Below, one piece after another: positions 1-64,000 of a DNA stretch of 64,000 nucleotides. Within the stretch, counting starts at the first letter, position 1; the number at the start of each line of letters is the position of its first letter. The notes under the pieces were generated by a model, which saw nothing but the letters and a program-made list of their open reading frames with translations, searched no databases and was not told the DNA's origin. A program made the translations under genes and the position numbers. The stretch is from assembly GCF_032444005.1 (NCBI RefSeq), contig NC_091282.1:1189594001-1189658000 (forward strand), given 5' to 3'. The DNA is from Ranitomeya imitator. Taxonomy: Eukaryota.

Positions 1-850
1 TTCCCATATACACAGCTAGAACATTTCTGCACCAAACCCAAATGATAAACTACATTTTAAAAGTCAGACATAGTGAATTTAGAGCTGATCTCCTCACGAT
101 TCTTGAAGAACTTGCAGGGTGGACTCGAACAGTAATCGGCGTCACTGCTTCCTTGCACAAAATCGCCAGGTACTTACTTCTGTGCCCTATTTTCATGTGA
201 GATCTGTGAAATATCTGTGCCAAATTACTTCTCCATGTACTCTGCTCGTACAATAGTGTCCAGCAAAGAAAACCATAGGCAAGAAATTGAAACCTGAAGT
301 TAAATCATAAGGTCTATACATTTTGGAAGCAGCTACTTTATGGTTTGGACCATTACTGGAAGATCACAAGGAAATAATGACTTTGCTGAAAGATCACAAG
401 TTACAAGAAAATTTTGCTAGAAAAACTGCAAAAGAAAACTGCATTTAACGGGCACACTTAAGGGGTTTTCTCACTTTGTGAACATGTTTTGATCCCTCTA
501 CAAGTATAAGCAAAGGCATGGAGGTTCGATAGTTTTCAATTTTTCTCCATTGTTCTAGCGACTTGTTTGCACCATAGACAAAGTTTTCTACAATATCCAG
601 TAAATATTTCAATTGAAGAATGTACAGAAAATTAGCCAAAAGGAAACTGTATGGCTAAGTGCTATTGGTACCATGTTATGTTGGGTGCCATATGAAGGAC
701 CTCTGTTTCTGTAGAAGACTGCCATTCATTGGCACATCACGATTAGTGATGGGTGAGTATACTCGTTGCTCGGGTTATCCCGAGCACGCTCGGGTGATCT
801 CCGAGCATTTGGTAGTGTTCCGCGATGAAAACTAAATCTCCAAACACTAA

Positions 851-2065
851 GGCCATGTTCACACAGTGCGTTTTTTACTGCGGAACCGCAGCGGTATTGC
901 CGCTGCGGTTCCGCAGCTGTTTTCCATGCAGGGTACATAACAATGTAACCCTATGGAAAACAGTCACTGCTGTGCACATGATCCGGAATTTCGTGTAAAA
1001 AGCCGTGCAGAATAGCTGCGGCAAAAAAGAAGGAGCATGTCAATTCTTTTTCCTGAACCGCAGCGGTTCTGCACCCATAGACCTCCATTGTGAGGTCAAA
1101 ATCGCAGTAAAACCCGCAGATCAAAAATATATCTGCGGGTTTTACTGCGATTTGATGTGCAGAACCGCTGCAGCAGGAAGTGCGGGGGAGCGGGCGGAAG
1201 TGTGTGGGTGGAGTGTGGCTGCCCCCCCGTGCTCCGATCCCGCCCCCCCGTGCTCCGATGCCCCCCCGTGCTCCGATGCCCCCCCCCAGTGCTCCGATGC
1301 CCCCCCCCGTGCCCTAATCTCCCCCCCTTATACTTACCCGGCGTCCCGGTGTCCGTCCGGCCGTCTTCTCCCTGGGCGCCGCCATCTTGCAAAATGGCGG
1401 GCGCATGCGCAGTGCGCCCGCCGAATCTGCCGGCCGGCAGATTCGCTCCAAAGTGCATTTTGATCACTGAGATATAACCTATCTCAGTGATCAAAATAAA
1501 AAAAATAGTAAATGACACCCCCCCCCCCACTTTGTCACCCCCATTGNNNNNNNNNNNNNNNNNNNNNNNNNNNNNNNNNNNNNNNNNNNNNNNNNNNNNN
1601 NNNNNNNNNNNNNNNNNNNNNNNNNNNNNNNNNNNNNNNNNNNNNNNNNNNNNNNNNNNNNNNNNNNNNNNNNNNNNNNNNNNNNNNNNNNNNNNNNNNN
1701 NNNNNNNNNNNNNNNNNNNNNNNNNNNNNNNNNNNNNNNNNNNNNNNNNNNNNNNNNNNNNNNNNNNNNNNNNNNNNNNNNNNNNNNNNNNNNNNNNNNN
1801 NNNNNNNNNNNNNNNNNNNNNNNNNNNNNNNNNNNNNNNNNNNNNTTAGCCCTAAAAAGCTTCCCAGGAAACACACAGTCTCTGCATAGAAAACTGCATA
1901 AAAAAAGGATCAAAAAACGCCTCAAAAAACGCATCAAAAAACGCATCAAAAACGCATCAAAAAAGGACCAAAAAAAGGACCTGCGTTTTCTGCCAAGAGC
2001 TGCAGTTTTTAAAAAAACTGTCCTGAAAAAAAAAGGATGGAAATCCTGAACGTGTGAACATACCC
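851..2065. mobile_element. PIF/Harbinger-type composite MITE with TAA TSD
   Basis: Ends GGCCATGTTCACAC / GTGTGAACATACCC, with TAA at 848-850 and 2066-2068. Contains a GC-rich segment homologous to 37720-38170 and an N gap. Confidence 0.7.
1547..1845. other. N run (299 bp gap or masked sequence)
   Basis: Run of N in the sequence. Confidence 1.
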
Positions 2066-2799
2066 TAACAAATACTCGGAGACCACCCGAGTGTGCTCGG
2101 GAAAACCAGAGCAACGAGTATACTCGCTCATCACTATATCTTTCTGGCGGATTCATATCGAATCCACCGTCGAAAAGTTTTGATGACCTCCATATGACAT
2201 CAGAGGCAGAATTACAATAAGGAGTCATGTATCTCTATTGATACCCTATATAGGCTCCTTATAATGCATGGTCATAATAGGAGCATATGCTTTACTATAA
2301 ACTGCAGAATATTGAAGCCTTTTCTATAGGCAACACTCTTTCGATTGCAAAATTCCCCAAATGCCCTCAGATGTACACAAAATTGTTGTAAGCGTAAATG
2401 GTGAGGAATTTGCAACAAATCCGTCACCTCTGATCATGATCATCTTCATAAATCCCGCAAAATATCTAAATAGTATCTCAAATGAGACACACGGCCTAGG
2501 AGCAACCCTTAGGACAGAGGAGACCAACCCAACTTGGTTTGATCTTCTATTTATTAATGACAGCTGCTTTCATGATTGGTGGTTGCATGAGACACCACCA
2601 AAGAGGTGAAGGGGCAGGGGTGGAGAGATAATTTGATCTAGCTAAGAGCTTCCTCTTATCAATGTCTTCCTGAAAACCAATAATACTGATATATAATTTT
2701 TGATACCTGAAAAACAAAAATCATCCATTGTGACATTTTTCAGAAATGAAGAAACTGAACAAATATTTATTTAGCTCTTATATGTTGGTATTATCCGAG

Positions 2800-3640
2800 C
2801 TTCATCCTCCTGTCACCATTTCTACTCAACTTACAACAGAATCTATTTGAATACTGGACTTGCTGAAGTCAAAATTGATGGACGAATCATCAACAATCCT
2901 AAATATGCAGACGATACAACATTGATAGCAACAAGGATGGAATAAAGGACTTATTAAGGAGTATCAAGATGGAAAACTCGAACATAGGACTACTACTCAA
3001 TACAAAGAAGACAAAGACACTGACTACTGCCAGGTACAACCGGGACACATTTGAGATGGATGGCAAAGAAATGGAAGTCGTAAAGGACTTCAACCTACTC
3101 AGATCAATGATCACTCAACGACGGCACTGGAAGTAAATAGGAGAATAGCTATGGACAAAACAGCAGTAAAGACACTTGACAAGGTCTTCAAGTCACGCAA
3201 CATTTCACTAGTGAAGAAGACACAGTTCTTACATAGTATGGTATATTCTGTGGTAACATATGGATACGAATCCTGGATGATAAAGAAACAAGACAGAAGA
3301 TGAATCGACCATAGGATTTTATTAATACTGCGGATGGCAAGAAGAACAAACAAATCAATTTTGGAAAAAATCAAGCCAGACAAGTCACTCGAAGAAAGGA
3401 TCACCAAGCTACGTCTTGCGTACTTTAAACACATCATGATAATAGAGCAATCATTGGAGAAGGACATCTTGGTCGGAAGAATAGAAGGAACAAGGCGAAG
3501 GGAAAACCATTAACCTGATTGCTTGATATAATCAAAACAATGGTGGAAAAGACCCTGGTGGACCTATCTAAGCTTGCACAAGATCGATCTTCCAACCGAA
3601 CATTCATCCATAAAGTCACCAAGTAGCTCAAAAGGCTTCC
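2800..3640 (+). mobile_element. Degenerate RTE-clade LINE, 3' part of the reverse transcriptase
   Basis: Broken frames read KIDGRIINN-KYADDTTLIA, GLLLNTKKTK, EVVKDFNLL, EVNRRIAM, VTYGYESW, RRTNKSILEKI, KLRLAYF, LEKDILVGRIEG. These follow RTE/BovB-type RT C-terminal motifs, with stops and frameshifts. Confidence 0.85.
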
Positions 3641-4625
3641 AATACCAAACTTTGATATGCTAGCAAACTCCTGATAGGCTGCATTTCCCATCATAGCTAG
3701 TGGATGGCCAGACACATGTGGCATCAATAATTCCCAACATAGTATAGCAATATCATCTTTCTTTATTCCTCTCTGGTCATCTTGAGTCATTCATCTGAGG
3801 ATATGTTAAGCCAAGAGAAATGGTGAGAAAGGACAGATCTGTACATCCTACACATCTGTTGTAATCAATTGATAAGTAAAAAATAAAATGTATGCTAACG
3901 AGATCATTCAAATTTTGTCCGAAAAACAATAACAATTTAGGAAGATTTCTGTATTCTTAATCATCAATGTTTCTCGAATAATTTCCTTGATTTAAGGGTC
4001 TTAAAGTCATAGGAGATGATGAGATATATGAGCAGTAGAGCAAGGTTCTCTGATTCCTATCACTCAGAGTTTCGTGCAGCTTGTGACTGCGCCGCTGCCT
4101 ACTCATTCTGCCCCTGCGGCTCCTGAACTGCATCCTACTCCTGTCTACCGTACACACGTACAAACATCTGTCAGGGTTAATAGACGTGGACTTCAACGCT
4201 GAGCATCTGCTGGATCTGCTGTCACATTAATATTGCCAACTTAATATGTAAACAGCTTGTATTACCTTTATCTCGGGGTTTTGAACATGGAAAAGAGCAG
4301 AAATTGTTTTAAAATGATAAAATAAACAAAAGTTGCTGATTCAATCTCTCAATGACCCAGTGCCGCTGTTCCTGGGGCAATGACATAAAAGTATTGCAAC
4401 CAATCACTGGTCGGAGCAGTAAAAGGCTCAGCATAATTGAGTACACCCTGTTTGAAAAGTTCGATTTTAATTAATTTCACTGAAGACAAACAATTTCCAA
4501 AATTTTGACAAGACTGAGTTTCATAAAAACCTTTTTTTTAACCCATAACATGAAAGTAAGATTAATAATATAACCTTCAATTCAAAATCTTCAGTTTTAC
4601 TCAAATTAGTTTATTAAAAAGGAGT

Positions 4626-4721
4626 ATATGCAAATTGCCTCATCAGAGAGAAAGAGGACTTGAACTCTATAGCGCCACCTAATGGAAGTAGCGATCCTAC
4701 AAGTCACATTCAACCCTTTAA
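4626..4721 (-). repeat. 3' part of a short hammerhead-containing repeat, split by the Kolobok insertion
   Basis: Contiguous with 10174-10379 once the TTAA-flanked insert is removed. The element boundaries are inferred. Confidence 0.5.
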
Positions 4722-5475
4722 AGGGAAGGTGCCGCGTTTTAATATTGTAAAAAAAAAAAAAACCTCTTTAATTCCTTATTTTCATAAGTTATTTTCAAGT
4801 GCATAGTATTTATTGTTTTTTTTTTATTCATTTTTTTTTCTGCCACTGGGCGCCGCCATTTTCATTTGCAGGACTGTAAGTGTAGCTGCACGACACTTAC
4901 AGTCTTCACATACGGCAGCCCTGGACATAGGACTCAGCAGTCGGCGTCCGACCCCATAGCTCCCATTATAAGCTTCTCTGCTCTGATGTGGCCACGCCCC
5001 CTGGGCGGTCTCCACATCACAGCAGAGGCAGGAGATCGGCGCCATCTTGCTTTAGCCTACAGAGGAGTGTACCTGTGAGCTCCACTGTAGAGCCGTGCTG
5101 TTGGAGGGGCAGCTCCATCTGTCTCCTCTCACACTCAGCGGCCATTCCCTGTCCTCTGCTGCCTGTAATCTCTAGAATCGCTAGAGAGGGTGAAGTGCTG
5201 TGGTCTGATGTCCTCTTATCAGGAGCTGCAGAGAGGTAACAGAGGGGGAGGGGGAGAATCTCTGTGCTGCTCGGACCTCACTGCAGCTCCTCACAGGACA
5301 TCAGACCCTGCATCTATCACTATACTGTGCTGAGCCAAGTATCTAATCCTCTCCTGTGCTGACCTGTGTATCTAATCCTCTCCTGTGTGATACTGTCTGC
5401 TGAGCCGTGTATCTAATCCTATACTGTGTGCTGAGCTGTGTATCTAATCCTCTCCTGTGTGATACTGTCTGTGTG

Positions 5476-6730
5476 ATAAAAGTAAAAGCCAAATGACACA
5501 ATGCAGAAAAAGATAAAAGAGGCGACACTAGTGCCACACACGGAACAGGTAATATACTGATGGAGCAGAAGACAATTATACTAATGCCATAAATATAAGT
5601 ATAACACAGCACTCAGTAGAGTCCAAATAATGAGAGGACAAACCGAAAAATAAAATTAAAGTTAATGAATTAATGGCAACTGCTAATAATCAGTATGTAG
5701 TATATGTTCACACGAAGGTGTACTAACGCAGGAAAATACCCAGTATGCAATACAGAACTATGTATGAAGATAAAGTGCCTAGTGCAAATGGATATATACT
5801 GGTAACCACCAATATCAATAGGTGTGCCAACGCAGAGAAATACACAGTATGCGATACAAAAATATATGTATACAGAGAAAGTGCCCAGTGCATATGGATA
5901 TATACTAATAGCCACCGACATCAAAAAGAGTAAAGCTAAATATATGTAGAAAAGTGACAAGATATGGTATGAGGCACAAATCAGCCGAGGGGTAGGCAAA
6001 TCAATAATAGTAAATACACTGTTGTAAATAAAGACCTGTAGTCTGCCAGTAGAACGTATATAGCTAGAGGTACGAGTGCATACAATGGGTACCAACCTGA
6101 ATCCGTACATGCATTGTGCATTGTATGCACTCGTACCTCTAGCTATATACGTTCTACTGGCAGACTATAGGTCTTTATTTACAACAGTGTATTTACTATT
6201 ATTGATTTGCCTACCCCTCGGCTGATTTGTGCCTCATACCATATCTTGTCACTTTTCTACATATATTTAGCTTTACTCTTTTTGATGTCGGTGGCTATTA
6301 GTATATATCCATATGCACTGGGCACTTTCTCTGTATACATATATTTTTGTATCGCATACTGTGTATTTCTCTGCGTTGGCACACCTATTGATATTGGTGG
6401 TTACCAGTATATATCCATTTGCACTAGGCACTTTATCTTCATACATAGTTCTGTATTGCATACTGGGTATTTTCCTGCGTTAGTACACCTTCGTGTGAAC
6501 ATATACTACATACTGATTATTAGCAGTTGCCATTAATTCATTAACTTTAATTTTATTTTTCGGTTTGTCCTCTCATTATTTGGACTCTACTGAGTGCTGT
6601 GTTATACTTATATTTATGGCATTAGTATAATTGTCTTCTGCTCCATCAGTATATTACCTGTTCCGTGTGTGGCACTAGTGTCGCCTCTTTTATCTTTTTC
6701 TGCATTGTGTCATTTGGCTTTTACTTTTAT
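5476..6730. repeat. Near-perfect inverted repeat: 612-bp arms (5476-6087, 6119-6730), 31-nt spacer
   Basis: Arms are reverse complements; one mismatch noticed (CCTGTAGTC vs GACTATAGG), not exhaustively counted. The right arm continues ~75 nt with AATAAA near 6753. Confidence 0.95.
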
Positions 6731-7140
6731 TAGTGTTACTTGTATATTTTTCAATAAAGTTGTTATATATTTTTTTAGCTCATTGTGTCCATTTCTCTTT
6801 TGGGTTTCTCCTGTGTGATAGTGACTGCTGAGCCGTGTATCTAATCCTATACTGTCTGCTGAGCCGTGTATCTAATCCTCTCCTGTGTGATACTGTCTGC
6901 TGAGCCGTGTATCTAATCCTATACTGTCTGCTGAGCCGTGTATCTAATCCTCTCCTATGTGATACTGTCTGCTGAGCCGTGTATCTAATCCTCTCCTGTG
7001 GAATACTGACTGCTGAGCCGTGTATCTAATCCTCTCCTGTGTGATACTGTCTGCTGAGCCGTGTATCTAATCCTCTCCTGTGTGATACTGTCTGCTGAGC
7101 CGTGTATCTAATCCTACCCTGTGCTGACCTGTGTATCTAA

Positions 7141-7524
7141 GGCTATGTGCACACGTCCGGATTTTTAGCGTTTTTTTTTTTTTTTGCGGAATTTCGCCAT
7201 AAAAACGCTATAAATCCACTAAAAAAACGCTAACATTATGCATCCTATCATTTAGAATGCATTCCGCATTTTTTGTGCAGATGTTAGCGTTTTTTTCCGC
7301 AAAAAAAACGCATACCGCAAAAAATCCGGACATGCTCTATATTTTTGCGGATTTCCTATCAAAAAGGACATTCCGGAAAATAAAAAAAAAAAGCAAAAAA
7401 AACGCAAAAATCCGCGCAAAAAACGTGCAAATTCCGCAAGAAATCCGCGCAAAAAAAGCACGCGGATTTCTGGCAGAATTCTCAGGATTATGTCAGGAAA
7501 AAATCCTGACGTGTGCACATAGCC
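7141..7524. mobile_element. PIF/Harbinger MITE
   Basis: TIR GGCTATGTGCACACGTC / GACGTGTGCACATAGCC, TAA TSD at 7138-7140 and 7525-7527. Inserted in the TAA of a minisatellite unit. Confidence 0.9.
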
Positions 7525-7699
7525 TAATCCTGTGAAATACTGACTGCTGAGCCGTGTATCTAATCCTCTCCTGTGTGATACTGTCTGGTGAGCCGTGTAT
7601 CTAATCCACTTCTATGCACTCCTCTCCCCCCTGCATATCTTTCCCCATTGCACACGCAACTCAATGTGTACGATAACAGGAGCTGCGAGCGTCATGCTG

Positions 7700-8680
7700 T
7701 ATTATGGCATTATGTGAGATCTATATGACGGTATTATGTGATCTGTATGGTGGTATTATGCTTGATCAGCATTGTGAGAATTATATGGTGGTATTGTGTG
7801 TGATCTATATGGCGGTATTATGTGAGAACACTGGCAGCATTATGTGTGATCTATATGGCGGTATTATGTGAGAACACTATGGCAGTATTATGTGTGATCT
7901 ATATGGTGGTATGTGAGAAGACTGGCAGTATTATGTGTGATCTATATGGTGGTATGTGAGAACACTGGCGGTATTATGTGTGATCTATATGGTGGTATGT
8001 GAGAACACTGGCAGTATTATGTGTGATCTATATGGTGGTATGTGAGAACACTGGCGGTATTATGTGTGATCTATATGGCGGTATGTGAGAACACTGGCGG
8101 TATTATGTGTGATCTATATGGCGGTATGTGAGAACACTGGTGGTATTATGTGTGATCTATATGGCGGTATGTGAGAACACTGGCGGTATTATGTGTGATC
8201 TATATGGCGGTATGTGAGAACACTGGCGGTATTATGTGTGATCTATATGGCGGTATGTGAGAACACTGGCGGTATTATGTGTGATCTATATGGCGGTATG
8301 TGAGAACACTGGCGGTATTATGTGTGATCTATATGGCGGTATGTGAGAACACTGGCGGTATTATGTGTGATCTATATGGTGGTATTATGTGAGAACTGTA
8401 TGACAGTATTGTGTGATCTATTTGATAGTATTGTGTGTGATCTATATGGCGGTATTATGTGAGAACACTGGCAGTATTATGTGTGATCTATATGGCGGTA
8501 TGTGAGAACACTGGCGGTATTATGTGTGATCTATATGGCGGTATGTGAGAACACTGGCGGTATTATGTGTGATCTATATGGTGGTATTATGTGAGAACTG
8601 TATGACAGTATTGTGTGATCTATTTGATAGTATTGTGTGTGATCTATATGGCGGTATTATGTGAGAACACTATGGCAGTA
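7700..8680. repeat. ~42-bp minisatellite (GTGTGATCTATATGGCGGTATGTGAGAACACTGGCGGTATTAT)n
   Basis: About 20 tandem units inside the Kolobok element. Confidence 0.95.
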
Positions 8681-9217
8681 TTATCTTCAGAAAGCGGACC
8701 CATTCTATGGTGGTTCTGGCTGAGCACCTGCACGCGGGTCTGGGGTAATAGAGGGGGCAGTGTGACCTCCAGTTAGGTGTAGTCAGGGGAAGGCTGGTGA
8801 GGCGGCTGAAGAGAGGGGTCTCATTTTTAGCGTTACTATATGGCTACATTTCCTTCCCAGCGTCACCCCGGACTTCGCCTGTCACCTCGCTTTCACACAT
8901 TGCCAGGACAGGATGGGGAAGACAGGATCTGAGGAGGGGAATGGGGTTTGCATGCAAAGTCTGGATCAGACCAGGCCATCAATCCGCAGAAATGTTTCCT
9001 GGATTTCTGTGGAGCAGACGGTCCATCCATGTGTATAAAAGACAGCGCTCTATGTACAATCCCTGGCTGCTCCGCACACCGAACAGGGGTCCCCCATAGA
9101 CCAGCACACTGCTCTCCTGAAATACTCTGTGCTGCTGTCACCCTGCTCCCTCCATCACATATCTCCCAGAATCCTTGCTGCCTGCCATCCTTGGTGACTG
9201 TCTACTTGTCAGTATAA

Positions 9218-9624
9218 GGCTGCTTTCACACTAGCGTCGGTACGAGCCTTTCGCAGTGCGTCGTACCGACGTATGCTGTGAAAGAAATGTCCGACGTGGG
9301 CAGCAGAAGCAGTCTTACAATGCTTCCGCTGCCCCATTGTTAGGTCTGGGCATGAGGGGGCGGAGTTTCGGCCGTGCATACGCGGTCGAAAATGGTGGAC
9401 TCGATGCACAAACGTTACATGTAACTTTTTTTGTGGCGGCGGTCCACCAAAACATGACACAACCGTCGCACGACAGTTGTGACGTGTGGCAATACGTCGC
9501 AATGCGTCGGTAATGTTAGTCTATGGGGAAAAAACGCATCCTGCAGACAACTTTGCAGGATGTGTTTTTTCTCCTGAATGACGCATTGCAACGTACAGCC
9601 AACAACGCTAGTGTGAAAGTAGCC
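9218..9624. mobile_element. PIF/Harbinger MITE
   Basis: TIR GGCTGCTTTCACACTAGCG / CGCTAGTGTGAAAGTAGCC, TAA at 9215-9217 and 9625-9627. Confidence 0.9.
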
Positions 9625-9627
9625 TAA

Positions 9628-9819
9628 GGCTGCCGTCCACTATTAGTATTTGGTCAGTATTTTACCTCAGTATTTGTAGCCAAAACCAGGAGTGGGTGAT
9701 GAATACAGAAGTGGTGACATGTTTCTATTATACTTTTCCTCTAATTGTTCCACTCCTGGTTTTGGCTTACAAATACTGATGTAAAATACTGACCAAATAC
9801 TGATAGTGTGACGGCAGCC
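9628..9819. mobile_element. Second Harbinger-like MITE abutting the first
   Basis: GGCTGCCGTC... / ...GTGTGACGGCAGCC with internal inverted AGTATTTGGTCAGTATTTTAC. It shares the TAA at 9625-9627; the right TSD is imperfect. Confidence 0.7.
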
Positions 9820-10173
9820 ATACTCTGCAGTCACCAACAAAATGGCTGCTCACTGGGTTCCTGAACATCATCCTCTCTAATCCCTTAGCAAACACCCAGA
9901 AGGGGAGGAGAGGAAACATCACACACGTCAGCAGACTCCGCCCATAATTACTGCAGTGCAGTAATGTGAGCTAGTTGTACACTAGGTTTTCCTGAAATTT
10001 CAGCAGCTGCTCCCCCTAGTGTTGAAAAGTGGAAATTCCAAAACTTTTCAAATTATTTTTCATATTTTACTAAATTATAAACAAATGATAATATTTTTTA
10101 AGAAAATGTAATCATTAATTCTTTACATTTTTACAATTTCTGAAAAAAAAATTTTTTTGATGGCACCTTCCCT

Positions 10174-10379
10174 TTAACGAGTCGTGCAATAGGACTTAAG
10201 ATAAAAGCCAAATCAGAATCTCAATTTGCAGACACGGTGTTTCGGGCTGTTGGCCCTCATCAGTGCAAAGTGTGAGAACTGATTTTGGCTAGGTAAAAGG
10301 CTCTGGACTGGGGTCTAAGGGGTAAGGTTTCTCCTTGTGGAGAGTGACATACCAGCTCTGGCTTGTCAAGGTAAGGAGG
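10174..10379 (-). repeat. 5' part of a short hammerhead-containing repeat (retrozyme/PLE-like monomer, ~300 bp with 4626-4721)
   Basis: Carries the hammerhead at 10225-10269. Family assignment and boundaries are inference. Confidence 0.5.
10225..10269 (-). ncRNA. Type I hammerhead ribozyme
   Basis: Minus strand: TTTGCA-CTGATGA-GGGC-CAACA-GCCC-GAAA-CAC-C-GTGTC-TGCAAA. Core CUGAUGA/GAAA/GUC is intact, stem I is 6 bp (extends via TCTCA/TGAGA), stem II is 4 bp with G10.1-C11.1, and stem III is short and palindromic. Confidence 0.85.
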
Positions 10380-11984
10380 ATTAAAAAATGAGTACACCCC
10401 TCACTAAAGCTACAGCACCTATTGTTTCTATGACCTCTATGAGTTTTAAGGACAGTACTTGGTCTTCTAGGCACAGAATGAACACGTTGGCGACATATTA
10501 CAACATTTATCTTTTTTTCATTCTTCAAGAACGACCTGGATGGAGAGTCAGGACAACTTGTATCTTCAGAATTTCAGCTAAGTGTTAGATTGGGTTCATA
10601 TGAGATATTTGGTCACTGAATCACTATCACCCTTTTTCTTGTCTTCAGTGAGATATTGATTAAAATCTTACTTTGTGGTTTTCTTTTACAAAGTTGTGTA
10701 CTCACTTATGCTGAGCACAATATGACACGTGGCTGCTTTTCCCAGCGATTGGTGCACATCAGGTTTTTAACCTCTTCACGAACTATGACATTTAGGTACA
10801 TCATAGGTTGCTTCCCTCGCTTTGATGCAGGCTCAGGCGGGCGTTTTATAGATGCCTCGCCATTACTAACCTGTGGGCTTGATGTCAGCGGCCATAAAAC
10901 AGCTCACATCCACCCCACAAACATTACTCCATTTGCCACTGCAGCAGGGCAAGTGAGAAGAGCTGGGCAAATAGCCAGAATAGATGCACCTTTTCTGAGG
11001 TGGTGCAGGCTGCTATGTTGAGGCTGAAGGGGCCACGATTATCCATGGCCCATTTCCAACCTGAGAATACCAGCCCCTAGCTGTCTGCTTTAGCTTGGCT
11101 GATTGTCAAAAATGCGAGGGATCCCACATGGTTTTTTTTATTATTTATTTAATTTTTTTTTTTTTAAAGATGACATGGGAACCCCTCTATTCTTGATGAC
11201 CAGCCATCATAAAGCTGACAGCTGAGGGTTGTAGCCCACAGCTGTCAGTTTTGCTTGCGCTGGTTATGATCTAACCGCCAATCAGAGCCCGTGTTTGCCG
11301 CTTTGTTATGCAGATGTCATGTAGATCACAGCAAAGCAAAGAGCAGATGTTCAAGACCCAATTCGTCTGAATAGGGCTTAATGGGGTATTCTAAAGCTAT
11401 CCTTGAGCTGTTAAGAGAAATGAGTATCCTTACTTCTTGGTTTCTAGCTCTCCTCCATAAGTGACAGGTTTGGTGAATAATTGAACTATAGTATTTTTAG
11501 AACTATAAAGCTCAGCATGTGTCCTGCTACTGCACATTCAGCCATCAGTGGTTTGTTCTGGATTCTATACTGTTAGCATAGGGATTTTGTACAAGCACCC
11601 AACTCCAGACAGGGAGAGCAGAGAGCCGTGATTAGCAGACCTGCTCTGAAAGCTGCTCAGCTGGTGATCTATAACTGCATCTCTTCAGAAGATGAGATGG
11701 AGGTGGAAGGAGAAAATCAATGGGCTGAAAAGAGTTGACTGGAATGATCGTAGTCTCGTAACCCCTCTCCTGGAAAGTACCCCCTGCACACTTTCAGCCA
11801 AGCTCCATGTAAGTGGGTTGTACACTATAACATATAAACAGCTGTAGTTGCAGGAGAACAACATTATAGAAAAGCAAGTCAATTTCAAACTTGCTTATTT
11901 TCATGCTGTCTAGCGAATTAAAGGAATTTAATAACTTGAGAACTTGAGCAACATCACATCTAAGACATTCCCTGTTCCTTTTAA

Positions 11985-12409
11985 AGCACCACTCCAGCAT
12001 TTGTTTGTTTTTCAGCGCTGGAGTGGCATTTAAATATTAACCCTCTGCCCCTCTTATACTCACTTTTCGGTGGCTTCACCTGTCACGGACGTCACTCCGA
12101 TCCCACTGCACCATCTTGTGCCTGTAACTTTTGATTGGCCGGAAGTCATAAGTTACATCACAAAAGCTCAATGCAAGTCTATGAGACTCAGATCGAGGAA
12201 CTCAAAGACTTGTATTGAGTCGTGACCTCCGGCGAGCTCCATAAAACACTGGAGTTGCCGGCAGGTCACTTTTTGTCGGAGACCGATATAAGCGACGCTG
12301 TAATAGGATGAAGGTGACGGCAGGTGAGTATGAGACATGGAGCAGGAGAATTATATTTAAAGCGCCACTCCAGTGGTGCAATAAAAAATAAAAACGCAGG
12401 AGTGGTGCT
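11985..12409. mobile_element. Kolobok/T2-type MITE
   Basis: TIR AGCACCACTCC / GGAGTGGTGCT, TTAA at 11981-11984 and 12410-12413. Confidence 0.8.
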
Positions 12410-14639
12410 TTAAGCTTTTCTCCCTTGTGATCTTCAAAGATATCTAAAACACATATGGATGATATAGTTGATGCATCAACTTTTTGCTATTTTTTTAAAT
12501 TTTGTTTTGCCAAATTCTAGAAGTAAACACATTAGTAAATCCGACCTACTGACGTTAATCGGGAAAAATGTTATACATTTATAAGAGACATCAGATCATA
12601 ACTAACATATCAGTCAATGTAGATGATGAGATGTCTCACCATCGATTATCATCTGGCTCTTGATTTATTGGTACGAATGACACAGTAGGGGGTCTTATCC
12701 ATTTTGTTCATGAAACAAATGATGTCTAAGCAATAATGAGACCTTCTGATCATCATGTCATATGTCATTGTGTTTGACGAGAATCATCCAACCGAAAGGT
12801 CCTTAGCTACAACCTAAGTCAACAGGTTTCCACTTACATCTTTCTTATCGGAAAACCAGTAAGAATTTTCATTTCGTTCACCTTTCAGCTCTCCATCGGG
12901 CTGCCTAATATAAAGCCATCAGTTTAGATGATGTCAACGTTCAACTGTTGGTCACCAGTAATAATTTATGAATTCTTAGGTTAATAAATGATGTTCTGGG
13001 ACTGTCAGCGCCGGTTACATCGTCCATTCATATTTTATATTACTATATTACAGTACACTGCCGGTTTATACACATGAATGATTTCCTAAATACATAGTCC
13101 TACAATCAGAACACATTCACATTTTCTTCATTGCTAGAAATCCGGTGTACAATGGAGATCCAATGACATTTCATATGATTTCACCCGGCATCTGCAGCTA
13201 TTACAGCCGCTGCTCAAAAGACACAGGTAATCCATAGCGTGATGCCATGCTGACCTTTCTTATAATCCTGACGCATTTCATACAGAGGAAAGAAAAAAAA
13301 AATTTACATTGTGTATGTAGAAATAGCAGAACTGAGCTGGGATCAAATCATTAATCCAACCAGTTACAGGATTGGCAGGAACCAGACTGTATTATCCTAA
13401 TTTACTGAATCCCTTACATGGCAAGTTCAATATTTTATCCTCGATGATAATTATTATATTTGAAGTTTTTTTTTTAATGAATGATGTTGTAAATTGCAAA
13501 TATAAATACAAAAAATATATATATTATATATATCCCAATTGCTAAAAGTTATGCTGGGATATTAAAAAATATGTGGACACTTTTATAAGGAATTTTAAAG
13601 GATTTCTTACCACTCTAACTCTCTAAGTTAAACCAAACTAATGATAATTACCTGCAGTCCCATGTAAAACAATTATAATTCATAGAAATAAAATGTATTG
13701 TACATGCTATGCAAAAAAAAAACCAATTAAAATCAGTCTTTATAGATTTTTACATAACACTAATAATGAGGTTAATTACCGGCAGCGAATACTTTGTGGT
13801 TACACGTTAGATCACTTGGAACAATGGTATGTTTCTACTGAAAGGATGATTATTATTTACTAACATTGGGTATCCATAACATTGGGTTTCCATTATCAGT
13901 GAATGAAGATAACTCCATTAGGGTCATGCTATGTTACACCCAGCTCTGCTACATCTGTACATCACACATTTCTAATAAGAAACTATGAATTTCCTTTGTT
14001 CCAAACTTTCCAGTATAAACATGTAGTAGTATCTTCTCCCATTTTAATGGCTAAGTAAAGAGATGAAAACAATGGAAAGATTTCTAGACTAGTTTGGTCT
14101 CTTGATTAAGACATTCTCCGGAAGGAAGAATATTGCGATTTGTTCTTTGGATGTGAAAATTAATGGAGCTAATACCTAGAAGTGTTCACCTTAAGGGCAG
14201 GTGAAGACCACCGTATGGCCTCCATCTGAACAAATCGGTCCTGTTATGCTAATCACATGCTGATCAGAGTTTGATTAACGTTTCATCGATGTGGGATCCG
14301 TGGAGAATTAAAAAAAAAAAAAAAGTTTCTCCAACTTCTCCATTGAGTCTGATCTGATGTTTTCCATGGACCCACAGACATGAATGGGCGAGTGTCATCC
14401 CATTATCAGAGGCAAATTGGGCATCTCGTGATTTTTTTTACTTGCGTCTGAAAAAAAATATTGGACATGTGCATCGCCCCATAGAATAACATTGCTCCTA
14501 GTGCTATCTGATGCTTTATAATGGATCACACGAGTGAATGCGCTGACAGATTCTCAGTTAACTTATTCTGCAGCCAGCAATAAGCAGTGCAACGCAAAGA
14601 GCTATGGCAGGCAAACGGTGCAACATTTTAAATAAACCA

Positions 14640-14700
14640 AGCGACAAAAATAATTTTTAGACAAAAATAATTTTTAGACAAAAATAATTTTTAGACAAAA
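14640..14700. repeat. Triple tandem 17-mer AAAAATAATTTTTAGAC
   Basis: Three adjacent copies about 150 nt into the STK32 intron. Confidence 0.85.
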
Positions 14701-14841
14701 ATACATACAATTTAGTAAAAAAGATAAAAATTTCCCAATAAATGATCACAACTAGTCACAAAGGGAGTAGACATCACACAACAGACTGCTGGAAGCATCT
14801 GGATACTATTTCAGCACCATGCACACTGGACAGCTCCTTAC

Positions 14842-14893
14842 CGTCTTCGTTCTCGTCAAACACTGGAGCTTTGTGTGAGTGATTGGCACCCAT
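14842..14893 (-). CDS. STK32A: First coding exon (52 nt) of serine/threonine kinase 32 (YANK family), most likely STK32A; STK32B not excluded
   Basis: Minus strand ATG GGT GCC AAT CAC TCA CAC AAA GCT CCA GTG TTT GAC GAG AAC GAA GAC G|GTAAGG reads MGANHSHKAPVFDENED with a phase-1 donor. This matches the STK32A/B N-terminus and its 52-nt first coding exon as I recall them; GAN and KAPVFDENED favour STK32A. The next exon (NFDHF..ILRAIGKGSFGK) was not found in the window. Confidence 0.9.
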
Positions 14894-15324
14894 AATAGTA
14901 ATCCACTGGGTTTTCACCATCCCCAATAAGAATAATCCTAGCCTGGGGGAGTTTGGAGCATCTCAGCGGAAACAGAAGGCTTCCATGTCACAATAGAAAG
15001 CCATTGCGCTTTCTGATTCTTGCCAAGCAGGATGCACAGGGCTCCACAGGCTGGCTGCAGTTTTCTAGCTCTTCATCATCCCTGATTCCAGGTTACACAC
15101 ACACAGATGAAGTCTTCAGATTGCTGTCCATGCCTTTATTTCTCTCCAGTAGCCCTTGCTTAAGGGTTTTCATCAGAAGCTGTGGGACTGGAGTATACAG
15201 CTGGTGGGCAGGGGAAATTCTGGGATCCAGTAGACACAGCAGAGCTGATCCATCCCTCCCTTGACACGCTGCAATTGCTTCTTCTATTTAGTAACGTGCT
15301 GCTCATGCCATATCAATGCAAGGG

Positions 15325-15460
15325 GGCGAGAGGAGGAGGAGGAGGAGAACAGCTCTTGTGATCTTAGCAAAATGAGACACTGAAGTGCATTACCATAGTC
15401 ACAGCTTGAGGTGTGCGGAGCCCTCGGCTGACAATACAGGTAGTGGCGGGGACCGAGCCA
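15325..15460 (-). promoter_or_regulatory. Candidate promoter / non-coding first exon region of the STK32 gene
   Basis: (GAG)n tract and a GGCGGG GC box in unique sequence ~450-550 nt upstream of the ATG. A possible acceptor TGCTCCAAACTCCCCCAG| at 14943 and a weak donor near 15390. Inference only. Confidence 0.3.
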
Positions 15461-17419
15461 CATCATTGACCCTAGGTACAAACAAATGTTCAAATTTGTA
15501 TTCGTCACGGCAAGGCTTGCCCTTAAAGGACATACAGGCATAGATATTTTACTACCAAGTAGTCAGTATGGGAAATCATTAACGTCATTATCGCTGTCAT
15601 CTGGCGAAGAAAAACAATTTCCAAATAATCCACCCCCAAAATTTGTTTTTTTACCATAGTAGAACACAGCTACAAAAAACATATTCCTATTTGGAAGACC
15701 CAGTATGTCCATATATCGCTTGGATATCCCATTGAATTAAAGAAAAGTTATATTACAAAATTACCTATTGTTTAAATAATTTTTTCGGTCAATTTTTTGT
15801 TGTTAAACTTGCCATTTCCATCAGCTTTTATTAAAATAAAAAATTGTGATCTTGCAATTTTCACACTGGCCACTGAGTTTTTTTTTTTTTTTATTTATTT
15901 TTTTTTAGACTCATGCTTTCTGTCTTTTCCAGAAAAGTTTCCAGCAGCCTCATTGTCACAACAGACACTATAACAGTGACAGGCAAGACCACTATAGAAA
16001 GCCTGAAACACTATAGGAGATGTTACTGCTTCCCCTGTTATTCCTACCTTCACAATGATCCTTGCTCATTAGATGCATCAAAAGAAAGGGTCCAGGTTTT
16101 GACCATTGTGGCTGTGTACATATGTTGTTTCCTGAAACAACAGGAAGTTAGAATTTAAAAAAAAAAGCCCCAGTGGCCAGTGTCAAAACTGATAGATTTC
16201 TATTTTAAAAGATACAGATTGTGTTATGTAAAAAAAGGAAAAAAAAAACATTGCTGAAAGTTAAAATAAAAAAACAAACAAATTTACCACAAAAATCTGA
16301 TTTAAAAGATAGGTAAAAAAAAAAAACAGTGGCCGGTGTGGAAATTGCACAATATCTATGTTTTCTTATTTCTAATACAGATTGTGATATGTAAAATTAA
16401 AAAGAAAAACATTGGCAAAAAGAACAAGTAAATTTAACACAAAAATCTGACTTAAAAGGGTTGTCTGGTCAAAAACGATTAGTCTGCAGTCACTTTGTAT
16501 GCTACGGGGATTCGCCGGTTTCAGACCCAGGACAGGAGGGTATGTGTGAGCTATAGATACTCCTGGCCAGTGTGCGTGGCTTCCCTCCATGCACTTGTAT
16601 TGAACGGAGGCCACGCTCTATCTATTGACATGGCTGGCCAAGTGTATGGAGAGCGAGATTCTGCCCACTGGCCGGGGCTATGTATAACTCATACATACCA
16701 TCCGGTCTGAAAGTGGTCTGTAACTCCTTAGTTCCCCTGTAGTGATGCTGCTGGGAAACTGAAGATTTGCAAAGGAGTTCCTCTGTAGTTTAAGGCTGAT
16801 CATTGGGATCCCAGCTGCCGGACTCCCCTTAATCAGTTGATTGTTGGGGGACATTTCAATAGCCAGAGATTACTCAAAAAGTAAAAGTTTGAACACTGAT
16901 GTTGCCCTACATGGAGAACGTTCAGCAGATGTTCCTTCAACTCTTACGTTTATTCTATGGAGTAAGAGGCACCTAATCGGAGGTCAAGCATGTGCCAGGA
17001 AGATACGCCTCTCCTGGCTGTGGGCTTTGGTTGAGTTGTACTAATGCTAATTTCTGACACCGTCCCTTCTGTTAAACCTTGGCCACTTTTTAGAAAAATT
17101 ACAAAAACCATGGCAAGTGATGCAAATGAGGCATAGCCCAAAACTTGAAGCCTTTTTTTATACAATTCTTGTGCACAGACCCCAATTTCCCCCATGAAAG
17201 GGGTCCCCATCAGTACATAATGACTGTTAAAACCAAGCACAGGCATCCGGTGCACGGTGACACTTACCTGTTTTCCATCTATCTCTGCTCTTCTTTGGCT
17301 TTATAAAGCCAGAACTGTCAATCAAAGACATAACACTTATTAATGGCCACATTTCTCATTTACTACTATCACATTTTATTATTTGTGTCAATGATACTTG
17401 CCTCCGTTGTGATTAGATA

Positions 17420-20400
17420 CAACAGAGGATGACAGAGGAGAACAAAGGACAACAGAGGACAACAGAGGATGACAGTGGAGAACTGAGGACAACAGAGGAG
17501 TACAGATGATGACAGAGGAGAACAGAGGACAACAGAGGATGACAGTGGAGAACTGAGGACAACAGAGGAGTACAGAGGATGACAGAGGAGAACAGAGGAC
17601 AACAGAGGACAAAAGCAAAAGAGGAGAAAAGAGGACAATAGAGGAGTACAGAGGATGACAGGAGTACAGAGGATGGCATAGGAGAACAGAGGACGACAGA
17701 GGAGTAAAGAGGATGACAGAGGTTTACAGAGGAGTACAAAGGACAACAGAGGAGTATAGAGGACAACAGAGGAGTACAGAGGACAACAGAGGAGTACAGA
17801 GGACAACAGAGGAGTACAGAGGACAACAGAGGAGTACAGAGAACGACAGAGGAGTACAGGGTGGGCCATTTATATGGCTACACCTAAATAAAATGGGAAT
17901 GGCTGGTGATATCAATTTCCTGTTTGTGGCGCATTAGAATATGGGAGGGGGGAACTTTTCAACATGGGTGGTGACCATGGTGGCCATTTTGAAGTCAGCC
18001 ATTTTGAATCAAACTTTGTTTTTTTCAAAGGGAAGAGGGTCATGGGACACATCAAACGTATTGAGAATTTCATAAGATAAACAATGGTGTGCTTGGTTTT
18101 AACTGAATTTTGTTCTTTCATGAGTTCAAAGTGCTGCCCATTGTGTTGGATTGTCAATGCAACCCTCTTCTCCCACTCTTGACACACTGATAGCAACACG
18201 GCAGAAGAAATGCCAGCACAGGCTTCCAGTATCCGTTCTTTCAGACGCTGCACATCTTGTATCTTCACAGCATAGACAATTGTGTTCAGATGACCTCAAA
18301 GATAGAAGCCTAAGGGGGTCAGATCGGGAAACCTTGGTGGCCATTCAACTGGCTCACTATGACCATCACGATGACATGTTGCCCTCTTTATGCGCTGAAG
18401 ATGGCACGTTCCTGGAGTTTTTCCAGCAAGATGGTGCACCACCACATTTTGGGTGCCAGGTCTGAGCATTCCTACATGACCAGTTTCCTGGAAAGTGGTT
18501 TGGTCTTCAAGGGCCAGTTGAATGGCCAACAAGGTCTCCCAATCTGACCCCCTTAGACTTTTATCTTTGGGGTCATCTGAAGGCAATTGTCTATGTTGTG
18601 AAGATACGAGAGCACTTTGGACACATTTTATAAGTGGTCATAAACTTGTAAATAACTCATGAAAGAATAAAGTTACATCAAAACCAAGCACACCATTGTT
18701 TTTCGTGTGAAATTCTCAATACATTTGCTGTATCACATGACCCTCTTCCCATTGGAAAAATAAAGTTGGATCCAAAAGGGCAGACTTCAAAATGGCCGCC
18801 ATGGTCACCACCCATCTTGAAAAGTTTTCCCCCTCCCATCCCTAATGTGCCACAAACAGGAAGTTGATATCACCAACCATTCCCATTTTATTTAGGTGTA
18901 TCCATATAAATGGTCTACCTGTACAGAGGACGACAGAAGACTACAGAGGAGAACAGAGGATAACAGAGTACAGAGGATGACAGAGAAGTTTAGAGAACAA
19001 CAGAGGAGAACAGAGGACAACAGAGGAGTACAGAGGTCAACAGAGGAGTACAGATGATGACAGAGGAGAATAGAGGAGTACAGAGGACGACAGAGGAGAA
19101 CAGAGGATGACAGAGGAGTACAGAGGGTGACAGAGGAGAACAGAGGACAACAGAGGAGTACAGAGGACAACAGAGGAGTACAGAGGACGACAGAGGACAA
19201 CAGAGGACAACAGAGGAGAACAGAGGAGCACAGAGGAGAACAGAGGAGAACAGAGGACGACAGAGGAAAACAGAGGACAACAGAGGATGACAGAGGAGTA
19301 CAGAGGACAACAGAGGACTACAGAGGACGACAGAGGAGAATAGAGGACAACAGAGGAGAACAGAGGACAACAGAGGAGCACAGAGGAGAACAGAGGAGCA
19401 CAGAGGAGAACAGAGGACGACAGAGGAAAACAGAGGATGACAGAGGAGTACAGAGGATGACAGAGGAGAACAGAGGACGACAGAGGAATACAGAGGAAAA
19501 CAAAGAACAGAGGAGTACAGAGGACGATAGAAGAGAACAGAAGACGACAGAGGAGTACAGAGGACAACAGAGGACAACAGAGGATGACAGAGAATGATAG
19601 AGGATGACAGAGGAGTACAGAGGATGACAGAGGACAACAGAGGAGAACAGAGGATGATGAAGGCCGACAGAGGAGAACAGATGACGACAGAGGAGAACAG
19701 AGGACGACAGAGGAGAACAGAGGACGACAGAGGAGAACAGAGAACGACAGAGGAGTACAGAGGACGACTGAGGAGAACAGAGGAATACAGAGGATGACAA
19801 AGGAGAGCAGAGAACGACAGAGGAGTACAGAAGACGACAGAGGAGAACAGAGGAATACAAAGGAGAACAGAGGACGACAGAGGAGTACAGAGGATGACAG
19901 AGGAGTACAGAGGATGACAGAGGAGAACAGAGAAGTACAGAGGATGACAGAGGAGTACAGAGGACGACAGAGGAGTACAGAGGACGACAGAGTACAGAGG
20001 ATGACAGAGGATGACAGAGGAGAACAGAAGATGACGGAGGAGAACAGAGGATGGCAGAAGAGTACAAAGGATGACAGAGGAGAACAGAGGTCGACAGAGG
20101 AGTACAGAGGATGACAGAGGCCGACAGAGGAGTACAGAGGATGACGGAGGAGAACAGAGGATGACAGTGGAGAACAGAGGACGACAGAGGAGTACAGAGG
20201 ACAACAGAGGAGTACAGAGGATGACAGTACAGAGGATGACCAGAGGAGGACAGAGGAGAACAGAGGACGACAGAGGAGTAGAGAGGATGACAGAGGATGA
20301 CTGAGGAGTACAGAGGAGTGCACAGGTCGACAGAGGAGTACAGAGGACGACAGAGGAGTAGAGAGGATGACAGAGGAGAACAGAGGATGACAGTGGAGAA

Positions 20401-21330
20401 CAGAGGACGACAGAGGAGTAGAGAGGACGACAAGTACAGAGGATGACTGAGGAGAACAGAGGATGATGGGGGAGAACAGAGGATGACAGAGGAGAGCAGA
20501 GGATGACAGAACAGTACAGAGGATGACAGAGGAGAAGAGAGGATGACAGAGGATGACAGAGCCCGACAGAGCAGTACAGAGGACGACAGAGTACAGAGGA
20601 TGACAGTGGAGAAAAGAGGACGACAGAGGAATGCAGAGGATGACAGAGGACGACAGAGGAGTACAGAGGATGACAGAGTACAGAGGACGACAGAGGAGAA
20701 CAGAGGAGTACAGAGGATGACAAAGGAGAGCAGAGAACGACAGAGGAGTACAGAGGACGACTGAGGAGAACAGAGGAATACAGAGGATGACAAAGGAGAG
20801 CAGAGAACGACAGAGGAGTACAGAAGACGACAGAGGAGAACAGAGGAATACAGAGGAGAACAGAGGAGTACAGAGGAGTACAGAGGATGACAGAGGAGTA
20901 CAGAGGATGACAGAGGAGAACAGAGAAGTACAGAGGATGACAGAGGATTACAGAGGAGTATAGAGAACGACAGAGGAGTACAGAGGATGAGAGAGGAGAA
21001 CAGAGGAGTACAGAGAAGTACAGAGGATGACAGAGTAGTGCAGAGGATGACAGAGGATTACAGAGGAGTATAGAGAACGACAGACGAGTACAGAGGATGA
21101 GAGAGGAGAACAGAGGAGTACAGAGGATGAGAGAGGAGTACAGAGGATGAGAGAGGAGAGCAGAGGAGTACAGAGTAGTGCAGAGGATGACAGAGGATTA
21201 CAGAGGAGTATAGAGAACGACAGAGAAGTACAGAGGATGACAGAGGATTACAGAGGAGTATAGAGAACGACAGAGAAGTACAGAGGATGACAGAGTAGTG
21301 CAGAAGATGACAGAGGATTACAGAAGAGTA
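17420..21330. repeat. 10-bp purine-rich satellite (CAGAGGAxxx: GTA/GAA/CGA/TGA/CAA variants)
   Basis: About 2.8 kb of tandem 10-mers, interrupted at 17857-18921. Confidence 0.97.
17857..18921. mobile_element. Non-autonomous Tc1/mariner derivative made of two transposase 3' halves
   Basis: TIR CAGGGTGGGCCATTTATATGG.. / ..CCATATAAATGGTCTACCTG with TA TSD. Plus strand FQQDGAPPH..WP.RSPNLTPLDFYLWGHLK; minus strand WPPRFPDLTPLGFYL..ERILEAC..GQHFE. Confidence 0.9.
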
Positions 21331-21531
21331 CAGTTTTATCAATTCCAAATAAAACTAACATGGCAACAAAGATGCAATTTTCATTTTCTTAAGGTTTTCA
21401 CTGTTATAGGTCTAGAAAGAAAACAATTGGAAAACATAAAATGATGCTGCCCTCTGGTGGTCATCTCAAGTTTCCAGCAATTCTGTATGCCATAAAATGC
21501 AAAAATCAAGGCAAGTACAGGGAGGGTTTAA

Positions 21532-22018
21532 AGCTAAGTTTACACTAGGCATTTTTTGCAGCTTTTTTTTAAGCAAATTTCCAGCTGCGTTTACCTTACA
21601 AGCAAAGTCTATGAGATTTCAGAAATCTCATGCAGACACATTGGTTTTTTTGTCATCGGGATTTTGCTCTTTGCATGGTTTTTTTGCACAATGGAGCATG
21701 TCAGCGCATTTTCAGCATTTTTCACCTATTGAAATGAATGGATGGTGAAAAAAACCCCCCACAAAACCCAGGTATTAGGTTTAGCTGCGTTTTTTGTGCC
21801 AAAATCTGATTCTATAGAATATGACTTTTTTTTTCAACACTAAGCTTTATCAGCATGCACAAGAGGCAAACCTAGCATGCCAAAACAGCAGCAAAAAATG
21901 CAAGAAAAGCCAAGGACAACATTCTTTTTGCTGCAGCTTCTTTCTTGCCAAGAGATCAGGTTTTGTTGCAAAAAAAAAAAAAAAAAACGCTGCCAAAACG
22001 GCTGGTGTGAACTTACCC
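21532..22018. mobile_element. Older Harbinger-like MITE
   Basis: AGCTAAGTTTACAC / GTGTGAACTTACCC with TAA on both sides and A/T-tract-rich inverted arms. Confidence 0.65.
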
Positions 22019-22541
22019 TAATGGATGCAATTGCTACCGGATGTCTACATCTGTTATCTGTCCCATAAAAGCGACATGCCGTGGTAGTGATAAATATCCG
22101 CAGATTGAATATGATGATTTTCTACAGATTACTGGAGTTATTCTCTTTAAAGGGTTACAGTCGTTTTAATACCCATTTAATAAATCAATAGCATTTGTGA
22201 AAATAAGAAACTGGGGAGAGAACAAACAAACTTATCGCAGATTTTAACCTTGGTGCGATCTGAATCCAAGACCCTTGTGTTGCAAAGCTATGTGCTAACC
22301 ACTGAGCCACCATACTGCCCCTTTTATGGGCTATGCAAGTGATTACCAAGATACACAAGTCAGGAGAGATGACGTCTTCTTTAAGACCAACCTGTCAGCG
22401 CCAACTGACTGTACAAACGAAGCACAGGTGTTAGGTGCACCCTTGTCGCGGCCAAATAATTCAGTGCACCTTCCCACCTGCTCGTTTTTTATCCAATAAA
22501 GCTAGAGTCGTCAAAGAAAGAGGAGGATGGAGATAGATGTA

Positions 22542-24092
22542 CAGGAGCTTCTCACAAAATGAGAATATCATCAAAAGGTTCATTTATTTCATTTCTTCAA
22601 TACAAAAAGTGAAACTCATATATTATATAGAGTCATTACAGAGTGGTGTATTTCAAGTATTTATTTCTGTTAATGTTAATGATTATGGCTTACAGCCAAT
22701 GAAAACCCAAAAGTCATTATCTCAGTAAGTTAGAATACTTTATAACACCAGCTTGAAAAATGATTTTAAAATCCAAAATGTTGGGCTACTGAAATGTATG
22801 TTCAGTAAATGCACTCAATACTTGGTCAGGCTCCTTTTACATCAATCACTGCATCAATGCGGTGTGGCATGGAGGCGATCAGCCTGTGGTACTGCTGAGG
22901 GGTTATGGAAGCCCAGGTTGCTTTGATAGCAGCCTTCAGCTCGTCTGCATTGTTGGGTCGGGTGACTCATCTTCCTCTTGACAATACTCCATAGATTCTC
23001 TATGGAGTTAAGGTCAGGTGAGTTTGCTGCCAATCAAGCACAGTGATACTGTTGTTTGTACACCAGGTATTGGTACTTTTGGCAGTGTGGACAGGTGCCA
23101 AGTCCTGCTGGAAAATGAAATTTCCATTTCCAATAAGCTTGTCGGCACAGGGAAGCATGAAGTGTCCTAAAAATTCCTGGTAGACGGCTGCGCTGACTTT
23201 GGTCTTGATAAAACACAGTGGACCTACACCAGCAGATGACATGGCTCCCAAAACCATCACTGATTGTGGAGACTTCACACTAGATCTCCAGCAGCTTGGA
23301 TTGTGGCCTCTACACTCTTCCTCCAGACTCTGGGACCTTGATTTCCAAATGAAATGCAATATTTGCTTTCATCTGAAAACAACACCTTAGACGCCTGAGC
23401 AACAGTCCAGTTCTTTTCCTCTTTGGCTCAGGTAAGACGCTTCTGGCGTTGTCTATTGGTCATGAGTGACTTGACACAAGGAATGTGACACTTGTAGCCC
23501 ATGTCCTGGATACGTCTGTGTGTGGTGGCTCTGGAAGCAATGACTCCAGCAGTAGTCCACTCCATGTGAATCTCCCCCAAACTTTTCAATGGCCTTTGCT
23601 TAACCATCCTTTCAAGGCTGCGGTTATCCCAGTTGCTTGTGCACCTTTTTCTACCACACTTTTTCCTTGCACTCAAATTTCCAATAATATACTTGGATAC
23701 AGCACTCTGTGAACAGCCAGCTTCTATAGCAATGACCTTTTGTGTCTTACCCTCCTTGTGGAGTGTGTCAATGACTGCCTTATGGACATCTGTCAAGTCA
23801 GCAGTCTTCCCCATGATTGTGGAGCCTACTGAAACAAAGTAAGGGACCTTTTTAAACACTTAGGAAGTCTTTGCAGGTGTTTTTTTTGTTAATTAGTCTA
23901 ATTTACTGAGTTAATGACTTTTGGGTTTTCATTGGCTGTAATGCATAATCATTAACGTTAACAGAAATAAACACTTGAAATAGATCACTCTGTTTGTAAT
24001 GACCTATATAATACATGAGTTTTACTTTTTGTATTGAAGAACTGAAATAACTTAACTTTGTAATGATATTCTAATTTTGTGAGAAGCACCTG
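22542..24092 (-). mobile_element. Full-length but degenerate Tc1 DNA transposon
   Basis: TIR CAGGAGCTTCTCACAAAATGAGAATATC / GATATTCTAATTTTGTGAGAAGCACCTG, TA TSD at 22540-41 and 24093-94. Confidence 0.92.
22800..23814 (-). pseudogene. Tc1 transposase pseudogene
   Basis: MGKTADLT..HKEGKTQKVIA (paired-like HTH), CGRKRCTS, SVKSPQSVMVLGAMSSAGVG, FQQDLAP.H, IENLW; broken by stops and frameshifts. Confidence 0.88.
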
Positions 24093-24399
24093 TAAATCAA
24101 ATAGGGGAGAAGATGCACTGAAATGTTTGGCTGCACCCAGGTTGTGACGAGTTTCGTTTGAACAGTCATTTTGTGCTGACAGACTCTTTTTACAAATTGT
24201 GCAAGAAGATTCAATTATTTTAAAAAAATGCCTTATAATAGATGCATGACACATACTTTTTCATCAGGTTTTATATGTTGGAGGCACAGAGAATAATCAT
24301 GATCTCCTTTAATATATAAGTTACTAGCTATTGAACCCGTTCTATGCCCGGGTGGCGAGCATTTATATTGGTATATGGTCTCCATCCTGGTATGTGCTA

Positions 24400-25110
24400 C
24401 TCCCATCCTGCGCCCTTATCCTGCCATGTGCTGCTTCTAACTTGTGCCCCCATCCTGTCATGTGCTGCTCCCATCCTGTCATGTGCTGCTGCCATCCTGC
24501 TCCCCCATTCTGTCATGTGCTGCTCCCATGCTGAGCCCCGATTCTGTCATGTGCTGCTGCCATCCTGCTTCCCCATGCTGTCATGCGCTGCTCCCATCTT
24601 GAGCCCCCATTCTGTCATGTACTGCTCCCATCCTACGCCCCAGTTCTGTCATGTGCTGCTCCCATCCTGCGCCCCCATTCTGTCATGTGCTGCTCCCATC
24701 CTGAGCCCCGATTCTGTCATGTGCTGCTGCCATCCTGCTTCCTCATTCTGTCATGTGCTGCTCCATCCTGTGCCCCCATGCTGTCATGCGCTGCTCCCAA
24801 CTTGAGCCCCCATTCTGTCATGTACTGCTCCCATCCTGCGCCTCCATTCTGACATGTGCTGCACCCATCCTGCGCCTCCATTCTGTCATGTGCTGCTCCC
24901 ATCCTGCGCCCCCGTTCTGTCATGTGCTGCTTCCATCCTGCACCCCCGTTCTGTCATGTGCTGCTGCCATCCTGCACCCTCGTTCTGTCATGTGCTGCTG
25001 CCATCCTGCACCCCCGTTCTGTCATGTGCTGCTGCCATCCTGCGCCACAGTTCTGTAATGTGCTGCTCCCATCCTGCGCCACCGTTCTGTAATTTGCTGC
25101 TCCCATCCAT
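24400..25110. repeat. ~33-bp minisatellite (CCCATCCTGCGCCCCCATTCTGTCATGTGCTGCT)n
   Basis: Tandem units visible. Confidence 0.92.
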
Positions 25111-25760
25111 ATGCCTCATACGCTGCTCCATAAAGGTTGATGGCACCCATAAGATGCTCCATAGTATATGCCTCATATGCTGCTCCATTATGGTTGATGG
25201 CCCCCATAAGATGCTCCATAGTGTATGCCTCATATGCTGCTCCATTATGGTTGATGGCCCCCATAAGATGCTCCATAGTGTATGCCTCATATGCTGCTCC
25301 ATTATGGTTGATGGCCCCCATAAGATGCTCCATAGTATATGCCTCATATGCTGCACCATTATGGTTGATGGCCCCCATAAGATGCTCCATAGTATATGCC
25401 TCATATGCTGCTCCATTATGGTTGATGGCCCCCATAAGATGCTCCATAGTATATGCCTCATATGCTGCTCCATTATGGTTGATGGCCCCCATAAGATGCT
25501 CCATAGTATATGCCTCATATGCTGCATCATTATGGTTGATGGCCCCCATAAGATGCTCCATAGTATATGCCTCATATGCTGCTCCATTATGCTTGATGGC
25601 CCCCATAAGATGCTCCATAGTATATGCCCCGTATGCTGCTCCATAAAGGTTTATGGCCCCCATAAGATGCTCCATAGTATATGCCCCGTATACTGCTCCA
25701 TAAATGTTGATGGCCCCCATAAGATGCTCCATAGTATTATATGCCCCGTATGCTGCTGCA
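25110..25760. repeat. 57-bp minisatellite (ATATGCCTCATATGCTGCTCCATTATGGTTGATGGCCCCCATAAGATGCTCCATAGT)n
   Basis: About 11 nearly identical tandem units. Confidence 0.95.
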
Positions 25761-26846
25761 ATATATATAAAAAAAACAAACATACTCACCTATCGTCGCT
25801 GGGTGCCGAGTGCTGGGGGGCCTGAGCAGGCGGGGACACCGGCGCGCTGTGCGGGTCAGGTGCCCGAGTCGCCGCTAGCTCAGGCCCCCGACACTTGCTA
25901 TAGTCACCTGTCCCATTCCAGCACTGCGTGCCGCTCCATCTTCCGGGTCCTCTGGCTGTGACTGTTCAGTCAGAGGGCGGCGCGCATTAAGCGCGTCATC
26001 GCGCCCTCTGAACTGAACGTCACAGGCAGAGGACCCGAAAGACGGAGCGGCACACAGCACTGGAACGGGACAGGTGAATATAACATACTCACCCTCCTGG
26101 CATGTCCATGCTTCTCCGTATACCGCATACCGCGATCTCTTGGGCTGCGTCACTCTGTGGGGTCCAGACTGCGCCGGTGCTTGTGCAGTCTATAAAGGCT
26201 TCGGACAGAGTGACGCTCCCAGCGATGTGCATTTTTGAAGATGAAGTTGAAAACTGCATGTGTTGCAAAACTGAAGATATCTAAATCAAGCACTTCCTGC
26301 TGTCACCTTCCTCCTGCCTCCATCAGTTAATTTAGAATTTAGGCTTTTCCTGTTTTAGACGACTTGCATCATTCCTAATTCATAGAAGTCATGAAAGTAA
26401 AAGTACAAGAGAATTACTTCACTGGGGTTTGAATTCATAAATTGACATAATTAGGGATGAGCGATTGTGTTCAGTGATACTGGGATATCACTCGAGTATC
26501 TGGGGGCTCGGATGTGCTCGTTACTTGGCGAGCATTGGGCGGTGCTCAATTTAAAACTCAATGCTTGTATGTTTGGCATCTATTCCACAGCCAATAAGCA
26601 TGCAGGGATTACCTGGGAGTCACTGTAATGCTGCAGCCATCATGTTAGTGACATTACTGTGATTGGCTGGTCGTGTGACATCAACAGCAGGCATTATTAA
26701 AGGACAGGCACCACCAGGTTTGATACACTGACACGATTGCACAGCTCTGTGACAGTTGATATTGGAGGGAAAAACTGCTTGCCCAGGCATGTGTGTGCAC
26801 AGTTTAACGAATCGGATTCCTATAGTGTTGATACTGGTGGTGAAGG

Positions 26847-27734
26847 TGTGGTGCCCCAGGGTCTTGGTCATCACAGTAGCATTGCTTCCCTCACGGGGGG
26901 AGGTGATGTTACGTTTGGAGGCAAGAAGGGATAACTGACACCAGGTAAACACAAGCATGCAACACATTCACACTCCAGGCCACCAGGGGGAGCTTTTGAT
27001 CCTATTTACTAGGTGACTCCCCATATATATGGCAGTCTGTAGGGAAAGTTACTCAGATCTAGCCAGGAAGCAGACTGGAGCAGTCTGAGGCAGAAGAGGG
27101 TTTATGGAGCTGTGTAGCCACAGTGCTGCAGCTCCTGGAAAGAGACATTCATAAAGCCGAACATATTGTAGTAAGCGTGCAGGAGAGGGAATCACAGGAG
27201 AGGAACACCAGTGGGAAACCAGCCGCGAGCAGGCTGCCTCCTTCTGAGGCGTAGAGACCGGTAGCCAGAAAACCAAGGTTGTAAGGGCCTCTACGACTTA
27301 CATCAGAGATCGGCATGACAGCTGAACTCCAAGTTACCGGACCCTGCCTGCCCTGTGCTCTGGTGCCCTGGAAAGTGGCAGCCTGAAGTTGACAGTAAAC
27401 CAGGTAAAGAGACTGCAAACCTGTGTCCTCGTTCTTTACTGCGCCATTCACCATTTTCCATCTACACACCGGGAGCCCTGGGGATATACTTCCCCTTTGG
27501 GAAGGTATACCATCTAGCTGCCATAACATCACCCCAGAGGACCCCTGAAAGCAGCGTCGGTCGCTACTGACTGGAATACCACAGGTGGCGTCCCGAACAT
27601 AAACTTTATTCCCTTTAGAGACCTTTCCCCTTTTACATGGGCGCCAAGGGCCACAGAACGAGTCGCCACCATGACATCCCCCTGTGAACGCAGGACCCGG
27701 TACCGAGTAACCCACGGCCCTGGCAGGCGACTCA
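26847..27734 (-). mobile_element. Solo LTR (888 bp)
   Basis: TG...CA termini, AAGG 4-bp TSD on both sides, and reverse-complement homology to the LTRs at 46054-48458 and 59683-60777. Confidence 0.85.
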
Positions 27735-27934
27735 AAGGTGTACCATCATACTAAGAGTATGTCAGGATTTCATCAGGATTTGACACAGGCAAAATCTGCA
27801 CCAAATCTGCACCTGAGGTCACTGGCAGGTCACCTGCATTTTTTATGCGTTTATTCCGCATGCGATTTTGATGCATTTTTTCAATGCATGCATTTTTTTG
27901 CCACTTTGAATAAAGCTAATTGAAAGTTGGCTTC

Positions 27935-28515
27935 TGGGAAGGCAAAAAAAGAACATCTTGCCAACCATTAAGCAAGGGGGTGGACCAATCATGCTTTGGG
28001 GTTGTGTTGCAGTCAATGGCGCAGGGAATATTTCATTAATAAGGGAATTATTGATTCAATGAAACTTCAATAATTTTTTGATGCAAACATAACATCATCT
28101 GTAAAAAAACTGAAGTTGAAAACAGGATGACTTCTACAGATTGATAATGATCCTAAATACGTGTCAAAGTCCACAATAGACGACTTCAAAAGGAGCAAGC
28201 TGAAGGTTTAACAATAGCCCTCACAGTCCCCTGATCTGAACATCATTGAAAATCTTTGGCTAGACCTTAAAATACCAGTGCATGCAAGACGACCCAGTAA
28301 TCTCACAGAACTGAAGAATTTTCCAAGGAAGAATAAATGAAAATCCCTCAAACAAGAATTGAAAGACTCTTGGCTGGCTGCAAAAAGCATTTAAAAGTGG
28401 TGATACTTGCAAAATGGGTGCTACTACATTCTAACTATACAGTGTGCCCAAACTTTTGCATTAGTCCATTTTCCTTTTTTTAATTTTTAAAATCTAAAAA
28501 ATGACAATATATTTT
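27935..28515 (+). mobile_element. Degenerate Tc1 transposon, 3' transposase fragment (right end resumes at ~33290-33410)
   Basis: Broken frames read [39 protein letters not shown]. The terminal sequence ends ...ACATGCCACTG|TA at ~33410. Confidence 0.75.
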
Positions 28516-29939
28516 TTAACCCCTTTCTGCCATTGGACGTAATATTCCGTCCATGTGGGGTGGGCCTTAATTCCCAAGGACGGAATATTACGTCCAGTGC
28601 GATCGGCCGCGCTTACGGGGGGAGCGCCGCCGATCGCGGCCGGGTGTCAGCTGCTTATCGCAGCTGACATCCGGCACTATGTGCCAGGAGCGGTCACAGA
28701 CCGCCCCCGGCACATTAACCCCCGGCACACCGCGATCAAAGATGATCGCGATGTGCCGGCGGTGCAGGGAAGCATCGCGCAGGGAGGGGGCTCCCTGCGT
28801 GCTTCCCTGAGACCCCCGCAGCAACGCGATGTGATCGCGTTGCTCCGGGGGTCTCCTACCTCCCTCCCTGCAGTAAGTCCCGGATCCAAGATGGCCGCGG
28901 ATCCGGGTCCTGCAGGGAGGGAGGTGGCTTACCAAGTGCCTGCTCAGAGCAGGCACTTGGTAACGCTGCACTGCTCTCAGACAGATCGGTGATCTGTCAG
29001 AGTGCTGTGCAAACTGGCAGATCACCGATCTGTATTGTCCCCCCCGGGACAAAGTAAAAAAGTTAAAAAAAAAATTTCCAAGTGTGTAAAAAAAAAATAA
29101 AAAAATCCTAAATAATGAAAAAAAAAACAAAATATTATTCCCATAAATACATTTCTTTATCTAAATAAAAAAAAACCAATAAAAGTACACATATTTTGTA
29201 TCGCCGCGTCCGTAACGACCCGACCTATAAAACTGGCCCACTAGTTAACCCCTTCAGTAAACACTGTAAGAAAAAAAAAAAAAAAACGAGGCAAAAAACA
29301 ACGCTTTATTATCATACCGCCAAACAAAAAGTGGAATAACACGCGATCAAAAAGACGGATATATATAACCATGGTACCGCTGAAAGCGTCATCTTGTCCC
29401 GCAAAAAATGAGCCGCCATACAGCAACATCAGCAAAAAAATAAAAAAGTTATAGTCCTCAGAATAAAGCGATGCAAAAATAATTATTTTTTTCTATAAAA
29501 TAGTTTTTATCGTATAAAAGCGCCAAAACATACAAAAAATGATATAAATGAGGTGTCGCTGTAATCGTACTGAACCGAAGAATAAAACTGCTTTATCAAT
29601 TTTACCAAACGCGGAACGGTATAAACGCCTCCCCCAAAAGAAATTCATGAATAGCTGGTTTTTGGTCATTCTGCCTCACAAAAATCGGAATAAAAAGCGA
29701 TCAAAAAATGTGATGTGCCCGAAAATGTTACCAATAAAAACGTCAACTCGTCCCGCAAAAAACAAGACCTCACATGACTCTGTGGACTCAAATATGGAAA
29801 AATTATAGCTCTCAAAATGTGGTAACGCAAAAAATATTTTTTGCAATAATAAGCGTCTTTCGGTGTGTGACGGCTGCCAATCATAAAAATCCGCTAAAAA
29901 ACCCGCTATAAAAGTAAATGAAAAAAATGTATTTATTTC

Positions 29940-30159
29940 NNNNNNNNNNNNNNNNNNNNNNNNNNNNNNNNNNNNNNNNNNNNNNNNNNNNNNNNNNNNN
30001 NNNNNNNNNNNNNNNNNNNNNNNNNNNNNNNNNNNNNNNNNNNNNNNNNNNNNNNNNNNNNNNNNNNNNNNNNNNNNNNNNNNNNNNNNNNNNNNNNNNN
30101 NNNNNNNNNNNNNNNNNNNNNNNNNNNNNNNNNNNNNNNNNNNNNNNNNNNNNNNNNNN
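29940..30159. other. N run (220 bp)
   Basis: Run of N directly abutting a TTAGGG-like array. Confidence 1.
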
Positions 30160-30400
30160 CTAGGGTTGGGACTAGGGTTAGGGTTAGGGCTAGGGCTAGG
30201 GTTAGGGCTAGGGTTAGGGCTAGGGTTAGGGTTAAGGCTACAGTTAGGGTTGGGGCTAAAGTTAGGGTTAGGGTTTGGATTACATTTACGGTTGGGAATA
30301 GGGTTGGGATTAGGGTTAGGGGTGTGTCTGGGTTAGAGGTGTGGTTAGGGTTACCGTTGGGATTAGGGTTAGGGGTGTGTTTGGATTAGGGTTTCAGTTA
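30160..30400 (+). repeat. Interstitial telomere-like (TTAGGG/CTAGGG/TTGGGG)n array
   Basis: Direct reading of the hexamer variants. Confidence 0.9.
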
Positions 30401-32640
30401 TAATTGGGGGGTTTCCACTGTTTAGGCACATCAGGGGGATCTCCAAACGCGACATGGCGACCGATCTCAATTCCATCCAATTCTGCATTGAAAAAGTAAA
30501 ACAGTGCTCTTTCCCTTCCGAGCTCTCCCGTGTGCCCAAACAGGAGTTTACCCCAACATATGGGGTATCAGCGTACTCAGGACAAATTGGGCAACAACTT
30601 TTGGGGTCCAATTTCTCCTGTTACCCTTGGGAAAATACAAAACTGGGGGCTAAAAAATATTTTTTGTGGGAAAAAAAGAGATTTTTTATTTTCACGGCTC
30701 TGCGTTATAAACTGTAGTGAAACACTTGGGGGCTCAAAGTTCTCACAACACATCTAGATAAGTTCGTGGGGGGGTCTAGTTTCCAATATGGGGTCACTTG
30801 TGGGGGTTTCTACTGTTTAGGTATATTAGGGGCTCTGCAAACGCAATGTGACGCCTGCAGACCATTCCATCTAAGTCTGCATTCCAAATGGCGCTCCTTC
30901 CCTTCCGAGCCCTCCCATGCGCCCAAACGCTGGTTCCCCCCCACTCATGGGGTATCAACGCACTCAGGACAAATTGGACAACAACTTTTGGGGTCCAATT
31001 TCTCCTTTTACCCTCGAGAAAATACAAAACAGGGGGCTAAAAAATAATTTTGAGGGGAAATTTTTTTTTTTATTTTCACGGCTCTGCGTTATAAACTGTA
31101 GTGAAATACTTGGGGGCTCAAAGTTCTCACAACACATCTCGATAAGTTCCTTGGGGGGTCTAGTTTCCAATATGGGGTCACTTGTGGGGGGTTTCTACTA
31201 TTTAGGTACATTAGGGGCTCTGCCAACACAATGTGACGCCTGCAGACCATTCCACCTAAGTCTGTATTCCAAATGGCGCTCCTTCCCTTCCGAGCCCTCC
31301 CATGCGCCCAAACGCTGGTTCTCCCCCACATATAGGGTATCAGCGCACTCAGGACAAATTGCACAACAACTTTTGGAAAATACAAAACTGGGGGCTAAAA
31401 AATTATTTTTGTGGGAAAAAATTTTTGTTTTATTTTTACGGCTCTGCATTCTAAACTTCTGTGAAGCTCTTATTGGGTCAAAGTGCTCACCACACATCTA
31501 GATAAGTTCCTTAGGGGGTCTACTTTTCAAAATGGTGTCACTTGTGGGGGGTTTCAATGTTTCGGTACATCAGTGGCTCTCCAAACGCAACATGGCGTCC
31601 CATCTCAATTCCTGTCAATTTTGCATTGAAAGGTCAAACGGCGTTCCTTCCCTTCCGAGCTCTCCCATGCGCCCATACAATGGTTTACCCCCACATATGG
31701 GGTATCAGAGTACTCAGGACAAATTGTGCCACAACTTTTGTGGTCCAATTTCTTCTCTTACCATTGGGAAAATAAAAAATTGGGGCGAAAAGATAATTTT
31801 TGTGAAAAAAAAATGATTTTTTATTTTTACGGTTCTGCATTATAAACTTCTGTGAAGCACTTGGTGGGTCAAAGTGCTCACCACACCTCTAGATAAGTTC
31901 CTTAGGGGGTCTACTTTCCAAAATGGTGTCACTTGTGGGGGGGTTTCAATGTTTAGGCACATCAGTGGCTCTCCAAACGCAACATGGCATCCCATCTCAA
32001 TTCCTGTCAATTTTGCATTGAAAGGTCAAACGGCGCTCCTTCCCTTCCGAGCTCTCCCATGCGCCCAAACAATGGTTTACCCCCACATATGGGGTATCAG
32101 AGTACTCAGGACAAATTGTGCCACAACTTTTGTGGTCCAATTTCTTCTCTTACCATTGGGAAAATAAAAAATTGGGGGCGAAAAGATAATTTTTGTGAAA
32201 AAAAATGATTTTTTATTTTTACGGTTCTGCATTATAAACTTCTGTGAAGCACTTGGTGGGTCAAAGTGCTCACCACACCTCTAGATAAGTTCCTTAGGGG
32301 GTCTACTTTCCAAAATGGTGTCACTTGTGGGTGGTTTCAATGTTTAGGCACATCAGTGGCTCTCCAAACGCAACATGGCGTCCCATCTCAATTCCAGTCA
32401 ATTTTGCATTGAAAAGTCAAATGGCGCTCCTTCCCTTCCGAGCTCTGCCATGCGCCCAAACTGTGGTTATCCCCCACATATGGGGTATCAGCGTACTCAG
32501 GACAAATTGTACAACAACGTTTGGGGTCCATTTTCTCCTGTAACCCTTGGTAAAATAAAACAAATTGGAGCTGAAGTAAATTTTTTGTGAAAAAAGTTAA
32601 ATGTTAATTTTTATTTAAACATTCCAAAAATTCCTGTGAA
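30400..32640 (+). repeat. ~360-390-bp tandem repeat inside the piggyBac-type element (about 6 units)
   Basis: The marker GTCACTTGTGGG recurs at about 30792, 31177, 31538, 31929 and 32321. Confidence 0.9.
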
Positions 32641-33204
32641 GCACCTGAAGGGTTAATAAACTTCTTGAATGTGGTTTTGAGAACCTTGAGGGGTGCAGTT
32701 TTTAGAATGGTGTCACACTTGGGTATTTTCTATCATATAGACCCCTCAAAATGACTTCAAATGAGATGTGGTCCCTAAAATAAAATGGTGTTGTAAAAAT
32801 GAGAAATTGCTGGTCAACTTTTAACCCTTATAACTCCCTAACAAAAAAAAATTTTGGTTCCAAAATTGTGCTGATGTAAAGTAGACATGTGGGAAATGTT
32901 ACTTATTAAGTATTTTGTGTGACATATCTCTGTGATTTAATTGCATAAAAATTCAAAGTTGGAAAATTGCGAAATTTTCAAAATTTTCGCCAAATTTCCA
33001 TTTTTTTCACAAATAAACGCAGGTAATATCAAAGAAATTTTACCACTATCATGAAGTACAATATGTCACGAGAAAACAATGTCAGAATCACCGGGATCCG
33101 TTGAAGCGTTCCAGAGTTATAACCTCATAAAGGGACAGTGGTCAGAATTGTAAAAATTGGCCCGGTCCATAACGTGCAAACCACCCTTGGGGGTAAAGGG
33201 GTTA

Positions 33205-33270
33205 ATAATAATAATCTTTATTTTTATATAGCGCTAACATATTCCGCAGCGCTTTACAGTTTTGCACACA
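33205..33270 (-). mobile_element. Very short 3' tail of an L2-type LINE
   Basis: Minus strand CTGTAAAGCGCTGCGGAATATGTTAGCGCTATATAAAAATAAAG(ATT)n resembles the L2 3' terminus. Confidence 0.6.
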
Positions 33271-33409
33271 TTTTTTGTGCTTAAAATACAAAGAAAATTT
33301 GTTGTGTTAAACTTTAGCCATTTTAGTGATCATTTCATCTTCAACTTGCTTAACTGTTCACAATAAGAGTAATTTTGGCCAAGGATGCCTAAACGTTTAC
33401 ATGCCACTG

Positions 33410-34345
33410 TAGTATATCTTGACTTCAAAAAAGCGTTCGATAAAGTATCTCATACTTTCCTTATTGAAAAATGACTACGCATGGTTGCACATCTAATTAG
33501 AGTGTTTCAAGTGGGGCACTACAAGGCTCTGTTCTGGCCCCAGTGTTGGTCACCATTTTTATAAATGATCTAGATACGGGAACTGAAGATAAACTAATCA
33601 AATTTGCAGACGATGCAAACCCCGGAGGGATACCTAACACTATAGAAGACAGAGAAAGGAATCAGTAGGATCGAGATAATAGAATGGTATTTAACAGAGA
33701 GATATGCAAGATTTTACATTTGGGCAAGGAAAAACAAAATTACATCTACAGAATGGGAGAATGTGAAAAGATTTGGGTATTCTAATAGATCACAGGCTGC
33801 ACATGATTCAACAGCGTGATGCAGCAGCGAAAAGGGCAAACACAGTTCTAGGATGTATTAAGAGAAGCATAGAGTCTAGATCACGTGAAGTAATTATCCC
33901 CTTCTACTCCTCTTTGGTCAAACCTATAGAATTCTGTGTTCAGTTCTGGGCACCACATTTAAAAAAAAAAAAAAAAAAACTGGGAAAAAAACTGGAGCTA
34001 CCAGGATGGTGAGCGGACTGCAAAGTATGTCCTTTGAGGAACGGTTAAAGCATCTAGAAATGTTTAACTTGCAGAAAAGAAGGCTAAAAGGAGACTAAAT
34101 AGCTGTCTACAAATATCTGAAGGGCTGTCACAGTGTGAAGGGATCATCATTATTCTCATTTGCACATGGAAACACGAGAAGTAATGGAATGATACTGAAA
34201 GGGTGAAGATACAGATTAGATATTAGAAAAAACTTTGCGACTGTGAGGGTGATCAATGAGTGGAACAGGCTGCCATGAGAGGTGATGAGTTCTCCTTCAA
34301 TGGAAGTCTTCAAACAGAGGCTAGACAGACATCTGTCTGAGATGG
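33410..34345 (+). mobile_element. Degenerate CR1 LINE, 3' RT fragment
   Basis: [72 protein letters not shown] and a CR1-like 3' region. Confidence 0.88.
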
Positions 34346-34759
34346 TTTATGCTTAATTACACCCTGTATGAGATATTAAACCCCAGGAACCATGATAGCT
34401 CCCACTCTAACAAGGGTATTGTACACCTTTCCCCAATTAAAGGTTACCCTAAATGTCCCTACTTATCTCCAGATGTGGTTCTTCGATAGAGGAGTCCATT
34501 CACTGCCTCGCTTCTGGATTTCACCAGTATCTACATCTTCAAAATGCAGATAAGGTCGAATACAGTAGTGGAAGATTAAGCCATTGACTCCCTCTTCCAC
34601 TATTCTGTCTGTGTGACTGAGTCTCAGTGCAGCAGGTGCCATGACATCATAAGATTTCACCTACAGCGTAGAGCCTCAGTCCTTACTGTGGATAGACCAA
34701 ATTAGTGCATATGGAGCCATCATACTGTTCATAGGGGACTGTGGGGTGTATCATACTGT

Positions 34760-36030
34760 GTCCAAGGAAAGCCTGGAGGGGCTAACTAGGAGCCTCACTT
34801 AATCTGACCTCAGATACACAGCGGCTTATGAAACTGTGATCTGAGGAGAAACAAAGGAGGTGGACCAGGTGCTACTCCAGGACTGACCTCGTGTAGACGG
34901 CAGCTGACCCCCTAAGGACAGGTATCTTGGACAGCCTAAAAGAAGGTACAGTAGATGTAGGCAGGAGCTATATGAACACGGGAACAACAGATTCAGACTT
35001 GACCGGCTGATGTACAGATGTGCACTGGCAGGTGCGGCTGGATCAGCTGATGTGAAGATGAGCCTAGCAGGTGCGGCTGGGGAGGATGATGGATAGATGA
35101 GCACTGACAGATGAACAGATGTAGATGAGCTTGGGCAGGGGCAGCCTGGGCCAACTGACAGGCAGGCAGGCAGGCATGGCTAAGAGACATGCAGGCGGGC
35201 ACGGCTGATAGGCAGGAAGGGATGACTGATAGAAAGTCAGGTATACATGAATACGAGCACTGGGATCTGAGAACTAACAAGAGTGTTTAGGAACAAACTT
35301 AAAATGTTGCAGATGTACCTCCCTTCAGGTGGAGATGCCTTAAGTAATGAGTGTCTCCAAGATATTGACTGGGGACACTTTAGGACATTGCATGCTGTCT
35401 CTTTAAGAGGATAGGACCGTGTGTGCACCCTTAGCATAGTGCCTGGAGAACTGCGCGCAGAGTGAGTATCACGGGTGTGACGCTAGTCACAACCCACGGC
35501 TAGTCCGTGAATCAGCGTAGTTAGACGTTCCATGGTAAATACCAAAAGATCACGTAGCAAACCAAGGGAAAATACGAAGTGGTAAGTCAGGTCACATGCC
35601 AGGGTCAGAATACCAGAGAAACAGCAGCTAAGCAAAGAGGCAATAAGAAACGGTAGTCTGAACACGGTTAAAAGGTCAGCAAAGGAATATCAGATGCAAA
35701 GGGGCAATAACAAATGTGTAGTCTGAACACGGTCCAAAAGTCATCAGCAGAAGAAGATCAGAACTTACAGCACAGTGTACAGGCGAACACACAAGAGAGC
35801 AGACGCTTAGAACAAGCTTTTGACTGGCAATGATCTGAGCCAGACAGCTCACCTAAATAGCAGGGCAGTTACCAAGAATATGGAGCACCTGTTGAAATCT
35901 CAGAGGAGGGGAATTGTGACATCGGGCATCTGCAGCCAGAGCAGGAAGTGAGGGACAGCGGCCATGGCGGTGAGTAAGTCAGTGTCTCTGACGGGAAAGA
36001 GGGACATCAGGCAGAGACACCGGCGCTACA
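34760..36030 (-). mobile_element. Possible degenerate LTR-retrotransposon fragment (LTR plus gag start)
   Basis: Minus-strand TGTAGCGCC start near 36029 and weak gag-like residues downstream. No diagnostic motif. Confidence 0.3.
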
Positions 36031-38234
36031 ACTGATTTACCCAATTCCTGGTGTTTTCTACCTCCAGTTCCATCTTGATAAACAGGAAATAGCTAGAAAT
36101 CATAACTCTACAGGGCTCTCTTTACCCTTCATTGCTACTGGATCCATCCTCCAGCAGTTGTAATGCTGTTGGTTGAGCATGTGCAGATGCACCTAATGAT
36201 CCTATCTAATAAAACACTGTGGTTGATCTGATAGCTATATTGTAGCACAGCTCAGATATCATGTTCTAAATATCTCACTGATACCAGCTGAATTTGCATC
36301 TGATGACCATGTATAATTCATGAAAAACAGATGCACCTAATGACCCTGTATAATAAAACAAAACCTCAGGCATTCTCACATGCCTTCTGTAGACAAACTT
36401 GATGTTTAAGAAGGCGTTCAAAACAATCCTTTGGAGCTGGTGGTGATCATAGATGGAGGCTGCCTCATTCAGGACAACTCTCTATGAATTAGAACACATC
36501 TGACCTATAGATTCATTACATACACAACCTTTCATCCATGTAAATGTACAGCTTCCCTCAACCATATATAGATATTCAGCCCTTTGATTAAAAGAGAAAA
36601 AAATTAAATCACACTGCTAAAATAAACCTAGCAAATGAGAACTCCACAGAAGACAGAGAAATGGCACAGCAGGACAACGTACGTCGTTATCCGACGGTAG
36701 GGCTGCCACTAGAAATTTCGGGGCCCCATACTGTCAAAATTTTCGGGGCCCCCTTGAGACTCCGCCCAGGCTCCACCCCAGCCCCGCCTCCACCCCAGCC
36801 CCGCCTCCACCCCTCAAACTGTCCACAGTCCCACCGCTCTCTCTTGGAAAAACTCCACTTCTCACCTATCACACATTAACAGTTCCCATCACCAGATCAC
36901 ACATATAGACGGCAGCTTTTGATTTGGCCAAAAGATTTTTTAAGCCACCACCATAACACGGTAGACACTTTTGCCCGAGCCCTACTCTACTGTAACCTAC
37001 TAAATATTGGTTAAAATATGCAATACAATTTAGGTATATTTTAATTTATTTTTCAATTTTTAAAATGACCACAGACACATGATATCACATACAACGAACA
37101 ATTACCACCGCACCATGACCAGACACCATATTACCACCACAGTGATCGAATAATATCAAATACAGGGAACAAATACCACAACACCATGACCAGACCACAT
37201 ATTACCACCACAAAGTGACCAAATAGCACATACAAGTGACAAATACCGCAACACCATGTCCAGACCACATATTACCACCACATAGTGACTGAATACTACA
37301 ATACTGATCAGTAATAAAAAAAACACAATACTATCACCATCAGTTCCATTAACCCCTTCCCGACCCATGACGCCACGTAGGCGTCATGAAAGTCGGTGCC
37401 AATCCGACCCATGACGCCTATGTGGCGTCATGGAAAGATCGCGTCCCTGCAGATCCGGTGAAAGGGTTAACTCCCATTTCACCCGATCTGCAGGGACAGG
37501 GGGAGTGGTAGTTTAGCCCAGGGGGGGTGGCTTCACCCCCTCGTGGCTACGATCGCTCTGATTGGCTGTTGAAAGTGAAACTGCCAATCAGAGCGATTTG
37601 TAATATTTCACCTATTATAACGGGTGAAATATTACAATCCAGCCATGGCCGATGCTGAAATATCATCGGCCATGGCTGGAAATACTAATGTGCCCCCACC
37701 CCACCCCACCGATCGCCCCCCCAGCCCCCCGATCTGGCCGGTACACTGCTCCGGCTCCCCTCCGTCCAGTGCTCCGCTCCCCCCGTGCTCTTGTCCGCTC
37801 CCCCCGTGCTCCAATCACCCCCTGTGCTCCGATCACCCCCTCGTGCTCCGTTCCAGCCCCCCGTGCTCCGTTCCACGCCCCCCGTGCTCCGTTCCACGCC
37901 TGCCGCGCTCCGATTCCCCCCCCATGCTCCGATCACCCCCCCATGCTCCGATCCCCCCCCATCATACTTACCGATCCTGCCGAGCTCCGTCCGTCTTCTC
38001 CCTGGGCGCTGCCATCTTCCAAAATGGCGGGCGCATGCGCAGTGCGCCCGCCGAATCTGCCGGCCGGCAGATTCGTTCCAAAGTGCATTTTGATCACTGA
38101 GATAGATTATATCTCAGTGATCAAAATAAAAAAAATAATAAATGACCCCCCCCCCCCTTTGTCACCCCCATAGGTAGGGACAATAAAAAAATAAAGAAAT
38201 TTTTTTTTTCCCACTAATGTTAGAATAGGGTTAG

Positions 38235-38371
38235 NNNNNNNNNNNNNNNNNNNNNNNNNNNNNNNNNNNNNNNNNNNNNNNNNNNNNNNNNNNNNNNNNN
38301 NNNNNNNNNNNNNNNNNNNNNNNNNNNNNNNNNNNNNNNNNNNNNNNNNNNNNNNNNNNNNNNNNNNNNNN
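38235..38371. other. N run (137 bp)
   Basis: Run of N between TAGGGTTAG and GTTTTAGGG. Confidence 1.
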
Positions 38372-38383
38372 GTTTTAGGGTTT

Positions 38384-39067
38384 CGGTATGTGCACACGTA
38401 TTCTGGTCCTCTGCAGATTTTTCCGCTGCGGATTTGATAAATCCGCAGTGCTAAACCGCTGCGGATTTATGGCGGATTTACCGCGTTTTTTTCTGCGCAT
38501 TTCACTGCGGTTTTACAATTGCGATTTTCTATTGGAGCAGTTGTAAAACCGCTGCGGAATCCGCACAAAGAAGTGACATGCTGCGGAATGTAAACCGCTG
38601 CGTTTCCGTGCAGTTTTTCCGCAGCATGTGTACAGCGATTTTTGTTTCCCGTAGGTTTACATTGAACTGTAAACTCATGGGAAACTGCTGCGGATCCGCA
38701 GCGTTTTCCGCAGCGTGTGCACATACCCTTAGAATTAGGCTATGTGCACACGGTGCGGATTTGGCTGCGGATTCGCAGCAGTGTTCCATCAGGTTTACAG
38801 TACCATGTAAACATTTGAAAAACCAAATCCGCAGTGCCCATGGCGCGGAAACGCTGCATTGTATTTTCCGCAGCATGTCAATTCTTTGTACGGATTCCGC
38901 AGCGTTTTACACCTGTTCCTCAATAGGAATCCGCAGGTGAAATCCGCACAAAAAACACTGGAATTCCGCGGAAAATCCGCAGGTAAAACGCAGTGCCTTT
39001 TACCCGCGGATTTTTCAAAAATGATGCTGAAAAATCTCACACGAATCCGCAACGTGGGCACATGGCC
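38384..39067. mobile_element. Two adjacent Harbinger MITEs (38384-38728, 38738-39067)
   Basis: GGTATGTGCACAC/GTGTGCACATACCC and GGCTATGTGCACAC/GTGGGCACATGGCC. The second has a TTA TSD at 38735-37 and 39068-70. Confidence 0.8.
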
Positions 39068-39180
39068 TTAGGGTTAGGGTTGGAATTAGGGTTGTGGTTA
39101 GGGTTGTGATTAGGGTTATGGCTACAGTTGGGATCAGGGTTAGGGGTGTGGGGGGGTTAGTGTTGGAGTTAGAATTGAGG
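39068..39180 (+). repeat. Interstitial telomere-like array
   Basis: TTAGGGTTAGGGTTGGAATTAGGG... Confidence 0.85.
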
Positions 39181-41830
39181 GGTTTCCACTGTTTAGGCAC
39201 ATCAGGGGGTCTCCAAACGCAACATGGCGCCACCATTGATTCCAGCCAATCTCGTATTCAAACAGTCAAATGGTGCTCCCTCAATTCCGAGCCCTGACGT
39301 GTGCCCAAACAGTGGTTTACCCCCACATATGGGGTACCAGCATACTCAGGATAAACTGCGCAACAATTACTGGGGTCCAGTTTCTCCTGTTACCCTTGTG
39401 AAAATAAAGAAATGCTTGCTAAAACATCATTTTTGAGGAAAGAAAAATGATTTTTTATTTTCACGGCTCTGCGTTGTAAACGTCTGTGAAGCACTTGGGG
39501 GTTCAAAGTGCTCACCACATATCTAGATAAGTTCCTTGGGGGGTCTAGTTTCTAAAATGGGGTCACTTGTGGGGGGTTTCTACTGTTTAGGCACACCAGG
39601 GGCTCTGCAAACGCAATGTGACGCCCGCAGACCATTCCATCAAAGTCTGCATTTCAAAAGTCACTACTTCCCTTCTGAGCCCCGACGTGTGCCCAAACAG
39701 TGGTTTACCCCCACACATGGGGTATCAGCGTACTCAGGAGAAACTGGACAACAACTTTTGCAGTCCAATTTCTCCTGTAACCCTTGGGAAAATAAAAAAT
39801 TCTGGGCTAAATAATTATTTTTGAGGAAAGAAAACGTATTTATTATTTTCACGGCTCTGCATTATAAACTTCTATGAAGCACTTGGGGGTTCAAAGTGCT
39901 CATCACACATCTAGATAAGTTCCTTTCGGGGTCTAGTTTCCAAAATGGGGTCACTTGTGGGGGGTTTCTACTGTTAAGCCACATCAGGGGCTCTGCAAAC
40001 GCAACGTGACGCCCACAGAGCATTCCATCAAAGTCTGCATTTCAAAACGTCACTACTTCACTTCCGAGCCCTGCCATGTGCCCAAACAGTGGTTTACCCC
40101 CACATATGGGGTATCAGCGTACTCAGGAGAAACTGGACAACAACTTTTGGGGTCAAATTTCTCCTGTTACCCTTTGGAAAATAAAAAATTGCAGGCTAAA
40201 AGATCATTTTTGAGAAAATAATTTTTTTTTTTATTTTCATGGCTCTGCGTTATAAACTTCTGTGAAGCACTTGGGGGTTCAAAGTCCTCACCACACATCT
40301 AGATTAGTTCCTTTGGGGGTCTAGTTTCCAAAATGGGGTCATTTCTGGGGGATCTCCAATGTTTAGGCACACAGGGGCTCTCCAAACGTGACATGGTGTC
40401 CGCTAATGATTGGAGCTAATTTTCCATTTAAAAAGCCAAATGGCGTGCCATCCCTTCCGAGCCCTGCCGTGCGCCCAAACAGTGGTTTACCCCCACATAT
40501 GGGGTATCAGCGTACTCAGGATAAACTGGACAACAATATTTGGGGTCCAATTTCTCCTATTATCCTTGGCAAAATAGGAAATTCCAGGCTAAAAAATCAT
40601 TTTTGAGGAAAGAAACATTATTTTTTATTTTCATGGCTCTGCGTTATAAACTTCTGTGAAGCACCTGGGGGTTTAAAGTGCTCAATATGCATCTAGATAA
40701 GTTCCTTGGGGGGTCTAGTTTCCAAAATGGGGTCACTTGTGGGGGAGCTCCAATGCATAGGCACACAGGGGCTCTCCAAATGCGACATGGTGTCCGCTAA
40801 CAATTGGAGCTAATTTTCCATTCAAAAAGTCAAATGGCGCGCCTTCCCTTCCGAGCCCTGCCGTGTGCCCAAACAGTGGTTTACCCCCACATATGAGGTA
40901 TTGGCGTACTCAGGAGAAATTGCCCAACAAATTTTATGATCCATTTTATCCTACTGCCCATGTGAAAATGAAAAAATTGAGGCGAAAAGAATTTTTTTGT
41001 GAAAAAAAAGTACTTTTTCATTTTTACAGATCAGTTTGTGAAGCACCTGAGGGTTTAAAGTGCTCACTAGGCATCTAAATAAGTTCCTTTGGGGGTCTAG
41101 TTTCCAAAATGGGGTCACTTGTGGGGGAGCGCCAATGTTTAGGCACACAGGAGCTCTCCAAACGCGACATGGTGTCCGCTAACGATGGAAATAATTTTTC
41201 ATTCAAAAAGTCAAATGGCGCTCCTTCCCTTCCGAGCCTTACCATGTGCCCAAACAGTGGTTTACCCCCACATATGAGGTATCGGCGTACTCAGGAGAAA
41301 TTGCCCAACAAATTTTATGACCCATTTTATCCTACTGCCCATGTGAAAATGAAAAAATTGAGGCTAAAAGAATTTTTTTGTGAAAAAAAAGTACTTTTTC
41401 ATTTTTACGGATCAATTTGTGAAGCACCTGGGGGTTCAAAGTGCTCACTATGCATCTAGATACGTTCCTTGGGGCGTCTAGTTTCCAAAATGTGGTCACT
41501 TGTGGGGGAGCTCCAATTTTTAGGCACACGGGGGCTCTCCAAACGTGACATGGTGTCCGCTAAAGAGTGGAGCCAATTTTTGATTCAAAAAGTCAAATGG
41601 CGCTCCTTCCCTTCCAAGCCCTGCCATGCGCCCAAACAGTGGTTTACCCCCACATATGAGGTATCAGCTTACTCAGGACAAATTGGACAACAACTTTCGT
41701 GGTTCAGTTTCTCCTTTTACCATTGGGAAAATAAAAAAATTGTTGCTAAAATATAATTTTTGTGACTAAAAAGTTAAATGTTCATTTTTTCCTTCCATGT
41801 TGCTTCTGCTGCTGTGAAGCACCAGAAGGG
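39180..41830 (+). repeat. ~390-bp tandem repeat (about 7 units)
   Basis: The marker GGTCA(C/T)TT(G/C)TGGGG recurs at about 39562, 39950, 40339, 40733, 41115 and 41496. Confidence 0.9.
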
Positions 41831-42514
41831 TTAATAAACTTCTTGAATGTGGTTTTGAGTACCTTGAGGGGTGCAGTTTTTAGAATGGTGTCACTTTTGG
41901 GTATTTTCAGCCATATAGACCCCTCAAACTGACTTCAAATGTGAGGTGGTCCCTAAAAAAAATGGTTTTGTAAATTTCGTTGTAAAAATGACAAATCGCT
42001 GGTCAGATTTTAACCCTTATAACTTCCTAACAAAAAAAAATTTTGTTTCCAAAATTGTGCTGATGTAAAGTAAACATGTGGGAAATGTTATTTATTAACT
42101 ATTTTGTGTCACATATCTCTCTGGTTTAACAGAATAAAAATTCAAAATGTGAAAATTGCAAAATTTTCAAAATTTTCGCCAAATTTCCGTTTTTATCACA
42201 AATAAACGCAGAATTTATTGACCTAAATTTACCATTAACATGAAGCCCAATATGTCATGAAAAAACAATCTCAGAACCGCTAGGATCCGTTGAAGCATTC
42301 CTGAGTTATTACCTCATAAAGGGACACTGGTCAGAATTGCAAAAAACGGCAAGGTCTTTAAGGTCAAAATAGGCTGGGTCATGAAGGGGTTAAACACCGG
42401 AGATCTGTACTTAGTATGCAGCGTCTGTGTACAGGTAATACAGTGAACACCAGTGACATTATACACAGGAGCTCTGTATATAGTATACAGTGTATAGTGT
42501 CGGTGTACAGGTAA

Positions 42515-42921
42515 GGCTTCTTTCACACTTCCATCGGTACGGGGCAGTCACAACGTACCGACGGATGTTGTGAAAATTCAGCACAACGTGGGCAGCGGAT
42601 GCAGTTTTTCAATGCATCCGCTGCCCTTTGTAAAGTCCCGGGGAGGAGGAGGCGGAGTCCCGGCCGCGCATGCACGGTAGGAAATGCAGGATCCGACATA
42701 TGAAAAAACGTTCCCTTGAACGTTTTTTCAATACGACGGTCTGCCAAAACACGACGCATCCAGTGCACGACGGACGCGACGTATGGCCATACATCGCAGT
42801 CCGTTGGCAATACAAGTCTATGGGCAAAAACTGCATCCTGCGGACAACTTTCCAGGATGCGTTTTTTGCACCAAACAACGCATTGCGACGGAGGCCAAAT
42901 GACGCAAGTGTGAAACAGGCC
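42515..42921. mobile_element. PIF/Harbinger MITE
   Basis: GGCTTCTTTCACACTT / AAGTGTGAAACAGGCC, TAA at 42512-14 and 42922-24. Related to 9218-9624. Confidence 0.88.
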
Positions 42922-43189
42922 TAACAGGATCACCCCCCCATTTAAAACAGTATCCTCAAAAAATAAAATAAATACATCTCTGCAGTAATAATATCACTTA
43001 ATTAGACCCTATGATAATAATATTCCCCATCCTGGCCTTGTGTATCTTATTCCTGGTTTCAGCCATATGTTCTCCCATCCTGCCCTCATGAGCATCCATT
43101 CTGCCCCATATGATCTCCCCATCCTGCCCCATCTGTCTCCATTGTATCCATCCTGCCCCATGTCTTTCATTCTGCCCCGTGCCTCCATT

Positions 43190-44370
43190 CTTGCCCCACC
43201 TGTATCCAGTCCTGCCCCTAGTGTGTCCAGCATTCTGCCCCCAGTGTCTCCAGTCCTGACCCCAGTGTGTCCAGCATTCTGCCTCAGTGTATCCAGCATT
43301 CTGCCCCCAGTGTCTCCAGAATTCTGCCCCCAGTGTGTCCAGTCCTGCCCCCAGTGCTCCAGCATTCTGCCTCAGTGTATCCAGCATTCTGCCCCGTGTC
43401 TCCAGCATTCTGCCCCGTGTTTCTCCAGCATTCTGCCCCCAGTGCTCTAGCATTCTGCCCCCAGTGTCTCCAGCATTCTGCCCCCAGTGTGTCCAGTCCT
43501 GCCCCCAGTGCTCCAGCATTCTGCCTCAGTGTATCCAGCATTCTGCCCCCAGTGTGTCCAGCATTCTGCCCCGTGTTTCTCCAGCATTCTGCCCCCAGTG
43601 CTCTAGCATTCTGCCCCCAGTGTCTCCAGCATTCTGCCCCCAGTGTGTCCAGTCCTGCCCCCAGTGCTCCAGCATTCTGCCTCAGTGTATCCAGCATTCT
43701 GCCCCGTGTCTCCAGCATTCTGCCCCGTGTTTCTCCAGCATTCTGCCCCCAGTGCTCTAGCATCCTGCCCCCAGTGTGTCCAGCATTCTGCCCCCAGTGC
43801 TCCAGCATTCTGCCCCCAGTGTGTCCAGCATTCTGCCCCCAGTGCTCCAGCATTCTTCCCCCAGTGTGTCCAGCATTCTGCCCCCAGTGCTCCAGCATTC
43901 TGCCCCAGTATGTCCAGCATTCTGCCCCCAGTACTCCATCATTCTGCCCCCAGTGTGTCCAGCATTCTGCCCCCAGTGCTCCAGCATTCTGCCCCCAGTG
44001 TGTCCAGCATTCTGCCCCCAGTGCTCCAGCATTCTACCCCAGTATGTCCAGCATTCTGTCCCCAGTGCTCCAGCATTCTGCCCCCAGTGTGTCCAGCATT
44101 CTGTCCCCAGTGCTCCAGCATTCTGCCCCCAGTGTGTCCAGCATTCTGCCCCAGTGTCTCCAGCATTCTACCCCCAGTGCTCCAGCATTCTGCCCCAGTG
44201 TGTCCAGCATTCTGCCCCAGTGTGTCCAGCATCTCTGCCCCCAGTGCTCCAGCATTCTGCTCCAGTGTGTCCAGCATTCTGCCCCCAGTGCTCCAGCATT
44301 CTGCCCCCAGTGCACCAGCATTCTGCCCCCAGTGCTCCAGCATTCTGCTCCTGTGTGTCCAGCATTCTGC
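43190..44370. repeat. ~22-bp minisatellite (CCAGCATTCTGCCCCCAGTG(T/C)..)n
   Basis: About 50 tandem units. Confidence 0.95.
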
Positions 44371-45329
44371 CCTGGTCCCCCCGGATCACTGCTCTCTGTA
44401 ATAAAAAAAAAAGTTCTTTTTACATGGCCGTGCTCCTGCGGCGAAGGCGAAGCTCCCCTCCACTAAGCTGAAGCGCGCACTTGCCGGCAACTGACACTGA
44501 CGGCAGACGCCGGCAACGTGCGTGCTGCGGCTGACGTCAGCTGCCAGCCTTCGATTGGCTGGCGGCTGTTAACTATTGGCGTGCGGGTGTGGGGCTGCAC
44601 ATCTATAATGTTGCTGCAGCACCGCTAAGGGCCCAGTTTAGCCTGCCGGTAGGGGCCTGGTGAGCAGATGAGACGGGGCCCGATGCGGGCCCCCTCTGCC
44701 CACCGGGCCCCATACGCCAGTCAGGGCAGTAATGCACTGATGGCGGCCCTGTCAGGCGGTGTGATGGAGCAGTGCGCTGGCATTGCTGAGGAATCTGAAA
44801 TATGAGATCTATCTGGGCGCTCACAATTATGCAACTGGCCAGATTGGAACAGACTGTCATGGATATCGTTTCACAATCAGTAGAGGATAAAATTGATGCA
44901 AGCTGAATTTTTTTATGACACAGACGAAAAAAACTTCTGCCAAAGCCTTCGGTTGAAACATGTTACATGAGCCAAATATATCTTTTCGCATAGCTGTTTT
45001 TGGAGAAAGAAATGGGAATTTAGAGGATTACAAGAATGGAGGTGCCATTGTCAGAGCAGAACAACAAAATTAACGATGTATGAACACGGCCTTACAGTCA
45101 CAAAAAAAGACAGCTGTCATATAGTGAAGCTGCATAAAAATGAGAAAGTTCTGGTTGCTATGACTGTGAATGAAGGAACAAAATTTAATCCACTGGTCCC
45201 AAATAGAGATGAGTAGGATGCACAGAAAACGTCGCTCCAGCCCTGGCAAATCAAGAGCCACACAGGGGACTCAGAAAGGTAAGAGATTCACGGCGGTCTC
45301 CCACACATCCCTTCGTTTCATGGCCCCCC

Positions 45330-45830
45330 CGCACAGCCCCTCATTTCATGCCCCCCCGCAATGTCTCTTATTTCATAACCCACTGCAGAGCCCGTCATTT
45401 TATGTCCCCTGCAAAGCCCCTTATTTTATTCCTCCCTCTGTACAGCCCCTCATTTTATTCCTCCCTCTGCACAGCCCCACATTTTATTCCCCCTCTGCAC
45501 CGCCCCTCATTTTATCCCACTCTGCACAATTGCACAATCCCTCAGCTTATTTCCCCATCTATGCAGCCTGTCAGTTTATCCCCCGCTTCCCCATCTGCAC
45601 AGTTTGTCTGTTTTTTCCCTCCCATTTGCACAGCCCCTCTGCTTATTCACCCCATCTGCACGGCACTTCATTTTATTCTACTCATCTACACTATCAAGCA
45701 TTTTATTCCCCCCTTTCAAAAGCCCCTCAACTTATTCCCCCCTCTTCACAGCCTGTCAGTTTATTTCCCCATCTGCACAGTCCCTCAACTTATTCGCCAG
45801 ATCTGCACATTTCCTCAGTTTATTTGACCT
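45330..45830. repeat. Degenerate ~28-bp minisatellite (GCACAGCCCCTCATTTTATTCCCCCTCT)n
   Basis: Recurrent CAGCCCCTCA..TTATT motif. Confidence 0.75.
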
Positions 45831-46053
45831 CTGTGGCCTGCATCTTGCTGGCTACATAAAGATGAGAACATTCTAGCGTCTCCAAATGATAATGAATGAA
45901 TAAAAAATTAAATCTACAGGTCCCGACTAGAGATGAAGAGGACGCATAGATGACTTCATTCTGGCTAATCAAAAGCTGTGCCGGGTACTCCAGAAAGTAA
46001 GAGATTTGCAGCCTCCCGTCCACGTCGCCCAGTACCACTGATCTAGACACTGG

Positions 46054-48458
46054 TGGAGCGCCCCGTCATGGCAAGGGGTACTCGGCTCAAAGGGGGATGT
46101 CACGGTGGCTGTGACCCGGCCCATGGCCCTAGGACGTCCGTGTAAAGGGGAAAGGTCTTTAAAGGGATAAGGTTTATGTTCGTGACGCCACCTGTGGTAT
46201 TTGGTCAGGGTGACTGACGCTGCTTTAACCCCTTTCTGACCTCGGACGGGATAGTACGTCCGAGGTCAGATCCCCTGCTTTGACGCAGGGCTCCGCGGTG
46301 AGGCCGCATCAAAGCCGGGACATATCAGCTGTTTTGAACAGCTGACATGTGCCCGTAATAGGCGCGGGCAGAATTGCGATCTGCCCGCATCTATTAACTA
46401 GTTAAATGCCGCTGTCAAACGCAGACAGCGGCATTTAACTACCGCTTCCAGGCCGGGCGGCCGGAAATGACATCATCATCACATGATCGGGGGTCGGCGA
46501 TGCGTCAGGATGGTAACCATAGAGGTCCTAGAGACCTCTATGGTTACTGATCACCGGTGGCTGTGAGCGCCACCCTGTGGTCGGCGCTCACAGCACACCT
46601 CCATTTCTGCTACATAGCAGCGATCAGCAGATCGCTGCTATGCAGCAGAGGCGATCGAGTTGTGCCTGCTTCTAGCCTCCCATGGAGGCTATTGAAGCAT
46701 GGCAAAAGTTAAAAAAAAAATTTGAAAAAAATAAAAAAATATAAAGTTTAAATCACCCCCCTTTCGCCCCAATCAAAATAAATCAATTAAAAAAAACTCA
46801 AATCTACACATATTTAGTATCGCCGCGCTCAGAATCGCCCGATCTATCAATTAAAAAAAGCATTAACCTGATCGCTAAACGGCGTAGCGAGAAAAAAATT
46901 CGAAACGCCAGAATTACGTTTTTTAGGTCGCCACAACATTGCATTAAAATGCAATAACGGGCGATCAAAAGAACGTATCTGCACCAAAATGCTATCATTA
47001 AAAATGATATCTCGGCACGCAAAAAATAAGCCCTCAACCGACCCCACATCACAAAAAATGGAGACGCTACGAGTATCGGAAAATGGCGCCATTTTTTTTT
47101 ATTTTTTTTTTAGCAAAGTTTGGAATTTTTTTTCACCACTTAGATAAAAAATAACCTAGTCATGTTAGGTGATTATGAACTCGTACTGACCTGGAGAATC
47201 ATAATGGCAGGTTAGTTTTAGCATTTAGTGAACCTAGTAAAAAAGCCAAACAAAAAACAAGTGTGGGATTGCACTTTTTTTGCAATTTCACCGCACTTGG
47301 AATTTTTTTCCCGTTTTCTAGTACACGACATGCTAAAACAAATGATGTCGTTCAAAAGTACAACTCATCCCGCAAAAAATAAGCCCTCACATGGCCAAAT
47401 TGATGGAAAAATAAAAAAGTTATGGCTCTGGGAAGGAGGGGAGTGAAAAACGAACACGGAAAAACGAAAAATCCCAAGGTCATGAAGGGGTTAAGGGGTC
47501 CGCTGGGGTGATGTTATGGCAGCTAGATAGTATACTTTCCCACAGATGAAGTATATCCCGAGGGCTTCCCAGTGTGTAGATGGTGGTATGGTGAGAGGCG
47601 AAGAGAAGAACGAGGACACAAGGTTGCAGTCTCTTTACCTTTACAGAAGACTTCAGCATCCAATGTCCAGAGCACCAGATCACAGGGTAGGCAGAGTCCG
47701 GCCAGTTTGGAGGCAAGTCCATAGTCCCCTTGTCCAGGGGGAAATCAATAGCCTTCCCTTGCGCTGTAGTGGTGTAGTCCCTTACTGCATAAGTTCAAAT
47801 AAGGTCCTCACAGATGTGGTGTCTCGCTCTCTGTCCCCCGTAGTCGGATAGGACAAAACCCATATGACTGGTGACTTGAGCCTGTTTTTAGCATCTCTTA
47901 GATAACCCGGCTCTGTGGGGTGTCACTGTGCCTTCTGGGTGTAGGTGCGGAGAGGTAACGTAAAGTTCAGCTGTCCTGCCAGTCTCTGAAGTAAGGCGTA
48001 GAGGTCCTTACTACCTCGGTGTTCCGGCTACCGGTGTTCTGCGCCTCAGAAGGAGGCAGCCTGTTCGAGGCTGGTCCCCTTCTGGTATCCTCTCCTTTGC
48101 TTTGCTTTCCTTCATGCTTGCTGCAATACAATTCTGCCTTCTGAATGTCTCTTTCCAGGAGCTGCAGCTCTGAGGGCACGCACAGCTCCTTTGACCCTCT
48201 GTCCTCCTCAGACTGATGTCTGGAACTGACTCCTGTCTGGAACTAACTCACTTTCCCTACAGACTACCAGTTCTATATATATGTGGGGAGTGACCTAATA
48301 AATAGGGTCAGAAGCTCCCCCTGGTGGCCTGGAGTGTGAATGTGTTGCATGTTTGTGATACCTGGATGCAGTTATCCTTCCTTGCCTCCAAACGTAGCAT
48401 CACTCTCCCCGGGAGGAATGCAATACCACTGTGACGACCAGGACCCTGGGGCGCCACA
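46054..48458 (+). mobile_element. Solo LTR (~1.14 kb) interrupted by a piggyBac-type MITE
   Basis: TGGAGCGCCCC...GGGGCGCCACA, CTGG 4-bp TSD at 46050-53 and 48459-62. Confidence 0.88.
46229..47490 (+). mobile_element. piggyBac-type MITE (1.26 kb)
   Basis: TTAA|CCCCTTTTCTGACC and GGTCATGAAGGGG|TTAA. The LTR sequence resumes on the other side. Confidence 0.88.
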
Positions 48459-50109
48459 CTGGACCAAAGTCTTGTGAATCGATCAACTCATCTCTAGTCC
48501 CAACTATCCCAGTAGAAGAAGAGATGGGGGCACCACGGTGCGTGTGACTCAAACCAGGCCTAGAAATTACCAAACATATACTAAGAAAGAACAGGTAGGC
48601 CTTACAAATGGGAGTCACCACCAGACAAATATGAAAACACAGCTTTATTGATAACAAGAATTTAACAAAAGGCAAAACACACTAAAAACATTAAAAACAA
48701 GGGGGTATACAATAGCCCCATATGTACTCAAGCCCAAAATAAGGCAAAAAGCCCACACAGACGTGAACAGGGTAAGACGCACGTACCTAGAGGGTAAATA
48801 AGCCTGATTGATAAATGACAAAATAAAGGAAAGCAATCTCAGCAAACCCCAAGTCTATACACCGTAAGTACACGTTATGAAAACCTGGGGATAGAATAAC
48901 ATGGCCAGCCACACACCATGTAATCAATGTAGCCCAATAGCCACTAGTAAAGATGGTGCTCAAGAAAGCAAAGAGCCGGTCATAAAGATATATAAATGCT
49001 GGGACCGCAAATAAGCACAAGTACGTTGTCAATTATCCTCCTATAGTCAGACCGTGCGCCCATAATAGGATGAAAGCATAGAGTGCCAGGATGACAACAC
49101 TCTAAACGCACCGATCGTAGGCAGGGCAGATAGGTAATGCATACCCAGTGCAGAGTAAGTGTGGGCTGCAGGCACCTAACGTGTGTCGCCACGCTCTGGT
49201 GGCTTCGTCAGGGGTAACGCCCACACAGTCAGCCCTGTGTTTAAATATAATAAGATAGATAGCTTACCGAGCTTCAGCTGTGCAGCGGCAGAGCGCGCCG
49301 CATGGAGAAGTACAAATGGCGATCGCACCCGCCGGGCCCGGCGTGTAGTCAGTGCGCATGCGCCGGCGTCCCAGAGCGGAAGTGAACGAGCCGCTCTCGG
49401 TCGTCAAGGCGACATGTACACAGTGGCAGATACGCTTGCGTGGAGACAGTCACAGGTAGAAATAGACAGACTGCAGAGACAGAGGGAGCGGGTATACTGA
49501 GCAGTACGGAGGCAGGATACGCCGTAACAAACAAAATGCCCTCTATGAGTACCAACAGATAAATAACTGGACACTAGTATGAGCCTAAATGGATCAGGCA
49601 AATGGGAACTAAAACGGCCACTAAGCTGAAGCAAACCCAAACAGTAAAACACACGCAATATAAGAAAAATGAAAAATAATGCATGAAAACCAAATCTAAT
49701 GAAAAAAACAAAATACATATATAAATAGATAAATGAAATTAAAGATAAATAAATACTAATTACATAAATAATGATACCCCACAGCATACTTATACAGGGG
49801 GCAAACTAATAAAAAAAAAGAGAAAAAAGGAATAAACAAAACATGACTATATACAGACATGTGTAGGAGCTCCAGCAGGGGGCAGAAAATAGCCAATTCC
49901 CCATATAGTCCTCCATGGGCAGGAAAGCCCCATGATGATGCACATATGTGCCAATGACGAGCTGGCCCCACTTAGGTTCATGTGGAGTACAGCCCAACAC
50001 AACGACCAATATTAAAACTTGACTCTCGTGGGTAAGTACGTGAAACGACGAGGAAAACAAACAATAGTACAGTGGCCAATATTTATCACACACCTATCAA
50101 TAGGAATAT

Positions 50110-50570
50110 TTATTGTTTATAGAAGCCAGTAAACAATAGATCTTTGTTCAAGCCTATAGGAACGACAGAATTCAGATCGAAGATCCACTTGGATTCTCGT
50201 TTCAAAAGTTCAAGGGTAACATTTCCGCCCCTCATATTCATTCGTACTGCTTCAAGTCCCAGAATCTTCGTGCCAGCCCATTGTGAACCATGTGCAACCA
50301 AAAAATGTTCAGCCACTGATGTAAGAGTTTTTCCTTTTGTCTTATCCCTCATAGCCGTTGAAATAGTGGAGAAATGTTGCTGTACGCGTCTCCTGAAGTC
50401 CTGTGTGGTTTGGCCCACGTACACTTTAGGGCATGGACAAACCAACGCATATACCAAATTCCGGGACCTGCAGTTGAAATAGGCCTTAGCAGGGGTCTGT
50501 GGAAATAAAGAAGGCACCATAATCTTCTCATCACAACTGGTGAACGGGCAAATGCTACAGTTTCCACATG
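50110..50570 (-). pseudogene. PLE GIY-YIG endonuclease C-terminal domain (left arm, 5'-truncated)
   Basis: CGNCSIC..NCRSRNLVYALVCPCPKVYVGQT..RRRVQQH..SVAEHF..KRESKWI..P.GLN, the Penelope GIY-YIG plus Zn-binding residues. Confidence 0.88.
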
Positions 50571-50577
50571 AGAAACC

Positions 50578-51257
50578 GTTGGGCATTATTACTATCTTTA
50601 ATAACCAGTGGCGGGATTTACGGGGCATCCTCTCTAAATATTGGGGCATTTTGCAGAGTGAGCCCAAACTTCTCCCCCATATTGCCCAACATCCCAATTT
50701 GATGGCTAGGAGGGCTAGGAGCCTGAGGGATTCATAGCCACTTTCAACGGCCGGTTACCAAACTCCGGAGAGGGGTTAGACTGATGGGGACTTTCCCATG
50801 TGGAAACTGTAGCATTTGCCCGTTCACCAGTTGTGATGAGAAGATTATGGTGCCTTCTTTATTTCCACAGACCCCTGCTAAGGCCTATTTCAACTGCAGG
50901 TCCCGGAATTTGGTATATGCGTTGGTTTGTCCATGCCCTAAAGTGTACGTGGGCCAAACCACACAGGACTTCAGGAGACGCGTACAGCAACATTTCTCCA
51001 CTATTTCAACGGCTATGAGGGATAAGACAAAAGGAAAAACTCTTACATCAGTGGCTGAACATTTTTTGGTTGCACATGGTTCACAATGGGCTGGCACGAA
51101 GATTCTGGGACTTGAAGCAGTACGAATGAATATGAGGGGCGGAAATGTTACCCTTGAACTTTTGAAACGAGAATCCAAGTGGATCTTCGATCTGAATTCT
51201 GTCGTTCCTATAGGCTTGAAAGAAGATCTACTGTTTACTGGCTTCTATAACCAATAA
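50578..51257 (+). pseudogene. PLE linker plus GIY-YIG endonuclease (right arm, truncated, internal stop)
   Basis: FNNQWRDLRGILSKYWGILQSEP.L..ARRARSLRDS* then the same GIY-YIG domain, ending ...GLKEDLLFTGFYNQ. Confidence 0.88.
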
Positions 51258-52158
51258 ATATTCCTATTGATAGGTGTGTGATAAATATTGGCCACTGTAC
51301 TATTGTTTGTTTTCCTCGTCGTTTCACGTACTTACCCACGAGAGTCAAGTTTTAATATTGGTCGTTGTGTTGGGCTGTACTCCACATGAACCTAAGTGGG
51401 GCCAGATCGTCATTGGCACATATGTGCATCATCATGGGGCTTTCCTGCCCATGGAGGACTATATGGGGAATTGGCTATTTTCTGCCCCCTGCTGGAGCTC
51501 CTACACATGTCTGTATATAGTCATGTTTTGTTTATTCCTTTTTTCTCTTTTTTTTTTTTTTTATTAGTTTGCCCCCTGTATAAGTATGCTGTGGGGTATC
51601 TTTATTTATGTATTTAGTATTTATTTATCTTTAATTTCATTTATCTATTTATATATGTATTTTGTTTTTTTCATTAGATTTGGTTTTCATGCATTATTTT
51701 TCATTTTTCTTATATTGCGTGTGTTTTACTGTTTGGGTTTGCTTCAGCTTAGTGGCCGTTTTAGTTCCCATTTGCCTGATCCATTTAGGCTCATACTAGT
51801 GTCCAGTTATTTATCTGTTGGTACTCATAGAGGGCATTTTGTTTGTTACGGCGTATCCTGCCTCCGTACTGCTCAGTATACCCGCTCCCTCTGTCTCTGC
51901 AGTCTGTCTATTTCTACCTGTGACTGTCTCCACGCAAGCGTATCTGCCACTGTGTACATGTCGCCTTGACGACCGAGAGCGGCTCGTTCACTTCCGCTCT
52001 GGGACGCCGGCGCATGCGCACTGACTACACGCCGGGCCCGGCAGGTGCGATCGCCATTTGTACTTCTCCATGCGGCGCGCTCTGCCGCTGCACAGCTGAA
52101 GCTCGGTAAGCTATCTATCTTATTATATTTAAACACAGGGCTGACTGTGTGGGCGTTA

Positions 52159-52200
52159 CCCCTGACGAAGCCACCAGAGCGTGGCGACACACGTTAGGTG
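52159..52200 (+). ncRNA. Degenerate minimal hammerhead ribozyme remnant in the PLE 3' region (mirror copy at ~49173-49214, minus strand)
   Basis: CCC-CTGACGA-A-GCCAC-CAGAGC-GTGGC-GACAC-ACGTT-AGG: CUGACGA and a 5-bp stem II are intact, GAAA is changed to GACA. Confidence 0.5.
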
Positions 52201-52819
52201 CCTGCAGCCCACACTTACTCTGCACTGGGTATGCATTACCTATCTGCCCTGCCTATGATCGGTGCGTTTAGAGTGTTGTCATCCTGGCACTCTATGCTTT
52301 CATCCTATTATGGGCGCACGGTCTGACTATAGGAGGGTAATTGACAACGTACTTGTGCTTATTTGCGGTCCCAGCATTTATATATCTTTATGACCGGCTC
52401 TTTGCTTTCTTGAGCACCATCTTTACTAGTGGCTATTGGGCTACATTGATTACATGGTGTGTGGCTGGCCATGTTATTCTATCCCCAGGTTTTCATAACG
52501 TGTACTTACGGTGTATAGACTTGGGGTTTGCTGAGATTGCTTTCCTTTATTTTGTCATTTATCAATCAGGCTTATTTACCCTCTAGGTACGTGCGTCTTA
52601 CCCTGTTCACGTCTGTGTGGGCTTTTTGCCTTATTTTGGGCTTGAGTACATATGGGGCTATTGTATACCCCCTTGTTTTTAATGTTTTTAGTGTGTTTTG
52701 CCTTTTGTTAAATTCTTGTTATCAATAAAGCTGTGTTTTTATATTTGTCTGGTGGTGACTCCCATTTGTAAGGCCTACCTGTTCTTTCTTAGTATATGTT
52801 TAGTCCCAACTATCCTGGA

Positions 52820-52993
52820 TATGGGTGGTGGACAGTCCGGTGTGTATGCTCCTATGCATGCATGTCTCTGTATGTATATGCATTCATGTAAGTGCCTGTG
52901 TATGCATGTATCTGTATGTATAAGTGTGCATGCATGTATCTGTAGGTATGTGCTGTGTATACATGCATCTGTATGTATGTGCTCTATGTATGT
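52820..52993. repeat. Low-complexity (TGTA/TGCA)n tract
   Basis: Direct reading. Confidence 0.8.
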
Positions 52994-53180
52994 GTAAGGA
53001 AGAAAGGCCGTACTGGGCCTCCGGCCCTTGGGGGAGGCCGCCATGACAGGGTGACGTGGGTCAATAGGGAGCTCGTAGGAAGTTTGGGGGTATAGGGTTA
53101 ACAGAAGATAAGAGGAGGGACGGAGTTTTTTGAATTTGAAAAAGGAAGGAGGGGTCGGAGACAGGGCAGGGGGGGGGGCC

Positions 53181-53189
53181 TATATAAAA
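53181..53189 (+). promoter_or_regulatory. TATA box of the Ngaro element
   Basis: CCTATATAAAAGG, ~80 nt upstream of the ORF1 ATG at 53265. Confidence 0.6.
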
Positions 53190-53264
53190 GGTGGTGGCCA
53201 CGTGGAGGGGGCAACCATTTGGGTACTCACCAGCCACAGAAGAGAAGCTCCTTGTACCCAAGCG

Positions 53265-54534
53265 ATGGATGTCGATGCCTTGCTTCAGCAGCTCCGGGTG
53301 GAAGCAGCCGCCCAAGGGACGGATTGGCTGCAGGCTTCGGTGAACAGCCTGCTTCAGGGGTCGGTAGCCGGAGCCTCCATCGCCCCTCCAACAGGACCCC
53401 GACCGCGGAGGTCTCGGCCTCCGGCGCGCTTTAGTCCTGAGGCTACCCCCCGGGTCCGGCGCCGCATACGGAGCCCCTCCAGGGACCCTCCAGCCAGGGC
53501 CGGTGGACGCGGTCCCCCTGCTCCCCTCCCGCAAGCTGGGAGGAATCCATCTCACAGGCGGGACCTACAACAGGGGCCGGGTTTCCCCCCCCCCCCCCCG
53601 CGGCACAGAGGCGACGGGATCCAGGACCAGGAGCGGCGGGCGTCAGCGGCTCTGCAGGCCCCGCTCGGCGTGGAGGAGCGCGTGGAGGAGCGCGAGGAGC
53701 CAGGGGGCGGGCCCCTGTGCGGCGACGTCCCAGCAGCCGGCCGGCCTGTCTTCAAGCACGCCGGATGGAGCGGCGTACAGAGGATCGTCGGCTCTGGGAG
53801 CGATGGGGGCGGCTCCGGTGAGCAGCGGGCAGCGTTTGGCTGCCTCGGTCAGCAGCGCTGCAGCGGCGCCACTCTCCCAGGACTTCATCCAAGATGGCGC
53901 CGCTGCAGGAAGTACAGCACCACGTGGGAGAGGTCTCCGGCAAGATGGCGCTGGATCAGGGAGCCCGGCGCCTGCGCACCAGCAACAGGGACTACATCAA
54001 GATGGCGGCGCCCTGTGGAGACCTCCCCAAGATGGCGGCGCCCTGCAGATCACGGCGGCAGCTCCGAGGGGCCCTGCAATTCTTGCCGGTTCGCCTGCTT
54101 CTGGCGGTGGGCAGCCGGTGAGGCAGGTTGACCCGGGAGCTGCGGAGCCACCAGCAGACGGAGCCAGCATGGGACCAGCACGCCTTCATCAGGACCCAGG
54201 ACCTTCGGCTGCTGGGTTCACAGCGCCCAGGCAGCCAGGTGAGAGCCAGCAATTTACTAATTTTAACCCCTCCGTAGCTCCCAGTGAGAGTAGGGAACGG
54301 GAGTTATTTATGGGGGGGGCTAGCGGGGGGATGGGCCTTATATTACATGGCCTTAGAGATTTAGCCAGAATATGGTACGGGGGCCCTCAAGGGGGGGGGT
54401 CACCTGCAGCGGCGTGGTTAGGAATCGCGGAAGGGCCAGTGGGGACTGGGGGGTTAACAAGCCCTGAGGTAGTGTCGCAGTGTGGGGGCCAGGGTACAGC
54501 GGTCGCAGCTACATCAGGGGGGGGGCGGCAGTGA
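53265..54534 (+). pseudogene. ORF1/gag N-terminal low-complexity region (frameshifted)
   Basis: MDVDALLQQLRVEAAAQGTDWLQASVNSLL start, then a Pro/Gly/Arg-rich region. Frames change somewhere in 53503-54128 (C15 run at 53585-99 is a candidate) and near the G9 run at 54517-25. Confidence 0.65.
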
Positions 54535-55345
54535 AGCAGTAAGGGGGACGGGGTCAGCAGACGCGGGAGGCCAAAACGAAGGGGCTAGCAAAGATAAGGA
54601 AAATGAGGACACGGTGCGTCTGGATGATTCCGCTAGGAGCGAAGTATACGTTTGTTTTGAGGGACCGCTGGGGTCACATTTGCGGGAGGAGGTGAAGGAA
54701 AAGATCTGGAAGGGGGATTACGTAGATATTTTTTCATTACTGCCGTTGGAAAGATTTAATCTGGATAGGTTAAGAAGAGACGATTCCAAGAAAGATGATG
54801 AGGAAAGGAGGCGGTACCGCCTAATCCCTCGTTCTTTTTCAAACTGGTTGCAGGCGTTTGCTATATTGGCAAGCGTGATAGGCGAAAAGGCACCCGAAAA
54901 TTGTTCGGGACTTTTTTGCTATATGGACGCGATTGGGGAGGCTTACAGGGTATATGGCGGTTTGGGATGGTTAAGGTACGACGAGCAGTTCAGGCAGCGC
55001 AAAGCGGTACGACCAGGTATAAGTTGGGATCATAAGGATATAGCGTTGTGGATGAGAGTTATGGCACCGGTTAGAGCGAATCAGGGAACCCAGCCATTTC
55101 AGGGGGGTGCCGGGGGTTCAGGGCAGTCAGGACACTCGGTCGCAATGCAGAAGGGACTGTGTTTCTCATTTAATGAGGGGACATGTAGATTTGGGAGCAA
55201 GTGCAAGTACAAGCACGAATGCTCAAGTTGTGGGGGCACAAACGGGGCGGCTAGATGTTTCAGAGGGGGAAAAACAAGAGGGGGAGACGGTGCTGAAAAA
55301 AAGGGGAGACACCGGTGCGGCTGGACGCGATGGAAGCGTATCTAA
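54482..55345 (+). CDS. gag C-terminal domain with Cys/His zinc knuckle
   Basis: VKEKIWKGDYVDIFSLL, NWLQAFAILASVI, WLRYDEQFRQRKA, CFSFNEGTCRFGSKCKYKHECSSCGG. These are DIRS/Ngaro gag-like motifs. Confidence 0.85.
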   Translation: MGARVQRSQLHQGGGGSEAVRGTGSADAGGQNEGASKDKENEDTVRLDDSARSEVYVCFEGPLGSHLREEVKEKIWKGDYVDIFSLLPLERFNLDRLRRDDSKKDDEERRRYRLIPRSFSNWLQAFAILASVIGEKAPENCSGLFCYMDAIGEAYRVYGGLGWLRYDEQFRQRKAVRPGISWDHKDIALWMRVMAPVRANQGTQPFQGGAGGSGQSGHSVAMQKGLCFSFNEGTCRFGSKCKYKHECSSCGGTNGAARCFRGGKTRGGDGAEKKGRHRCGWTRWKRI

Positions 55346-56895
55346 ATAGATACCCAGATGTGGCAGCAGCGTCACTTTTGAGGGAAGGTTTTGGTTACGG
55401 TTTTAAAATTCCGTTTGTTGAGCAGGATGTTTGTTTGTCAAGAAAGAATCTAAAGTCGGCACTGCAGTTTCCTAGCGTTGTTTCTGAAAAATTGAAAAAA
55501 GAGGTTGATTTGGGTAGGATGGCCGGACCTTTTCCAATGGCTCCAATCAGTAATTTAAGGGTGTCACCGCTAGGAGTAGTTCCGAAGAAGGAGCCTAACA
55601 AATTTAGGCTTATTCACCATTTATCCTTCCCAAAAGGTCTGTCAGTAAACGACGGTATTGATCCTCAACTGTGTGCAGTTTCTTACATGTCTTTCGATGC
55701 AGCGATTAATCTGGTACGGTTGTGTGGTAGGGGTGCTGTGATGGCAAAAACGGATATCGAGGCGGCGTTTCGTCTGTTACCAGTGCATCCGGAGAGCATG
55801 CACCTGTTGGGCTGTTTTTGGGACGGAGGTTTTTTCATTGATCGTTGTCTTCCCATGGGCTGTTCGCTATCATGCGCCTATTTTGAAACGTTTAGTACAT
55901 TCTTGGAATGGGTTGTTAAGGATGTATCTGGTTTGAATTCGTGTCTGCATTATCTTGACGATTTCTTGTTTGTAGGCCCGCCACAGTCCGCGGCTTGCTC
56001 GATTCTACTGCACACAATGGAGAGGGTAGCAAAAGGTTTCGGAGTTCCATTAGCGGCTGATAAAACGGTTGGGCCGGTGACGACACTAAGTTTTCTAGGC
56101 ATAGAAATTGATACCGTTGCAATGGAATGTAGATTGCCTGATGACAAATTAGTCGCTTTTCGGGAAGAAGTGAGAAAAGCGTGTACCCGGCGCAAGATAA
56201 CGCTGCACGATTTGCAATCTTTATTGGGCAAGCTGAACTTTGCTTGCAGAATTATGCCAATGGGCCGCGCATTTTGTCGCCGTTTGTCTTTGGCGACTGT
56301 GGGGGTAAAGTCTCCCCTGCATTTCATCAGATTGACTAAGGAGTTGAAACAGGATTTGAAGGTGTGGGCTCTTTTCTTAGAGGAATACAATGGCAAATCC
56401 ATTTGGATTCAAACAGTGGAAAATGCAGTAGATCTAGGTTTTAGCATTAACGTGATTGAAAAGCGTGGTTTCAATTTGAGGTATCGCGGTCAGGTGTTGG
56501 TGGCGGAGTGGCCACTCGATTGGCGCGAACGAGGTTTATTACAAAACCGGGTCCTATTGCAGTTATTTCCTCGAGTAGTGGCGTTGTCAGTGTGGGGCGA
56601 GTCAGTGATGAATAAAAAGATCTGTTTTTCTTGCGAAAATGTGACTGTCGTGGAAGCCATCAATTCGCTGTCTGCAGCGTCTCAAGAAGTAGTTAGGGTA
56701 CTGCAGCACTTGGTTTTCGTGGGGCTAAAGCTCAACTTGTGGATTGTAGCAGATTGCAAGGCAATTGAGCCTACTAATGCTGATGATGCTCTTTTCCATT
56801 CACAGTGGCATCAGTCTCAAGGGCCGAGGCCTTACTTGGATTCATTGTGCCGGGAATGTCCAGCGGAGCTATGGAACCTGCCTTTAGGGCCGTGA
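55297..56895 (+). CDS. Reverse transcriptase plus RNase H-like domain
   Basis: Open frame from just after TGA at 55294-96. SPLGVVPKKEPNKFRLIHHLS, KTDIEAAFRLLPV, LPMGCS.S, HYLDDFLF (YLDD at 55951), LSFLGIEID, SLLGKLNFAC. Confidence 0.93.
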   Translation, partial: KKGETPVRLDAMEAYLNRYPDVAAASLLREGFGYGFKIPFVEQDVCLSRKNLKSALQFPSVVSEKLKKEVDLGRMAGPFPMAPISNLRVSPLGVVPKKEPNKFRLIHHLSFPKGLSVNDGIDPQLCAVSYMSFDAAINLVRLCGRGAVMAKTDIEAAFRLLPVHPESMHLLGCFWDGGFFIDRCLPMGCSLSCAYFETFSTFLEWVVKDVSGLNSCLHYLDDFLFVGPPQSAACSILLHTMERVAKGFGVPLAADKTVGPVTTLSFLGIEIDTVAMECRLPDDKLVAFREEVRKACTRRKITLHDLQSLLGKLNFACRIMPMGRAFCRRLSLATVGVKSPLHFIRLTKELKQDLKVWALFLEEYNGKSIWIQTVENAVDLGFSINVIEKRGFNLRYRGQVLVAEWPLDWRERGLLQNRVLLQLFPRVVALSVWGESVMNKKICFSCENVTVVEAINSLSAASQEVVRVLQHLVFVGLKLNLWIVADCKAIEPTNADDALFHSQWHQSQGPRPYLDSLCRECPAELWNLPLGP

Positions 56896-57765
56896 AGGAG
56901 CTATTTGCTAGATCACTGTCAGAAAGGTCTTGGCTGCATTACGAGCAGGCCTGGAGTACATGGGAAAGTTGGAAGGTGTCTTACGGGTCCGTTATGGACG
57001 ACGAGAGCAAGCTGCTGTTGCTAGTAGGGCATGTGTGGGAATCGGGTTGGTCGGTGTCCAAAGTGAGTAAGTTTCTAGCTGGTTTAGCATTTGGTTTCAG
57101 GGCTAGAGGTTTAAACGATGAGACGAAATCATTTATGGTAATGCAAGCGGTAAAAGGTTTGAAAAAAGGGCAGAAGTCGTTCGATGGTAGACGACCGGTC
57201 TCCTTTGAGGTGCTGTTGACAATCGGAAGGCAATTACGAGCGGTTTGTTTTTCGGATTGGGAAGTAATTTTATTCCAAGCGGCTTTTGCGTTGGCGTTTT
57301 TTGGGGCATTTCGCTTGGGGGAGTTGGTTAGCCCTTCAAGATTTAAGGGAGGAGGTTTACGGAGAGAAGACGTGGATGTTACGTCTGACAAGGTAGTGGT
57401 GTTTATTAGGTCGTCAAAAACGGATGTAACTGGCAAAGGGTGCAAATTAGTGTTATTTCAAGTTCCAAATTGTCCATTGTGCCCGGTAATCTGCGTGGAT
57501 AGGTTGATGAGAAGAGGGGGTGTGTTATCCGATCCACTGTTGGTTCATGCAGATGGTTCGTTCTTGTCGCGCTACCAATTTGTTTCAGTTTTTCGGAAGT
57601 GTTTGGAGACGGGGGATTTCGCCAGCGAAGTATAGCGGCCATTCATTCCGGATAGGGGCTGCAACGGAAGCAGCTAGGAGAGGGTTGGGGGATGAAGTGG
57701 TTAAAAGAATTGGGCGGTGGGAATCGGAAAGGTTCCGGTCTTATGTTCGCCCGGATCTGGTTTAA
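56855..57765 (+). CDS. Tyrosine recombinase (one frameshift at the G run ~57611-15)
   Basis: AFFGAFRLGE (Arg), SKTD (Lys), HSFRIGAAT (HxxR), GRW, RSYVRP (catalytic Tyr). Confidence 0.9.
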
Positions 57766-57832
57766 TTTTACATGGTCACGTATTCGGTGGGTTTTCTCCA
57801 AATGATCGGTGTCAATGTTTATTCTCTTACAG

Positions 57833-58428
57833 AACACGATAGAAGGCTGGTGTGGATAATGGGACACTCGTTCGTGTTCTTGGTGGCGGAGAGGGCAGCG
57901 GTTCGCCCGGATGGCCGCCAATTGGGGTTTTCGCGGGACGTCACAATGCTGAGATGGATCGGGAAAAGGGGGATGACATGGAGTCAATTTTTACCGGACT
58001 TCCATCGTTTCGTGCGTTGGGACCAGGTCCCACAAATTTTAGTTATTCACCTGGGGGGTAATGACCTCGGGAAAAGGCCATGCAGGGAACTTATAAAAGA
58101 TATTAAGTTCGACGTATTGAGGTTATGGGCGATGTTTCCAAAGGTCTTGGTAGTGTGGTCGGACATCGTACCGCGGAAGGTTTGGCGGGGTGCTAGGTCA
58201 CCAGAAGGGGTGAACAGGGCAAGGATTAAGGTAAACAAAGCTGTTTCGAGGTTCATGGCAAGGAACGGAGCGGTGGTGGTGCGTCATATAAATTTGGAGT
58301 CCGGTACGGGAGGTTATTGGAGGTTGGATGGGGTGCACTTGAATGCAGTTGGTACCGACATGTGGTGTCTGGCGATCCAGGAGGGCATCGAAACAGCTTT
58401 GAAGGTGTGGAGGGACATAAATGGCTAA
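57833..58428 (+). CDS. SGNH/GDSL hydrolase (esterase) domain
   Basis: Block I WIMGHSF, block II GKRG, block III HLGGNDL, block V DGVH: Ser/Gly/Asn/Asp-His are all present. No good ATG precedes block I; a splice acceptor does. Confidence 0.88.
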
Positions 58429-58791
58429 GGGGTTAGTACATTTATGTTTGTGGCTGGGGTGGTGGTCCTCGAAGTTGGTGGAAGTGGAAAATGGCGGATT
58501 GCCGGGGGGGGGGGGGGATCTCAATAGGTCCTGGACTCCCCGGGGTAATTTGAAATGGTAAAAGGGGTATGGATAATCCCGTGGAGGGGATTATTGGGGG
58601 ACCCACAAACTGGTGTGCGGTTTTGGCCTGGCGGGTGGAGTTTGCCTCCGAGCTGGTGCTTAGCGGCTGGGGGTAAGGCGGTTATAAGGCCAAAATAGGT
58701 GGGACGGTTGGCTGAAAAACGGTGGTTTCGGGCTTCGAGGACCATCCACTTCCGGGGTTTACTGTTATTATATTGTTGTATGTTAAATTTT

Positions 58792-58797
58792 AATAAA
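58792..58797 (+). terminator. Polyadenylation signal of the Ngaro element
   Basis: AATAAA after a T-rich tract, ~360 nt past the SGNH stop. Confidence 0.55.
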
Positions 58798-59682
58798 CGG
58801 CTGCTGTGGCCAATTAATCCAATTTAATTGTCGTGTGTTTAATAGGGGGTTAATCCTCTGTCGCAGGAAAGGGGGAGGTGGCCGTTACTCCGGGGTGTCA
58901 TAAGGTAAGGTAAATGGTTTTATATGAGAGCTCACAGGAGTCACGGATACCCGTTGTCAAGTGAAGGGGACCCTCGGTTGCTCCCTCTCTCCTTTATGTC
59001 GGGCATGTGTCCCACATGCTTTGCTCTGATAGTTTGGCTATGTATTAATGTATTACTGTTATGAACTGCTGTTTTATTGCTGTACGTGTACTGTGTGATG
59101 TTTACCTGATTTCATGTCTTTGTATTATATTGCACTGTATTGAACATGACTAGTTCAGAGACAGTAAGGGTTAACAAAAATGAGCTGGTATAGCAGCCTG
59201 GAAGAAGCAGCAATTTCCTGCTTCTGCAGCAGAGCCCGGGCAGACTTGCCCATGTCAAGACATGCTCCTCTGATGGGAGCATAATATACCCCGGGAGGGG
59301 AGAAAGTGCTGCCAAGAGGACAACTGGGCAGCTGAAATGGGCATTAAGACTGTGTGAGTGCCCCATAAAGGACTGTTTGCTCACTGAAACTGGACAGGAG
59401 CTGCTGAAGCAGAGTATCTGGATAGGGATAGCTCAGGAACTGTTATCATTTCTCTTTTCACCGTTATTAAAGATCTACTGTTGGGAAAAAACTGTGACTT
59501 CGTGGTGCTTCCTGGGACTAGAATTTCAGCAGACACAGTGAGTACCCATCTCCATGTGCAAGGTGCCAGTGTGTTCACTGACTGTTGTATAATAGACTCG
59601 TCCACGACTACCACCCCATGCCACCTTGTTACATATGCATATATCTGTATGTATAGGCTCTGTGAATACATATATGTGCATT

Positions 59683-60777
59683 TGGAGCGCCCCCAGACGC
59701 AGGGCCGCGGGGTACTCAGTACCGGTCCTCTCTGTCTCAGTCCTGGGGTTGTCATGGTGGCTAGACCCGGTCCGTGACCCTGCTAAGGGGCGTCCAATGA
59801 AAGGTGATGAAAGTTTGTCAAGTGTTCGTGACGCCACCTTTGGTATTTGGTCAGGGTGACAGACGCTGCTGACCAAATACCAAAGGTGGCGTCACGAACA
59901 CTTGACAAACTTTCATCACTGAAGGCTTCAGCATCCACAGTCCAGGGTGCCGGATCACAGGGTAGGCAGAGTCCGGCCGGTCTGATGGCAATTCCAGAGT
60001 CCCTTTATCCAGGTGGAAATCAGTAGCCTACACCTTGCACACAGTAACGTAGTAGGTCCCTATGTGCATTAGCCCTCATAGGGTCCTCACTCTTGTTACT
60101 CTTCTCTCGGTCCCCCAGATGGATAGGACCAACCCGTATGACGGTGGTGGCCTGAGGCTATTTTATAGGGACCCTAGCGTCACCCCTCCTCCACGTTGCC
60201 ACCTTGTCTGCTTAGGTTCTTAGGTCGGGCAGCCAACTTGGAATCGACTGTCCTGCCAGTCTCTGAAGTAAAGCATAGAGTCTATTACTCCCTCGGTGTT
60301 CAGGCCACCGGCTCTGCGCACAGTGGTAGGCAGCCTGCTTCTAGCTGGTCTCCCACTGGTGTTATAGTCCTGTTGCTACGACTTCGGTGCTCACTCACTA
60401 TGGCACACTTCCTTTCTTGTCCTTCCTTAGGAGTTTACCGCAATCAGGTGCAGGCGCAGCTCCATATCCTTCATTCCTTCCTGGGCCGAGCCCAGTCTTC
60501 TCCTCTCCTCTCCTCTGACTATCTCCTTCTCCCTCCAGTCAGCTTCTCCTCCAACTCCAACTGACCTCACTTCCTAACCAAACCCCCAGTTTTACTCAAG
60601 TGTGAGGAGTGGCCTAATAGATAGAACCTTTTTCTCCCCCTGGTGGCTGGCGTGTGAAGTGTGTGTGTGGCTGTGATACCTGGCAGGTTGAACTCCTTTG
60701 GTGCCATCAGACATAACATCGCTCCCCCTGGTGGAAGAACGACATTACTGCAACGACCAGGACTCTCAGGCGCTGCA
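59683..60777 (+). mobile_element. Solo LTR (1.1 kb) with an internal fold-back
   Basis: TGGAGCGCCCC...GGCGCTGCA, flanks CATT/CATG (TSD with one mismatch), and colinear homology to 46054-48458. Confidence 0.82.
59804..59919. repeat. Perfect 51-bp inverted repeat with 14-nt loop
   Basis: 59804-59854 is the exact reverse complement of 59869-59919. Confidence 0.95.
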
Positions 60778-60829
60778 CATGTGCTCTTTTTATATGTAAG
60801 GGGGGTACAGTAACTTTTGTGCCCTTTAA

Positions 60830-62985
60830 CCCCTTTCTGACATTAGACATACTATCCTGTCGAGGTGGCATGGGCCCGTATGACCACCGACGGGATAGTG
60901 CTTCTAACGCGATCAGCCGCACTCACGGGGGGAGCGCAGCCAATTGCGGCCAGTTGTCAGCTGACTATCACAGCTGACATCCGGCACTATGTGCCAGTAG
61001 CAGTCATGGACCACTCCAGGCATATTAACCCCCGGAACACTGCGATCCGGGGGCATAGGGATGCATCGCACAGGGAGTGGGCTCCCTGCATGCTTCCCTG
61101 AGACCCTCGGTACAACGCGATGTGATCGCGTTGTACCGAGCTTCTCCTCCATGCAGGCCCCGGATCCAAAATGGCCACGGGGCTCCTTCTGGGTCCAGCA
61201 GGGAGGTGGCTTGCAAGCCTCCTGCGCTGCCTGTCAGATCACTGATCTGACATAGTGCATTGCAAAGTGTCAGATCAGCGATCTGACACTATAACATGAT
61301 GTCCCCCCCGGGGCAATGTTATAAAGTGAAAAAAAAAAATTACATGTGTGAAAAAAAAATAAATTCCTGAATAAAGAAAAAATATACATATATTGTTCCA
61401 ATAAATATATTTCTTTATCTAAATTAAAAAAACAAAACAATAAATGTACACATATTTAGTATCGCCGCGTCCGTAACGACCCGTCCTATAAAACTTTCCC
61501 ACTAGTTAACCCCTTCAGTGAACACCATAAAAGAGGCAAAAAACGACGCTTTATTATTATACCGCCGAACAAAAAGTGGAATAACATGCGATCAAAAAGA
61601 CGGATATAAATAACCATGATACCGATGAAAGCGCTATCTTGTCCCTCAAAAAAACGAGCCACGATACAGCGTCATCAGCGAAAAAATAAAAAAGTTATAG
61701 TCCTCAGAATAAAGTGATGCAAAAATAATTATTTTTATATAAAATAGTTTTTATCGTATAAAAGCGCCAAAACATAAAAATTATGGAATGTGGAATGGTA
61801 TAAATGCCCCCCCCCCCCCAAAAAAAAAAAAAAAAAGAAGATCATGAATAGCTGGTTTTTGGTCATTCTGCCTCACAAAAATCTGAATAAAAAGCGATCA
61901 AAAAAATGACGCATGCCCGAAAATAGTACCAGTAAAAACGTCAACTCGTCCTGCATGACTCTGTGGACCAAAATATAGAAAAATTATAGCTCTCAAAATG
62001 TGGAGACGCCAACACTATTTTTTACAATAAAAAGCATCTTTTAGTGTGTGACAGCTGCCAATAAAAAAAACCCACTATAAAAGTAAATCAAACCCCCCTT
62101 CATCACCCCCTTAGTTAGGGAAAAATAATAAATTATTTTTTTTTTCATTTTCCCATTAGGGTTAGGGTTGGGGCTAAAGTTAGGGTTAGAGCTACAGTTA
62201 GGGTTGGGGCTAAAGTTAGAGTAAGGGTTGAGGCTAAAGTGAGGGTTAGGGTTGGGACTGAAGTTAGGGTTAAGGCTACAGTTAGGGTTGGGGCTATAGT
62301 TAGGGTTGGGGCTACAGTTAGGGTTAGGGTTGGGGCTAAAATTTGGGTTAGGGTTGGGGCTAAAGTTAGGGTTATGGTTGGGGCTAATGTTAGGGTTGGG
62401 GCTAAAGTTAGGGTTAGGGTTGGAGCTAAAGTTAGGGTTAGGGTTGGGGCTAAAGTTAGGGTTTGGATTACATTTATGGTTGGAATTAGGGTTAAGGGTG
62501 TGGTTAGGGTTATGGTTGGGATTAGGGTTAGGGGTGTGTTGTAGTTGGGGTTTGGTTAGGGTTGGGATTAGGGTTAGGGGTGTGTTGGGGTTAGGGGTGT
62601 GTTGGGATTAGGATTAGGGGCATGTTCGGGTTAGGGGTGTGGTTAGGGTTATGGTTAGGGTTGGGATTAGGGTTAGGGGTGTGTTTGAGTTAGGGTCTCA
62701 GTTAGAATTGGGGGTTTCCACTATTTAGGCACATCAGGGGCTCTCCAAACGCGACATGGCGTCCGATCTCAATTCCAGCCAATTCTGCGTTGAAAAAGTA
62801 AGCTGCGTTGAGCTCTCCCATGCGCCTAAACAGGGGTTTACCCAACATTTTGGGTATCAGCGTACTCAGGACAAATTGCACAACAACATTTGGGGTCCAA
62901 TTTCTTCTGTTACCCTTGGAAAAATACAAAATTGGGGGCGAAAAAATCATTTTTGTGAAAAAAATATGATTTTTTTATTTTTGCA
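60830..62985 (+). mobile_element. Non-autonomous piggyBac-type element, right end missing
   Basis: TTAA|CCCCTTTCTGAC at 60826. Colinear with 28520-30700 through the telomere-like array and the first 390-bp unit, then truncated. Confidence 0.8.
62155..62705 (+). repeat. Interstitial telomere-like array with an 18-bp higher-order unit (GTTAGGGTTGGGGCTAAA)n
   Basis: Direct reading; ~550 bp of TTAGGG variants. Confidence 0.93.
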
Positions 62986-63220
62986 TCTCGGACTTGCGGT
63001 GGATACCGCGTCTCCTCTCCTACCCTCCAGCCTGCTGCAGGCGTGATCGGCTTGCTTAGCCCTCTATTTTCAAGACCTTCCTTCTGTTATTGGCAGTGCT
63101 CGACCGGCTAGTGTCATCCCTCTATTTTAAACAGCTATCCCTGTTTAAACTCCAGTACCTGATGCACATTTTCTATATAAAGGTTGAATAGCTTACACCC
63201 TGTGGGTCAAAACAATAGAG

Positions 63221-63258
63221 CACACTGATGACGGTCTTCACAGACCAAAACATTTGTG
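63221..63258 (+). ncRNA. Degenerate minimal hammerhead remnant in a probable PLE 3' fragment
   Basis: CACA-CTGATGA-C-GGTC-TTCACA-GACC-AAAAC-AT-TTGTG. Two CpG-type G-to-A changes would restore GACCGAAACGT; AATAAA ~20 nt downstream. Confidence 0.45.
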
Positions 63259-63409
63259 AATATAAATACTGTATGTAATAAACACCCCTTTTTGCATCAG
63301 ATTTCCTGGAGTGTGCTGAGTATATTCTATTCTATATTCTAAGGTCTGGGCACCTACTCTTGTGCACCTCCACCCCGGGCTGTGCTGAACATTTACTTTA
63401 CCTCTCCTC

Positions 63410-64000
63410 AGTGGAAGACATATGAAAGCCCAAATAAAGTTTGCTAAAAAACACATGAAGGACTCCCAGACTATGAGAAATAAGATTTTCTGGTCTGATG
63501 AGACGAAGATAGACCATTTTGGTGATAATTCTAAGTGGTATGTGTGGAGAAAACCAGGCACTGCTCATCACCTACCCAATACAATCCCAACAGTGAAACA
63601 TGGTGGCAGCATCATGCTATGGTGGTGGTTTTCAGCTGCAGGGACAGGACGACTGGTTGCCACTGAAGGAAACATGAATGTGGCCCCAAGTACAGAGATA
63701 TCCTGGATGAAAACCTTTTCCAGAGTGCTCTGGACCTCAGACTTGGCTAAAGGTTCACCTTCCAACAAGACAATGACCCTAAGCACACAGCTAAAATAAC
63801 AAAGAAGTTGTTTCAGAACAAATCTGTGACCATTCTTGACTGGCCCAGCCAGAGCCCTGACCTAAACCCAACTGAGCATCTCTGGAGAAACCTGAAAATG
63901 GCTGTCCACCAACGTTCACCATCCAACCTGACGGAACTGGAGAGGATCTGCAAGGAAGAATGGCCGAGGATCCCCAAATCCAGGTGTGAAAAACTTGTTG
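63410..64000 (+). mobile_element. Tc1 transposase fragment (catalytic domain), runs off the window
   Basis: [56 protein letters not shown], with frameshifts and stops. Confidence 0.9.

Follow-up and report, generated by a model that had tools for sequence, protein, structure and literature searches.

The poison-frog DNA analysed here (the window) is a 64,000-nt stretch of the Ranitomeya imitator genome, and its positions 53000-58961 are a Ngaro retrotransposon (Table 1). Its open reading frames (ORFs) run in the order gag-like, reverse transcriptase/RNase H (RT/RH), tyrosine recombinase (YR) and SGNH hydrolase, as in the published definition of Ngaro elements (PMC9210276). Amphibian Ngaro elements such as DIRS-53_XT combine these four ORFs with A1-B1-A2-B2 split direct repeats (PMC9210276), and the element shares both features: the full repeat order is found at the sister loci L170, L171 and L173, and A1 is present again 3' of B1 in 14 of 29 sister loci. 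The window copy carries A1 and B1 only and ends at 58961 without A2-B2. In 21/22 elements the AATAAA signal lies 320-370 nt 3' of the point where SGNH ends. A donor-like site at 58904 was dismissed, as it is not conserved and any such site occurs in only 4/22 elements.

Table 1. Features of the Ngaro element in window coordinates
Feature	Position	Strand	Evidence
Split direct repeat A1, TATA-like box near 53181	53000..53251	+	recurrence in sisters; TATA match
Shared first coding exon: N-terminal helix hairpin (predicted) and disordered linker	53265..54238	+	sister ORFs, structure models
Splice donor G/GTGAG, phase 1, followed by T-rich stretch	54238..54243	+	cross-element conservation
Gag core and CCCH zinc finger	54473..55345	+	Pfam zf-CCCH, E 3.7e-4
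RT/RH ORF	55297..56895	+	Pfam RVT_1, E 3.9e-9
Second acceptor TTCACAG/TG, exon starts 56806, phase 1 to recombinase frame	56791..56806	+	conservation; P0271
YR ORF	56806..57765	+	326-codon frame open in sisters L170, L172, L173; homologues
SGNH acceptor: pyrimidine tract and CAG, exon starts 57833	57810..57833	+	cross-element conservation
SGNH hydrolase exon, 197 full codons	57833..58428	+	Pfam Lipase_GDSL_2, E 4.4e-7
Split direct repeat B1, AATAAA near 58793	58451..58961	+	sister comparison

Two of the frames are damaged in the window copy. The ORF1 frame that is open in the sisters falls across three frames here, and there are therefore two breaks, one at a C-run near 53590 and one near 53735, where the original prediction had allowed for a single upstream indel in translation from ATG 53265. 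The YR frame is broken near 57630; its natural stop, TAA at 57763-57765, lies 67 nt 5' of the SGNH acceptor. Relatives carry uninterrupted ORF1 proteins of 598-715 aa. The Gag core is part of ORF1 when the RNA is unspliced and is lost in both of the splices described below; a fold search with it gave no clear match, the best Z being 5.5 (rmsd 3.6, 76 aligned), and Foldseek returned none at E <= 0.001. A general Pfam search, as opposed to one with a dedicated profile, gave no methyltransferase match in the RT ORF.

A conserved donor probably shared by two acceptors

A splice from ORF1 into the SGNH frame had been predicted, with the donor CCAG/GTGAGA ending its exon at 54238 and an acceptor at 57833, both in phase 1. 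Both sites are where they were placed and in that phase, which for the donor holds in the 53368 frame and from ATG 53803. Nine of 28 sister copies are open from ATG 53265 through the donor, in phase 1 every time. The GTGAG after 54238 is unchanged in 31/31 anchorable elements. In five of them the exon ends in C or T, which turns the encoded Gly into Arg or Cys but leaves GTGAG intact, and the same five all acquire T at donor +6. Where the Gly codon is present at the donor it is GGT in 26/26 cases, compared with 60/247 in the Gag core. The predicted change from GC-rich to AT-richer sequence is also seen, GC content falling from 0.68 over the 300 nt 5' of the donor to 0.47 at +7 to +50, and the T fraction is 0.40 at +7 to +40 against 0.15 upstream. 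A short intron directly after the donor, ending at TAG 54277 or CAG 54284, was dismissed because it would span only 39-46 nt and is not conserved; the extra isoform segments considered as evidence for it turned out to be YR leader.

The SGNH acceptor reads TCTCTTACAG/AA at 57833, with AA followed by HDRRLVWIMGHSF, and stands 14 nt 5' of the codon for the L of LVW. YAG at -14, in phase 1, is present in 41/41 elements from 14 families (defined at 85% identity; pairwise identity of the SGNH DNA goes down to 55%), whereas the next most frequent AG offset is found in 16/41. The pyrimidine fraction is 0.72 at the acceptor and 0.45-0.48 in the adjoining coding DNA. Within the window element there are two MAG/GTRAG matches (0.59 in 300 block shuffles) and eight acceptor-like sites (3.8 in 300 block shuffles); a single copy therefore proves little, and the conservation across families carries the proof. 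The families share common ancestry, and the element counts are therefore not independent.

The original prediction missed a second acceptor, located before the recombinase. CAG is found at this position in 33/36 elements, 29 of them with identical offset and phase, and the RefSeq model P0271 uses an acceptor of this type. Its conservation is confounded because the site overlaps the RNase H Gln-Trp codons; against that background CAG stands at 33/34 versus 119/164. The donor motif occurs directly 5' of the YR leader in 9/19 YR matches, and an upstream ATG is present in 20/36 YR frames. No acceptor was seen for RT, where the region is purine-rich. On these comparisons the splice sites are both genuine and conserved, and the donor at 54238 appears common to the acceptors at 57833 and 56806. 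The predicted ORF1(N)-SGNH reading is thus supported, by the conservation as well as by the frog gene models and the host gene with the same two exons described below, and is incomplete in lacking the recombinase branch.

An SGNH exon under purifying selection

The first exon is predicted to start with a two-helix hairpin of about 35 aa, followed by a linker rich in Arg, Ser, Pro and Gly: in homologue structure models the pLDDT is about 90 for the hairpin and under 50 for the linker. The hairpin region has no Atlas match. For the second exon, the window copy has intact GHS, GGND and DGVH motifs (catalytic Ser of block I, Asn of block III and Asp-x-x-His of block V), which are also present in most active families, and a predicted pI of 10.97. 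The model of the homologue P0013 shows the SGNH fold, with a domain pLDDT mostly above 90 and 157 PDB matches at E <= 0.001, which among the matches listed are SGNH/GDSL-type proteins or designed scaffolds; searching PDB sequences with SGNH produced no significant match. SGNH is full length in 35/41 elements. Its dN/dS is 0.05-0.08 in three of seven family pairs, the remaining four being saturated, which points to strong purifying selection in multi-copy families.

Were SGNH translated alone, either off an RNA begun at an internal promoter or through re-initiation at a nearby ATG past the YR stop, the sites resembling splice signals would be incidental and the fused gene models annotation artefacts. 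It had been claimed that SGNH has no convincing ATG of its own; this holds for 22/40 relatives, which have no in-frame ATG 5' of SGNH, and less well for the window copy, which has two (57772 and 57802) that are not conserved. The remaining 18/40 relatives have such an ATG, and there are separate SGNH calls with a length of about 190-230 aa, such as P0116. However, the ATG positions vary from -1 to -116 codons, the invariant features are the non-coding T tract and YAG, and the junction is identical in 13 genera and across a 47-kb intron. The conservation data thus speak against stand-alone translation, a disfavoured reading that we hold to be highly improbable.

Fusion junctions in frog gene models

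The ORF1(N)-SGNH fusion is found in public gene models of 13 frog genera including Xenopus, many at the homologous junction; these models are automated predictions, and the splice sites in other frogs are deduced from the proteins. Hairpin and SGNH occur together without Gag core or YR in 33/44 strong 'longer' matches and in 28/138 further representatives. At each of the Bufo loci LOC121003196 and LOC122926745 one isoform is ORF1(N)-YR and another ORF1(N)-SGNH, the two being identical over 298 and 231 aa, respectively, and splitting at the donor. P0271 and P0041 map to genome G000 at 100% with GT-AG phase-1 introns at the element's splice sites, the intron of P0271 measuring 2523 nt. Similar pipelines also produced mosaic models via cryptic sites in RT (P0002-P0004).

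For the exact family of the window copy, no gene model joining 54238 directly to 57833 turned up. RNA contigs from four low-share runs of three studies, possibly DNA and of patchy cover, contain no joint at either junction; one 157-nt contig spans the SGNH acceptor unspliced and three contigs from a different, L135-like family match 54199-54244 only. All of this material is counted neither way. An exact two-motif pattern for a processed copy of the SGNH junction had 0 matches in G000.

The main route to SGNH could instead comprise three exons, with a short recombinase leader between ORF1(N) and SGNH, the direct splice being minor. Such a route is used by the Xenopus models P0157, P0163/P0327 and P0166 and by the isoforms P0010, P0014, P0018, P0036 and P0038, but two-exon direct models are commoner among neobatrachian matches, and the G000 families do not conserve a second donor within the YR leader. 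We regard three exons as the main route as distinctly unlikely.

A candidate domesticated host gene

An apparently single-locus frog gene in the C2 cluster of G000 retains exactly the ORF1(N) and SGNH exons, with decaying catalytic residues. Its exon 1 is found in at least three places, all in one cluster, and its 47-kb intron holds RT relics only. The clade comprises 10 proteins (SH-aLRT 98), in which the catalytic Asn of SGNH is lost and the His often lost; the Phyllobates orthologue has a weak profile score, equalled in 8/200 shuffles. The spliced ORF1(N)-SGNH form has likely been retained as a frog host gene by domestication.

Such a locus, with its decayed catalytic motifs, also speaks for a reading in which the splices are real and mainly attenuate the element or serve the host, the fusions having no role in retrotransposition. 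Splicing does delete RT and the Gag core, and an excerpt of PMC7192593 describes the hydrolase as encoded by only 'some' Ngaro elements, certain lineages being wholly without SGNH. Set against this are the strong purifying selection on SGNH in multi-copy families together with its full length in most elements, the exact preservation of phase, and the donor also feeding the recombinase, which the element needs. We therefore consider attenuation or host service unlikely as the main purpose.

Proposed expression programme

We infer RNA production and translation from the sites, their phase and conservation, and the gene-model junctions: very probably, one promoter serves three proteins, with alternative splicing that always starts at the phase-1 donor at 54238. 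Full Gag would be read from unspliced RNA; the splice from 54238 to 56806 would give an ORF1(N)-recombinase, and that from 54238 to 57833 an ORF1(N)-SGNH esterase, which holds the hairpin and disordered linker only and not the Gag core. All three products would begin with the same 35-residue hairpin and Arg-rich disordered linker. By analogy, the hairpin would most likely serve as a common tag taking recombinase and esterase into a Gag-RNA particle, where the basic esterase may bind or hydrolyse membrane lipid, as was shown for the ZfL2-1 LINE esterase (PMC3905857).

In the account of PMC9210276 the ORFs are separate and overlapping, while in the present reading YR and SGNH each form a second exon to ORF1; that text describes a hydrolase without proven function and contains neither 'splic' nor 'intron'. 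The closest protein layout is that of the ZfL2-1 LINE ORF1p (PMC3905857; PDB 4C1B), with an N-terminal helical domain, an Arg-rich segment and a basic SGNH esterase (pI 10.8, near the value of the window SGNH); an SGNH homologue matches the fold of its esterase at E 3.8e-7. ZfL2-1, however, is a non-LTR element with a single continuous ORF and a long dimeric coiled coil, whereas the Ngaro element has a short predicted hairpin, joined by splicing, and a separate Gag. This suggests that Ngaro and esterase-type LINEs arrived at the helix/Arg-rich/esterase layout by separate routes.

The original prediction had called the fusion env-like. This is apt for the splice layout, since env of retroviruses and of Drosophila gypsy (PMC4276936) is likewise a last ORF expressed from spliced RNA without gag-pol, and not for the protein, an SGNH fold behind a disordered linker rather than a membrane-fusion glycoprotein. 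Moreover, the Ngaro fusion retains about 320 ORF1 residues where env has a short leader, and the integration enzyme has an acceptor of its own. The host gene resembles the co-option of DIRS1 ORF1 in LAP2alpha and ZNF451 (PMC4495291), where coding sequence of a tyrosine-recombinase element also became a host exon via splicing. There a DIRS1 gag domain was added to a pre-existing host gene, whereas in the frog gene both coding exons and the junction come from the element's own splicing. We found no description of spliced Ngaro fusions in the searchable literature, which excludes the 2004 paper of Goodwin and Poulter, the 2015 one by Poulter with Butler, and supplements including the EST tables of PMC9210276.

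These results bear on how the overlapping downstream ORFs of tyrosine-recombinase retrotransposons are translated and on the purpose of the Ngaro hydrolase. They provide exact, testable junctions and a new definition of the native recombinase and esterase, both of which would gain about 300 N-terminal residues; this matters for expression or for a Ngaro mobility assay. Frog RefSeq genes with misleading names such as IF-2-like, polysialoglycoprotein-like and MARCKS-like, dozens in all, are explained as Ngaro transcripts, and the analysis points to a likely unreported domesticated frog gene. More tentatively, Ngaro elements from Xenopus to poison frogs would splice in the manner of complex retroviruses and assemble hairpin-tagged Gag, YR and lipid esterase in a membrane particle, and the pseudo-enzyme domesticated in neobatrachian frogs may act on such particles.

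Splice sites in a Ngaro retrotransposon

The window contains a Ngaro retrotransposon of which at least 40 copies, 90-100% identical, occur in the Ranitomeya imitator assembly (5.96 Gb). Repeat A1 is followed in order by a gag-like ORF1 with a CCCH finger, RT/RNase H, a tyrosine recombinase (YR), an SGNH ORF and repeat B1; the A1-B1-A2-B2 layout is complete in sister copies, and the window copy ends after B1. The donor and acceptor of the original prediction, which proposed a spliced fusion of the ORF1 N-terminus to the SGNH domain (ORF1(N)-SGNH), are present in the window sequence at the claimed positions and in matching phase.

Coordinates of features in the window
Feature	Position	Description
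Likely Penelope-like element, inverted duplication	48569-52804	two-part inverted repeat, arms 1257 and 768 nt, 99%, flanking an ORF
GIY-YIG match in that ORF	50727-51257	E 2e-4
Ngaro retrotransposon	53000-58961	
ORF1 interruptions	near 53590, near 53735	
ATG	53803	sole ATG in phase with donor
Donor (exon end)	54238	phase 1
Region before RT	55290-55345	RT frame +1 relative to Gag; conserved TPV precedes first ATG; no acceptor-like site seen upstream of RT frame
RNase H region	56400-56895	motifs apparently degraded in the clade to which the element belongs; overlapping YR acceptor retained
YR acceptor	56806	phase 1
SGNH acceptor (exon start)	57833	phase 1
Perfect inverted repeat	59804-59919	51 nt, spacer 14 nt
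Degenerate TTAGGG-rich array	62114-62714	resembles interstitial telomeric repeat

In the window copy, the product from the in-phase ATG has 343 residues and lacks the hairpin, the predicted two-helix N-terminal piece of ORF1/Gag. That this ATG is in frame had been stated correctly; the single upstream indel assumed for a longer product proved to be two breaks. Nine of 28 mappable sisters have an open frame between the first ATG and the donor, with phase 1 every time, and no sister reaches the end of Gag in frame. The sister breaks differ in position and lie at G and C runs, and may partly be assembly error. One sister copy (loci L006/L007, contig C5, 625.85 Mb) has the segment corresponding to window 56640-58244 tandemly duplicated, so that each acceptor is present twice.

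Donor and acceptor are conserved across families

Of 29 sister copies, 28 retain the donor GT and all 29 the acceptor, which is weakly informative because the copies were picked by similarity. We also compared 40 further elements, hand-chosen among the 215 hits that two divergent queries gave. Grouped at 85% SGNH DNA identity, these and the window element fall into 14 families, and the median identity between pairs is 61%. In all 41 elements a YAG ends 14 nt upstream of the L codon of LVW in the SGNH exon; T occupies -6 in every element and -5 in 40; the pyrimidine fraction of the tract is 0.72, versus 0.45-0.48 in coding flanks. An in-frame ATG upstream of SGNH is absent in 22 of the 40 elements and scattered in position in the others. 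SGNH dN/dS is 0.05-0.08 in three of seven pairs, the only three unsaturated.

For the donor, the preceding protein motif served as an anchor in 31 of the 34 elements that have a Gag core; in the other three the region is deleted, interrupted or truncated. GTGAG is found in 31/31, with an anchor pattern that was drawn up after the sites were known but did not require GT. In two families (5 elements) the exon's final base is C or T, changing the residue, while GTGAG is kept and +6 is T. Such an altered exon end with GTGAG and T at +6 is the pattern expected if selection acts on U1 pairing and not on the protein. Both sites and their phase are conserved across families, which supports the original prediction.

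Frog gene models contain the fusion and a second product

A search for longer SGNH relatives returned 47 matches, 44 with the full domain; 33 of the latter carry the N-terminal hairpin without Gag core or YR, as do 28 of 138 new representatives, by a hairpin profile made exclusively from unspliced Gag proteins. The named sources span 13 genera (Ranitomeya, Phyllobates, Anomaloglossus, Bufo, Hyla, Dendropsophus, Eleutherodactylus, Rhinoderma, Leptodactylus, Engystomops, Rana, Hyperolius and Xenopus). The junction sought in other amphibian Ngaro elements lies at the homologous position in toad, treefrog and ranoid models, all frog models being automated annotation, and is followed mostly by one residue from a G-initial codon, four more and LVW. 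Xenopus models exit Gag at a similar site and continue through the YR leader to SGNH. Among full-length Gag proteins (22 checked, 13 anchorable), 7 of 13 have [PS]G[EK], the imprint of read-through, at the equivalent position.

The additional 27-46 residues that some isoforms contain are the start of the YR frame. The corresponding acceptor has CAG in 33 of 36 elements, on its own weak evidence because RNase H codons overlap; the gene models are the stronger evidence. The donor motif immediately precedes the YR leader in 9 of 19 long YR matches. Bufo bufo LOC121003196 encodes XP_040290783.1 (YR) and XP_040290798.1 (SGNH), the same over 298 residues, and B. gargarizans LOC122926745 likewise has YR and SGNH products, the same over 231. 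Multiple isoforms at one locus would, in RefSeq practice, imply transcript support. XP_069614324.1 matches the Ranitomeya assembly at 100% and joins CAG|GTGAGC to TCACAG|TG across a 2523-nt intron.

The RNase H pattern HVPG...ADxLSR is missing from 9 elements, and young copies are still present in these families. In the RefSeq model P0283, the donor of the window's family (54238), a cryptic RT exon, the YR acceptor and a donor near 57062 lead into a host metalloproteinase gene; these sites can rewire host transcripts.

Protein architecture

Predicted models of fusion and Gag show a confident two-helix hairpin (approximately residues 2-36) and then a disordered linker. Because the donor precedes both the folded Gag core and the zinc finger, all that a fusion inherits is the hairpin and an Arg-rich linker. 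The SGNH domain matches SGNH structures, among them the ZfL2-1 esterase, whose ORF1p, according to PMC3905857, is a coiled-coil dimer with an Arg-rich motif that hydrolyzes esters and binds anionic liposomes. By analogy, the chances are about even that the hairpin would act as a shared assembly tag of Ngaro proteins, and a lipid-binding role of the SGNH fusion is conceivable, if slightly less probable.

A candidate domesticated gene

XP_069604253.1 (P0041), likewise a 100% match to the assembly, is encoded by two exons 47 kb apart on contig C2; its donor, CCAG|GTAAGG, is phase 1, and its acceptor has the identical -14 offset. Its intron holds RT relics only, plus a 46-codon cassette exon about 570 nt beyond them, where the YR leader is expected. 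The surrounding cluster (180.04-180.23 Mb, loci L101-L120) contains three copies of the first exon and several SGNH exons, not all of them intact. It also includes a separate full Ngaro, and model P0005 is spliced at that element's own donor and acceptor. SGNH domains of P0041-type genes from Hyperolius, Dendropsophus, Rhinoderma, Anomaloglossus, Phyllobates and Ranitomeya form one clade (100/99 with 7 rows; SH-aLRT 98 with 10 rows, quick method), approximately in host order. All lack the block III Asn and several the catalytic His. Judged from sequence, this gene is likely a domesticated Ngaro product.

In P0043, an alligator model, and P0267, a UEV-domain protein, which we take to be TSG101-like, is joined to a Ngaro-type SGNH exon, possibly by host exonisation via the SGNH acceptor. 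P0133, P0134, P0147, P0149, P0153 and P0159, which are 1300-3100 aa long, each have 3-6 Ngaro-like SGNH domains. P0133 comes from a gecko (Sphaerodactylus) gene for which there are several isoforms, possibly a second domestication, in reptiles.

Relation to known splicing

The founding Ngaro paper reportedly mentions spliceosomal introns for some elements. In the covered parts of the literature searched, no natural Ngaro splice was found. Likewise, the parts consulted of PMC7192593, PMC6681497, PMC9341512, PMC4495291, PMC9004415, PMC3266345 and PMC4276936 describe none, and in that of PMC9210276 four Ngaro ORFs are described without splicing. An earlier note on these splices is rather unlikely to exist, although the chance is appreciable. 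The splice originally predicted is likely real, but the programme is broader and also serves the YR acceptor. We consider this Ngaro splice programme very probably real; it is a new form of the already known subgenomic splicing.
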